In this document: in pieces, positions 1-64,000 of the stretch
Position numbering within the stretch: position 1 is the first letter of the stretch
Layout of the letters: every line of letters begins with the position of its first letter
DNA from: Gekko japonicus
Taxonomy: Eukaryota
Reading direction: 5' to 3'
Assembly: GCF_001447785.1 (NCBI RefSeq)
Contig: NW_015177022.1
Span: forward strand, 916,654 to 980,653
Length of the DNA: 64,000 bases
Made by a program: the position numbers and the translations under genes
Notes under the pieces: model-generated
Database searches by the model: none
Seen by the model: only the letters and a program-made list of their open reading frames with translations
What the model was told of the DNA's origin: nothing

Positions 1-280
1 AATATTTATTTCCTTCATTGATACCCCACTTTTGTCCCCCAATAGGGACCTGAAGCAGCTTATGTCATTCTCCTCTCCATTTTATACTCACAGCAACCTT
101 GTGAGGTAGTTAAGGCTTAGTGTGTGTTACTGTCCCGATGTCACCCAGCAAACCTTCATGGCAAAGTGGGAATTTGAACCTGTGTCTCCCAGATCCTACT
201 CAGCAGACTTTCATGGCAGAATGAGGATTTGAACCTGAGTCTCCCAGATCCTGCTCTCACACTAAATACTATGCCACGCT
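1..280 (-). mobile_element. Old MIR/Squam3-like tRNA-derived SINE with an internal partial duplication
   Basis: tttattt tail, cacagcaaccttgtgaggtag core, and B-box-like atttgaacc present twice (the ttcatggca...tttgaacctg..tctcccagatcct segment is duplicated). Confidence 0.7.
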
Positions 281-1727
281 GATTTTCAATAAATGATGCA
301 TTTGTGCCTATTGTAACTGATGTAGCTTGTAGACCTTAGTAGGTTTTTCAGGCATAGAACTACCCTTTTCTTAATGGTAACAGTCACAATTGCTAAACAG
401 CATAAAGAAGGATTTCATCATACTAAAGAGGCCTTGTGCGATAGGCCTAACTTTGTCTTTTGACACATAGACAAGAAGCCTAATGTATTAGTTTTGTAAT
501 TAAGCCTTGTAAATTGTGCATAACAGACCAATTAACTACTTGAGCCAGTCTTTGGAGAGAGAAAGAGAGTGAGTGTGCAATGGAAACGAAGGCATGGAAC
601 ATATTCCCAGCCTGAAATCTGCAAAACTTGGTGTTAGTCTTGGGTTATTTCCAGTGACCTCTTGACTCGCAACTTCCTGCCCCCTGCACAGATTTGGAAC
701 TGGTCAGTCATTTTTGTTTTTGGAAGGCAGAGGAGACAGTTATAATGAATGGTTTTTATTGTGCGATATTTCAAACTCTCTTGACTGTGTTCGGATGGAA
801 TGGAAACGGTTCTACTCTGCATGGTGGCCAAAACAAACACAACATATTCCCCAAACCTGGATGTGTGCTTCACTCAAACTGGCAGTAGTTACAGCTCTGC
901 ACTCAAGCTAGAATTCGGGCTGACAATTCATAGCAGCGTGTGCAGCTGTGTATTGAAGCCAAAACAAATAAGAGGCAATATTAATATATTTATAAAATGA
1001 AGGTAAAAGGTTTTTTTTTAAAAAAAAGATAAGGAAACTTTAATTAGGCTGCAATCTGTATTTTAGAAAACTTTCAAATTGCATGATTATCTTTGCTCCC
1101 CTTCCCCCAGCTCCTTAAATGGGAACGCCTCCACCTCAACTGGTGCCTCTCAAGGAAAATACATTTTTAATGTAGCTCCCTATTGGGTGCTAAACTGTAA
1201 CTGGGAATCAAGGATGTAAAAGTTTAGGGACTACCATGCAGTTGAAAACTTGGCAAACATTTAAGCTGGGCAAACTTTTTGTGAAGCCCCTTGGCAGAAG
1301 CATTCTCTGGACTCTGTTTCCAGTTGCACCAAAGTTTGGTTTTTAAATACCTTCCTTGTGAAGGTCTTGACTGCTGTTTTCTGCCACTACAAATCAATTT
1401 AGCAAAGAGGTCATAGTGCTCAAGCCAAAAAAAGAAACCTCATAATACAACATCAGGTTTTATAGCATTACAGCTATATGTATTAATAATAACTTGAAAT
1501 TTATTGGCACACAAACTCAGTGGGCTTTGCATGCCATAAGGGAGAATCCTGCAACTCCACGGACGCCATGCCCAGCAGCTTAAGACAGTCCTGTATCCCT
1601 GTTGTCTTCCCAGCCTGAAATCTTCACGAACTAATGTATCAATGTAATTCTTCAAGTCCTTTGTCTTCTCTGAGTTTTGCTCAATTAAGTCATGTGAGAA
1701 ATTGAACTCTACCAAGAACCCATTTTT

Positions 1728-1915
1728 GGGGCAGTGATGCTCTGCATTCTTGGTGCGGGGGGGTGGGGGTTGACGGGGACAGTGGAAGAGCTTCTGGAGT
1801 TATGGCCCCACTGGTGGACCTCCTGATGGCACCTGATTTTTGGTCACTGTGTCAGCCGGACTGGATGGGCTATTGGCCTGATCCAACATGGCTTCTCTTA
1901 CAGTCTTGTGTTCTT
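1728..1915 (+). mobile_element. CR1 LINE 3' end (ttcttatg-tail subfamily)
   Basis: ggactggatgggctattggcctgatccaacatggcttctctta...tgttctt; reverse complement of the copies at 40500 and 58552. Confidence 0.75.
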
Positions 1916-2765
1916 AACCACATCTGTTCAAGCTCTGCAAGAATGAATAGGGGGCTTTGTGAATGAATCATACTCATGCTGTCCTCTTTACCATCTGAAG
2001 GTGAGGTTACATGATCAGTGGGAGACTGAGGCACTGATCCATTTATATTTACCACATTTACTTGAAAGGAAGGTGACCCTGAATGTAAGATGACCCCTTT
2101 GAAACAAATTATGCACAAAGAAAAACATTTTACTGGACATAACTGTAACATATGTAAATAAAACAGTAGAAAGTGGCATCAAGTCACTGATGACTTAAAG
2201 TATTCAATGCAAATCTAGGTCCCCCCCCCCCCCACAGGTATTAACTGGATTAATGTCTCTTCCTGTGTTTGGTTTATTGTAAGCTGCTTTTTATATTTGC
2301 AAATAGACAAGATTTTAAAAATTTAAGTTAACCCATTTTCTTTTTTTAAAAAAATTGTTGCTTACATGCAGTAAAAAGTGGGAAAATACATATCCAACCA
2401 AGAAAAAAAAATCATGCACAAGAAACAGTAACCTATAATCTTATATTCTAATAGTGAAGTCAGCATATCTTTGGATGCTTAAATCTGGTGACTGCAGCTG
2501 TGAATAGGGAAGACAGGTCTTTCAACAAACATGAAAAGGGCCCTAGATTTGCAGAAAATTGTGAAATCTTAAAAAAAACACTGGGAAGCTTAAAAAATCT
2601 GAAAATGATATAAGGAACACCTGTAGCTTTAAGCAACTGACTCCCTTGGTGGCTGTCGCTAAGCAACCACAGATTCCAAGCTTGGTTTTTTCAGTAAAAG
2701 GCAGGGAGAGAGGCCAGGCCTACTTTGGCCTTTGAGGGAGGACTCATTGCAGCCAGGCTTGGGCC

Positions 2766-2983
2766 TAGGGTTGCCAGCACCACGTTGGGAAATCCCTGGA
2801 GATTTTGTGGTGGAGCCTGAGAAGGGCAGGGTTTGGAGAAGGAAGAGGCCTCAGCTGAATAGAATGCCATGAAGTTTACCCTCCAGAGCAGCCATTTTCT
2901 CCAGAGGGACAGATCTCTGCTGTGTGGAGTTCAGTTGTAATTCTGGGATAATTCTGGGTCCCATCTGGAGGTTGGCAACCTTA
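2766..2983. mobile_element. ~215-bp non-autonomous hAT (Blackjack-like) MITE
   Basis: Terminal inverted repeats (TIRs) tagggttgcca...tggcaacc; 8-bp TSD-like cttgggcc/cttaggcc; body shared with many other copies in the window. Confidence 0.75.
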
Positions 2984-3081
2984 GGCCTGGAAGCAACCTC
3001 TGGATGACTTGATACCACTTGACTTGCATGACTGAACTAGGCCTGGCTGCTTGCTACTGTTCAACAGCAGCCACCCTATGA

Positions 3082-3300
3082 AAGCCAGTGTGGTTAGAAC
3101 TTCATAGCAGGGTCTGTGAGACCCAGGTTCAAATCCCCACCTTGCTGTGGAAGCTCACTGGGTCATTTTGGACCAGTCATACTTTCAGCCTAACCTACCT
3201 CACAGAGTATTTGTGTGGATAAAAAGGAGGAGAATAATGTAAGCTGCTTTGGTCCCCACTGTGGAGAAAGGTTTATATAAATGAAGTAAATAAATAATAA
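3082..3300 (+). mobile_element. MIR/Squam3-like SINE
   Basis: tRNA-like head (gtggttag...ggttcaaatcccc), cagcctaacctacctcacag core, (taaa)n tail. Confidence 0.75.
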
Positions 3301-5559
3301 CTATTGCTGAAGATGGGAGGCAGATGAAAGGTAGGTTTGGTGAATGGCTGAAAAGGAGAGAATGAGGCAGGGAGAGGATATGGGGATTGCCAAGAAAAGA
3401 GAAAGAGGTTAGGAAGTTCCTAGAAATTTAGGTGGCAGCCTGGGGGGTTGAGGAGGGGAGGGATCTCAGAGGGGTATAATACTACAGACTCTACCCTCCA
3501 AAGCAGCCATTTCCTCCGGGGGAACTAGGGTTGCCAATCTCTAGTTGGGGACTGGAGATCACCCAGAATTGCAACTGCTTTTCAGATGCCAGAGATCAGT
3601 TTCCCTGGAGAAAAACCCTAATCTTGCTTGACCTGTTTTGCATGGGTTGATGTTACTGTGAATGTTTCATATTGTTTTGACTGCTTGAGGTTGCTAATTC
3701 TCGAGCTCAGGCGTTGATATTATTCCCCATAATAAACTTTGCTTCTATTTTCACTCTACCTGGATTCTCAGTATTCCCTCCAAGTTTGTAGATAAACCAA
3801 GCCACTTTGACAAAGATTTCTCTATAGATATTGTGTTGGGTCACTTCCCAGAGTAAGGATGTTTCTCCAAGGAAGGTGTAGAACCTAAACCAGCACCTAC
3901 TTTAGCATAGGGGTTAGAAGCAGCAAAAGAAGAGGTTTTCTTTCCTTATGCTCAGATTCTTTCAGGGTAGATTTTGGCTTGGATTGGAAAGTGGGCGACA
4001 ACACTACCTTGTGTCTAGGGTACACGTGACTTCCTGACCACCCATGGTGACAACACAGACTACAGTGATATCTGTGTTTAAAAACTCACCTCTTACTATT
4101 TTTTTCTAATCGTGGAAGCAGACTGTGTGATTGGCTGTGATTCTTTGCATTGCATACCACATTCTTTCCACAAGTAAATTGCTGGTGTAAACGGTTGCTT
4201 ACACACATCAGCTGACTCTAGTAAAAACTGCACCATTTCTAAAATGGTTTTATGTTATCAACATACCAGGAAACCTTTCTGCATTTGATTATCTCGATCA
4301 GGGTGCTGGCACGAGAGGTTTCTGAATGGCTCCCTCCCCTTTGCTGATGTTGTAATGCTTTATTTCTGTCACTAGATATTGCTATAGTTCTGTGTACCGT
4401 CAGAGAACATAAGCATCAGCTGATAGAACTAAGTTCCCTTAGAAACAGCCGCTCTTGAATTCTTTAGCTATGGTATGGTGGTATTCCTGCTAAAAATCCT
4501 GCTGTCAGGCTGCATTGTTTAAATGACTGGACAACTAGAGGAAACAGACTGTATTAGCCGCGTGTCACTTTAACACTCATGTATAAGAAGGAGTTTCTGC
4601 ACGCTTTTTAAACAAGCACTGTATGACAAGCCATGCACGTATTAAAGGTTCAGGAGCCCGACAATCTTTTTCATCAGGTCATACCAGCCCCTTGAGAAGA
4701 CAACAGTTCATAAAACCCTTTTTTCCAGATTAAGAGGCTTATATGGGTTTTAAAACAAAGAATTATACATTTAAATATTATCATGGCTTGGATTGGATAG
4801 CGGCTGTTAAAAAATAATATTCTCCTGGGTCTGGGGTTTTGTGTTTGCTTTAGTCTTTATTGCCATTTCTATAACCAGTCCCTGCATCTATGTTGTGGTC
4901 CTGGAAAAGGCCGGCTGGTAAGACTCCAAGAGTATCGCTTAAATTAAAACTCCCCAAAACCTGTACAATACTAGAGTTTACAACTAAGAAGCTTTGCCAG
5001 CTCCACATTTGTTTAAAAGTTTCTTACAATCCGTCATGTGTTTGAGAAAGTCAGCAGTGGCCACCCTGAAAGCAGGAGTGGGTTCCTTTCACTGGGTCAC
5101 TGGGCCTGATCCAACCAAACCCTTTGAAGTCCATGACAAGCATTCGCTTAACTTCCCCCCTTGAAATGAATGAACCTATGGAACAGTCTTCTACTGAGTC
5201 AGACCACTGGTCAGTTTGCTCAGTCTGGCTTGCAGTGGTTATGCACAGGAGGAAAGGGTGTTTAATTTTTCTTCTTAACCTTTGCATCATGCTTTCAATC
5301 TCCCAAGCATATCACATCTGTTTTCACAGTTATTGTTCCAACAGCCCTGTAAGGTTGGCTTATGGACACATGTAGTAGTGTTCCTGAAGTGCTGATGAGG
5401 GACTGAGGGAGAGAGACAGTGTCGTGCATTAAGCTCCTAATGAATTTGTGGTGGAGATGAGATTCGAACCTGAGACCTGACAGATCATTTTCTTAGGGAC
5501 AGATGTACAGGGGTTCCTATTTTGCTCTGCATGTTCTTATCAGTCCACTTCTGATGCTG

Positions 5560-5800
5560 TCTTCCGCCAGGGGGTGAAGACTTTTTTTGTTTCATTTGGC
5601 GTTCCCTCCGAGAGCCTTCCTTTCTGCCTGATGTTTTGATTGTTGTTTTTTATGGTTTTGTATGTGTGTTTTAGCTTTGGTTTTGATTGGTTTAGCTTTG
5701 GTTTTTGTTGGTTTTTATTATGTATATTTTAATTCGTGACCCACCTGTATGGCCCTTATGAGGGTAGAAAGGCAGGATATAAATCTTTTGAAATAAATAT
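5560..5800 (+). mobile_element. L2 LINE 3' end fragment
   Basis: T-rich 3'UTR ending ...gaaaggcaggatataaat...aaataaat, an L2/MIR-type terminus. Confidence 0.5.
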
Positions 5801-7249
5801 GTTCACATCTTTCAAATGACTTAACCCTGTTCCCCACCACACACTTCACCAATCTCAGTTTCTGCTAACCGCAGATGCTGTAAGGAAACTTTCAAGTTTC
5901 ATGTAGCATATATGATTTACATTGAACTTCTGTATGCTATCCACTTTGTGTATGTTTGCACCAGGCTTGTATTGTTGCATCAAATAACAAAAAACCTTGG
6001 GACTCCTCCTATTTGCTAACAAGGAAACCTAAAGGGGGGGGGGAACTCCCTTTCCCCACAGTACTCCTTAGTGAAACGTGGAGAGAATCCTTTTGCACTG
6101 TCAGCTGGGTGCCTCCTACAGCCTCCTGTATTTAAAGCACTGAGCTAGCAAACACCCCGAGCCATTTAAGCGATATTAAGATGTTTTCTCCAACCCTTCT
6201 CCCTAGGAAGATGCTCTTTCAAGAGGAATGTTTTCCCCTGAGCATTACATCATGAACTGGTTCAGTTCTCAGAGTATGAAATTGGACCAAATGGTGGACG
6301 AGATCTCCTGGGGAAACATACTTCTGCTGTTAAGTATTCCCACCAGAAAACTTTGCAACCGCTTACATTAATTTCTGTCCACATTTAGCCTTTTGCATTA
6401 TTGCAGCTGAGGAGCTGCTCCCCCCCCCCCAAAAAAAGAGGAAACTTGAACTCTACTTTGTCATAATCACTGCTTTGTCCTTTCTCACATCTTGCTCATT
6501 TAAACCCAAACGAAATAGAATCTTAACATGCTGATGCTGGAAGGTGTGTTCTGTTGGGCGGATAGATGGTTAATGAAATCCCAATTACAAAACGTTCATT
6601 CTTAGGCAATGCTGAGTTTTTCTCTCTCCCCCCCCATTCCTAAGTATTAAGTAGGAGGAAAATCTGGAGCCCTGCAGAGGAGCCATGGATTTGGGTGGAT
6701 TTATGGGACAACCGGCGTTTGATAAATGTGCTGGAACTCATTGACGCCACCTCCTTGTTTGCAAAACAGTTCCACAGGAAAGATTGTGAATAAGAGGAAT
6801 TGCAGAATGTATTTCTGCCCATATGAAATAATGTGTCAAAATGAAAAAAAAGGGGGGGAGGTGGTGCAATTACTTTCAGGATGTGCATTGGAGGAGAGCT
6901 TATACTCCTGCNNNNNNNNNNNNNNNNNNAGTTGCTGTGGCCGTGAGAGCGTCCATGTAGATATGGAGCTTTCCTACCCACAAGGGTTTCCCCTGTTCAC
7001 TTTAATGAATGGGTGCACCCTTTGTGCTTCTAGAGTTATTGTATCCACTGAAAGGAACTGGATGTATGTGTAGAATTTTCATAGGAGCTTTGCATGACAT
7101 CATGAGTTTCAAACACCTTTATTTTAGAAAACCAGCTCTAAAGACCTGAAAGCAAGGTCACTTCACAGGTTCTCTTTTCTTCAGTTCCGATCATCTACTT
7201 GTCCTTTAGGCTTGCAAAAGTTAGAAAGTCCATGTGGTATAATGGTTTA

Positions 7250-8170
7250 TTAATCTATTTATCTTCAACATTTGTATCCCCCCTTGCTGCGCTCATCAAC
7301 AATTGAAACTTAGAGCAGGAAAGAGGGATCATAAAGGAATTCCAGATGAAGCAAAAAAGTCTTTACCCATTGGCTGAAGACAGCAACAGAAGGGGACGGA
7401 TGAGAGAGTTCCAAAGTTTTAGAGCCATGACCAGGAAGGCTCTCCCCCAGCTTGCTACCCACCTAATCTCAGCTGGTGGGGCACCTGAACTGTGGCCTCG
7501 ACTGTAGTCAGTGGTCAGGTAGGTTTGTAAGGGAAGTAGGCAGTCCTTCAGGTATGCTGGTTCCAAGCCATACAGAGCTTCGTAGGTCAACAAGAAGACT
7601 GCCAAGACTGGAGTGATATAGTCCCTACTACCCTCGCCAGTCAGCATCTTGGCTGAAGTATTATGCTGTGATTGAAATTTCTGAACACTCTTCAAGGGCA
7701 GCCCCACACAGAGTACATTGCAGTAATCTAAATGTAACCAGGGTATGCACCAGTGGCCAGATCTTTTCTGCTCAAGAAAGGCCTTAGCTTGCTAACCATT
7801 CAAAGGTGGTAAAAGAAGAAGAAGAGAAGAGATTGGATTTATACCCCACCCTTCACTACCCAAAGGTGTCTCAGAGCGGCTTACAAACTCCTTTCCCTTC
7901 CCCTCCCCACAACAGACACCCTGTGAGGTAGGTGGGGCTGAGAGAGCTCTTGACAGAAACTGCTCTTTTTCAAGAACAGCTCTTATCAGAACTAGGGCTT
8001 GCCCAAGGTCATCCAGCCAGGTGCAAGTGGTGGAGTGGGGAATCAAACCTGGTTCTCCCAGATTAGAGTCCGCGCACTTAACCACTACACCAAACTGGTA
8101 AAAGGCACTCCTGTCCACACCTGCCACCTGCTTATCCAGCTGAAGACCTGGGTCCAAGAGCATCCCCTAA
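7250..8170 (-). mobile_element. L2 LINE ORF2 3' region, interrupted by a Squam3 SINE
   Basis: Minus-strand translations LLDPGLQLDKQV..SAFYQ, YITPVL..LLTYEALYGLEPAYLKDCL and GRAFLVMALKLWNSL are typical L2 ORF2 C-terminal motifs. Confidence 0.8.
7816..8097 (-). mobile_element. Young Squam3-type SINE (gecko-like subfamily, (ttc)n tail)
   Basis: Minus strand starts cagtttggtgtagtggttaag (A box) and ggtttgattcccc (B box), ends ataaatccaatctcttc(ttc)n; flanked by a ggtaaaag direct repeat. Confidence 0.9.
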
Positions 8171-9857
8171 CTACTGGTTAGTGTCGATTAGGTCCTGGGA
8201 GACCAAAATTCAAATCTCTGCTCAGCCTTGAAACTCATTGGGTGACCTTAGGCCCATCTCTTTCTCTCAGCCTAAATCTCCTTACTGGTTTTGAGACTAA
8301 AATGAGGCAGTCTTATGTAGGTCGCTTGAGGTACTTGAAGGAAAGGTAGTATAGAAATGTGAGGTCAGTTCAGTTGCTAGAAAACTCTCCATCATCTGTG
8401 TTGGAATATGCAAGGTCTGCAGTTCACTAACTTGAAGAAGACCTGAAGATCACCCTACAGGGGAACAGCTGAAGGACTGGTAGTTAGCATAGCTAGATTA
8501 GGGACTGCCCACAATTTCAAATCATGTCCTTGCTGTCTCTTGATTGGGTCTTCTGGAGACTTCCTGCTTCTGTAGAGCTTCCTTCTTGTTGTTGTTCCTC
8601 TCACAGCAATTAGGCTAGGCAAGTAAGGTTCTCTCTTTTCTATGTTCTATAACAGCTTGTTCTACTTTAATATACCTACTTATTTTTCTCTAAGCAGTCA
8701 GTGTTCCACTTGCTTTGCATATTTAAACTCTGTCAACAATGAGCAGCCCAATGTAGCATATGACTTGGTATAGGTGTACTCAGAGTTTGTGAGCACTGTT
8801 TCCTGGTGGTTCTATATCAAGTGCAACATCTAAACAGTGTGCTACTAGGCTCCTGTGAGCCTGTGACAGGAAGTGATACCTTCAACCTTGGATTTTCCAT
8901 GCCAACCCTCACTTTCCTCCACAAGGGCGCTGCTCCATTACAGCCATGTGAACTGGTTTGTACAGTAACTTCCTGTAAGGATGCGTAAGTGACATTTATT
9001 TATGTTATTAAATTTTTTTTAGTTGTTACCCGACGGGTCTTATGGTGACTTACAACATTAAAACCAATAAGGTACAACAACATAAAAACAAATTACAAGT
9101 ATAAAATATTAACCTTAAAATATTAAATTATTAAAATGAAGATTCATGGAACACAAGTTCACAGTTAAAACACACACATTCAATAGGACTTTTAAACTCC
9201 CTGGTGCCAATAGCATTGTCTTGGGACGTTCTGCTGTCTCCTTCGAGACACTCCAGGCATTAGCTCATACCTTTACTTATACAAAGAAGTTATTTTAAAT
9301 ATTTTCCCTAAAAACTGCAAGCAAGCTTGGAATGTTCATAACAACTAGAAGACCATTAAACCCAGCTGTTTAAGAGTTTAAAAAAATGTCTGCCAAGAGT
9401 TGCATTCTATTGTGATTTCATGTCGTTTTAAAAAGACCAGGGTGCACGCATTCTTGCCTTGAATCAGATAATGGATTTATCAAGTCTTTACATGGAAAGA
9501 ATGTAAGATGCTAGAGAAAAGGGTCTGAAAGCCCCCTTCCTCTGGCTGCATAATGGATGAATACACCCCACGCTGGAATTTCAGTTATAATCATTAGAAG
9601 AACCAGAAGAGAATCCTGGACCTTGCTTGATCAGGATGCATCTGTTGCTCTTCCACCTTTGATTCCCTGGGTTACTCAAGCAACAAAGAGGGTGAAAAAC
9701 ATGGAATGTATTGTGACTCTTGTGTTGTAACTCTATTATGTATTTTGCCATCGCAGCCTTGCATCACTGGCTGGTGCTCAGACACATACAGCGTAATGGT
9801 GCCATTCCATGTTCAGCTACTCTTACTCTTACATATTTTGTAGATATTCTTACATAT

Positions 9858-10023
9858 TTTGGACAAGAAGAGAGGACTTGGTATCAGGGCAGATATGAGC
9901 CACTGTAGGCTCCCAGAGAAAGATCACATCTGGGCCTGCTTTGGACAAGAAGAGAGGACTTGGTATCAGGGCAGATATGAGCCACTGTAGGCTCCCAGAG
10001 AAAGATCACATCTGGGCCTGCTT
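9858..10023. repeat. Perfect tandem duplication, period 82 bp
   Basis: tttggacaagaagagagg...ctgggcctgc is repeated identically (ggac at 9861 and 9943). Confidence 0.95.
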
Positions 10024-10057
10024 TCTGCCCCACCCACCCAAACATATGACCTGTTGG

Positions 10058-10380
10058 TAAGCTTGCCGAGTCCCCCGCCCCAGAGGCCCGTTCCCCGCCG
10101 CCGGTGGATCGGGCCCCGGGGGAACCCCACCCCGACGTGCACGTCACCCAAAAATGACGCATCCACGCCGGGCACGCTGGAGGCGGGGCCATGGTCATCC
10201 GAGGGAAAACTCTATGGTTTTCCCTCGGATGGTCGTGGCCCCGCCCCCAGCGTGCCTGGTGTGGTCGCGTCACTTTTGAGTGATGTGGATGCGGCGCGTG
10301 CGCACTTTGCGCATGCACACGCACTCCAGCCGCCAGCCGGGAGTCCCCCGCTGTGGCGAAAATCAGACTTGGCAACCCTA
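10058..10380. mobile_element. Young CpG-rich hAT (Blackjack-like) MITE with a central hairpin
   Basis: Perfect 8-bp TSD cctgttgg (10050-10057 and 10381-10388); ends taagcttgcc...ttggcaacccta; ~70-bp inverted arms 10141-10210 and 10217-10286. Confidence 0.9.
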
Positions 10381-12466
10381 CCTGTTGGTAGCATGACTTA
10401 ACCTAATGCTTGCTTATCAAGCTGGGTCTTTATTCAGGGTTCCTGTTGTAGGGTGCATTTTAAAGCAGAGGAGGGCCAAGAGGATCCAATTCATCCATTT
10501 CTCTTTCAGCATGGAAGCCCACAGAGTGGTGGGGAGAAACGGAGGTGAACGTAATTGTTATGTATTGAGCCTAAGCCATCCCTGAATGTGGACCTTGAAC
10601 TGGGTGAGCTTGCTCCCCAAGAACAATAGCTGACCAGGATCCTGGAAATGACTTATAGATAAGCAGTGTAATGTAAATAGCCTATCCTTGGGAGTGTATT
10701 TGTGGGGGGTGTGCTGTTTGCATGCTTTGTAAGCAGGGCTCAAACCCTGCTGGGTGTCCTTGTTGTATTCCTGAAATCACTAAATAAACTAGAGCTGATC
10801 ACTGCAATGTGTCCAGAACCCAGTATTTAACAGTAATGGTAGGATGTCACTGAATTTAGAGCTGAACACCAGTAATGCCTTGCCTGGACAAACAGGGCCT
10901 CTGGAATTTTGTCCTCTGTATAACACCCCTCTTGTTGGCCTTGTTTGGCCTAGGGATAGCACAATTTTCAGTGCATCCCTGTATTTTGTATAACATATAA
11001 TGCTGCACACAGATGGTTAGGACAGTAGTCCCCCTCTAGGTTTTGTAAGTCCTTCAGATAATGTCTGTTGTAACCCTGATTGATTTATTTGATACCGGTG
11101 CAATTGGCAGCAGGGTCTGAAATATAACATAAGCACTTCCTGAGATGTCAGGACTCCAATGTTAGTGGTCTGAACAAGGATGTAATTCATATCTGCAGGT
11201 GCTTATTCTAGTATCAAACACTTTAATAACATCATGCTTGTGGAATTCGGAGCTCCCCCGTGTCTCATTTGTATTCCGATATGCCCACATCTTTCCTATG
11301 TGTGTTTTTCTTTCTTAAGGAGCTCTCATTTCCTTCAATAGGATATGTTTTATTTCATCCTTTTTCCTGCATTTACTCATATTAATGTCACTGCATTCAC
11401 TAGTAATGGCTAGGCTTGGAAATAGCCCGTATATCCATGAAAACACCGGGCCCTGAAATTTAATGCCAGGGATGGTTTATTAAGGAAGAATGGATTGTTA
11501 AATGGGAGCGATGCAGCCCCTGATTCTTGAGACTCTTCTCTGATCTAACACATCAGAAATTGCCCTGTGTACCTTTTACTTGCGGTGTGGTGTGTCCGCT
11601 ACATTTTTGGTTTGGGCTGGAGGGACCCTGGTGCTATTATCTGGAACTCACCCATTCCAAAAGAACAGGAAGTGGATGGTAGCATGGGATGGAAGAAAGC
11701 CAAAATTTATATCCTTCGAAGGCTTGGTTGGGATGGGCTAGTGGAGAGGAATTAGTGGCACTTAGAAAGGCAGAACACAAGAATGGGAAAATAAGATGTC
11801 TTGGATTTGTTCCCAGTTTTTTTTTAATGGGAGTGTTGTGTTAGAGCTGGAGCCAGAAATGGTAGATGTCAAACCTATGCTGAGGTTTCATTTTCCTTTT
11901 GCCACTGATGTAACCTTAAAGCCATAATTTGTTTTATGTCAGTGGACAGGATGGCCTAAAGATGGGAATAGAGGAAAATTGACAATCCATGTTATATCGG
12001 TGGTCTCCAGCTTCTTCAGACTTACTTCAGGACCTACTTTTAACCCCATGTGATACCAGGGCTTAAGCTGCTGTGTCACAGGAAGATGGGGAGCCAGAGG
12101 CTTGGACTGTGGTTTCATGGTGAAGAGCAAGCCAAGAATCGAAACTATGGAGGAATCCTACAGAAAAGAAAATCTGACCCTCAATATACAGCATACATTT
12201 CAACAAACAGGACTAAGCAAAAGCCCTTCTAAAAAAAATCTGCTTTGCCATCTTTTCTGTCTTTTGATAAAACATCGCTCTGACCTCCTCTGGGCAGCCA
12301 TTCTTAAGGTTGGAGCCACAATGGAAAATACCCCCAACCAGGTCAAAGGAGAGTGCACCTCTCCAAGCAATGGCACCACAAGAAAATGTGGTGACGGGAG
12401 CACAGTTGGTATGGGGGTTCATATAGGGAGATGTGGTCCATCAACTGAGATTGCTCCCATGAAAAG

Positions 12467-12670
12467 AAAGTGCCATTGAGTCACAACTGACTCATGGCAA
12501 CTCCATCCGCAGGGCATTCCAGGTAATAGATGAGCAGAGGTGGTTTGCCAGTGTTTTTGTCTGCATAGCAACCCCAGTCTTCATTGGTAGTCTCCCATCT
12601 AAGTATTGACCATGACCAACCCTGCTTAGCTCCCATCTCTGATGAACCCTGGCTAAGTTGGGTTATCTAG
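12467..12670 (-). mobile_element. 5S rRNA-derived SINE (5S-Sauria-like)
   Basis: Reverse complements of 5S box A (gctaagcaggg) and box C (gatgggagac), plus the Sauria-like tail gtcagttgtgactcaatggcacttt. Confidence 0.75.
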
Positions 12671-13140
12671 ACACTTGCTTTCCCCAAAAGCTGTATGTTT
12701 TTGATAGATCCATAGGCAGGATATGTATTTTCTAAATGTATAAGAGAAATTTTTCAGCTGACAACTTGCTGTGCCAATGCGAGCAAAGTTATATCTGTAC
12801 AAAATAATTCTGTACAATTAAACTCATTATAATTATACATGTATGTAAATTCAGATTTTCATAACAGTCCTTTTTTTAGCTTTTGCGTAATTAATTCTTA
12901 TCTTTGTAAGTAGTGAGGAGGATGCATGTGGGGAAAACGGCAGCCCTGCCCTGAGCACTTAAAATTGTACTGAGGTGTGAGGGACCTGGCCACCCAAAAG
13001 AGAGTATGGGCAGCATCTCCATAGCTATTTGCCTGGCATCTGATCTTTTCTGTTTCAGGTACCAGGCCAAGACTCTTCTGTTTAGCCAGGTCTTTGGTTA
13101 ATCTTCTTTTGCTTTATGTTTGTTGGTATGTATTGTATAT

Positions 13141-13605
13141 GGGCCAGTGTGGTACAGTGGTTAGTGTCAGACTAAAACCTGGGGGAACCTAGGTTCTAGG
13201 GTAGCCAGGTATCCACCCAGCCACCAGCAGGGGGTGGGGGTGATGGGGTTGCTGGCTCCAGGTTAGGAAACTCCTGGGGAGCTGGGGGTGGAGCTGGGGG
13301 GGCAGGGACTTCAGTGGGGTATAATGCCATAGAGTCCACCTTCCAAAGTATCAATTTTCTCCAGGGGAACTGATCTCAATAGTATGGAGATGAGCTGTAA
13401 TTCTGGGAGATCCTTAAGTCCCACCTGGAGACTGGCATCCATACCATGCCATGGAAGCTTGCTGGGTGAACTTGGGCCAGTCACACAGTCTTAGCCTAAC
13501 GTCCCTCACAGGGTTGTTGTGAGGATAAACTGGAGGAATGACATGAGCCACTTTGGGTCTCTCTTGGGGTGAAAGGTTGGGTATGAATGAATTAAATAGA
13601 TAAGC
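13141..13605 (+). mobile_element. MIR/Squam3-like SINE interrupted by a hAT MITE (~13197-13442)
   Basis: SINE head 13141-13196, MITE body (ataatgccatagagtccacc...ggaactgatctc), then the SINE resumes at ccatggaagcttgctgggtga. Confidence 0.7.
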
Positions 13606-15411
13606 AGATATTTTGTGGTTTTCTCAGATTTTTCTCTCTCTCTGGATGAAAGCTAAATTTTTCAAGAAGTTACATTCCGCATTCATACGGATTGGCAGAA
13701 AATATACAGCCCTGATTTTCCTCTCCTCCCTTCCTTCCATATGTTTAAGAATGGCCCAGGCTGTAAGCTGGAGGGGTGTGTGTGCTTCATCCTGGACCAG
13801 CTACTGTAAAGCAGACAGAGGAAATGTATGACATCACCCATCTTTCTGTAAAAGGCCCTCTTCCAAAAGAGAATCCAGTTCATTTCCTCCCTTCAGTAGG
13901 TGAGCTTTTAATATGTTCCAGCAACCTTTCTTCTTATTTTTTTAAAAAAATTCTTCTGTTAGTTTCTCCCCTTTAGTAAACGGCCAGGAATTTAGTCATT
14001 CTAGCTAGTGAAATGTTTGTGTGTGTGTGTGCACGCTTCAACCATACCAGCTGAAGATCAGAAACCACTTACTCATGAGAAGTCCCACTGATACCAGGGT
14101 CAGTGGGAACTACACAGAAGAAGATGGTAGGTTCTAAATTGTGTCCACGTTTCCATTTGGTAAACAAATGGTCTTCCCCTCACAGAAAGATCTCAGTCTT
14201 CTTTTGCTGATGAAGGAAAACAGACAAAGATGTTGATGGAAAAGAGAAGTGAAGGGGGTGGTTATTTCTTGACTGTGAACTTTCTGTATGCAAGCCATGA
14301 AGCTCATTGTGTAACTATGATGCCCTGGTCCTCTTCCTTTCCTCAAAGGCAAGATTTTCCCTCCGGTTTTCTTTCCCTTTTGTGATTGAGCCACCCTCAT
14401 TGTCTGTTTTCTTCTTTCCTGAAGAATTCTGGCTGTCCCACACTGTCACAGTATAATATTTTGGCTGTTTGCTCAGCTTAGGAACCTGAGGGAAGGAATG
14501 GGAGCCCCCTTTAGCTTATATGACATTAATGGCACTTGAGGTGTTTTGAAATTCAAAGATAGCAAAAATATTTCATTTAACATAGAGGGGGGAAGTCAGG
14601 TGAAATCAGGGGCTGAAGTTTCTGAGGTAAAATCCAGGTAAAAGGCGCAGACTTTCGTTCTTATGTTTCAGGCTAATTAATAAGAATTTCTTAAGCTTTT
14701 CTCAGTGACTTAAATCTTTATGTTGAGAGGCTTTTACTCCATTGTTTTCCCAGACACTCTAGAGTACACTTTTGGTTTTCAGAAGGCTGGTATACTCTTA
14801 CCAGTACTCAACCCCCTTCTCTTGAAAAACCAATACTCTTCCTGAGTTTTTAACTGACTCTTAAAGTCTCTAAAAGCAGTTTCTAATCACATCAGATCAG
14901 GGATCTGTGTACTCTTCAGAGCTAACTCCCTGTTTGACTGGATAGGGAAATTCTCCTCTCACTAGAAGATCTATCCCCTTTCTTTGGCACAAATGGGAGG
15001 CTTCACCTACTTCCCAAACTTCCTTGCCAAGTGTTCCCCAGTTCTCCTCTCTGTGTTAAACTGTTCTCAGTCCTCAGTCAGGGCTGAATTCTGAAACTGT
15101 CAGTGCTTGACTCCTTTCAGCTAGGGCTGAAATTAGGCTGAAGTCTCCTCAACATCCAGTTCCAAGGTCTCTCTCTGTTCAGCTGATGCTAAGCAATGAA
15201 ATCTCTTGGAGCAGCCTGTCACTCAAGGCTCTCTGTTTCTGGGAAGAATTAGCCCTTCCCAGTCCTTTAGCTGTTTGTACAACATTTCTAAGCTTTTAAA
15301 AAGTGTAGTCAGTCACAGTGGCCTTAAGTCTAACCTACCTCACAGGGTTATTGTGAAGGTAAGATGAATTAGGAGGGGAACCAAGAATGCTGCCCTGGTT
15401 CAAATATTCAA

Positions 15412-15952
15412 AGGTCACATGTGCAAGATAATGCGCAGGGGAAGTGAGGCTATTTAACCCGGAGGAAATTGACCCACAGTTGCGTGATCACACAGTTCTT
15501 TGAAGCTGTGGGCATAGCCCGCCACTGCATGATCAGACGCAATCGCGGGTGAGTTGGGCTTTTTTTTGCTGTTTGTTTTCTGTTCGTTTAAATGGAGGAT
15601 CAATGAATCGCATCTCCACACTGAGGGCTTCCTACGGCAGTATGCGATGATGCGCACACTGAGAAGGGGGAAAAAACAACGGCACTGAGTTGGGATGGCC
15701 TCATCAGACCATCCCGATGCCATGAGAGCGCGCTGGAGCAATCACACAGGGGAAAGTCTGTCTGTGGCTCATAGCAACCCGTTTGATACTGGACTTTCCC
15801 TGGTATTTTTTTTAACTCCGCTTCTTTGGCGGAGTGAGACAGGTTGCCGACGGGTGCGAGACGCTTGCCAGATGTTCCCGTGTGATCGCGCCCTTAAAAT
15901 CCGCACAGCATTCATGCCCATCTCGCGGCTAATTCTATGTGTGATCGGGACC
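15412..15952. mobile_element. CpG-rich non-autonomous DNA transposon, PIF/Harbinger-like MITE
   Basis: Right end tgtgtgatcgggacc, repeated internal gtgtgatc/gatcacac motifs and CpG retention; left TIR degenerate. Confidence 0.5.
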
Positions 15953-17065
15953 AAAGAGATGTTTTGTGATTTACTCCCCTCCTTGATTCTCTTGTAAGAG
16001 GAACATTGTCAAGGTGCATATTTGTTATTTCCTTACTTGAAGAAATAAAAATTAATTTTAAAATAGACTTTCATGCTGCTGCTTTTAAATTAAGAAACAG
16101 AAGGCCCAAGCTTGGGTCTCCATCATCATGTCTGTTTCAGGAAAGAGGAAGATATTTTTCCCTCCATAAAACAAGCATTTTGTTCTACTACCTACTTTAA
16201 ACTCTGAATGTGAAAGCCAAGCTAGGGAGTAAGTATCTGGAATGAGAGGTCTGAATCCAAATGCCCCCCAATCCATCAATTTTAAAGCTCCTCATTTCTT
16301 CAAACTGTGTGCTACATTTATTTGGCCGGCATTTGGGAGCAAATATTAATGAAAAAGGGAAAGCAGTTTATGACTCTTTCAGTTCTTTCATTTCTCGCTA
16401 GAGGTCTCTGGAGTAAAAACTAATTATGAAAGTTCTTGATTTAATTTGGGGAGGAAAATTGGATGAACATTTTTTCTTCCTTCTCCAGGTCCCGTGTTAT
16501 TGTGCGGTGTCTAAAAATTAACTCTTAAACTTTCCTTTAGTAGCTACTTTGCCTTTCCACATCTTCAGAGGAGACACTTAAAACCTATGCAGAGAAAGAA
16601 GTGTGTGTTTGTGTGTGCATGGTATAGGTTGTGCAAGAGGTTAAGGAGACAAAATTTTATGAGTAGGTATTTCAACAGCTGTCCCAAGGGTCAAACTACA
16701 CATTAGACATAATTGTGTATAACTCTCCACTAATATCTTTTTCAATAAACAAAATGCATCTAAGGAAAGCTGCAGTCAGGAGCCAAGGATTGACAGGTGA
16801 TGAGCAGATGCTTAAAACTGTTTTCTTCTGGCCATTTTTTTTACTTAAAGTCATGTCCTCCCCCCAAGCTGCTTTCCCATTGAACAGTACCCATTTCCCC
16901 CCTAGCAATAAAAAAGCAGCTGGGGAGAGGGTGCTGTTTGGAGCAGGAGAAAGGCAGGCAAAGCAAGAGTTAAGCATCTCTTCTTTGCTGCCAACCTTTC
17001 CCTCTGATTTGCAGCCTCTCACTGGTGTGTTTTCTTTAATATATATAGGAAAGTTACAGAAGACT

Positions 17066-17287
17066 TGTTGTAGTGGTTAGAATGCTGGACTAGGAGCTGG
17101 AGGATGCAGGTTTGAATCCCCCAGTCTACTATGCAATCTTGTTGGGTGGCCTTGGGCCGGTCACGTAATCTCAGCCTAGCCTACTTTAACAAGGTGGTTG
17201 CTAGGATAAAATGGAGGAGGGGAGAATGATGGCGTCAGTGGCTTTGGGTCCCTGGGGGGAGAAAAGTGGGGTATAAATATCTAATAA
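17066..17287 (+). mobile_element. MIR/Squam3-like SINE
   Basis: tgtagtggttagaatgctggactagg...ggtttgaatcccc head; gggtataaatatctaataa tail. Confidence 0.75.
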
Positions 17288-17340
17288 GTTACACATAACT
17301 TGTACATGCTGTGTAGTTTGGCCATAACTATGGTGGTGTA

Positions 17341-17681
17341 CAGGGATCGTTTCGTAGAAAAAGAGCTAGGGGAACTCATTAGCATAACTCATTAGCATAT
17401 GCCACACCCCCTGACATCAGGGGCCCGGCGGTGGACCTGCAAGGCCAGCGGGAGTGCGAGGAAGCCCTGCCAAGGCCCTCCCTGGCCCCAGGCAGGCAGG
17501 GGTGGGGAGAGGCAGGGAGGAAGCAACTTACCCTCCCTCTTCTCCTGCCTCCTCCTGGCTGAATGAGGGCCGGAAGCAGGGTGGCCGGAAGCAGGGGGCG
17601 GGGCTTCATCATGTGCCCCGCCCCCCATACCTCACCCGGGGGAACTGTGATCCCCCGCGATCCCCCCCGAAATGACCTCTG
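17341..17681 (+). mobile_element. hAT-type MITE, caggggtcattt-TIR family
   Basis: TIRs cagggatcgtttcg / cgaaatgacctctg; perfect 8-bp TSD gtggtgta (17333-17340 and 17682-17689). Confidence 0.92.
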
Positions 17682-19781
17682 GTGGTGTATTCAGGAGAGT
17701 ATGGCATGGTTTACACGTCCCTAAATGATTACAGTGTTTAGTGCTGAGTTGCATGTGTGAATGTGCCCTCACAGATCCAAGGGTACAGGAGGAACTTTCC
17801 TGTCACTTTAAAGGTAATGCTTTTACAGTGACTTCTCCTCCATTTGCATAATTTATTTATTTACAGGGACTTTGCACACTCAGTGGGGAGTGATGTATAA
17901 ACTGGTCCTGAATGTAGCCAAGAGAAAGTTCATAGTAATTTTAAGGGGCAACCCTATGAGAAAGGATGGGGCCTATGTGTAACAATGTAGTTAGGCCCTG
18001 AGGGTGGGTAACTGTTGAATCTTTGCATTGGCAGTGAGTGACACACAATGTAGACACCCAGTAGAATTACTTGTCTTTCAGTTGAGGCCAGAACAGTAAA
18101 CCATGCAGGGATGTGGCAGGCAGACTCCATTCCTGGATGCGTGCTGTTTGAACTCTCAAGACTTCTGTGTAATTCCCTTTCTTGCAATGTCTCATGGCAC
18201 ATGGTTTGAGGAGGACTGATGTAGAGTGTCTCATATCACAGCAGAAAAATCCATTTTGTCTGAGAGGTCCTCCGTTCTGCTCCCCGCCCTTCTAGAACCC
18301 AGAAAGGGTGTGAAAATGCCAGCTGAACTCTTCCTCTGCCCGTCCCAGTCCACTTTGGGTGTCCCAAGGCAGATATTCTGCCAGACACGGTGCAATCAGT
18401 GAAACAGCAGGTGTGTTTTGATAGAGACATCAATTGGTGCCTTAAATTAAAAAAAAGAAAAGAATGAGCAATAACTGGTGCACTCTCTCCCCTCCCCCAT
18501 AAAGAAACCCACACTCTGTCATTCACCATAAAAAGGTGCCCACTGGGAAATTAATAATTGCCCTCAATGGAGAGCAAAGCATATGCTAGCTGCATTCCAG
18601 CCTTCTATCTTCACACAGGGAAAAAGGAAAGCTAAATTATAGAACTGTGCAGACGTTATTAAGTGTAATAGAATCATAGAACTGGAGAGATTCAAAGAGT
18701 GATCTAGTCCATTCTCTGTCAAAGCAGAGTATCCTTTTGTTATGTCCCTCCCTTCCTGGGATCAGGCATGCTACGAATTTTGCCATGAACACATCCAACA
18801 GCCAAACTTACCATCTACAAAGGTGTCACTCAGATGTGAGTCAAATACCAGTTCAGGTCAGTTCATGCCAAACAGCTGCAAACCCCTGGCAAACTGGTTT
18901 CATGGGATTTTTGCAAAACTGCCCATGTGCAAAGGTTTTTCATGTTCAAACTGATACACAGCCATTAGCATCAGCAAGAACTACTTAGATGAACACTGAC
19001 GGACAGGTTTTTATCGAAACCCAGCATTTATTTATGAATGGTTCGTGTGATTTGTGAGTTTGCTAAAAATAATTGCCTGCCAACCGAAGCGGTTATGCCG
19101 CAGAGATGGGGGGCAGGGTAGTGAAAGTTGACTGGGCTGTGTGAAAACACTGAACTGCATGGTCAGAAATGAATATGGTAANNNNNNNNNNNNNNNNNNN
19201 NNNNNNNNNNNNNNNNNNNNCAATTATCAATGAACTACAAAACCCATCACTGAAAATTCAGACCCCTGTTCGCGAATGCTGAAAAGGATGTGAGTCCAAC
19301 TGGCAAGCATTCAAGCATCCCTCATCAGGTAAGTAAAGTGCCTCAAACTGATTCAGGACATTAACCTGAATCTTTATTGCTGAGGTGACCTACAGCATTG
19401 TATTTCAATAAGGTATTTTCTCATTATACTGTCGAATGTTATTCACAAGTGTTGGATATTCAGCAGAGTAAAAGGATTGTAGCCACACGTGTGTATTTGT
19501 TTAAGAAAAAGACTTTACCTAAAAAAAAGGTAAAAGGTTTACATTGGAGATAAAATAACACATTTCCTGGCTAACTAACTCTAAACTCCATGTTGTCTAG
19601 TTGTTTGCTAAACCTCGTGTGCGTGAGAGGAAAGGAGATAGAAAGTTTATCTTCCTCTGGCTCTCCACTTTCAATTATGGCCCCATCTGGCTACTTCAAC
19701 TGCCGTATATCATGCTGAGGGGAGAGTGGGAGGTGCCCATCCCAGTGCCAAGTCACTTCCAGTATGGCTGTCAGTGCCTCT

Positions 19782-19965
19782 TAGGGTTGCCAAACTCCAT
19801 GTGGCATCTGGAGGTCTTCCAGAATTGCAGCTGCTCTTCAGACAACAGAGATTAGTTCCTCTGGAGGAAATGGTGGCTTTGGAGGGTGGACTCTGTGGTG
19901 TTATTGCCCATAAAGTCCCTTCCATCTTCAACCCAACCCATCTTCACTCCCAAATTTCCAGGAAT
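19782..19965. mobile_element. hAT Blackjack-like MITE (~215-bp family), partial
   Basis: tagggttgcca start and family body in reverse orientation. Confidence 0.65.
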
Positions 19966-20271
19966 CTCCTCTGGTCATGTCAATCACACTGTGGGGCTGA
20001 CGACTAGCCCCAGGTGGGCTCTGTCCCTCAAACATTTACCTAAACCTATTGTAGCAAATGCCTGCTCATGGGACTGGAGAATTTAGAGTGGAGTCTGTAA
20101 AGACTGCCATACCTGCAACTACTGTGTAGAGAACAGGGATGCTTCAAGGGATGTAGCTATATTTATTTGATGGTCTGAAAGAACATGATATGGCAGTAAG
20201 GCTGCCAACTCCAACTTGTGAAAGTCCTAGAGATTTGGGGGGGGGGTGCCTGGGATGCCAGAATTTGGGGC

Positions 20272-20913
20272 CTGGAGAGTTCTCAAATACATTCCATTTG
20301 AGATAAGAAAAAGGAGGAAACAGTACAAAAACCTGACATCCTTTTTACAGAAAAACTTCACTCCATACAGATGGATAACTCCAGAAGGGCTTATCTTCAA
20401 CTACAAAGAGAAAAAAGAAAAGATTGACTCTGTTACAAAAGCAAAGGCATCTTTGGAACAGCATCAAACAACAGCGAAAGGAAAAAGAAAAGCAGAGGAT
20501 AACAACGCAACAGAAGAAAACAGCGAACATGGATTGGGAAGCAGTAATAGTACCTCGGGCAGTCCCTCAGAAGATTCACAATCCGACAGCTCCTAAACTT
20601 CTTAAAGTCAGACTGACATGATTTAAAAATATGATAAATAGCTTAATACTGAAAGCCTGCTTTCTTTTCACTATAGGATGCACTTATTCTGACTAATCAT
20701 GTTTGTACTAGTTTTATCTTGAAATATTAATTACTAACCTTCATTCCTAAATCTTAAATGTGGGGAAAACATCAAGACTTGGGTACAATTTATGTACAAT
20801 TTCTGTAATATGATCCTTGCCTATCTTTGTATTTTAGGCTAGACTTTCCCCCATTCCCTACCCTTTGTAGTTTGCAGTGTAAAAGCAATTAAAAAGTTAT
20901 ATTAAAAAAGCAA
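20272..20913 (+). mobile_element. 5'-truncated L1-clade element: ORF1 C-terminus followed directly by a 3'UTR and A-rich tail (HAL1-like)
   Basis: VLKYIPFEIRKRRKQYKNLTSFLQKNFTPYRWITPEGLIFNYKEKKEKIDSV resembles the squamate L1 ORF1p C-terminal domain; stop at 20596; attaaa plus A-rich tail at ~20888-20913; sits inside a hAT MITE (20199-21010). Confidence 0.7.
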
Positions 20914-23900
20914 AGATGTGATGCTGGAAATGCCCACCCTCCAAATCTGCGAGAGAAGTGGTCTCAGTAGACTGAAGATCAGTTGAAATTCTGGGAGAAT
21001 TTCAGGTTGTTAACCATGAGCAGCCATACTGTGATGAGCAAGTGGTTAGCACAGCTTAAGTGACGTTTTTGCATCAATAGGATGATTTTCCTTATTGTCA
21101 GAGAGAGAGGAGGAGGGGAAAGATTACGTCTTTGCTATTGGCTGAACTGCTCAGATCCCAGAGAATGGTAGGTCTCTGGCACAAAGGCCTAGGAACTGGA
21201 AAGTGGGAGATGAGAGCCTAAGAATGCACAAGCCCCAGTGATACATAGGACAACTGGATCGTGTTTTGAGAGGCACAGTGGTCCAGATGAATGAGGAGGA
21301 AAGGAAAAGGCTACAGACAGAAGTCTGCCACGGAAGAGAAAATGTACATGATCAGTAAGTGATCAAGCATTGCTCTCCTGTTTTCTAATATCTGCCCTTA
21401 TTTTTGTCCACGGGGAACATTCCCTTAAAATATTTCAGTATGAATTGCTTTTGCCACCATTTCTCAGGATCCAGCTGTTATGGCATTTTCAGCAATATTC
21501 TTTATGGCAACTTTTCAATAGTTTTGCATCACTGTGAGTCTGTTGCCATCAAGCCTCCATTTCTTTGGCTTCCTTCTATCTTGGCAACTGAGACCTGCTC
21601 CTCTCTGCCAGTCATGCGTGGTCCAGAAAATGAATTTCAGGCTATCTCAGAGCCAGCGCCAGGAGACAGAGAGTGAGAGAGAGGAGGATCATGCATAATC
21701 TTGTGTAATCTTTTACTGGGAAAAACAGTGGTCCTGGAAAGAAGCAAACCTTTCCCCTAACCTTGAAACCATTAATCAGCATTTCTCAGTATGTAATCAA
21801 GAGTACTTTGGTACAAAGGACTGCAGCCTTCGCACTCAAGCCTCAGGAAGAACTAAAGCCCACATTAGCATTTCCTACAAAAAGTTGCTTGGTCCAGAGT
21901 CATTGGGATTTGGAGTCACTGGGATTTCCAGCCACAAACCCCAGATCAGTGAAGTAACTATGCTCACCTCCAACATTCCTCCTCCCTGTCCGATGAATTC
22001 CCCCTCCATTCTTTATTTGGAAATATTTCCAGGACCCCAGGCCTCTTTCATTTGCTCATCTTGCCCCTTCCTGATGTTCCAGAAGAGAAAAGAAAATTTA
22101 GAACGCAACTATTTGGCCCTATAACTGGAGCTAGAATTGCTCTCCCAAGTTGGCTTTGACCAACGATGCTGTCTTGTGAGCAGTAAGGTACCTTACTCTG
22201 ATCACCCTGTCATGTTTCTGTGACCGTCTTTGGAAATACAAGGAGCCTTTCCCGCCTTCTGCTCTTCCCTGGAGATTTATCTTTTGTATTATATTACTGC
22301 CTAAACGTTTGAACCCTCACCTAAGGATCAGATATTTTGCAAGACTTGCACAGATTAGGTAGATAACTTCTGCTTTGCATAACTTCTGCTTTGCCCCCTT
22401 GCTCTACCTCTTTGGCCTCTTGCTTTGTGTTTTTGAGAGAAATGCATTGCACTGAGTGGGCATTTTGAATATTTGTATCTTAACATGGGTGTTTTAGTGT
22501 TAACTACTGCATCCTTGTTTTATTGTGATCGCCTGAGTGTACTAATTATTCCCCTTAGTAAACTACCTGTCATTGAATTGTACTGAAGGTCTCAAGGCAT
22601 CTTCTGAACTTGCAGCAGGAACTGTGTCATTATGTGAATGATCCCTTTGTTTCCATATGCGTTTGTCACTGAGCAGACTGGGTGTATTTTTGTAGTTGGG
22701 TGTAAAGCCTAAGCCAACAGCTCCTTTTACCTAGGAGCAAGAGGCAGTGGAAGGAAGTGGTTAGCCTAGTGCTCAGGCTACTCTAGTGTCTATTTCCACA
22801 AAATTGGAAGGTGGCCCTCCTTCCCATAACATGTGCATAGAGTGCATATGTCTCCCTAACCATACACTGTAGCAATATCCTGCTTTTCAGGCAGTAGCCA
22901 GTTGCTATTGTTGTCTAAAGGATGCAGGAGAAACTAGCTCCCCAAAGAACAACCTAGTTATATGCAAGGAGGTCCCTATAGTAAATGAGTGGTTAGCCTG
23001 CTCTTGGCATATTGCCAAAATGACTATATTAACACATGGATGCAAGAGTTATAATAACGTCCAGTCAGATTCACAGAAAAAGGGTCTATTTTGTTATGGT
23101 GTAGAATAAAAAAGGGAAGGATGAGAAAATGTCATTAGCTTTCTTTAAAGCACAATAGACCTCTTTATTTATACATGATGTTACCCAAAATAGACAGTCT
23201 CCACTAGTTTGGGGGAGTTAGCTTGGAGATGGAGTGAGAGGTGAGTAACCAGAATCTCCATCTTTGTATTACGGGGATTTGTACCTATGAGAGCTCTCGG
23301 ATAAACAGGATAAAACAAAGGTGCACACAGAAAGAACTAACTCGGAAGAAACAGGGAGGAAAGGGGAAAGCATTGTAGAGATGGGTGATTATTATTATTT
23401 ATTATCATATGGCAATGGATGAGTGATAATTACTGATCTTGAAGAGGTCTGTAGAAGCAGCAAAATTGAAGAGGAAATGGTCAGCATTTGGGGAAGTGAG
23501 AGAGGACCCACATGCAAGGATGTGTGTGAGGGGGATCCTAGGGTGGCAGGGTGACATATTGATAGGGCAAAATGTATCCTGAGGCAGGCTGACTAATTGC
23601 CAGAGGACAATGCCTTGATTGTTCTACTGGAGGAGGACAAAAGTGTGGGAGAGGTTTGGTAGCCCTGCAAGCACCAGATGGGAAGGGAGATGGGGAAGGT
23701 GAATAGATTTAAGCATTGATTAATCACTGCTTAATCAAGGGTAATGGGTGAAGAGGAAGTTAGGCTTGGGTGTTGAAGGGATTATTCCTGAGTGAATCAA
23801 TAGGTCCTGGGTGACCCATTGTTCTAAGTCACGCAGCTCTCCAGGGCAAGAAGGGGGTAGAAGCCAGCCAGCCGCTCTGACTCGTGCCTTGAAACCCATT

Positions 23901-24664
23901 TCCCAGGCCTCTGCCTGACTGGCATCCATCTCGGTCCACTTTAGCCCAAGCAGTGTCCTACGCTTACGGTTTTAGGGTGATGTACAGAGGGCTGCTTTTG
24001 CCTTAAGCTGCCCCTCATCAGGTGAAGGGGTCCAACTGTTAACTATGGATGAGTATAAATTCATATGGATTGTATGTTTTCCCCCTTTCTCTATATGTAT
24101 ATTATTGTTTGCTCCTAATTATTTCCCCCCAAAAAATCAACCTAGAAATACCCCCTTTTTGTAATTAGTTTGCATAGCATAAATTTTCCTTGGACTCCAG
24201 ATAGGTTTGGTAAACAATTAGCTCCTTTAGTTCTCTAGAAGTCAAATCTCAGAGCTGGGGAGCGAAATCATTCTTTCTAGTGCCAATGTGTGCATAGGAA
24301 TGCTCAGGCAGTACACAGAGGGCCATTTCACATGCTGTAGCTGCTGAGTTGCACGTTGAACTGCTGATAACCTACCACGAGGCAATTATGTTTGTCTAAT
24401 ATCTCTTTAACCAAAAGCACAAACATCCTACTGACTTTTAAAGTGATGATGGAAGACAGGCAATTGTAGTGTAAATTAATGCAACATGTAGAGCTGGACT
24501 GCAGCCTGTAACGATGTGTCATAGAGGGGTGGAGGTGCTTGGGCCGTGGTCCACGATGTGACTGAAATGTTGGAGGCTGTGGCTTAGGAGCTGCAGAAGT
24601 GCGGAGATCTCATTGAGGTATGAAAGAACCAGGCAAACATTTGCTGCTGACCTCTAGTAGGAAG

Positions 24665-25002
24665 TATTTAATTATTTATTTACTTGCTTATTTTATTTAT
24701 AGTCTGCCTTTTTAACTGTAACTCAAGGTGGATTACAAAAACAGTGCAATGAATAAAAACAGTACCAGGCATTCCATACACGATGAAAACATTTGGATTA
24801 CAAAATGCAGAGAACATGAACAAGATATACAATACACAGTCCCACAAACTATAACCCCATTCCCTTTATGGAAGTACCCTCATGACCACTCATAAATGAC
24901 AACAATTATTTCCCCCTTATACAAAGTGCTCTCCTGAACGGATCCATTTCATGTGTTCTGCAGAACAATAGGCAGGCCATTCCACAAAGTGGGAGCCACA
25001 AC
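24665..25002 (-). mobile_element. L2 LINE 3' end
   Basis: (ttta)n tail, ctcaaggtggattaca terminus, and ccattccacaaagtgggagcc (APTLWNG on the minus strand). Confidence 0.6.
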
Positions 25003-25264
25003 AAGAAGAAGAGATTGGATTTATACCCCGCCCTTCCCTCGGAGTCTCAGAGTGGCTTACAGTCTCCTTCCCTTCCTCTCCCCACAACAGACACCCTGTG
25101 AGGTAGGTGGGGCTGAGAGAGCTCTTTTGAGGACTGCTCTTGAGAGAACAGCTCTGAGAGAACTGTGACTGACCCAAGGTCACCCAGCTGGCTGCATGCG
25201 GAGGAGTGGGGAATCAAACCTGGTTTTGCAGATTAGAGTCTGCTGCTCTTACCACTACACCAAA
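25003..25264 (-). mobile_element. Young Squam3-type SINE
   Basis: Closely similar to the 7816-8097 copy; aagaagaagagattggatttatacccc...accactacaccaaa. Confidence 0.9.
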
Positions 25265-27085
25265 GAGAGGTTTATCGGGTTCAGGCAGCTGCTGATCTTA
25301 CACTTTTGCAGGATGACATCTTCAGAAGATATCTGCAGTTCAGAAACTGTTTTCTCAATCAAAATCAGGCATTCAGATTTCCACCCCCATTTCAAATTTG
25401 CCTCTGTCACCACTAAAGTCTGATCAAACCCTGTTTCATACAGATGATGATCTTGAGAATTCAGACTTATTTAGTTCTTTGGCTTAAGTGGTACGTCATC
25501 ATCGTATTTGACATCCTGAAGAATTTTTGGATTCCTGGTTTATGTTCTGGAGCAGGCAGCCATCAGAAGTGAGCCAGGAAACTTGGATCTGCTTTCAGAT
25601 TTCAAACCCCACAAAAACTTGTGCAGGTTGAAAATTTAATGGAAGGGTTTGATCTGGGCCATCCCATATTGTTAAAAGTCCCGGAATCTTAATTGGTTTG
25701 ACCGGGGTCTCGAGGCAAAACTCTGTTTTCAGCTCTGCAGAAGATGTCAGAATTATTAAAGGAGACACCGTTGACCTCTGCGAAAAAGACTCTTCTTAAT
25801 TTTCATCTTTACTGCTAGTCAGGAAGATATATACTCTCCAAATAATAGCAGTTTCCTTATGGTGAAGTTATGGTGGCTTTGTGATACAATAAACAGCACC
25901 CTGTCATAAGTCTTGTATAAAAAATGGCCTGACATTTCTTTAAAAGTAAAAAGAAACATGACTGCGGAGATGACCTTTGTGCAAGGTCACAGATGTTTTG
26001 CATGGCTGAGGGAACGATGGTTACATATTCTTGGGCTGCGATATATGGCTTACTTTTCACAAAGTGTTTTCCTGAGAAATTACAGTATGTTAAAAAAAAT
26101 GCCGGTGAGTTCTGTGCAATCCTTTATTGTTATTTTTTTAAAAAAATGATACAAACCAGGGGGGAAAGGACATGGGATAGGGGGAGATGAGAGAGATTGG
26201 GGCTTCCTAAAGCTTTTCATTTTATTTTTCATGGGTTTCTTTTCTGTTCCTTTTGAAAAGTGTAGCTATTCTGAAGAAGAGTCAACTGCTTGTGGTTGTT
26301 CGGAAGAAAACAGAACATGGGGAGGGCTGGGCTGAATTTTGCACATAGGGAAGCCCTAAGTTGCATAAGTTGGGCCAAATGACATGTTCTAAGGAACTGT
26401 GTGATTCTTTATCCTGATGGGCCTGTATTTTATGGATGTCCCTTGGAGGCTGGAATCTTCAGCAGAAAACCATCGTGGGGGTGCTTAACCCTTTCCTTGC
26501 CCGCTGTAGTGTTGCTCTACACAGTGCTCTCTCCCAAGCTGTTTTTCTCTTTGCAGGGGAAAATAATAGTATATATGTGTGGGAAAGGAACTTGTGGGGG
26601 GAATTTTGGGTGGACCAAGGGCCGGGAGAAAAAAGATTACGCCATTCCTCCTCTTCCTCCTCCCACTCCTCCTCCCACCCATCATTTGATTTCAGTTCTG
26701 AGTTCTGCCGGTTCCTTTATGTTCCCTTGCCCCCCTGACCTTACTGATGCACATGTGAGCACTGATAAAACACAAAAAAGGAACAGTCTTGATCAGAGAT
26801 TTGGACCATGGGGGGGCACCTTGGGACTTCATTAGTGTTTTTTAAAAATGTTGCAATTTACTTTGTAGGTTCAATATTGGACAGACAAGGTATCAGTATT
26901 TTAACAAATAAATCCATGTATTTCCTGAGAAGGCACCGTCCTTAGATAAAGAAAGCCAGACTAAAGAAGCCAAAAGTATACATGAAAATAAGGCTGAGAA
27001 CTAATGATGGGATACAACACATTTTTATTACTGCCATATATAGTTTGGCTGTTCTTGGTGCAGAATTTGAAGGGCCTTGATGCCA

Positions 27086-27270
27086 CTAAGGTTGCCACCT
27101 TCTAGGTGGTGGCTGGAGATCTCCTGGAATTACAACTGATCTCCAGTTTACAGAGATCAGTTCCACCGGAAAAATGGCTGCGCTGGAGAGTGGACTTTAT
27201 GGCACCATATCCCTGCTGAGCTCCACCCCCAAATCTCCAGGAATTCCCCAAGCCAGAACTGGCATCTCTA
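27086..27270. mobile_element. hAT Blackjack-like MITE
   Basis: taaggttgcca...ctggcatctcta ends with the family body. Confidence 0.7.
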
Positions 27271-27785
27271 GACACCATGGTTCATAGCTTTCTGGGTTCC
27301 AGCTTGCCTGGCCCTCTCTAGTCCAACATCTTCCTCCTTCATGGGTTGTTCTCAAGCAGATGCCCCAGGGAAGCCACAAACAAGGCAAGAAGTTCACTGC
27401 TCTCCCCTGGGGTTTGTTCCAAATGACAACATTTGGTATTCGTGGGTATACTGTCTCTTTACATGGAGGTTCTCTAATCTCTTCCAAACTTTCATAGGTA
27501 TAAGAAAAGAGCCATTCTAGTTTACTAGTTAGAGTGCAGCATCAGAATAGAGAGGGTTCACAACAAGCCTCCATCATGAAGATTGTTGGGTGAAATTGCT
27601 GTACCCTGCCATCCCCACCCACTGCCCCCAAACTCTCCAGGAATTTCTCCAAACAAAATTTGGCAACCTTATACCCATTTCACTACAAGAGTGAATACCT
27701 GTGGGTGTTTTAGATGTTGACCTATAGTGAAGGTGACACTACTTTTGTCTCTTTTTCTAGAGTAGTGTAAGAGCTAAGTGACAGA

Positions 27786-28422
27786 CTAGGAGGACAAGTT
27801 CTATGAGGAAAGGCTGAAGGAGCTGGATATGTTTAGCCTGGAGAGGAGACGACTGAGATGATGTGATTACCATCTTCAAGTACATGAAGGGCTATCATAG
27901 AGAGGATGGTACAGAGTTGTTTTCTGTTGCCTCAGAAGGTCAGACCAGAACCAGCGGGTTGAAATTAAATCAGAAGAGTTTTCGGCTAAACATTAGGAAG
28001 AACTTCTTGACAGTTACAGCGTTCCTCAGTGGAACAGGCTTCCTTGGGAGGTGGTGCGCTCTCCTTCTTTGGAGGTTTTCAAACAGAGGTTAGGTGGCCA
28101 TCTGACAGCAATGCTAATTGTGTGAACTTAGGCAGATCATGAGAGGGAGGGCAGGAAGATTTGCCTCAGTGCTTAGTTCTTGAGGCCCTTTTTTACATGC
28201 CCAGGGAAACGCTGATCACCACTTTGAGGTCAGGAAGCAATTTTTCTCCAGGCCAGTTTGGCTGGAGATCCTGGAGGGTTTTTTTTTTTTGTCATCTTCT
28301 GGGCTTGGAACAGTGGTCACCAGGGTGTGGAGGGGTAGGTATTTGTGAGTGAATGTCCTGCATTGTGCATGTGGTTGGAATACATGATCCTGGAGGTCCC
28401 TTCCAACTCTATGATTCTGTGA
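27786..28422 (+). mobile_element. CR1 LINE 3' fragment
   Basis: [43 protein letters not shown]; ends ggtcccttccaactctatgattctgtga (CR1 octamer tail). Confidence 0.92.
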
Positions 28423-28499
28423 CTGGGGGGGCAGGCCTCTGACTATAGCTGGCAGGGATAAAGTGTGGGGGAAGAGCAGGCAGCATGCTTGTGGTGGTG

Positions 28500-28738
28500 G
28501 AGGAGGAGGTTTTTATACCCCACTCTTCACTACCCAAATGAGTCTCAGAGTGGCTTACAGTCTCCTTCCCTTCCTCTCTCTACAACAGACACCCTATGAG
28601 GTAGGTGGGGCTGAGAGAGTTCTGAGAGAGCTGTGACTGGCCCAAGGTCACCCAGCTGACTTTATGTGGAAGAGCAGAGAATCAAACCGGGTTCTCTAGA
28701 TTAGAGTCTGCTGCTTTTAACCACTATGCCACACCGGC
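28500..28738 (-). mobile_element. Squam3-type SINE
   Basis: ttttataccccactcttcactaccc...ttaaccactatgccacac. Confidence 0.85.
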
Positions 28739-29130
28739 TCTAATGTCACTTCTAGTAAAAAAACTGATATTATGACATCTGGAGCAGCACTCTAGGATTT
28801 GTCCAAGCGTGCAGTTTCACCCCAGGGAGGTCCGGGAGGTGCGACTGCTCAGCGTGCAGCCATCCACCGGAAGCCGATCTTTCGCCACTCTTGATATTTC
28901 AGGCAAGCATTCTGCACAGACATGTTGTGAAGAGAAAATGGGGATGGGGAGAATTCTGATTTACCTCAGTGCCTCCATTTGGATGTCATGGGGAAACAGA
29001 TTTTCTTTCAAACCAGGAATCCTTAGTAGTTTTCCATGTGAGCAGAAGTGGGGTTGGGGAGCATGCAGACTCGAAAAACCAACCACATTCATGCCCATCA
29101 TGGCAAAGTACAAATTATTATTATTATGTA

Positions 29131-29618
29131 CAGGGGTCATTTTGTAGAAAAAGAGGTTCAGGAGCTCATTAGCATAACTTATTTGCATATGCCACACCTC
29201 CTGACGTCACCAGAAGTGTGTCAGAGGGCAACACCCACCACTCAGTCTCCACTGGACTGTTTTGGATTGCTAGCTATGGGGGGGGGGGGAATGTAGAGAT
29301 CTGCCCTAANNNNNNNNNNNNNNNNNNNNNNNNNNNNNNNNNNNNNNNNNNNNNNNNNNNNNNNNNNNNNNNNNNNNGATTGCGTGCTGTGGGGGGGGGG
29401 GGAACGCGCAGATCTGTCCTCACAGAGGAGTGAGAGCTTGTACCTGAAGGCGGGCCGGAGGGGGGGGGGCTCTGCAACTTACCTGGCTGCTTCTTGCTCC
29501 TCATGGCCCGACGGAGACTGCTGGGAGCAGGAGGCGGGGCTTGTTGCATGTGCCCTCCCCCTGGGCTCCTTACTGCCGGAACTCCGCTCCTGTGTGCTCC
29601 TGCAGGAAATGACCCCTG
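29131..29618 (+). mobile_element. hAT-type MITE, caggggtcattt-TIR family (variant interior, contains an N-gap)
   Basis: TIRs caggggtcattt / aaatgacccctg; 8-bp TSD attatgta/attatgtc. Confidence 0.88.
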
Positions 29619-30327
29619 ATTATGTCTGAATGCAGCTGAGGTCTAAAGAGAAAGTTTCATCTATGAAAGGAAATTCTTGCCCACTTGGGAGGAAACTTGA
29701 TGTGTGCAAGTGCTTTCCTTGCTCCATCTCAGCCTGTGTCCCGTTTGCAATATGTGGTTAATAACAGTGGCTTCCCTCAGAAGGCTGTCGTAAGGATTCC
29801 TGAGGTAATGTGTGTGAAAGGCTTTGATCATTTTACAGTGCTATTCAAAGGTTTAGTGTTATCACCTTCTCTTACAATGGAGGCCTTGATTTCTGCTTTT
29901 GTGTGTGTGTGTGTGTGTGCGTGTGCATGGCATCTTGATCAGGTTTGCTGACCTGAACTATCTGCCTTGGTCTGAAACTACTGGCTGCCCTTCCTATATG
30001 TCTATTTGCCTCTAAGCCTGCCTTTCCTCCAGGGAGTCCAGAAAAGCAAACATTGTTTTTCCTTCTTTATATTTTTCCTTATAATAACCTGGTAAGGTAG
30101 GTTAGCTGAGAGTGGCTGGCCCAAGGCCACCTAGGTTGCTTTCACACAGGGATTTGCTCCCACACAGACAGCAAGAAGCCCCTACAATTAAAGGGAATGT
30201 TCACACATTCTTGTGCTCATTCTGAGCATGACTGGAGAAGCACTAGGGGATTTCCTCGTTAAATTGGTCCAACCACCCCCTACTTTGATCCCGTTCAAAG
30301 GAAGAATCGTAAAGTGCCTGTGGATGT

Positions 30328-30514
30328 AGTAGAGTTGCCAAGAAGCCTAGAAAAAATTGTCCTTTCTCTTTAACAAAATATTTCTGTGTGGAAATGGGCA
30401 GCCAAAGCTTTCCATGGCATGAAAGTAAATAACTTCGCCTAGTGAATAACATCCCATTGAGCTTCTAATAATGGGGTTGGACATTTTTCTCCCCTTCAGG
30501 CAGTTGGCAACCCT
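30328..30514. mobile_element. hAT Blackjack-like MITE (second family)
   Basis: tagagttgcca...ttggcaaccctg TIRs with subterminal aaaaattgtcc/ggacattttt. Confidence 0.65.
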
Positions 30515-31654
30515 GCCTAGACTTGGGTGTATTGTCTATCTGGGTATTCCATCCATGGCTGTTTTGGGGAGGGGTCTGGTCTTTCAAAAGGGTGTGGAAC
30601 AGCTCATAGCTGTGTGCCACCCCCACCCCTGTTTAGCTCTTTATAGGGACTCTGTCAAACCACAGTTAACTGCTACAGTATTGCTTAGCTCAGAAATAGG
30701 AAGTGAAGGTAGTCCTCTCAGCTGTGGGGTATCTCAGTGTGAGGACTGTTCTGCCTGTGCTTTCGTGCAGGCACACTGGGGGAAATGAAGCGGAGCAGGG
30801 GGCTGTGAGGATGGTGGCAGCAGCAGGCAGAACAGGAACAGGTCTCTGTGGATGCTGTTTCAACTCCGCTCACACATTTTTGCATCCCTTTCTGGAAGCA
30901 TCCCCTGTGAGCTAGGGGGGTGTTGAACTTAGGTCTCCAGGTCCTAGTCTGACACTCTAACCACTACACCACCATGTCTCTCCCACATCCCTCATCCATG
31001 TCCCAGTCCTGAATTCTCTGGCACATTCCTGCCATTGTATCCTCTTAGCTTTATCTGAACTTCTAGTCACTCTTCTGAGTTCTTTGGCTTCTTTGGCATG
31101 GATTCTGAGCACATTAATTGCTTTGCTGCTTGATGGGGGTTGCCATCTTCAGTGCTGTCCTGTGTGCCTCCCACTGAGGTCCTCCCCAGGCTCAACCCAA
31201 ATGTCCAGGAGATTCCCAACCTGGAGCTGGCAACCCTGCCCCCCCAGTGGCTAGGTGGAACCTGGCAACCCTAAGCTCCCGCGCCTTTCGCAGCAGCTGT
31301 GTAATGGTGCCCATTTTTGCACTGGATTTGCTTCTTCTGCTTATTTCTGCAGATCATGCTGCTGTGAAAGGTGTGAAGCTTCCTCTCTGTACCACCCCCT
31401 ACAACAATGGTAGTCCTCTCAGAAATTCATTGTCCCAGCCTTCTCATTGTGCCTCTGTCTGCTCTCAGGATTTTTCAGTCTCTGCCTGATGTTATGGAAT
31501 AGCCTTCCACAGGGAGTCAAGAAACCCTCAATTCTGAGTGAGGAGTGAGTCTTCTATAGTCTAGTCTTTCATCCTGACCATTACGCTACACTGGCTCATC
31601 TGCTCTGGCTTGCCTCCACCACCCTCCACCTCAATCTCCAGCTAGCTTAGAGTA

Positions 31655-31845
31655 GGCCATGTCTCAGTGGTAAAACACACGCTTTGGATGCAGAAGGTCC
31701 CAGGTTTGACCCTCAGCATCTCCAGATAAAAGATCTGTGCTGGGAGTTGTTGAGAAACACTTCTGTCTTCCTGAGATCTTGGAGGGCCATTGCCAGTCAG
31801 ACTAGACAGTGCTACTGACCTTGAAATACTAGTGGCTTGATTATA
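31655..31845 (+). mobile_element. tRNA(Ala)-like SINE with a CR1-like tail
   Basis: ctcagtggtaaaacac...gcagaaggtcccaggtttga head; same family as 41479. Confidence 0.65.
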
Positions 31846-33067
31846 CTTTTCAATGTCAAGATCTGGTCTGGAGTTCTTCTGAAATTACAACTGATCTCCA
31901 GTTGGCAGAGATCAGTTTCCATGGAGAAAATGGCAACTTTGGAGGATGCATTGTATGGTATACCATATAGTCCAGGAGAAATGGAAGACCTATAGTGACA
32001 TCAAGTCCCCATTGAGCTTCCCTCCCTCCCCAGGAACCTCTCGAAACAGCCAGGAAATTCCCAAGCCGGAGCTGACAACTGTAAATCAGCTTTGTGTGTT
32101 CATGTGTAGCTGCTGCCTGGTCTTCCTCCTCTTGGTCCTAGCTGCTGCCTGGCTATGTCCAGTGTTTGCTCAGTTTTAGGTTGCTAGAGATCCTGAGGAG
32201 AAAGTTCATCCCTCAAGGATTACAATCCTAGTATCTCATATTAATTTTTAAAAGAGGGATAGTGACCAGCGAAGACTTACCACTAGACAACTTGTATAGA
32301 TGAAGCTGCCTTACATTGAACCACTCTAGTGGATCATCTGCTTTACTATTCAGTATTTTGGCCAGTGGACCGTCAAAGAGAGAAAGGTCTTTCTTAACAT
32401 CTCCTGGCTTTTTGAGGAGATGCTACAGACTGAACCAGCAGCCTCCTGAACACAAGGTCTATGCTCTGCTACTGAGCCACAGCTCCTCTATTAATATGTT
32501 CGTTTGTTTGTTTCCTTCACAGAAATGCTTTCCATTTAAAGAAACTAAGAAGCCTGTTGTATGGAACAGAAACAATGCATAGAGGGGATTCTTTCCAAGA
32601 ATCAAACTTTCATTATACTTGAGGCTTGTCAGTGTTTCTCTACCAGCAGAACAGTCCAATATTTCACCACTGGATGGCAAGCGAGAGCTACACACAGCAC
32701 ACTCCATTCTCATCCCTGTGAGCAAACTTCAGCTGAAAGCAAGGGTGCCTTTTTAAAAGGTATATAGTGTATTGTTTCCCTATAATTAACAATCTGAAGG
32801 GATGTTCAAATCATGTACAACGTGGACTGTTGTTTATGTAGGCATTGTCCAACAACTTCATCCTCTTGTACTTAACAAATGAAAACAAAGCCAACATACT
32901 CTTTGGGGAGTATATAGCTGGCACAAATTGGGCTGGCCCTTATCTTCTGTCTGTCCCGTATTTAGACTGACTTAGCTTGGGGGCAAATGGAGTTTCAAAT
33001 AAACTTTGCTGTAGATTTGAGTCTGGTTCACATATGCATGTTTAACATCTGATGATCATAGTGACTT

Positions 33068-33296
33068 TTTATTTATTTAGGTATTTATACCTCACTTTTC
33101 TCCCCAGCAGTGACACGAAGCAGCTTGCAATGTCATTCTCCCCTCTGTTTCATCCTCACAACAACCACCCTGTGAGGTAGCTTAGGCCGAGAGAAAGTGA
33201 CTGGCCCCAGGTCATCAAGTGGCCTTCTGTAGCTGAGGGGGGATTCAAACCCAGGTCTTCAAGATCCAAGTTCAATCCTTGAACCACCACACCCTG
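33068..33296 (-). mobile_element. MIR/Squam3-like SINE
   Basis: tttatttattta tail, cctcacaacaaccaccctgtgaggtag core, ggattcaaacccagg B box. Confidence 0.75.
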
Positions 33297-33335
33297 CTGT
33301 CAATCAGATGTTCAAGGAATGAACCAATGCAGATA

Positions 33336-33835
33336 CCTGGACAGCCCAGGATAGCCTGATATCATCAGATCTCAGAAGCTAAGCAGGGTCATCTCTATTT
33401 AGTATTTGGATGGGAGACCATCCAGGAAACAAAGGCACCACACAGGTGATGGCAAACCACTTGTGTTCATCGCTTGCCTTGAAAACCCTATGGGGTTGCG
33501 GTAAATTGGCTGTAACTTGAAGAAGAGATTGGAGTTATACCCCACCCTTCACTACCCAAAGGAGTCTCAGAGCGGAGTCTCCACCTCCTTTCCCTTCCCC
33601 TCCCCACAACAGACACCCTGTGAGGCAGGTGGGGCTGAGAGAGCTCTTTCGAGAACTGCTTGTGAGAGAACAGCTCTGAAAGAACTTGTAACTGACCCAA
33701 GGTCACACCAGCAGCTGCATATGAAGGAGTGGGGAATCAAACGTGGTTCTCCCAGATTAGAGTCCGCACTCCTAACCACTACTCCAATGGCACTTTTACC
33801 ACTACTACACTTGATGGCACTTTTTACCACAAACT
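33336..33835 (+). mobile_element. 5S rRNA-derived SINE with a Squam3 SINE nested in its tail
   Basis: gatctcagaagctaagcagggtc...gtatttggatgggagacc matches the 5S internal control region; tail cttga|tggcactttt is split by the insert. Confidence 0.8.
33519..33787 (-). mobile_element. Young Squam3-type SINE
   Basis: Closely similar to 7816-8097. Confidence 0.9.
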
Positions 33836-34640
33836 TGAATATGGTCACTCAGATGGGTACTGTGTTTGAAGATGAACCTGCATTTGAATCTTGTCTTTGC
33901 TGGAGGATGTTGTGTGGCATCATTCTGCTGCCACATGGTCAGGAGTGATGGGGGTGGGACTTCCCCTAAGTCAGGTGAGTATAAAAGCCAACTTGTGCTA
34001 TGGTCAGTGGCCAGTGAGGAATGAAACTTTCAAACAAAGAACAGCCAATTCTTGAGGGTGGTGCTCTTACAACAGCCAAAGAGAGGGTGAGGGGAGCCAA
34101 AGAAGGTGCAGGTTGGGGAGAGTAATTTTCATCAGCTTCCCTCCCCTTAGCAGGAAGGATGGTTAAGCCCTGGAAGCTGACACTTAGGGTTGGTTCCAAA
34201 CTAAATTGGCAGTTTCCATGGATTCCCTCTTCTCACAGAAGAATGTTTCTCATGGTCCCTTATCCCCCTGGAGTAGCATTTTGGGAAGTACAGTGGGAGG
34301 GGAAAAGGCAGGGAAGTTCAGTTCCACTGATGGAAAATATACTCTAGATCCAGGCTTTGGTTAGAAGTGCCCTCAGTAAGAATGAGCCGATCGGCATCAA
34401 CAGCCTTCACAGAGCACCACAGAGGCACCTGGGACCCCCTCAAAGTACAGGACTCAGGTGGCCTATGATGAGTTACACCTCTCCCCCACAGGGATGAAGA
34501 AAGGTTAGACATCCTAACAGGCTTTTCTGTGGGCTGGAACTGTTTCCTCTGAGACTAGCCCTCTCTACTACATTCTAGCATTTTGAAGAAGATTTTCTCC
34601 CTGCTCACACTTTCTATACCATTCATTATTTATGAACCAC

Positions 34641-35820
34641 TCATGAGTCATAGAATCATAGAGCTGGAACGGACCTCCAGGGTCCTCTAGTCCAACTCCC
34701 TGCACAATGCAGGAAATCTGCACTCCCAGTGAACACTGTTCCACACCCAGAAAATGACAAAAAAACCTCCAGGATCTCCAACCAAACTGGCCTGGAGAAA
34801 AATTGCTTCCTGACCCCAACGTGGTGATCAGGATTTCCCTGGGCATGTAAGAAAGGGTCACAAGAACTAAGCACTGAGGCAACCCTTCCTGCCCTCCCTC
34901 TCATGATCTGCCTAAGTTCACAAAATCCACATTGCTGTCAGATGGCCATCTAGCCTCTGTTTGAAAACCTCCAAAGAAGGAGAGCCCACCTCCTCCTGAG
35001 GAAGCCTGTTCCACTGAGGAACCTATGACAGCTCTTCAAGTACTTGAAGATGGTAATCATATCACCCCTCAGTTGTCTCCTCTCCAGGCTAAACATACCC
35101 AGCTCCTTCAACCTTTCCTCATAGGACGGTCTCCAGACCCCTCACCATCTTCGTTGCCCTCCTCTGGACATGTTCCAGCTTGTCTATAGCCTTCTTTAAC
35201 TGTGGTGCCCAAAACTGAACACAATACTCTAGGTGAGGTCTAAGCAGAGCAGAGTAAAGCAATACCATCACTTCGCGTGATCTGAACAGTATACTTCTAT
35301 TGATACAGCCCAAAATCGCATTTGCCTTTTTAGATACTGCATCACACTGCTGACTCATGTTCAGTGTATAATCTGCTAAGACCCCTAGATCCTATTTGCA
35401 CATACTACTGCCAAGACAAGTCTCCCCCATCCTATAATTATGCATTTGATTTTTCCTACCTAAATGCAGAACTTTACATTTATCCCCACTGAAATTCATT
35501 TTATTTGTCTTTGCCCAGTTTTCCAGCCTGTCAGGATCATCCTGTATCCTGACTCTGTCTTCTACCGTATTTGCTACCCCTCCCAATTTAGTATCGTCTG
35601 CAAATTTAAGAAGCATTCCCTTTATTCCTTCATCCAAATCATTGATAAAGACATCGAACAAAACAGGTCCCAGGACAGATCCTTGGGGCACTCCACTTGT
35701 CACTCCTCTACCATTCACAAACACTCTTTGGGTCCACCTAACTGTTTTGGATCCAAACCACATTTTACCAATTTGTCAATTAAAATATTATGTGGAGCCT
35801 TATCAAAAGTCTTACTGTGA
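34641..35820 (-). mobile_element. CR1 LINE ORF2 (reverse transcriptase) 3' portion, degenerate
   Basis: [61 protein letters not shown]; tcatagaatcatag tail. Confidence 0.95.
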
Positions 35821-36124
35821 AATCAAGAGTCATTCCCCACACTTTTGTCTATTCCTTTCTAACCCAAATACTCCCACATTCTCAACATGTGTAAAGAGAC
35901 TTTAAGGAGTCCTCCCTCTTGAAACTTTATTTAACAGAGGAGGACTATTATTAAAGGTTGTACAATAGCTTTTGAGATTCTTGGAGATGATTTTTGATAT
36001 TTTTGATTAAGATGATTTATTATATATGTACAAATTATTGTAAAAATATTTTTCAAAAATATAAAATCATTTATGATATGTTATAATCATCTGTGCACGG
36101 TACTTGTTGTATGTTGGCCTTCAG

Positions 36125-36505
36125 AGGTGAGGCAGGTGGCAACCAGAGACAGGGCTTTATCAGTGTTGGCACCTCTCCTGTAGAATGCCCTTCCTGTTGA
36201 GGCTTACCTGGTACATAATCTACTGTCAAGTGCCAGACCAAAATATTTCTTATTTACCCAGGATTATAATTAAGGGATTGATCTTTTAACACATTTTTTA
36301 TCATCTATTTTTAGCCTAAAAAAGATCATAAAAGTTATTTTAAGCAGCTCAATGTTTTATATTTTTGTGCCATGGCAAAGTTTTTAATACTGGGTTTAAT
36401 TAACAAATTTTATGGTGTGTTGTGTTTTCATTAGGTATTATTTTGTAAGCTAACTTGGGCAGGCTCTCTAAAGAACTAGCATAGACATTTTCTAAACAAA
36501 CAATT
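36125..36505 (+). mobile_element. L2 LINE 3' fragment
   Basis: TRDRALSVLAPLL*NALP-like translation followed by a T-rich UTR and tgtaagc...aaacaaacaa tail. Confidence 0.55.
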
Positions 36506-36520
36506 AAAAATCCTTTCTCT

Positions 36521-36723
36521 TCAGGTTGCCAGTCTCCAGGTAGGACTTGGAGGTCTTTCAGGATTACAACTGATCTTCAGAGTGACTACCACAGATCAGT
36601 TCCCCTGAAGAAAATAGCTGCATTGGAGGGTGGACTTCATGTTTCCTTCCCTCCCCAAACCCTGTCTTCCCAGGATCCACCCCAAAATCTCCAGGAATTT
36701 CCCAACCCAGTATTGGCAACCCT
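36521..36723. mobile_element. hAT Blackjack-like MITE
   Basis: caggttgcca...ttggcaaccc ends with the family body. Confidence 0.75.
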
Positions 36724-36851
36724 CCTTCTCAAGAACTTTTTTCTAGCTCTGTTGCAGTGGAGTGGCCAGATCTGTACATAGACTTCTCAGTGAAGCTGCA
36801 ACAAAGCATTATATAATAGCAAGATATTAGTGGGTCTCTAACTTGACAAGC

Positions 36852-37496
36852 GCCCTGACTTGGATGGCCCAGCCTAGCTGTGATCTCATCAGATGGTGAA
36901 AGCTAAGCGGGGTTGGCCTCGTTAAGATATGGAAGGGAGATTACCAAGGAAGTCCAGGGTTGCTGACCAGGAAATGGCAAACCACGCTTGAATGTCTCTT
37001 GCCTCAGAAACCCTATGGGGTTGCCGTAAGTAGGTGTCAGCTATGCTGCCATGAAGGTTGGGGAGGTTAGTCTGGTTAATTGCCGGTTAATTGCTATTGC
37101 TTTCCTTTCAGGTTAATTGCTACTGCATTCCTTTCTGTGCTGTCTCTGCTGTGCGTCGAAACGCTTATCTATACAGATGTGCAGGAGGGTGTTGTAGTGT
37201 CTGGGATTGCCTTAGGTGCTATGGGAGAGTGTTCGTTCTCAGCTTCAGCTACCTAACGGTCTCTAAGCCTTATCCCGCATGCGGGAGGGTGCCTAATTGG
37301 CCAGTGCTGTGGGGGGATGCATACGAATACCCTATATCCTATTATGCCCAAGGGGCCGCCGCCATTCTTTACAGTGCTTATGTTACTGCATCTATAGCTC
37401 TGCAATAAAAGTATTACCGTTCCTGAATGTGTGTACTTCGTTGTTGGCTGTGGGTTCTGACAGAAGGCTGAGACTCAGCAGTACTTCTTACCACCA
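36852..37496 (+). mobile_element. 5S rRNA-derived SINE interrupted by a solo LTR
   Basis: gccctgacttggatggcccagcctagc..gaaagctaagcgggg..ggaagggaga; tail resumes after 37467 (ctgagactc...accacca). Confidence 0.75.
37035..37462 (+). mobile_element. Solo LTR (428 bp)
   Basis: Inverted ends TGTCAG...CTGACA, 5-bp TSD gtagg/gaagg (1 mismatch), AATAAA at 37404, and it splits a SINE. Confidence 0.8.
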
Positions 37497-38044
37497 GAGC
37501 TTGGCAAGGGTGAACATGCAGTTTGCCTGATGATGTCACCTGGCTTGCCAACTGGCCAGAAGAACACCACTTCAGCCTGCTCCTACCCATTGAACAAAGA
37601 TTTGTTGTATAATAATCAGAAGAAGTTTTTAGGGCATGGAGTCAGTTATGATCACCACCTGATAAATGCTGTGGTTCAGTCTGCTGTTAAAGGGCCAGCT
37701 GCAGGGTCCACTGGAAGGGCTGGCCTCCTTAACAGTCACCAAACTTTCTGCTCTGACCCCTAGATCTCTTTCCTGGCTGGCCCAGGTGAGCGGCCATAGT
37801 ATAGCAGCAAATAATCTCTGTATTTAGAAGTCCCAGATTCAAATTCCACCCAGGGCCAGCATCAAGAATTGGCATGGTAGGTCTATCTACTGAGGTTCAT
37901 GGCACAACAGAGAGCCCACCACTGGGGGACATTTTAGGCTGTCTCTAAATCTGGAACTGTTTCTCAGCCCTGAATACTGCAGATTCTGTCCTTCCCCCTC
38001 TTTTATCTGGAAATGATACTGACCTATCCAGAGTTGTTGAGAGG

Positions 38045-38292
38045 TTTTGGTTTAGTGGTAGCATGCAGAAGGTCCCAGGTTCCATCCCTGGCAACTCCAG
38101 TTTAAAGGATCCCAGGTTTGTATCCCCACCTTGCCATGGATGCCTGCTGGGTGACCTTGGGCCAGTCATGCACTTTCAGCATAACCTACCTCATAGGGCT
38201 GTTGTAAGGATAAAATGCAGGAGAGAAGAATGGTGTAAGGTACTTTGGGTCCTAATGGGAAGAAAAGCAGGGTATAAATGAAGCTAAATAAA
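38045..38292 (+). mobile_element. Composite SINE: tRNA(Ala)-like head joined to a MIR/Squam3-like body
   Basis: agtggtagcatgcagaaggtcccaggttcc head runs via ggatcccaggttt into ccatgga..ctgggtgaccttgggccagtca...gggtataaat. Confidence 0.6.
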
Positions 38293-39181
38293 AAATTAAA
38301 AAGTAAGCAAGATTCATTTTTTTACTTATGATCATACAGTATAAGAATAATACAAAAAATACAATACTTTTGCATAAGTGTTGTAATATAGATTATGCAC
38401 ATAGTAGTTTAATACAGATCATCTGCAAATTATGGGTAGCCCATGGTTCCAGGGTGAGTTGCAATATAGATTGGTTGCAAAAGCTGTCCCTAACCCCGAT
38501 TTCCAGCCCTTTAAGTTATATATTGATTCATAAAACAACAATTTCTCTTATTCCTTGGCTATTGGCTTTCTTATGCTGCATACTGACGCACCTTAGAATG
38601 CAGCTCCCAGCTCAGCACCCTTTGAGCTTTCTTTGGAATGTACATCTGAGGGCCTGTCCATTCATGGCTGATATACGCAACAGCAGATCAGTTGCTGTCA
38701 CATCTTTTTTCTCCCGCCCCTCCCGCCACTGGAGCAACTTGTTTGGGGAAGCAAACAGGTGGTGAAGACCATTATTAGGATATTGCTATGCACACTAAGT
38801 TAGGTATAAGCAGTTACGGTCCATTCTTTTCATTCTTTTCTTTTAAAATTTCTTTTATTTTGTATGTTGTCCTTCAGTTGGATCTGTCTCCCTTTCTTTG
38901 CTCTAATTAATAATTCTTTTGTGTAATTTTAATGCCATTTTTATACAGTTGGTGCATAAATAATTCTGCAAATGCATGCATTTTGAAAGAGAAAATTCAA
39001 TACAAAAAAAAAGGAATATCGGTGCAAAAAAGGATCACAACAAAAAGATTCGCACATTCATTTTGAAACTATTTTAATTGTACCAGCATGCTTGGGAAAT
39101 ACACAGTGCCACCCTAAGCAGAGTTACAGCCTTCTAAGCCCACTGACTACAACAAACTGAGAAGGGTGTAACTCTGCTTAG

Positions 39182-39727
39182 TAGGGTTGCCTGCCAAGCA
39201 CTGGCAGCTGACGGGAGCATCTGAAAGTGGGGAAAATGTAATCAGTGTAATGCCAGTGCTGTTATGTAATTTCCAGCCCAAATCAGGAAATGGCATCATG
39301 TCAAGTTACCGGAGAGTTTCAGTGACATCCTAGAGCGTCATCCTGACATGGTGGTATCACTTCCTGATTCATTTTGGATATGACGTAATGGTGTTAACAC
39401 AACACAGATTTACCTTTTAGTTTCCATTATTTTTTTCACCTGCTGTCCTACCAAGAAACCCTGACCTGGATGCCCCAGGCTGGCCTGATCTTGTCAGATC
39501 TTGGAAGCTAAGGAGGGTCAGCCCTGGTGAGTATTTGGATGGGAGACCTCCAAGGAATACCAGGGTCCTGATGCAGAGGCAGACCTCTGAATGTCTCCTG
39601 CCTTGGAAACCCTACGGGGTCCACCATAAGTCAGCTGTGACCTGATGGCACTTTCCACCACCACCTACCAAGAGGGGGCAGAGGGTTGGGGGCTGCCAGT
39701 GGGAGGTCTCCTGCTATAGCAGCCTCA
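39182..39727. mobile_element. hAT Blackjack-like element
   Basis: tagggttgcc start, degenerate right TIR, 8-bp TSD ctgcttag/ctatttag. Confidence 0.65.
39457..39663 (+). mobile_element. 5S rRNA-derived SINE, full length
   Basis: 5S-like gatcttggaagctaaggagggtc..gtatttggatgggagacctccaaggaataccaggg; (cca)n tail; perfect 10-bp TSD cctaccaaga (39447-39456 and 39664-39673). Confidence 0.92.
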
Positions 39728-40260
39728 CTATTTAGGATGGCACTGTTCTTTTAGTCCCTGCATTAAATACATACATTATGGAGTGAAAGTATGTAAACAT
39801 TTTAAATCTATTTAACAGAACTTTAATACACTATGTCTGCAACTGAAAGCCAGGGTAGCAAAAGGGGTCATAGGAAAAATTTTGGAGGTGTCCCCATTAG
39901 CCCCTGTTTGCTATCCCTTGGACATTTCCCAGATAAAAACAGGAACACACTTTGAACATCCATATCCCCTTATCAAGGAGTACTGCCCGAGCCTCTCAGT
40001 ACACACTGTTGAAAGTTTTACTCCATCTGCTGTTTTCATTTCATTTACTATGTCATAGCCTGTCCTCCACTGTTGCGAAAGCCAAGAAGGAGTTTGTTGT
40101 TTAGGTTAAAGATAGGCTAGAAAAATATCTTTGCTTTGTGATCTGCTATCAAACGTGCCAGAAGCACCTCTCCAGCTATGTTGTCAAAAATGACAGGCTG
40201 TGCACTGAGAGGCAGCTAAATCATCATGTGTGTACATTGACAACATACACACTCGAGATA

Positions 40261-40454
40261 AGGGGTTGGATCCAGACTAAACTGACAATTTCCATTGATT
40301 CCCCCTTTCTACTGCAGATGCTTCTCATGTTATTTCTCCTGGTCCCCTATCCCCTAAGACTAACATTTCATGGAGATCTATGGTCTGCACTGGGAGGAGG
40401 AAAAGAGGAAAGTTCCATGCCAGTGCTGGGAAACTGAGTCTGGATCCAACCCCT
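40261..40454. mobile_element. MITE with a perfect 18-bp TIR (ggatccagact family)
   Basis: aggggttggatccagact / agtctggatccaacccct; relatives at 43550-43741 and ~54800-55062. Confidence 0.8.
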
Positions 40455-40499
40455 CCAGTCATACCTAGAGCTCCTGCAGAGGGAGGGAGCTAAGCTTGG

Positions 40500-40760
40500 A
40501 ACATAAGAGAAGCCAATGTTGGATCAGGCCAATGGCCCATCCAATCCAACACTCTGTCACACAGTGACCAAAAATACCAGGTGCAATCAGGAAGTCCAGC
40601 AGTGGGGCCAGGACACTAGAAGCCCTCCCACTTTTGCCTCCCCCAAGCATTAAGAATACAGTGCATCACTTGCCCCAGACTGAGAGTTCCTATCTATACC
40701 TTGTGGCTAATAGCCACTGATGGACCTCTGCTCTAGATGGACCCACTGATGGACCTCTGG
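40500..40760 (-). mobile_element. CR1 LINE 3' end (ttcttatg-tail subfamily)
   Basis: aacataagagaagcc..ggatcaggccaatggcccatcc...atagccactgatggacctctg. Confidence 0.8.
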
Positions 40761-41478
40761 AAGAATGATAACTGTAGCACTGCACATCTGCATTTTAGCA
40801 AGACATCCTCAAAAGTTGAAAACAGGGATAAAATTGGGACTGTGATTTTCCATGGGGAAGAACCCGTTCCTTTCTGCCACTACCCTGGTCAGTTGGCAAC
40901 CTTTTTGCTTTTCATTAATAGGGATGGTGTTAGAGCTAAATTACTGCTTGAAAACCATGGCCTTGTGACATTAGATCTGTCCTCTTTGATCCCACAAATT
41001 CAAACATCAGCTACATCCAGAATGGCTTCAACTTGGGAATTGTGGTTTGTGAAGATAAAAGGCAGTGGTGTGCATGTGAACAAGCATGGAACATTGTACC
41101 TGTGGTGGAGAATGTCTTCCACTAAACAGCAGGGGATCTGTGGCACAAAAATCACCCAGATTTCTCTGGCACACGTTGTATTGTCTACATACTCAGATGG
41201 GGCTGTGTGCTGCGAACCTTGCCGTTTAGCTAGGTGCCGAGGAAAAGTGTGATGCTGTGGACCATATGGGCTGCAATATCACTTTGCCTCACCATGTGAT
41301 GACTTGGAATCTTGTAGCTTTTTGTCAGTTTATAGCAACACTGTTAACTGACTATAAGCCAAACATTTAAGATTTTGTCTTTAATGGGGGATTTGAGCAA
41401 GTGGGAGAAACGATGTACATTTAAATTAAGATAATAATTTCTTGCTAAAATCCATCAGGCCATTGGAAGAACTTTGGC

Positions 41479-41677
41479 AGGGGCTGTGTCTCAGTGGAAG
41501 ATCACCTGCTTTATGTGCAGAAGAGTCCAGGTTCAATCCCCAGCATCCTCAGTTAAAATGATATGGTTCTAAAATGAAGACCTCCATTTCAGACCCTGGA
41601 GAGTTGCCCCCGGTCTAAGCAGATAATACTGACCTTGATAGACCAATGGTCTGATACTGTATAAGGCGGTTTCAGGT
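41479..41677 (+). mobile_element. tRNA(Ala)-like SINE with a CR1-like tail
   Basis: ggggctgtgtctcagtgg (A box), ggttcaatcccc (B box), tail gatagaccaatggtctgatactgtataaggc. Confidence 0.75.
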
Positions 41678-42151
41678 ATCAATTTAAATATATATTTTCT
41701 TCCCAGATGTGTTTTCCTGTGGCTAGTGCTTGGAATTGAAAGGTGACATTTTATTTATTTAAAATATTTCTACCCTGCCTTATCTCCCCAAGTCTTTTGC
41801 ATTGGCCCATTGGCCCACCTTGTACAGAACTGTCTATTCCAGTTGTCAGTAACTCTCCAGGCAAGACTTTAGCCAGGATGGGGCTAATGGGGCACTGTTT
41901 TTTCACACCTGATACTTAAAACGACAACAACAGGTTTTCAAATATCTGACATGAGAGTTTCCATTTAAGCAATGGAAACTTTTTTTTTTGCCACTACATT
42001 TCTGCTAAAATAGGGAAGATCTCAGTGAGAAAGCATCTGCTTTTCAGGCAGAAAGTCCCAGGTTCAGTCTCTGGCACCTCCATTTTTTAAAAAGGATCTG
42101 GTAGGTTTTGTTGTGAAATGTGAATTGGCAGAGAAATGTGAATTGGCAGAA

Positions 42152-42185
42152 GCTGGGATTACAGGCATGAGCCACCACGCCTGGC
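42152..42185 (-). other. 34-bp segment matching the 5' end of a primate Alu left monomer
   Basis: Minus strand GCCAGGCGTGGTGGCTCATGCCTGTAATCCCAGC versus recalled Alu consensus GCCGGGCGCGGTGGCTCACGCCTGTAATCCCAGC: 31/34, all mismatches are CpG transitions. Confidence 0.75.
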
Positions 42186-42811
42186 AGAAAGTGACCTTAA
42201 GAGCCTCTTGCTCAGGGTCAAAGAGGAGAGTGCAAAAGTGGGCTTGAAGCTCAACATCAAAAAAACTAAGATCATGGCATCCGGCCCCATCACTCCTTGG
42301 CAAATAGAAGGGGAAGTCGTGGAAGTAGTGACAGACTTCACGTTCCTGGGATCCCAGATCACCGCAGACTGTGACTGCAGCCATGAAATTAAAAGACGCC
42401 TGCTCCTTGGGAGGAAAGCGATGGCGAACCTAAACAGCATGATAAAAAGTAGAGACATCACCCTGCCAACAAAAGTCCGCATGGTCAAAGCAATGGTATT
42501 CCCAGTAGTCATGTATGGCTGCGAGAGTTGGACGATAAGGAAGGCCGAGCGCCGAAGAATAGATGCTTTTGAACTATGGTGCTGGAGGAGACTCTTGAGA
42601 GTCCCTTGGACTGCAAGAAGAACAAATCAGTCAATCCTCAAAGAAATCAACCCTGACTGTTCCCTGGAAGGCCAGATAATGAAACTGAAGCTCAAATACT
42701 TTGGCCACCAAATGAGAAGGGAGCACTCACTGGAAAAGACCCTGATGCTGGGAAAGATTGAAGGTCAAAGAAGACGGGGACGGCAAAGGATGAGATGGTT
42801 AGACAGTGTCA
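42182..42811 (+). mobile_element. BovB (RTE-clade) LINE fragment, open reading frame across the RT C-terminal region
   Basis: KVGLKLNIKKTKIMASGPITPWQIEGE..DCSHEIKRRLLLGRKAM..KAMVFPVVMYGCESWTIRKAERRRIDAFELWCWRRLLRVPWTARR..GRQRMRWLD is the characteristic BovB sequence. Confidence 0.97.
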
Positions 42812-42986
42812 CATCCCCCCGGGTGAGGTGCGGGAGGGCGGGGCCTGGAGCTCCCTGCTGGTGCCCGCTGGAGGTCGCCGCCGTCTGTGGGGAGGACACA
42901 CTTCCGGTGATGTCAGGGGGTGTGGCATATGCTAATGAGTTATGCTAATGAGTCCCCCTAGCTCTTTTTCTACAAAATGACCCCTG
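42812..42986 (-). mobile_element. hAT MITE, caggggtcattt-TIR family, lacking one terminus
   Basis: Reverse complement of the 17341 left end (atgctaatgagttatgctaatgag...aaaatgacccctg); shares cacctcacccggggg with the right part of 17341-17681. Confidence 0.85.
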
Positions 42987-44704
42987 GATTTAGGTTTATT
43001 ATTTACAGCACTATTCCAAGGGCACTTTCCTAGGAGCGATGCCCACTGAATAGACCTGATTAAGAGTCTGAGTTGACCTGGTTAGGACTGCTCTCTTACA
43101 CTGTAGTTGTAAGCAGAGTACCCCTTCTAAGTCCATTGACTTCAATGGATTTAGAAGGATGTAGGACTGCATGTTTTTTTTTTAAAAAAATGATTTGGAT
43201 CCAGCCAGATTTTCTGATGGAGTAAAAGGAAGGAGGCATCTTTTGTGACTGCTGTAAAAGGCTTTGCTGAGAATCATAGGATCTGACTGTACAAAAGCTG
43301 TATGGAAAATGCTGGCTGGATCCAATTGATTTCAGTAGTATCAAACCACAAGTGATGGAGAGGGTTAATCAAATCAAGAGATAACTGCTTGTTCTGGCCT
43401 TAGCAAGATCTGGTCCAAGGGCTTCCAATGGCTGATCCCCACTCTATGGTGTCCCCAACTTGGGGACCCTCAATTGGGTGGAAAGATGGCATAGAAATGT
43501 TTTGAATAAGTAAGTAAATAAAAATGTGCCAGTTTGCAAAACAACCCTTTGAGCTGGATCCAAACTAAACTGTCATTTCCCACCAACTTCCCCATTTGTG
43601 TTGCAGACCCCATTTGTGTCATTCCTCCAGGTTCCCTGTTTTCTAAGAGCAGCATTTTTACACAGATCAGTGGGCTACAGTGGGAGAGGGAGGCAGGGAG
43701 GTACCATTCTGTCCCTGGAAAATTCAGTCCGAATCCAGCCCTTCATCTGGAAGCATCTTTGAGCCAATCTACTTATTACACAGGAGGCCCATCACATCTC
43801 CCACTATATTTTAATGATGCAACCACACCGCCCCGCCCCCCCCAACTGTGAGACATAGCCCAAGTTGATTTAGGGATGTAACTCCAAGGGTGAAGAACTT
43901 TAATCTTTTTGCCCAGGTAATTTGTCTGAAGTTGTTATAAACTATAGCAGGACCAAAAAAAAAGAGAGGCATGCATACCTCTCCCCCCCACCCACACCAA
44001 TGTAGCTAATAGCAGCTTCAGGGAGGAGGGTTATTTCTTTTGGGGAAACTTCATTTATTGTCTTTACTGTTTTTGCAGCCGGAGTCATAACATGGGAGAA
44101 ATGCTGCAAACCCCTTCCACCAGCATCACAGCCCTGATGCACTTTCTTTCCGTGCAACAGAATTCAAAGGTTACTCTAGATGAAGGGCTGGGAGATCCAT
44201 GATTTGGATCTTCTCAGCAAGTTTAAAAATAAATTACAGTCACATGTGGTCCTGATTCAAATTTGAGCCATGTGAAGAGGAGAGGAGATGAAGGGGCTGA
44301 ATCCTTTCTCCCTTGTATGGTTTTGTCTATCATGGATTTCCCGGCAGCTTATTGATCTTGACCCTTAATCTTTAAGAAAACACCCAGCGATCTGATAATG
44401 GCACCCTCACTTAATTTTTTTAGTTTGGATGATGCTGAATTGTGGTCAGGCCATGTGAAGCTCAGAAGAGGTGGAAGTGGGTCAAATACAAGGTCAGGAA
44501 GTCTGTAGAGATAAAACAATTTAGAGACATTGCTTATATTTTACAGTTTGAAGAAACTTGTGAATTGTGGACTTGCCCTTAGATCACATGACCTTACTTT
44601 GTTCTGAAGCCATTCTTCGTTGTGTTAAGTCTATAGCTGTGGACCCAGAATTATTACAAATAGCACTCCCCGAAAGGTGTTCCTTAGATTTTTTTTAGTG
44701 AGAG

Positions 44705-44910
44705 ACAGTGCCGTGGAGTGGTTAGATTCGTGATCTATACCAAAGTGGTGGTGGGGAACCACCCAAATTAAAATCCCTGTTCACTATCCGACTTTGAGCT
44801 AGTCATTCTCTCTCAGTCTAGCCTGCCTCACAGGGCTGAGATAAAATGGAAGAAGGAAAATGAAGTACAATGATGACTTGAGCCCTCTTAGAGGAAAGGC
44901 AGCAGAAAAT
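44705..44910 (+). mobile_element. Old MIR/Squam3-like SINE
   Basis: gtggttag head, ctcagtctagcctgcctcacaggg core, gaggaaaggc tail. Confidence 0.55.
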
Positions 44911-46127
44911 ACATTTGGGAACATGATGCTGGATTTTGTGGACCTACTGCTTCAGTTTGAAATCTCTTTTGTGGTTTCTGGATGAAATTTATGCTTGGTC
45001 TTTTTCCTGATCTTAGGAACCAGATTTGATAGAAATATTGCTGTAAAAATTGGCACCATCAATTGCATTTAAGTGGCATAAAAATTGGTATTAAAAACCC
45101 ATCAGAAGCAGGAAATTTGCCAAAAGCAATAGGTGGGATGAAAAAGGACCTCCTGCCTGCTTATGAAAATGAAAACAAAGAAGGTATTTGTACATATCTA
45201 ATTGGCATACAGTATCCAGTGCAAACTACAACCCAAAATGCTGCCGATTTAAAGGGGAATATTTGCCACTGTGTGAATTGCCAGTCTTCAAATATTCATC
45301 TTGCCTCTGCATTATTTCCTCCTCCTCCTCCTCCATGTACACAGCTGCCCAGCTGGGCTCTAAGTTTTGTCACTTCGACACAGAGTTGCCTTCCCATGCC
45401 TTTTGCATTATTGTAACCGACAAGTCTGCGACACTGTCTGATGTTAATTCTGCCGCATTGCTGCCAATTATAATCAGAGCTAGTCAAAATAAACAAATTA
45501 AACAAATAAACATGTCAAAACAGCTCAGACATGGGTGGGTGGGGGAGCCCAAATGGAGTGTTATCAGTGTAGAGGCAGAACCGATGAGGCGGCACAGTGT
45601 AAACTGATCCCGTTATGTTCTTCACCTTTTGCTGGGGAAAAGGGAAGGAAGGTGAGGCAGGCTAGAGTTACAATCCAGGCAGCTCTGCAAATGAACCCAA
45701 ATCAAACCCAAATGTTTTCTTCTTTCTCCCTTCCTCAATGTGTGATGACAATCCTGCCATATATTTGAAAGGCNNNNNNNNNNNNNNNNNNNNNNNNNNN
45801 NNNNNNNNNNNNNNNNNNNNNNNCATAATGCCAGTTCTCTTAGTCATGCTATAATCTGGAAGAGTTGCAAGGAGAAGGGGACCATCCATGCAATAAGGTG
45901 AAAAGGCTCGTTCAGGGCCAAACTAGCTGTTTACTTTTTTTAAACTGTTGGGTCTGGGTTCCCCACAATGGCCATTAAAAAATAAAGCAGAACCCATTTG
46001 GGCTGGGAATGCCACCACAAGGGGAGGAAGGGCTCCTGCCCCCGAGCCATTTTCCCATGTCTTCTCCATGTTTACTTGGCAATCTTGTGAAAGATTTTTG
46101 CTTCCATAAGAAACTTTTTTTTTTTTT

Positions 46128-46317
46128 TGCTGTCAAGTCACGGCCAATTTATGGCAACCCTGTAGGGTTTTCAAGGCAAGAGACTAACAGGTGGCCTGCC
46201 TTTATGTAATGACCCTGGTATTCCCTGGTGATCTCCCATCCAAATACTGACAAGGGCGAACCCTTCTTAGCTTCCCAGATCTGATGGAATCAGGCTAGCT
46301 GGTCTACCAGTTAAGGC
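46128..46317 (-). mobile_element. 5S rRNA-derived SINE
   Basis: tctcccatccaaatactgac...cttagcttcccagatctga is the reverse complement of the 5S control region; Sauria-like tail. Confidence 0.8.
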
Positions 46318-47501
46318 AAACCATAGTTTGTTATTAAGGCCAAACAGCAAACTGTGGTTTGCTCTTTTTCTTTACAAACCAAAATTCTGAACTCTGATTT
46401 AATCTAGTTTAGAATCATGCTTTGTAGGAAAGAGACTAAACTATCCTACCCCCAGCCACTGATCAGCTGGCTGGTGTGTGTGTGGGATTTACCAGGAGAA
46501 AGGAGAAGGCCTAGGCCTCATTAGCGGCACCAAACAGGAAGTGATGTCATTGTGCCAGCAATGTCTGGGTGATGACTGGTAGAAGCCAGTTTTACCATAG
46601 AATTTTTGCGCAGAGCGTCACGGTGTGATGTGATTATGTCACTTCCTGTGCAAAGCCAGAGATGAGGCCTGGTTCTTTCTACTCATAAGCCCCCCCCCCA
46701 TCCCCTGCTGATCACTAGGAGGGACCTGGCAACCCCAAACTAAATTATAGTTTGCAGATGGAATGAACAGCTAGGATTTCTCATAAAAGCAGAAGTTCTT
46801 TAACTAGATTGCCATGTGCAATGGGAAGACGGAGCCTGATGATCTGTTACCCCAAACCTGAGCCTTCACATGTAGGTTTGACAAGCATGCAACCCAATAG
46901 TCTAGGGATTGCTTTAGGCCTGTGTTTACACTGGCTTCCTTTCACATGCCCTTTCCTCAAAAGATTTGGAAACAGAGACACCTCTAATAAGCAATAGCAA
47001 ACTTCATTGATTAACAAGTAGACAGATCAAAGAAGGAAATTAAAGACATCAGTTAATCAGTGGCAGGTCATAAATGTAACAATAACAATCTCAATCCCAG
47101 TGTGATTATTCCTTTATTTTTCAGTAGTGTTCCACCCGTCTCTAATTCCCTTTTGGGGAACCAGCCAAAGGAAGTGTGTTTGTGTGAGGTCCTGGCAGGG
47201 ACCAATAGCTGAGATGAGAAAGAGAGAGAAAGAGTAACAGACAGACAAATCAGCAGCAGGCATTGGGGGCTAGAATCACCTGGGATTGAGTCCAAGGGGT
47301 TATGCTTAAGAGTGTTGTAGAGGATGGAAGTGAGGGACAGCTAACGGGTTGTAGAAGTGCCTGGAGGGGGGGGCGGAGAGGGGGGTCTCTGGTGGTGAGG
47401 TAGAAAGAGAGAAAGAGTGGTGATGCAGCAGGATGATGCTGTGGAATGGTCCTTGCAGAGGGCTGGTAGGAAACTTGTGGGATGGATGTAGTAAGACAGG
47501 T

Positions 47502-47899
47502 AAGGTTGCGAGCTCCAGGTAGGGAAATACCTTGAGATCTGGGGGGTAGGGTTTGGGGAGTAGAGGCACTTCAGTGGGGGGATATAATGCCATAGAGTCC
47601 ACCTTCCAAAGTGGCCAGTTTCTCCAGGTGAACTGATCTCTGTCAGCTGGATCAAGGAAAATCCAGGCGAACGCTGTTCTTATGGGAACTAATTAATGTT
47701 GATCATCTTAGCAGACACCTTTTGACTCAATTGTATTCTGATTGTATGGTTTTAGTATATCTTAAATTTTACTCTAATCCTTGGTTTGTAACGGCTTATG
47801 GCTAAATACAAATAAATTTCTATTTCACTGTCAGCTGGAGATCCATTGTAATCTAAGGACAGGGGATTTCTAGCCACCTCCTGGAGGTTGGCAACCCTA
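47502..47899. mobile_element. hAT Blackjack-like MITE interrupted by a retroposon
   Basis: taaggttgc...ttggcaacccta; body split at ctgtcagctgga. Confidence 0.75.
47652..47827 (+). mobile_element. Short non-LTR retroposon 3' end, family unassigned
   Basis: Perfect 12-bp TSD ctgtcagctgga (47640-47651 and 47828-47839); aataaa near the 3' end. Confidence 0.7.
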
Positions 47900-48461
47900 A
47901 CAGAAGAGGGAGAGTTGAATCATACTTTGCCTGATTCTGTTGTCTTGGTGTTGGGATGGTGGGGAAGGTCAGTCTGGAGGAAAAACTGAACCCATTTTGT
48001 GGCTAAAATTCCAGTCGTTATGTATCAGAGTTCCCTTTGTCTTTGAGAGTCCCGTGATGATTATTGGAAGATAATTAAGTTGTCTTATTTTCTAGTTTCA
48101 GACTTCAAGAAACTTATTTTGTTTGGTAATATTTCTTTGGGACAAAGGTAGTTGTGAACTGAGACATTGACCCGATCTCCTGATTAACTCAAAAACACTG
48201 ATTGGCTATTTGCTTACAGAGATGTTGGGGCTCAAGTCCAGGAGATTGGCATTTGTCTTTAGGAAGGAGACTAGAGTGTTCTTTTGAGTGTCTCAGACAT
48301 TGTCCTAATAATCTCTAAATCTTCTGTAATATTTGTCCTTTGTAGTCACAAACACTAACCGTTTTTGTGGCTGGAATCTGAAATGATCACAGGTAATCAA
48401 GGCCTTTGCTTTTAAGGTGAACTTTCATGCAAAACGCTGCTTATACCTAGAAGTAAACTTT

Positions 48462-48903
48462 GGCCCCGGTCACACGGGAGACTTTGGCCTGGGAGAGGGA
48501 TGGATCGGGGGTGCAGCAAACGGGCGCGATCTCACCGCAACATCTGGGAAGTGGCGCGCACCCATCCCCGATCTGTCCCTAAACCCTGAAAACCCACTGC
48601 GAAAAAGAACCTCCTACAGAGGAGGACTTACCTGAAGCACCGCTGCAAGCGTGGCCGTGGGATCGCCGCCGTGCCCGTCGCTCAGATCAATCCAGTCTCC
48701 CCGCCGAAGTGCGCATGTGCACACATGCGCAGTTCGGCTGTCGCGCTCTTTCTTTAGTGGCTTCCCCCGGCATCTGATCGTGCCGGGGAGGAAGTGCGCG
48801 GCGGCTTGGGGATCTATGTGATCTCGCCGCCACGTCTCTCTTTTGGTGCGGCTTTAGAAAACCACACTTTGCCCGTGCTATCCCCCCCCATGTGGCAGGG
48901 GCC
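48462..48903. mobile_element. CpG-rich PIF/Harbinger-like MITE
   Basis: Imperfect TIRs ggccccggtcacacggg / cccatgtggcaggggcc; central palindrome gtgcgcatgtgcacacatgcgca. Confidence 0.65.
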
Positions 48904-49104
48904 TCTGTTGCTCTTAAAGATGCCACTGAACTCAAACTTTGTTCCATTGATTTCTTTGTGAGACTCAGCCTGCGTCTTCCTCCGGCCTTTTGGCATTTCT
49001 ACTTTTGGGTCTGAGAGTGAGGGGGTGCCTTTAGCTGCCCCTTGTTCTATATTCTGGGGCAGCTTGAGGCCCTAGATGACTGTAGGGGTGCAACCTTGGG
49101 GTTG

Positions 49105-49276
49105 CAGGTCTGTGGTAGAGCATCTGGTTTGCATGCAGAAGGACTCAAGTTCAATCCCCAGAATCTCTAGTTAAAAGAGTATCAGTTAGGTGATGTGAAA
49201 GACCTCTTCATGAGACCTTAGAGAGCTGTTGCTGGTCAGAACAGACAATATTGTTCAGTGGTATGATTCAAGGTAG

Positions 49277-49277
<1 letters not shown>
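49105..49277 (+). mobile_element. tRNA(Ala)-like SINE
   Basis: gtggtagagcatctggtttgcatgcagaagg..gttcaatcccc; same family as 41479. Confidence 0.7.
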
Positions 49278-49334
<57 letters not shown>

Positions 49335-49403
49335 TCAAGCACTTTTGCACATAAAGGCTGTGATCCCAAACCTGATGAACAGAGAGAGAGAGAGAGAGAG
49401 AGA
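49278..49403. repeat. Compound microsatellite (TG)n(AG)n plus a second (AG)n
   Basis: Directly visible. Confidence 0.95.
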
Positions 49404-51644
49404 TCAGGCTGTGTCATGCAACAACAAACCATGGTTCGCCATTATGTCCAAACCATGTCATTGTCTGTATGTGGCCTAAGTTGCAGGTGAAATTATATTA
49501 AATGTCAAGATATGCTTCAGTTTCAACAAGAGGGTTCCTGGTTCTCAATCCCCAACCATGCTTTTTTGAGGTTTAGGTCCCATTTCAGCTCCCACTGTGT
49601 TCTCTGAGTCACTCTGCCAACTGAACCATGATCATGTCACATATTTAGCTTTCATTCTTTACATTTTCAGTTTTTTTCTTGCAACATGAGGTCGTCCCAC
49701 ACACTCGACACATGCCCCCTTCCCCCATGGGTTAGGTAGCCTACTTTGGAAAATCTTGATATAAACCACACCACTGCCACAAACGACTGAAACCTTAAAA
49801 TATTACACAATCAAGTGAAAGAGTAGAATTGGGGGGGAGGGGGGGTTAAGAGTCTATTTGAAACAGGCTTGTTGCTTCAAGAGGGCATCTTAGCTTTTAT
49901 TGCTAAGAATTGGGGAAGGGAGAGGGGTGGCTACTCCCTCCCCCTTTTTAGTGGTATGTTAACCTTAAAAATATGTTCTGAAGTTAAAGGAACAAGCTGT
50001 CGTTTTAGACAGGTGGTTCTCGTAAAGAGTCGATCTTTTACAGCACAGTCTTGCAATGTCAGAGCTGGATGTCTCGATGGAGATAAAGCTATAACACAGG
50101 TGATTGTATGGACTCATCTGTTATTTCTCATAGACTTTCCAAATCTCCAATCCAAGGGCAGGATTTAGGAGGACCAAAGGATTAAGGGAGCTTTAAAAAA
50201 AATACTTGTATGCAAGATACAAGAGAACTAAACATGAATTTTACAAAGCTGCTTGACTTACAAACTTTGCACTTCGGGTATGGAGGAGAAATGATAAAAT
50301 TCAGATTTTGCAATCACACTTGTGTAATGGATCTTTGCTTTGCTGTATTTTTGGCACACCTGCACAAAAAGGCTCTGAACAAAATCCAAGTTCTAAGACA
50401 TTAGTATTACTATTGTATTGCTATTTTTATTGTTTTCCAGAAGAATGAAGTTTTGCTATCCAAGATGAATTCCATCAGCATGACTTAGGAATTTTTTTTT
50501 TTTAAAGGAAACCAATTGCCTTAGAATCAAATGCCTTTTTGACTTTTGAAATTATATTTGTAGGACCAAGCTGTGCAACCAGAATGGAACCTGTTGGTGA
50601 CTCAGACTACCTGGAGAGCTCTTTCACCCCTTCTTTACCAAACATGCCAAAACATAACAGATGTTAAATTTGTGCCAATATACTTTCCTTTTAATGAACG
50701 GGGAGCTTATTTTTAGTATAGGCAAATTTCTGCTTAAAAATAAATTCCCTTTCTCCACTATGACTATGAGTTTTGCAGAATACTTAGAGGAGGTAAGGGG
50801 TAACTTAGACGAAGGGCAGCCAGTCAACTACTTTAGCCTTGGGGTGGGATCCTCCCTGACCTACCACATGCAAATTGACAGGGTTGAGTCTGCCCCCTCT
50901 CCAATTTTGTCCCCACCTGTTGAAGCATTTGGGCCGCAGTCATGTTATAGGGAAGCAATTTTAGCATTAACTTGAAAATTGCTGGTATTAAATAATGGAG
51001 ATGATGCCCTGAAGCAGAGGAATAATGTATACCTCTTTCCTAAAGGGTTATATTTTATGGATCTGTTTTGAAAGATCATAACCTGCATTCAACCAGTCTC
51101 CAGTAAAATACTGATTTTCTCTAGCAGAATGTTGATTTTCGCCATGTTCCTCTTCTACCCTGAAGCCCCTTTCCAACCCCTGGAAAGACTGTGTCTGCAG
51201 TCCTGGGACTCATGTGGACAAACAACAGCATGTGTCAGGAGGCTGCAATAAGTCAGGGAAGGGGGTGAAATTACACCTCCACCCTTTTCCATTGCCGCAG
51301 TGCCTCCAACAGAAGAAAGGGAAGGGTCAATTTTACCCCTTTCCCCCTCTTCATCCCATGTTTATTTGTCCATATGATTCCTGCGACAAAAGGAATAATT
51401 TCCCCAAGGAGGTCAAAAAGGACTGTGGGGGACATAGGAGAAGAATACAAGGAAAATGCAATACAAGGCTGCCAGGATGTTTGAGTTGTTTAATGCAAGC
51501 CAATGTCACAGGATTGGTGGTTTAGGGGTCTATATGGTGCTGGGAATCATTATTATACCTACCATTTCAGAGTGTGGCATGTGGGGCAGAGGAAGAAAGG
51601 AGGAAAGAGAGATTTCTATGTATGTGGCCAATAGCTCAGCAAAT

Positions 51645-52815
51645 TTTTATTTATTTATTTATTTTTATTTTTGAATTTATACCCCGCCCTCCCCGAAGGC
51701 TCAGGGCGGCTCACAGGGGGCAAAAATGCCCAAGTTAAAACATTAAAACAGTACAGAATAATATAAAAAAATACAACAATACAATTTACTAAAATTTGCT
51801 TTACGGTGCTCTAAAATTATTTAACTATAAAAGTACAAGATGGAGTTCTAAAATTATTAACCAGCAACAGTAATAACAATAAATATAGCAGCAATAATAT
51901 ACGTCCATACAGCATTGACCTCTGCCAGGCACGTCTCGCACCCCCAGTAGTCCCCGCTCTGAGGGTGGTCAATTTGCGGGACTAGTGAGGGGGGTGTAGA
52001 TAGAATGATGGTAACACAATGGTGATGGCATAATGATGGTAGTGGCGGAGGCTCCTACTCAAAAGCCTGGCGGAAGAGCTCCGTTTGCAGGCCCTGCAGA
52101 ACTGCACCAAGTCCCGCAGGGCCCGGATCTCTTCTGGGAGCTCATTCCACCAGGTAGGAGCCGCCACCAAAAATGCCCTAGCCCTGGTAACTGCAAACTT
52201 TTTTTAAAAAATGCTTTATTTGCTCCCCTAAAGAGGGGAGATATTTCGCTTAAAACTAGAAATAAGGGAGGGTATACAGAGGGACAAAGAAAAGAAGTGA
52301 GTGGTGTTAGTATTATGTTAATTTATTAAACTTTTTAAAGTCAAATCAGAGCATCCATAGTTTCTTCCATCATCGAAGCTTCTTCTTTTCTTCTATTATT
52401 TTTAAACAAGGCAATTAGTATATTNNNNNNNNNNNNNNNNNNNNNNNNNNNNNNNNNNNNNNNNNNNNNNNNNNNNNNNNNNNNNNNNNNNNNNACTCCG
52501 CTGTTCCGGTGGCGTAGCTATCCCCTTCAATGAGGGGCAAGGCACAGCCGGGGCCGTTTGGGGTAGAGGGAGAGCCTCAATTCCCGACCTTCTGGTCGGC
52601 AAGAGGCTTCTCCCCAGAGCACCCCCTGGTTAGGAGCCCTCTCCTGAGGGCTCCGTAGGATCTCCGCTTGCGCGGGACCCCCCCCCAGGCTGTGCTTGGG
52701 CGATCCGAGTCCGGGAGTCAACCCGAGACCCGGTCGCCATGCGCGCCGCCGCGGCCGGAAGTCTGGTAACTGCAAACTTGATGTTTCTGGGGCCTGGAAT
52801 GTCCAGGAGATTTTG
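51645..52815 (-). mobile_element. L2 LINE 3' region, interrupted by an L1-type insertion
   Basis: Removing the insert and one TSD restores NLLDIPGPRNIKFAVTRARAFLVAAPTWWNELPEEIRAL; (ttta)n tail with tgtgagccgccctgagcc terminus. Confidence 0.85.
52201..52762 (-). mobile_element. L1-type retrotransposon, both ends present, middle in N-gap 52425-52494
   Basis: Perfect 17-bp TSD ctggtaactgcaaactt (52184-52200 and 52763-52779); minus-strand 5' end acttccggccgcggcggcgcgcatggcg (CpG-rich); 3' end aataaa plus A-run. Confidence 0.75.
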
Positions 52816-53830
52816 GTTCCCTGCCTGTTCTTGGATGTGTGTGTGTGTGTGTGTGCGCGCATATTTTAACAGTATGTATTGTGATTAAATTTTATGTCCT
52901 TTAATAATGATAGCAATGTTATTAATGCAGGTTATTAATGGTCACCCTGTCTTTTTGAAAATAGGCATTTGTTAACTTATTTGCTTCTGATCCCCATTCA
53001 AAGTGCTGGTTATTACTTTTAGAGCCTTCACAGCCTATGACTCTCATACTTATTGTACAAAATCTCCCGCTATGTTCCCATGCACCAGTCATACTTTGCA
53101 GACAGCCTTTTGTTGTGGTGGTTGTGCCCACTCTATGAACCGTCTGCTTTGTTGTGGGTTTTCCCTGTAGCTGGAGCAGTCCTTTGCCAGATTGGATGCA
53201 GGGGGCACCTTTACTCCCTTCATTCAGGAAGATGTATAAAACCATCTTATTCCAAGGGCATTTGGTGGAAGAAGAATTATTTTTGCAGAACTGGCTGTGC
53301 TATTTTGTACCTTGTATGTTGTTTCTATCTTGCGATTTGATTGTGTTTTATTTGTTTGCAAGTTATCACTTGACTTGAGTACAAGGAAATATGGTAAAAT
53401 ACAAGTGTTTTAAATAAATGAGTAAATGCAGAATTGTGATTTAATTTAACTATGTTGTCTGAGGTATGGTTAGTTAGGGCTGATATGATGCCTCCCACTG
53501 CGTAACCAGGAACTGAAAATATGGCCTGGTTTACTGTAGCTTTAGTTTTGCATAATGTATGAATGTGGACATCCTGGCTTAATCGTAGCTTTCATGACAC
53601 TTCAGACTAGGCTACCAGTTGGGACTCTGTAGGGAAGCTGGGGAGAAAGAATGAAGATGATGAAACCATCATTGCTGAAGTAAACCAGAACTTTGAATGA
53701 TCATCTGAAAGCTGAATCCTGGTTTCACAAATTAGCCATACTAGAAATAAACCATGGTTTTCTTTTATGTCTGAATTAACAATACTGTCTAATTAGTGAG
53801 CTGGTCAGGAATTTAGGTGCTTGTAAGCAA

Positions 53831-54185
53831 TATGGTTGCCAGCCCTTGGCTAGCAATCCTTGGGAGATAGAGGGACAGAGACTCATTTGAACAGTATCCC
53901 ATGATGCCACAGTGATGCCTCCCACTGCGTAGCTGGAAGAGAAGTCACCGCATTATGGGACACTCTAGCATTTCTCCAAAACTCTATTGTAAACCACAGA
54001 CTTTCAGGGGAATGCTACAGTGTCCAGAAACATGGTGACATCATTTCCGGTTATGCAGCCAAAATGACATCACAGCATTGTGGGATCCCCCCCCCCCATT
54101 TCTCCTACAAGTTAATTGGGTTTTGGTGGGGAACAGGGCTGCTGAGGTGGAAGTTTGCCTGCCAAAAGTAGGCAAATGGCATCAG
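53831..54185. mobile_element. Old hAT Blackjack-like element
   Basis: tatggttgcca start, tgacatcatttccgg motifs, central caaaactctattgt; relative at ~46440-46737. Confidence 0.55.
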
Positions 54186-56500
54186 TAATGATCACAAATG
54201 GTCAGGAGTTTGGAGAGACACACTTCACATTCTTTAAAAGGTAATAGCACATCTGGAGATTCCACGAGTTGTTTTGATGGTAATCACATGTCCCCTAATT
54301 CATTTTATATTTTGCCAATACTTTATATCTTGTCAACATTTTATATCTACGTATTGCATTTTTATTCAGCCCTTTATCCATGAAAGTCAGGAGAGCATAG
54401 GGTTGCCAACTGGGGGCTGGAGTTCTCCTGGAATTACAACTGATCTCCAGACAGCAGACATCCCCCAGATATACCATAGAATCTAGGAGAAATGGAAGTT
54501 CCTCCATGGGTCCCTGAGTCTCCAGCAGTTTCCCAAGCCAGAGGTCAGGCCAAAAGAAAGTGCTACCACAAGGTCCTCTATTGAGCTTTGTGGATGACTA
54601 GGAATATGAACCCTGCTCTCCTTATCCTAGTTCAGCTTTCCTAACTTCACCATTCTGACTTTTTCACTGTTGACGTTGCTTGTTTGGGCTGAGGTTTAAT
54701 AGATTCACTTGTATTGTGAACACATGTTGTATGGTTTTCATCATCCATTTATATGGTGTTTATATGTACAATGGATGTCTCTTATACGTATTGGGTTGTA
54801 TCTAGACTAAAGTTTCCATCTGTGTAAAGATTTGATTAAAGTTTCCATCTGTGTAAAGATTTCTGCTCCAAAGCACAATGTTCCTGCTTTCCCTCTCATG
54901 TGGCAGTGGAAAATGCCCACTGAAATCTTATTCCTGAAGGCCCCCTTTTGTCTAAGAACAGGATTGCAGGGTACACTTGGGGCCGCTGCGGGAGGTAGGA
55001 AAATGGCGCTCCATGAGTGGAAATCTTGCACTTGCAGAAATGTCTAGTCCGGATCCAAGCCATCATGCATAAGGCTGCTTTTCCAATGATGATGACAAAT
55101 GTACGAGGACACAGAAATGTATGAAAATCAGCAGTCAAGGGGGTCAGTGAAAGATGAGTTTTCAAGTCAAAACAGCATGGCCCAGAAAATCATCCCTAGC
55201 CTGCTTCATGAATGAATTCAAGGCACATGATTGATTTTGAAGGTGGTTGGCTCTAAACCTGAGAGTGGCAGCTGACTCTGAAACATTGTTTCAATTTTAC
55301 TTGCCACCTTGAAAATTTGATTCTGGCTTTTAGGTGTTAGAAATATTCTCCCTGCGCTTATTCTGGAGTGTATCTCCTAGGAGGTTGTTAGGGATACACA
55401 GCTTTGAATTTCAGATGGGAGGACAGAGACTCTGATGAGATTGCTCCTTCCCCTGTCCTTGGGGCTGTGTGGTGGGACAGATAAGGTTGCAGAAACATTC
55501 GGTGTGAATTAGCCTGGACCTGTTATTGATTTGTGTAGGAGTCTTGTCTTGTTTTACATTTTGGAGGGTGATTCTGAGCTCCACCTCCAGTGTCTGTAAC
55601 GTCTGGTAAAGTGAGAGGCAGAGATCGCTGACAATCAGGAAAAATGATCCCTCAACTTGCTTAAAAATCTCCTTGCTTAAAATGTAGGGATTCTTGACTC
55701 ATACAAGCTGGCGGAAGAGAAGTGATATAATTCTAGTCCTCTCCTCTCTGCAACACTTTCCCACATGGCTTTTTGTCCACATGGGCCCTAAAATCCCTGG
55801 CACAGCCTTTTGAGGTGCCAAAAGAGGTCCCCCTGTCTCTTCCATTAGAGGGAAAGCCAGCAGAATCTAACCTTATATGCATATATTTTTCCCATATGCA
55901 TATTTGAGGACTGTCACCTGCTCAACAAATCTTAGTCAATTTACCCTCTGAGTTTTAATTTATTAAATCTGCATATACTTACATATGATTAAACCTAATA
56001 ATTTTGGAAGGAAACAAAACATTATTTCTCTGTTTTAGATGTGTTTATATGTCTTACATTCAATGAAGTATCATTCATCCCTGGTTTAATGAAGTATGGC
56101 AACCATTGTGGATTTCCAAGCCATTGTAATCTTTGATCAGGGCTAGATCCAGGTTTGGGATGGGATGACCCCGGGGCAAGGCACTGTCTAGTGGTCTCTC
56201 AACAATCATGTGATCCTTTTGTGCACATGCACAATTCCTCTTAGCACACCATGGCCCTTTTGCTTTCCTTTCAACTTCGTCAGCATCAGGAAGTCTAAAA
56301 GGATAATAAAAGAATTGCACAACACTCCCTCCAGGCGTTTCCACCAGCATTAAATAGGAGGCTGCTGGATATCACCGGGATCTTTGGGTGATTTCCCATT
56401 TCTGGATGGAAGCAGATGGGCTAACCAGCTGTGGTTGGTGATGAGTGTTCTGCTGGGCGACGGACTTTGGCAACCATGCTGATTCTTGAAATCACCCATG

Positions 56501-57153
56501 TGGCCTGATTTGCTGGCACACAGCAAGCATATGGAGGTAGTATCTAGACATCAGAGCTGATCTGAGTGCAGTTCCTAGGTTCAGATACTGGCTAGATGAC
56601 ACTCATGGCTTCATATCCAAAGGGGAATTAAATATCAAGGTTTCTAGATACAGGCCAAGGTCAGAGACAAGGCGATCAATCCAGAATATGGGCAGCAAGG
56701 TCAGTAGTTAACAGACAAGTTGCTTCCACACAGCTACTCCATTTTCTGGTGTATTTAAGCCCTGCACTCCTAAACCATCTGTGTTGCACCACGCACCTGC
56801 TGGTTGCCTCAGTCCTGCTCCTGCAAGCACTCATCCTTGCTATTGGTGCTGGGCTGATGCTGGGCTAATGCTGTGCTGCTAGATGGGCACTGCACTTTCT
56901 GACTTGAAGGTCTCTCCTTATTTTCCTCCGACAGTGTTCCTGGGGCTCTGGTGATGGAGGGGGTGAATTGGCTGGCAACTGGCTCTCTGTGCTGGTTCCT
57001 GGCTGAGGATTGATGTCAGGCCCTTCAGGGACTGCCTCCTCTTGCAGGACCTCTGCCACAGACTGTAGGTTTGGGTCAGGTCTGCTGACTACCTCCTCCT
57101 CAGAGGAGTCCTCTTCATCTTCTTGCTCTGCTGGACTTGGCTGGTCTACAACA
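56501..57153 (-). mobile_element. Solo LTR, Gypsy-like (653 bp)
   Basis: TG...CA ends, perfect 5-bp TSD ccatg (56496-56500 and 57154-57158), minus-strand cttaaata TATA-like motif. Confidence 0.75.
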
Positions 57154-58551
57154 CCATGTACTTAACAGGCAAAACAACCACACTCCTCCATGGCAGTACT
57201 GTAATCATCACTATTCACTGAGAATCACTATTTCCTGGGAGTGAGCTCCATTGAATAAAGTAGGACTTAAGTCAAAGTAAATGTGCTTTGGATTGTTACT
57301 CAAGTGACCTTGAACTAATCACTCTGTTTTATCCTAACTTACCACACATTGTTGTTATAGGGATAAAATGGAGATGGGAGAAATGATGTATGTTGCCCCA
57401 AGCTTTTTGGAGGCAGGGCAGGGTGGAAACCTATAGACAGAAAGGTTATTTAAATGTTGTAATAGGCTGAAACAAGCAGGTATTATCTTATAGAGTTAGC
57501 ATGACCCTATGTTCAAATAACTGAGGGATCAGCAATAAGTATAGTGAATGATATACTTTTACACTGTTAGAGTAGCAGCCTTGTAGCACTTCCTAAATAC
57601 TTCTACAGATGGCACCCCCTTACCTCCTTGGAGAGCCCGTTCCATAGGGCACAGGATCCAGCTGATGCCAGATGGGCTAACCTAACCAAGGGGACAACTA
57701 GCAGGTTGCAACCAGAAAACCACAACTGGCACATGAGAAAGTAAAGATTTGAATAAGGAAGTACAGATTTGAATAAATTTGTTAGTTTTTTAAACAATTT
57801 GTCTGATGATTTGTTGGCATTTGGGGTAAGATGGAGAATGTGTAGTATACACTCAAAACAATAATACTTACTCAGTGGCTTGGAAGCCATATGTGGTTCT
57901 TTCATATGGCACTTGTGGGCCATCTGAGGACTGTTCCCCAATGTGGCACCTGCCCCAAGTTTCAGAAAAGTGAGCCTTGCCCAGTGGGGCTTGTGGTTGG
58001 CAGGTGGTTTCCATCTTGAAACAGCCCCCACCAGAAAAATGGCTCAACTGCAATCTTGCCTGATGTGCAGGCATCATGCCATGCATGGAAATGAATGTGG
58101 CTCTTTTGCTTAATGGTAATTTAAACTGTGGCCTTCCACAAGCCATGGAGTGAGTGCTACTGACTTAGACCACCAATTCTTCAGTTCATAGATTGGGGCC
58201 ATGTAGACAAAAACACACATGTCCAGAAAGGCTGTGGCACTGGAGATGGTCAGGGAAGCCATTGCTGCCTATCGGCCAGGACTATAATGCTGGATGTGGG
58301 CTCCCCCCACTGTGGTGCCAGAGCTGCAGACACATGAGACGTTAGGAGCTGCTGTCCTTCTCACTGCATGAACCTGGTATTTGGGGGAGCTGCTATGGGA
58401 GGTAGGCAGATGGCAGTGCTTCACCTGAGCATGCTTGCTGGCTGGCGAGTGGCCAGCCCACTGAATGAATTAGGGGAGGGAAGGATGGGATCCCCCACGC
58501 AAGTGTTGTGGGTCCCCACTTGTTCTCTCCTATCATCTGTACTTCCTTCAC

Positions 58552-58911
58552 TCATAAGAGAAGACAATGTTGGATCAGGCCAGTGGCATCCAGTCCAACA
58601 CCCTGTCACACAGTGGCCAAAAATACCAGGGGCCAAGACACTAGAAGCCCCCCCCCAAGCACCAAGAATACAGAGCATCACCTGCCCCAGCCTGTGAGTT
58701 CCTATCTATACCTTGTGGCTAATAGCCACTGATGGACCTCTACTCCATATGTTTATCCAATTCCCTCTTGAAGCCGTCCATGCTTGTAGCCACCGCCACC
58801 TCCTGTGGCAGTGAATTCCATTTGTTAAACACTCTTTGGGTGAAGAAGTACTTCCTTTTATCCATTCTAACCCGACTGCTCAGCAATTGCATTGAGTGCC
58901 CACGAGTTCTT
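58552..58911 (-). mobile_element. CR1 LINE 3' fragment
   Basis: Minus-strand RTRGHSMQL..RKYFFTQRVFNKWNSLPQEVA, then the same 3'UTR as 40500. Confidence 0.85.
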
Positions 58912-59010
58912 TAATCCAGCCCTGGGAAGTGCAAATAATGCTCACATTGCCTGCAAAGGACGAATGCCGCAGAAGGAGATACAGAAAACAGCAGGTGTGT
59001 CAACTGGCCC

Positions 59011-59223
59011 GTCCTGACCTGGATGGCCCAGCCTAGCACGATCTCGTCATATCTCGCAAGCTAAGCAGAGCTGGCCTCGGTCAGTATTTGGATGGGAGAC
59101 TACCAAGAAGTCCAGGGATCTACACAGAGGCAAGCAGTGGCAAACCACCACTGAATGTCTCTTCCTTTGAAAACCTTATGGGGTCACCATAAGTGGACTG
59201 TGATTTGACGGCAGTTTCCACCA
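59011..59223 (+). mobile_element. 5S rRNA-derived SINE
   Basis: cgatctcgtcatatctcgcaagctaagcag..ggtcagtatttggatgggagac (close to 5S rRNA) plus Sauria-like tail. Confidence 0.85.
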
Positions 59224-59821
59224 GCAGATTGGCCCATTCAGTAGCCACTGAGAACATGGCAAGCTATTGTCTGAGTAAACCTTTGCGTTGCAGCAAGAGA
59301 CAAAAAGCTTTTGGGGCATTGACTGAATTAACTATAATTTTTTACAAAGATTCCCTTTGGTTTGTGATGTTCCAGTAGGTCTCTGTCTTTTCTAAGATTT
59401 TTTCCTCACTGTGACCATGAGGGCTAGCCACTTGAAAAAAGAGATGGGGAATGGGGGAGGGGAAAGGATTCTCATGAAACTCAGTGCACAGAGAAGCAAA
59501 TGGGTGCAATCTTATGTCTGCTTGCATCAAAAGCATTCTTGTTCAAGATGAGTTGATCTCTTTTTTCAGGAGGCCGCACCCAGCCCATGAAATACAAAGT
59601 TTTTTTTTTTTTTTGCAATTTAGGTTGACTTTCTTTCTCACTCTCCCAATGTTTTGGATTTACACGGGGATCCGGGGAGGAAAGGAACAGTGTGCCTTTG
59701 AAATGTTGTTTGCCGAAGACAGTATATAGAGTCTCGGTTATTAACAACCTCTCACAAGACAGTTATTTTTGGAGTGGCCTCCGAGGAGGCAACCTCTTGG
59801 ATTCAAGCTCATTTATTCTGC

Positions 59822-59901
59822 GTTTCACTGTCCTGCCATTTCCTGCAGAGAGAGGGGAAAAGTGAAACCACATGTTTTGAGGAGCGAGTGTAGGAAACCC
59901 C
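59822..59901. promoter_or_regulatory. Candidate immune-responsive enhancer motif cluster
   Basis: GAAAAGTGAAACC (IRF-E, 59857-59869) overlapping AACCACA (RUNX), ATTTCCTG (ETS) and GGAAACCCC (kB-like) within 80 bp; motif evidence only. Confidence 0.3.
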
Positions 59902-60584
59902 ACCGAAGACAAATGACTGCTCCTCTCCCCTGGCAATTAGTCAAAGCTNNNNNNNNNNNNNNNNNNNNNNNNNNNNNNNNNNNNNNNNNNNNNNNNNNNN
60001 NNNNNNNNNNNNNNNNNNNNNNNNNNNNNNNNNNNNNNNNNNNNNNNNNNNNNNNNNNNNNNNNNNNNNNNNNNNNNNNNNNNNNNNNNNNNNNNNCCAA
60101 GTCCAGTCCCTTGAAATCTGCCTGTACAACCTGGGTGCAGAGCCACCGCGTGTGTGTCCGCGTGAGTGTGTGCAGAGGTTGGGGGGCACAGCACACGATG
60201 TGTTTCCAGCCCCCAAACCCAGGTTCCCAGATGTTCGAGCTGAATCCCCTTAGCAAAATTCATATTTTAATGAGCCTGAATTTGAAAAGTATTTGCACCT
60301 GCATCATCTAAAGTTTCTTGGCAGCACAGGGAACTGGGCTTCTGCCAGGATGCTTGCCTCATGCATACTGCTCCCTAAATCCTGGAACCTTGGAAGGCTT
60401 TCTTCACATATCTTCCACTGTCTCCTTAATCGGCCTTGGCCAACTGGCAGCTTGTAGACAGCAACATCTGGATCCTGCCCTGGTTTTGTGCAGCTCCCAG
60501 TCCTTCACATGCAAAGGAAGAGCTCGGCCTGGTGCTTTCCAGCTTTTGATTCCAAGTGTAATGCCCCTTGGAAAGGTTTGGGAT

Positions 60585-61474
60585 TAGGGTTGCCAGCTCT
60601 GGCTTGGATAGTCCTGGAGATTTGGGGGCAGAGCCTGAAGACAATGGAATTTTTCAGGGGGGAGGAACAAAGCTCTACGGGAATGTAATGTGATTCTAAA
60701 ACTCCTGTTTCTCTTAGACTCCGTAGTACGCCATAGAGACTGCCCTCCAAAGCTGCCATTTCCTCTACAGAAACTGATCTCTGTAGTCTGGAGATCAACT
60801 GTAACTCTGGGAGATCTCCAGGCCCCACCTTGTTGGTATAGGCAAGATAACAGCATGTCATGGAACATGACTTAGATCCAGATGATCTAAAGTGACAGCC
60901 AGGAGGTCACATGATGCCTATGGTTGCATCATATCTGCAGATGTTAGAATGACTAAGCAAATGTACAGCACTGTACTGTGATTGGTCAACATGTATATAT
61001 ATTGCAATGAGTTCTTGACCAAGTAGCCTGCCTTATGGTTGTGTTGTTAGCGAAGCACTTTGTCAGCGAGGATTCTGAACTTCTGCAAGCTGTGTGTATG
61101 TATATAAGCTCTGTAAATAAACTGTAAATACTCTACCACAACAACTCTGCTATCTTCNNNNNNNNNNNNNNNNNNNNNNNNNNNNNNNNNNNNNNNNNNN
61201 NNNNNNNNNATCTGCAGATGTCAGAATGACTAAGCAAATGTACAGCACTGTACTGTGATTGGTCAACATGTATATATATTGCAATGAGTTCTTGACCAAG
61301 TAGCCTGCCTTATGGTTGTGTTGTTAGCGAAGCACTTTGTCAGTGAGGATTCTGAACTGCTGCAAGCTGTGTGTATGTATATAAGCTCTGTAAATAATCT
61401 GTAAATACTCTACCACAACAACTCTGCTATCTTCCGGCTTCAAACACCGTCACACCTGGAGGCTGGTAACCCTA
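60585..61474. mobile_element. hAT Blackjack-like MITE interrupted by an LTR element
   Basis: tagggttgcca ... ccccacct | insert | cacctggaggctggtaacccta. Confidence 0.8.
60831..61452 (+). mobile_element. LTR element: two partial ~345-bp LTR copies flanking N-gap 61158-61209
   Basis: TG...CA ends, perfect 5-bp TSD cacct, attgg/tatata/aataaa signals; 60933-61157 aligns to 61210-61434 with 4 substitutions. Confidence 0.8.
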
Positions 61475-61816
61475 GCTGGTGGGTCAGGGTAGCACCTAAG
61501 GGAATCTAGCAGAGTGGGAAAAGATCCAGTGGCCAATGCCTATGTGCCCTGGTGTGTTAATGCAATACATTATTAACAAAACATGGCTCAAAGCAACCTT
61601 GAGGATGTGTCCTTCAGGCATCCATTTTGGCCACTTTTGTTCTTTCCTCTCCATACGGAGACCAGGACTACCTCCTTTCCGAGACAAACACGGGGTCAAG
61701 AAGCAGAGTTTCTGGCCATTTCCACAACAAAGGACAGAGAGAGTGGGACTGAGCCTGAACTTATCACACTTAGTGTGTAATAAGATTCTTTCGCTGACAA
61801 AATGTGGGCTCACCTT

Positions 61817-62048
61817 AGCATTTCCTACAAGCAGGTTATTAGTTCAGATCATTGGACTCCAAAATAGTGCTCATGTGCACCATAACACCCGCCAGTGGTT
61901 TCCCTAATGCCTTTTTTGCTTCTTCATCTAAGAGCATTTCCTACAAGCAGGTTATTAGTTCAGATCATTGGACTCCAAAATAGTGCTCATGTGCACCATA
62001 ACACCCGCCAGTGGTTTCCCTAATGCCTTTTTTGCTTCTTCATCTAAG
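61817..62048. repeat. Perfect tandem duplication, period 116 bp
   Basis: agcatttcctacaagcagg...cttcatctaag repeated identically. Confidence 0.95.
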
Positions 62049-62350
62049 CCAGGATGCCTTTGTGTCTGCAGGGAGTGCTCATTCTGAAACAGATGCCTCA
62101 ATCATAGGAATATGCTTGACATGCTACCTCTAGAGATTTACTGATTGCCTTCCTTGGCAGCCATTTTGAACCAGTGCTGTTCCCTGTTCTTAAAATTCTA
62201 AAAGTGTTCATGGGCTCAAGTTTGAAGAAGAAGAAGAATGTGCAATCAAGTCACAGTTGACTCATGATAACCTCATTCATGGGCTGTTCTGGGCAAGAGA
62301 GGAGCATACAGTTTTGGTTGGTTTGAATTTCCCATTGAAAATTTCCCACT

Positions 62351-62634
62351 TGCGACACTCACCTCAGGCAGTAGTTTATGTAAATTCCAAGCAATTTGGT
62401 TTCCAATGATCGCATACCTGAGGGAGACTTTGTTCCTAATAATCATCATTACCAGAAACTCTTATTCTTTTGAACTATCTAAAATTGTGTTTGTTTCTCA
62501 GGTACTGTATAGATTGTCACTTCTATACTGTTAGACATGAAGTACTATCCACTCATGCAGTTTACAGTTTGTTTGTGTTAAATGCTATATTTTCAAAAAA
62601 TTATAAATAAAGTCTTTTTTTTTTAAAAAAAAAA
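62351..62634 (+). mobile_element. 5'-truncated L1 (ORF2 extreme C-terminus, 3'UTR, polyA)
   Basis: Perfect 14-bp TSD gaaaatttcccact (62337-62350 and 62635-62648) at a tt/gaaaa site; KFQAIWFPMIAYL motif; aataaa and A-tail. Confidence 0.8.
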
Positions 62635-63152
62635 GAAAATTTCCCACTAAGGTAATCAAGACCACTTCAAGCATGTCTCATTCTTTTCCTGAATACTTCC
62701 TTCCCCGTATTCCAAATAATTTGGAACCCCAGGACTTTGGAATTCCCTTCTCCTTACCTTTGGCCAATCAGAGGGCATATCTGCTAACCCACTATGTCCC
62801 GTCTCTGCTTTCAATCTGTTATTTTTAACTCTCCCATAACCCTATAAATGCAGTCAGAACTTATAACCAAGTCATGCTTTGCTCTGCTGTGCTTATGGCC
62901 TGCTTGTTATATACCCAGAAGTACAGTGCCCACAGTCATGTTTCTGCTTCTTCAGCCATGCTTCGTTAAGGTGTGCTTGCAGGAGATATTGCAAGTGTAT
63001 TTTTTCTGGCTCCCAATCACTTGGGTTTGTACACCTGTGGAATACCCATCATGATGCATGGATTTATCTCATGGATTGTTTGATGCCTGCTTTGGACTCC
63101 TGCTTTAGGACTTGGACCTTTGCCTGGAATCTGCATAAATAGGTAGCTGTAA

Positions 63153-63330
63153 GCCAGTATATCATAGTGGTTAGAGTATCAGGCCAGGATCTGGGGGATC
63201 CAGCTTCAGATCCCCACATTGCCCTGAAGCTCTCTAAATCACCTTGGGTCAGTTGCACTCTCTAACCAAACCACCCTACAGGGTTGTTGCAAGGATAAAA
63301 TGGGGAAGAGAGAATTTTGTACAGGAAAGC
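63153..63330 (+). mobile_element. MIR/Squam3-like SINE
   Basis: atagtggttagagtatcagg head; cagggttgttgcaaggataaaatgg core. Confidence 0.65.
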
Positions 63331-63690
63331 AGTACACAGAAATTGATCTTTGTACAAGCCCTTTACAATGGATTCTGACAGGGTTGGGTTTTTGGGGTTT
63401 TTTGCTGCACGTGTATGGAACAAAAGATGCACAAATACAATTGAATGGGAGAACTGGTGCACATGCCCAGCACTCTGCATTATATTTGGAAATTGAAGGA
63501 TGGTTCGATATAGCATTATATTCACATTAAAATCTGGTAAAGCCTGCCCCAGTGGGCAAAACCCTATTTATGTAAGCCACCCTGAGCCAGCCTTGGCTGG
63601 GAGGGCGGGGTAGAAATGTTATAAATAAATAAATAAATATGTCTACTTGGGAGAGGAACTCAGCCTGAAAGACAACAAAATACTTTTGAA

Positions 63691-64000
63691 CAGGGGTCAT
63701 TTCGTAGAAAAAGAGCTAGGGGAACTCATTAGCATAACTCATTAGCATATACCACACCCCCTGACATCAGGGGCCCGGCGGTGGACCTGCAAGGCCAGCG
63801 GGAGTGCGAGGAAGCCCCGCCAAGGCCCTCCCTGGCCCCAGGCAGGCAGGGGTGGGGAGAGGTGGGGAGGAAGCAACTTACCCTCCATCTTCTCCTGCCT
63901 CCTCCTGGTTGAATGAGGGCTGGAAGTGGAGCGGCCGGAAGCAGGGGGCGGGGCTTCATCATGTGCCCCGCCCCCCTGCACCTCACCCGGGGGAACTGCG
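63691..64000 (+). mobile_element. hAT MITE, caggggtcattt-TIR family (cut by the window edge)
   Basis: Collinear with 17341-17650, about 95% identical by eye. Confidence 0.92.

Follow-up and report, generated by a model that had tools for sequence, protein, structure and literature searches.

The window analysed here is a stretch of 64,000 nt from Gekko japonicus, and contains a 34-nt sequence (the 34-mer, 42152..42185) that lies within a cluster of incomplete repeats. On its left is the 5' half of a tRNA-headed SINE (42014..42118, plus strand), which is cut at 42118 and lacks its 3' half. This is followed by an exact tandem duplication of 2 × 18 nt (42115..42150, plus strand), then one A, and then the insert. 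On its right is an internal, RT-coding fragment of a young BovB LINE of the RTE clade (42182..42813, plus strand), recognised by protein and nucleotide comparison, which in turn is joined through a 5-nt overlap, TCACA, to a hAT-type MITE (42809..42986, plus strand) that lacks its first ~31 nt, and with them one terminal repeat. The 34-mer shares the four nucleotides TGGC (42182..42185, plus strand) with the BovB fragment. The 8-nt sequence TGGCAGAA is found at 42144..42151 (plus strand) and again at 42182-42189, as the opening 8 nt of the BovB fragment. The 34-mer, the shared TGGC and the 8-nt direct repeats are exactly where an earlier note on this DNA had placed them.

The left SINE gives a weak tRNA match (42014-42082, 17.1 bits) and aligns with four other copies in the window (41480, 31660, 38062 and 49109); a search downstream with the 3' halves of three other copies did not find the missing half. 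It was rejected as a Squam3 element, its head differing from all Squam3 rows compared, and is possibly Squam2. An intact copy of the MITE (17341-17681) has an 8-nt target duplication, and no target duplication matching the MITE at 42809-42986 is present upstream. The SINE, the BovB and the MITE are each cut, and no TSD survives. The site had been described as the 5' junction of a BovB LINE, but it is not a clean one, with all three repeats truncated and no target duplication; the description overlooked both the lack of a 3' end or TSD in the BovB and the truncation of the two adjoining repeats. The 8-nt repeat is not a target-site duplication, because the left copy is BovB's own sequence, as well as being the end of the 18-nt tandem duplication. 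It was likewise rejected as the TSD of an Alu, since it belongs to BovB and no tail is present. Repeats of 8 nt bracketing ~30 nt occur at 289 of 62602 positions in the window (0.46%).

The earlier assignment of the host to reptiles is borne out by Squam3B3 SINEs of the gekkonid type. Squam3B-type SINEs are found on the minus strand at 7825-8093, 25005-25263, 33519-33787 and 28512-28737 and align well with each other; the copies at 7825, 25005 and 33519 are ~270 nt long, which is the longer B3 form typical of Gekkonidae, and the copy at 28512 is shorter. The SINE at 7825 matches by eye the Gekkonidae B3 rows in the part of the Squam3 data of PMC7983390 that was compared, and the host is therefore a gekkonid. 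A 5S rRNA-headed SINE of ~200 nt is present in five copies (33336, 36858, 39465, 46130-46311 on the minus strand, and 59019), four of which are flagged by Rfam, below the gathering score. We take this to be, probably, the known 5S-Sauria class. The GC-rich hAT-type MITE family (17341-17681, 29131-29618, 63691-64000 and 42809-42986) carries terminal repeats that are imperfect and, internally, a 13-nt sequence twice in tandem. The region 10050-10385 is GC- and CpG-rich, has a long hairpin, matches the mir-763 model (E 8e-6, below the gathering score) and is probably another young non-autonomous DNA transposon. Pfam was run on 25 of the 102 long ORFs and gave one CR1-like RT and one sub-threshold match only, and therefore no host gene was placed. 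The RT is a LINE fragment at 34646-35900 (minus strand; RVT_1, E 1e-11), with a related piece at 27798-28424. The sub-threshold match is to SpmSyn_N, at 40887-41003 within ORF 40737-41249 (E 0.003, 18.2 bits against a cutoff of 25), and may be due to chance.

The window has seven N gaps, and the N closest to the 34-mer are 3589 nt to its right and 12775 nt to its left. Units of 82, 116 and 16 nt are each present in it as two exact copies, the first two in tandem, and a 225-nt block is repeated with four mismatches on both sides of the N gap at 61158. The duplications and the near-duplicate (9858-10024, 61817-62048, 60933-61434 and 22363-22394) are likely to be scars of short-read scaffolding and gap closing.

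The identification of the LINE as BovB stands. The best named match is to a Crotalus RT, at 85% amino acid identity, and at 180 of the 206 positions the fragment has the residue shared by most of 24 named proteins from reptiles and ruminants. The fragment is ~79% identical in nucleotide sequence to BovB pieces in contaminant contigs of bacterial genome records (L001-L008). In such records, pieces of BovB RT make up small contigs or the ends of contigs (L001-L019; 21 loci in all), and those of L001-L019 are presumably of ruminant type. In the gecko the frame is open for 207 codons, with a 6-nt in-frame deletion near 42194, just past the join. There is no YADD motif and no 3' end, the fragment stopping ~100 nt before the BovB end seen in L001-L005. 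The hallmark of BovB is a 3' microsatellite tail and a TSD with a Tn-TA signature (PMC13295347, in the part used here). Neither is seen here, and the fragment ends in the MITE.

The 34-mer reads in frame with the BovB RT. An RT fusion gene was considered and rejected, as an in-frame join is a 1-in-3 event and there is no start or promoter. A search with the junction peptide gave 62 matches among 65 candidates, which by names, domains and coverage are BovB-type only. Four-residue words of the insert peptide are found in none of the 145 anchored BovB-type proteins (of 179), and YxDD is present at that place in 91.

In the sequence, the 34-mer is beyond doubt a member of the Alu/7SL family, as had been proposed. 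Its minus strand aligns in Rfam with nt 1-34 of such an RNA, in CpG-decayed form and with U at model position 16 (42170), and it is thus inverted with respect to the BovB. An Rfam scan of 42120-42220 gave four matches, every one of them on the 34-mer. The match to Metazoa_SRP spans model positions 1-34 on the minus strand, and model position 1 falls at 42185. In the same 101-nt scan mir-1972 matches on both strands, and 42152-42176 is identical at 25/25 positions to positions 5-29 of the mir-619 consensus, positions 16, 18 and 19 included. Both mir-619 and mir-1972 are, we assume, derived from primate Alu. Sites for miR-619-5p are contained in AluSq2 and AluSx (PMC6651528, in the section used). 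All of the Rfam scores for the 34-mer are below the gathering score, as expected of a 34-nt piece. At the gathering threshold the entire 64-kb window gave no matches, and at E 10 the 34-mer was not reported over 501 nt or over the full window; the 101-nt scan alone showed it. No SRP or Alu-type match occurs elsewhere among the 21 Rfam matches in the window, in a scan insensitive enough to have missed the 34-mer too.

For the 30 nt outside the overlap, and allowing 300 start points and 100 variants, the chance expectation is ~1e-9 per window, or 3e-5 to 1e-4 per 2.5 Gb. With the 25-mer alone, 0.05-0.4 chance matches are expected per genome. A shuffle control of the match is circular and was not relied on. 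The exact 34-mer was not found in the full texts of papers, and 42100-42200 has no match among plasmids and only two chance 19-nt matches among phages (E 3). Of the features of an Alu element, it has a 5' end derived from 7SL, with the bases of the left arm at positions 16 and 18. It does not have the ~280-nt dimer, A-rich linker, tail or own TSD, and the similarity ends by 42147.

The bases to the left of the insert (42124..42143, plus strand) have a weak likeness to the BovB stretch coding for I-A-G-R-N-I-N, which normally lies upstream of the fragment; the gapped local match has P about 0.015, uncorrected, when set against random stretches of the window. The length of 42124-42205 equals that of the matching BovB span exactly, with the first 8 nt in register at 7/8, and the insert aligns with the YADDTTL-coding bases that it replaces (P 0.013-0.03, uncorrected). 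When 42119-42151 was parsed greedily into words templated by the flank, only matches of 4-6 nt were obtained. The scar looks more like a BovB patch that was corrupted than like a clean 5' end, and is not fully explained. It could be proposed that the whole is simply the YADD region of BovB after mutation, with a fortuitous likeness to Alu, given that 20 of 26 BovB bases are paired with the insert when gaps are allowed and the net length is conserved. However, the in-register identity is only 10/30, four small indels would fall within 27 columns of a copy otherwise free of frameshifts, and with a chance expectation of at most 1e-4 per genome this proposal is nearly excluded.

The assignment of the 34-mer to primates is weaker than had been claimed, because TAATCC is also found outside primates and one of the supposed CpG changes can be BovB's own base. 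Position-by-position comparisons were made with Rfam consensuses (mir-619, mir-1972 and Metazoa_SRP) rather than directly with an Alu consensus or a reptile 7SL. The three mismatches to Alu reported earlier, all of them at CpG, appear to agree with the Alu consensus. The difference at position 18 can be CpG decay, and that at model position 4 (42182), inside the overlap, can be BovB's base. TAATCC had been put forward as a marker of Alu against 7SL, and it fails, in that the Rfam metazoan SRP consensus has AAU at 26-28 and the consensus of Urop-m, a non-primate SINE of shrew moles, carries TAATCC in the displayed part of the PMC13023118 supplement. The second proposed marker, GGCTCA, retains value at position 16, which is U in the 34-mer and g in the Metazoa_SRP consensus; the rest of it is not informative, and T16 is also carried, by independent origin, by the Urop_c left monomers in the same supplement. 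In the 12 Urop-m copies displayed there, position 16 is A in 10, G in 2 and T in 0, and therefore a G16 master rarely decays to T. The call of a primate source thus depends on position 16 and on a CpG decay greater than that of the BovB copy.

Compared with the SRP consensus, the 34-mer has kept one CpG and lost 3-4. The BovB copy has kept 15, and no more than 2 decays are visible in it, compared with 14 visible half-sites; it has kept four of the five CpG shared with the reference and shows 0 transitions. The contrast between insert and BovB (Fisher p 0.028-0.14) leans against equal age, and is weak without position 4. An open frame in BovB is unlikely at a divergence above about 5%, and from its sequence the copy appears to be young. 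The likelihood ratio in favour of an old Alu over host 7SL is roughly 67-1674 at a decay of at least 0.22, and higher at lower decay, with assumed rates used on the Alu side. Of the five bases past the 34-mer (42147-42151), four match the SRP consensus loop (p 0.016), yet these bases are part of the BovB-derived 8-mer. The mir-619 consensus is matched by only 2/4 bases beyond the 34-mer. That the extra bases match SRP better than mir-619 counts against a left-arm Alu.

The arrangement at the join brings in a different kind of explanation, in which a small RNA was captured during BovB integration. The earlier note suggested template switching, which is the wrong mechanism, because the small RNA would keep the orientation of the LINE, as in chimeras of the U6/L1 type, and the 34-mer is inverted. 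An inverted piece is the geometry of twin priming, which has been described for U5, U1, U2 and U6 with L1 or SVA, with U5 3'-truncated at 36-48 nt (PMC4476161, in the part used here). As in that class, the gecko piece starts at the RNA 5' end, is 3'-truncated and is on the minus strand where BovB is on the plus. There is, however, no TSD around the unit, and the LINE 3' end is absent. The 34-mer and BovB behave like an inverted small-RNA/LINE chimera, and may be one, but they fail the TSD test of the class and cannot be assigned to it. Capture by twin priming of an RNA of 7SL type from the host, of whatever form, is the main rival reading and is unlikely overall.

In its simpler form, which we consider improbable, the RNA would be the ordinary 7SL RNA of the host. 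The free top strand would copy bits of the BovB cDNA end and of its own flank, giving the repeats; priming in the second loop of the 7SL RNA would allow the BovB RT to run to nt 1; and the two cDNAs would join at a 3-4 nt overlap. CpG decay and one transversion would follow, and a later deletion would take the BovB tail. The start at model position 1 and the break in the loop at 31-38 fit this scheme well, and it matches inverted snRNA/L1 chimeras in their 3' truncation at 36-48 nt, opposite orientation and loop truncation, and perhaps in flank complementarity (PMC4476161, same part). RTE-type LINEs also make U6 chimeras in a lizard, in 3 copies, but only template-switch chimeras are described for RTE and L2 in that part of PMC4476161. 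Extra nucleotides at LINE 5' ends are often copied from the flank (PMC4245944, in the section used). Here the bases left of the insert look BovB-like rather than target-like. Moreover the scheme needs 2-3 CpG transitions together with a G-to-T change at the Alu left-arm marker, all in a young insertion (a ratio of at least 67 against), and the TSD and LINE 3' end that would define it are absent. A literature search on templated 7SL insertions found none.

The cost of these coincident changes is removed if U16 was already present in the host RNA. Gekkonids would then have an unrecognised 7SL variant, or a low-copy 7SL-derived Pol III repeat, with bases like those of the Alu left arm, which was either captured by the BovB RT through twin priming or present at the site as an old copy. 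This accounts for sequence and geometry together. It has precedents in the 7SL-derived SINEs that arose independently in hagfish and shrew moles (PMC7245038 and PMC13023118, in the parts used), and in the independent origin of U16 in Urop_c left monomers (PMC13023118). Even so we regard it as quite improbable. The 34-mer is single-copy in the 64-kb window (next best match 23/34), where dispersed copies would be expected of a SINE, and the part of PMC13023118 used lists only supraprimates, hagfish and shrew moles as having 7SL SINEs. Literature searches found no squamate case of a 7SL-derived SINE and no printed reptile 7SL sequence. The 34-mer folds as the expected first hairpin, and the base pairs of this hairpin are all canonical in the window sequence; but the hairpin is no more stable than shuffles (z only -1.15, with 28/200 shuffles equally good), and CpG decay preserves such pairs anyway.

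The reading that we prefer, to which we assign a probability of roughly 0.72, is that the 34-mer is a contaminant within a patched repeat cluster, namely a remnant of a human Alu of left-arm type that was old and had decayed at its CpG sites. Contamination or an assembly artefact was also the lead explanation in the earlier note, and it is kept. Human DNA would have contaminated the gecko sequencing data. The likeliest route would be a chimera in the sequencing library, arising where the beginning of the Alu partly resembles the YADD-coding stretch of BovB and then taken up by low-coverage filling of a gap in a repeat-rich short-read scaffold; the repeats of 18 and 8 nt would be overlaps left unmerged. 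In favour of contamination are the 25/25 match to the mir-619 consensus, the absence of T at position 16 in the 12 Urop-m copies displayed, the likelihood ratio for an old Alu, a decayed insert in a young BovB, the assembly scars, the truncation of all three repeats without a surviving TSD, the likeness of the insert to the BovB bases that it replaces, the equal lengths of 42124-42205 and the BovB span, and the lack of the insert peptide in the anchored BovB-type proteins. Contamination by Alu in assemblies of non-primates and a chimeric read have been documented (PMC3040168), as has an Alu concatenated to a genuine contig (PMC6581058, in the part used).

Some features fit human contamination less well. 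The published contaminants, in the parts of PMC3040168 and PMC6581058 used, adjoin N or lie on small contigs, and the 34-mer does neither. The start at nt 1, the inversion, the length of 34-39 nt, the break in the loop and the extra bases matching SRP are coincidental under contamination and expected of twin priming. The local repeats are also known as a signature of LINE 5' ends formed in vivo, which may be counted as a point against contamination. The family identity, the inversion, the overlaps, the truncated neighbours and the assembly scars are observations on the sequence, from which the human origin and the route of the 34-mer have to be kept apart: these we infer. It is concluded that the 34-mer is real in the sequence and most likely not real in the animal, where it does nothing, because it is probably not there.

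A mid-contig contaminant of comparable kind is found in a bacterial record. In L020 (CAZMFY010000100.1, positions 300-363), 54 nt of BovB and 10 N lie within a gene for glycine dehydrogenase subunit 2, replacing two codons of an otherwise colinear gene. The BovB piece is 98% identical to L001 and L003, and its end resembles the preceding host bases at 10/14. It is a mid-contig contaminant artefact, although the L020 piece abuts N and the 34-mer does not.

It is barely credible that Alu DNA or RNA from a primate truly entered the germ line of the gecko. To our knowledge primates carry no active BovB, which counts against transfer from primate to gecko. The sequence is of Alu type, and BovB is known for horizontal transfer (PMC13295347, in the part used), but the 34-mer is a genomic variant that has decayed and not an active master, it is a single 34-nt piece, and no vector is known.

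If the 34-mer is an artefact, as is most likely, then scraps of contaminant repeats only tens of bases long can sit mid-contig, far from any N. Such scraps would escape contamination filters and could mimic horizontal transfer, and this one is even in frame with the BovB RT. If it is real and derived from ordinary 7SL, twin-priming capture would be extended to 7SL RNA and to LINEs of the RTE clade. If it comes from an Alu-like 7SL derivative of geckos, this would be a further independent origin of Alu-like sequences outside mammals and hagfish, with a bearing on the repeated rise of 7SL-derived SINEs and their convergence on the same bases; and if that derivative was captured, it would be the first case of a LINE of the RTE clade making an inverted chimera of 7SL type.

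Among known systems, the 34-mer has in common with 7SL-derived SINEs (Alu, B1, Tu, hagfish SINE1-1_EBu and shrew-mole Urop) the 5' box of the 7SL Alu domain, but unlike them it has no body, tail, TSD or second copy. It resembles the U6/RTEX-2 template-switch chimeras of Anolis (PMC4476161, in the part used here) in that a piece of a Pol III RNA lies at the 5' end of a LINE in a lizard; U6/LINE chimeras of that type are co-oriented, whereas the gecko piece is inverted. The likeness to twin-priming chimeras (group IV in the same part of PMC4476161) is closer in form, in that the 5' end of a small RNA, broken off in a loop after ~35-50 nt, faces a 5'-truncated LINE head to head, with short matches at both joins. 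It differs from these in pairing an RNA of the 7SL family with a LINE of the RTE clade, neither of which is reported in that geometry in the part of PMC4476161 used, in having no TSD or LINE tail, and in bases that fit the primate repeat better than the vertebrate 7SL consensus. Compared with the Alu contaminants described in the parts of PMC3040168 and PMC6581058 used, the 34-mer is only 34 nt long, has no unique human flank, is not bounded by N and lies between host repeats with short overlaps; it shares with them the occurrence of Alu-type sequence in a short-read scaffold of a non-primate.
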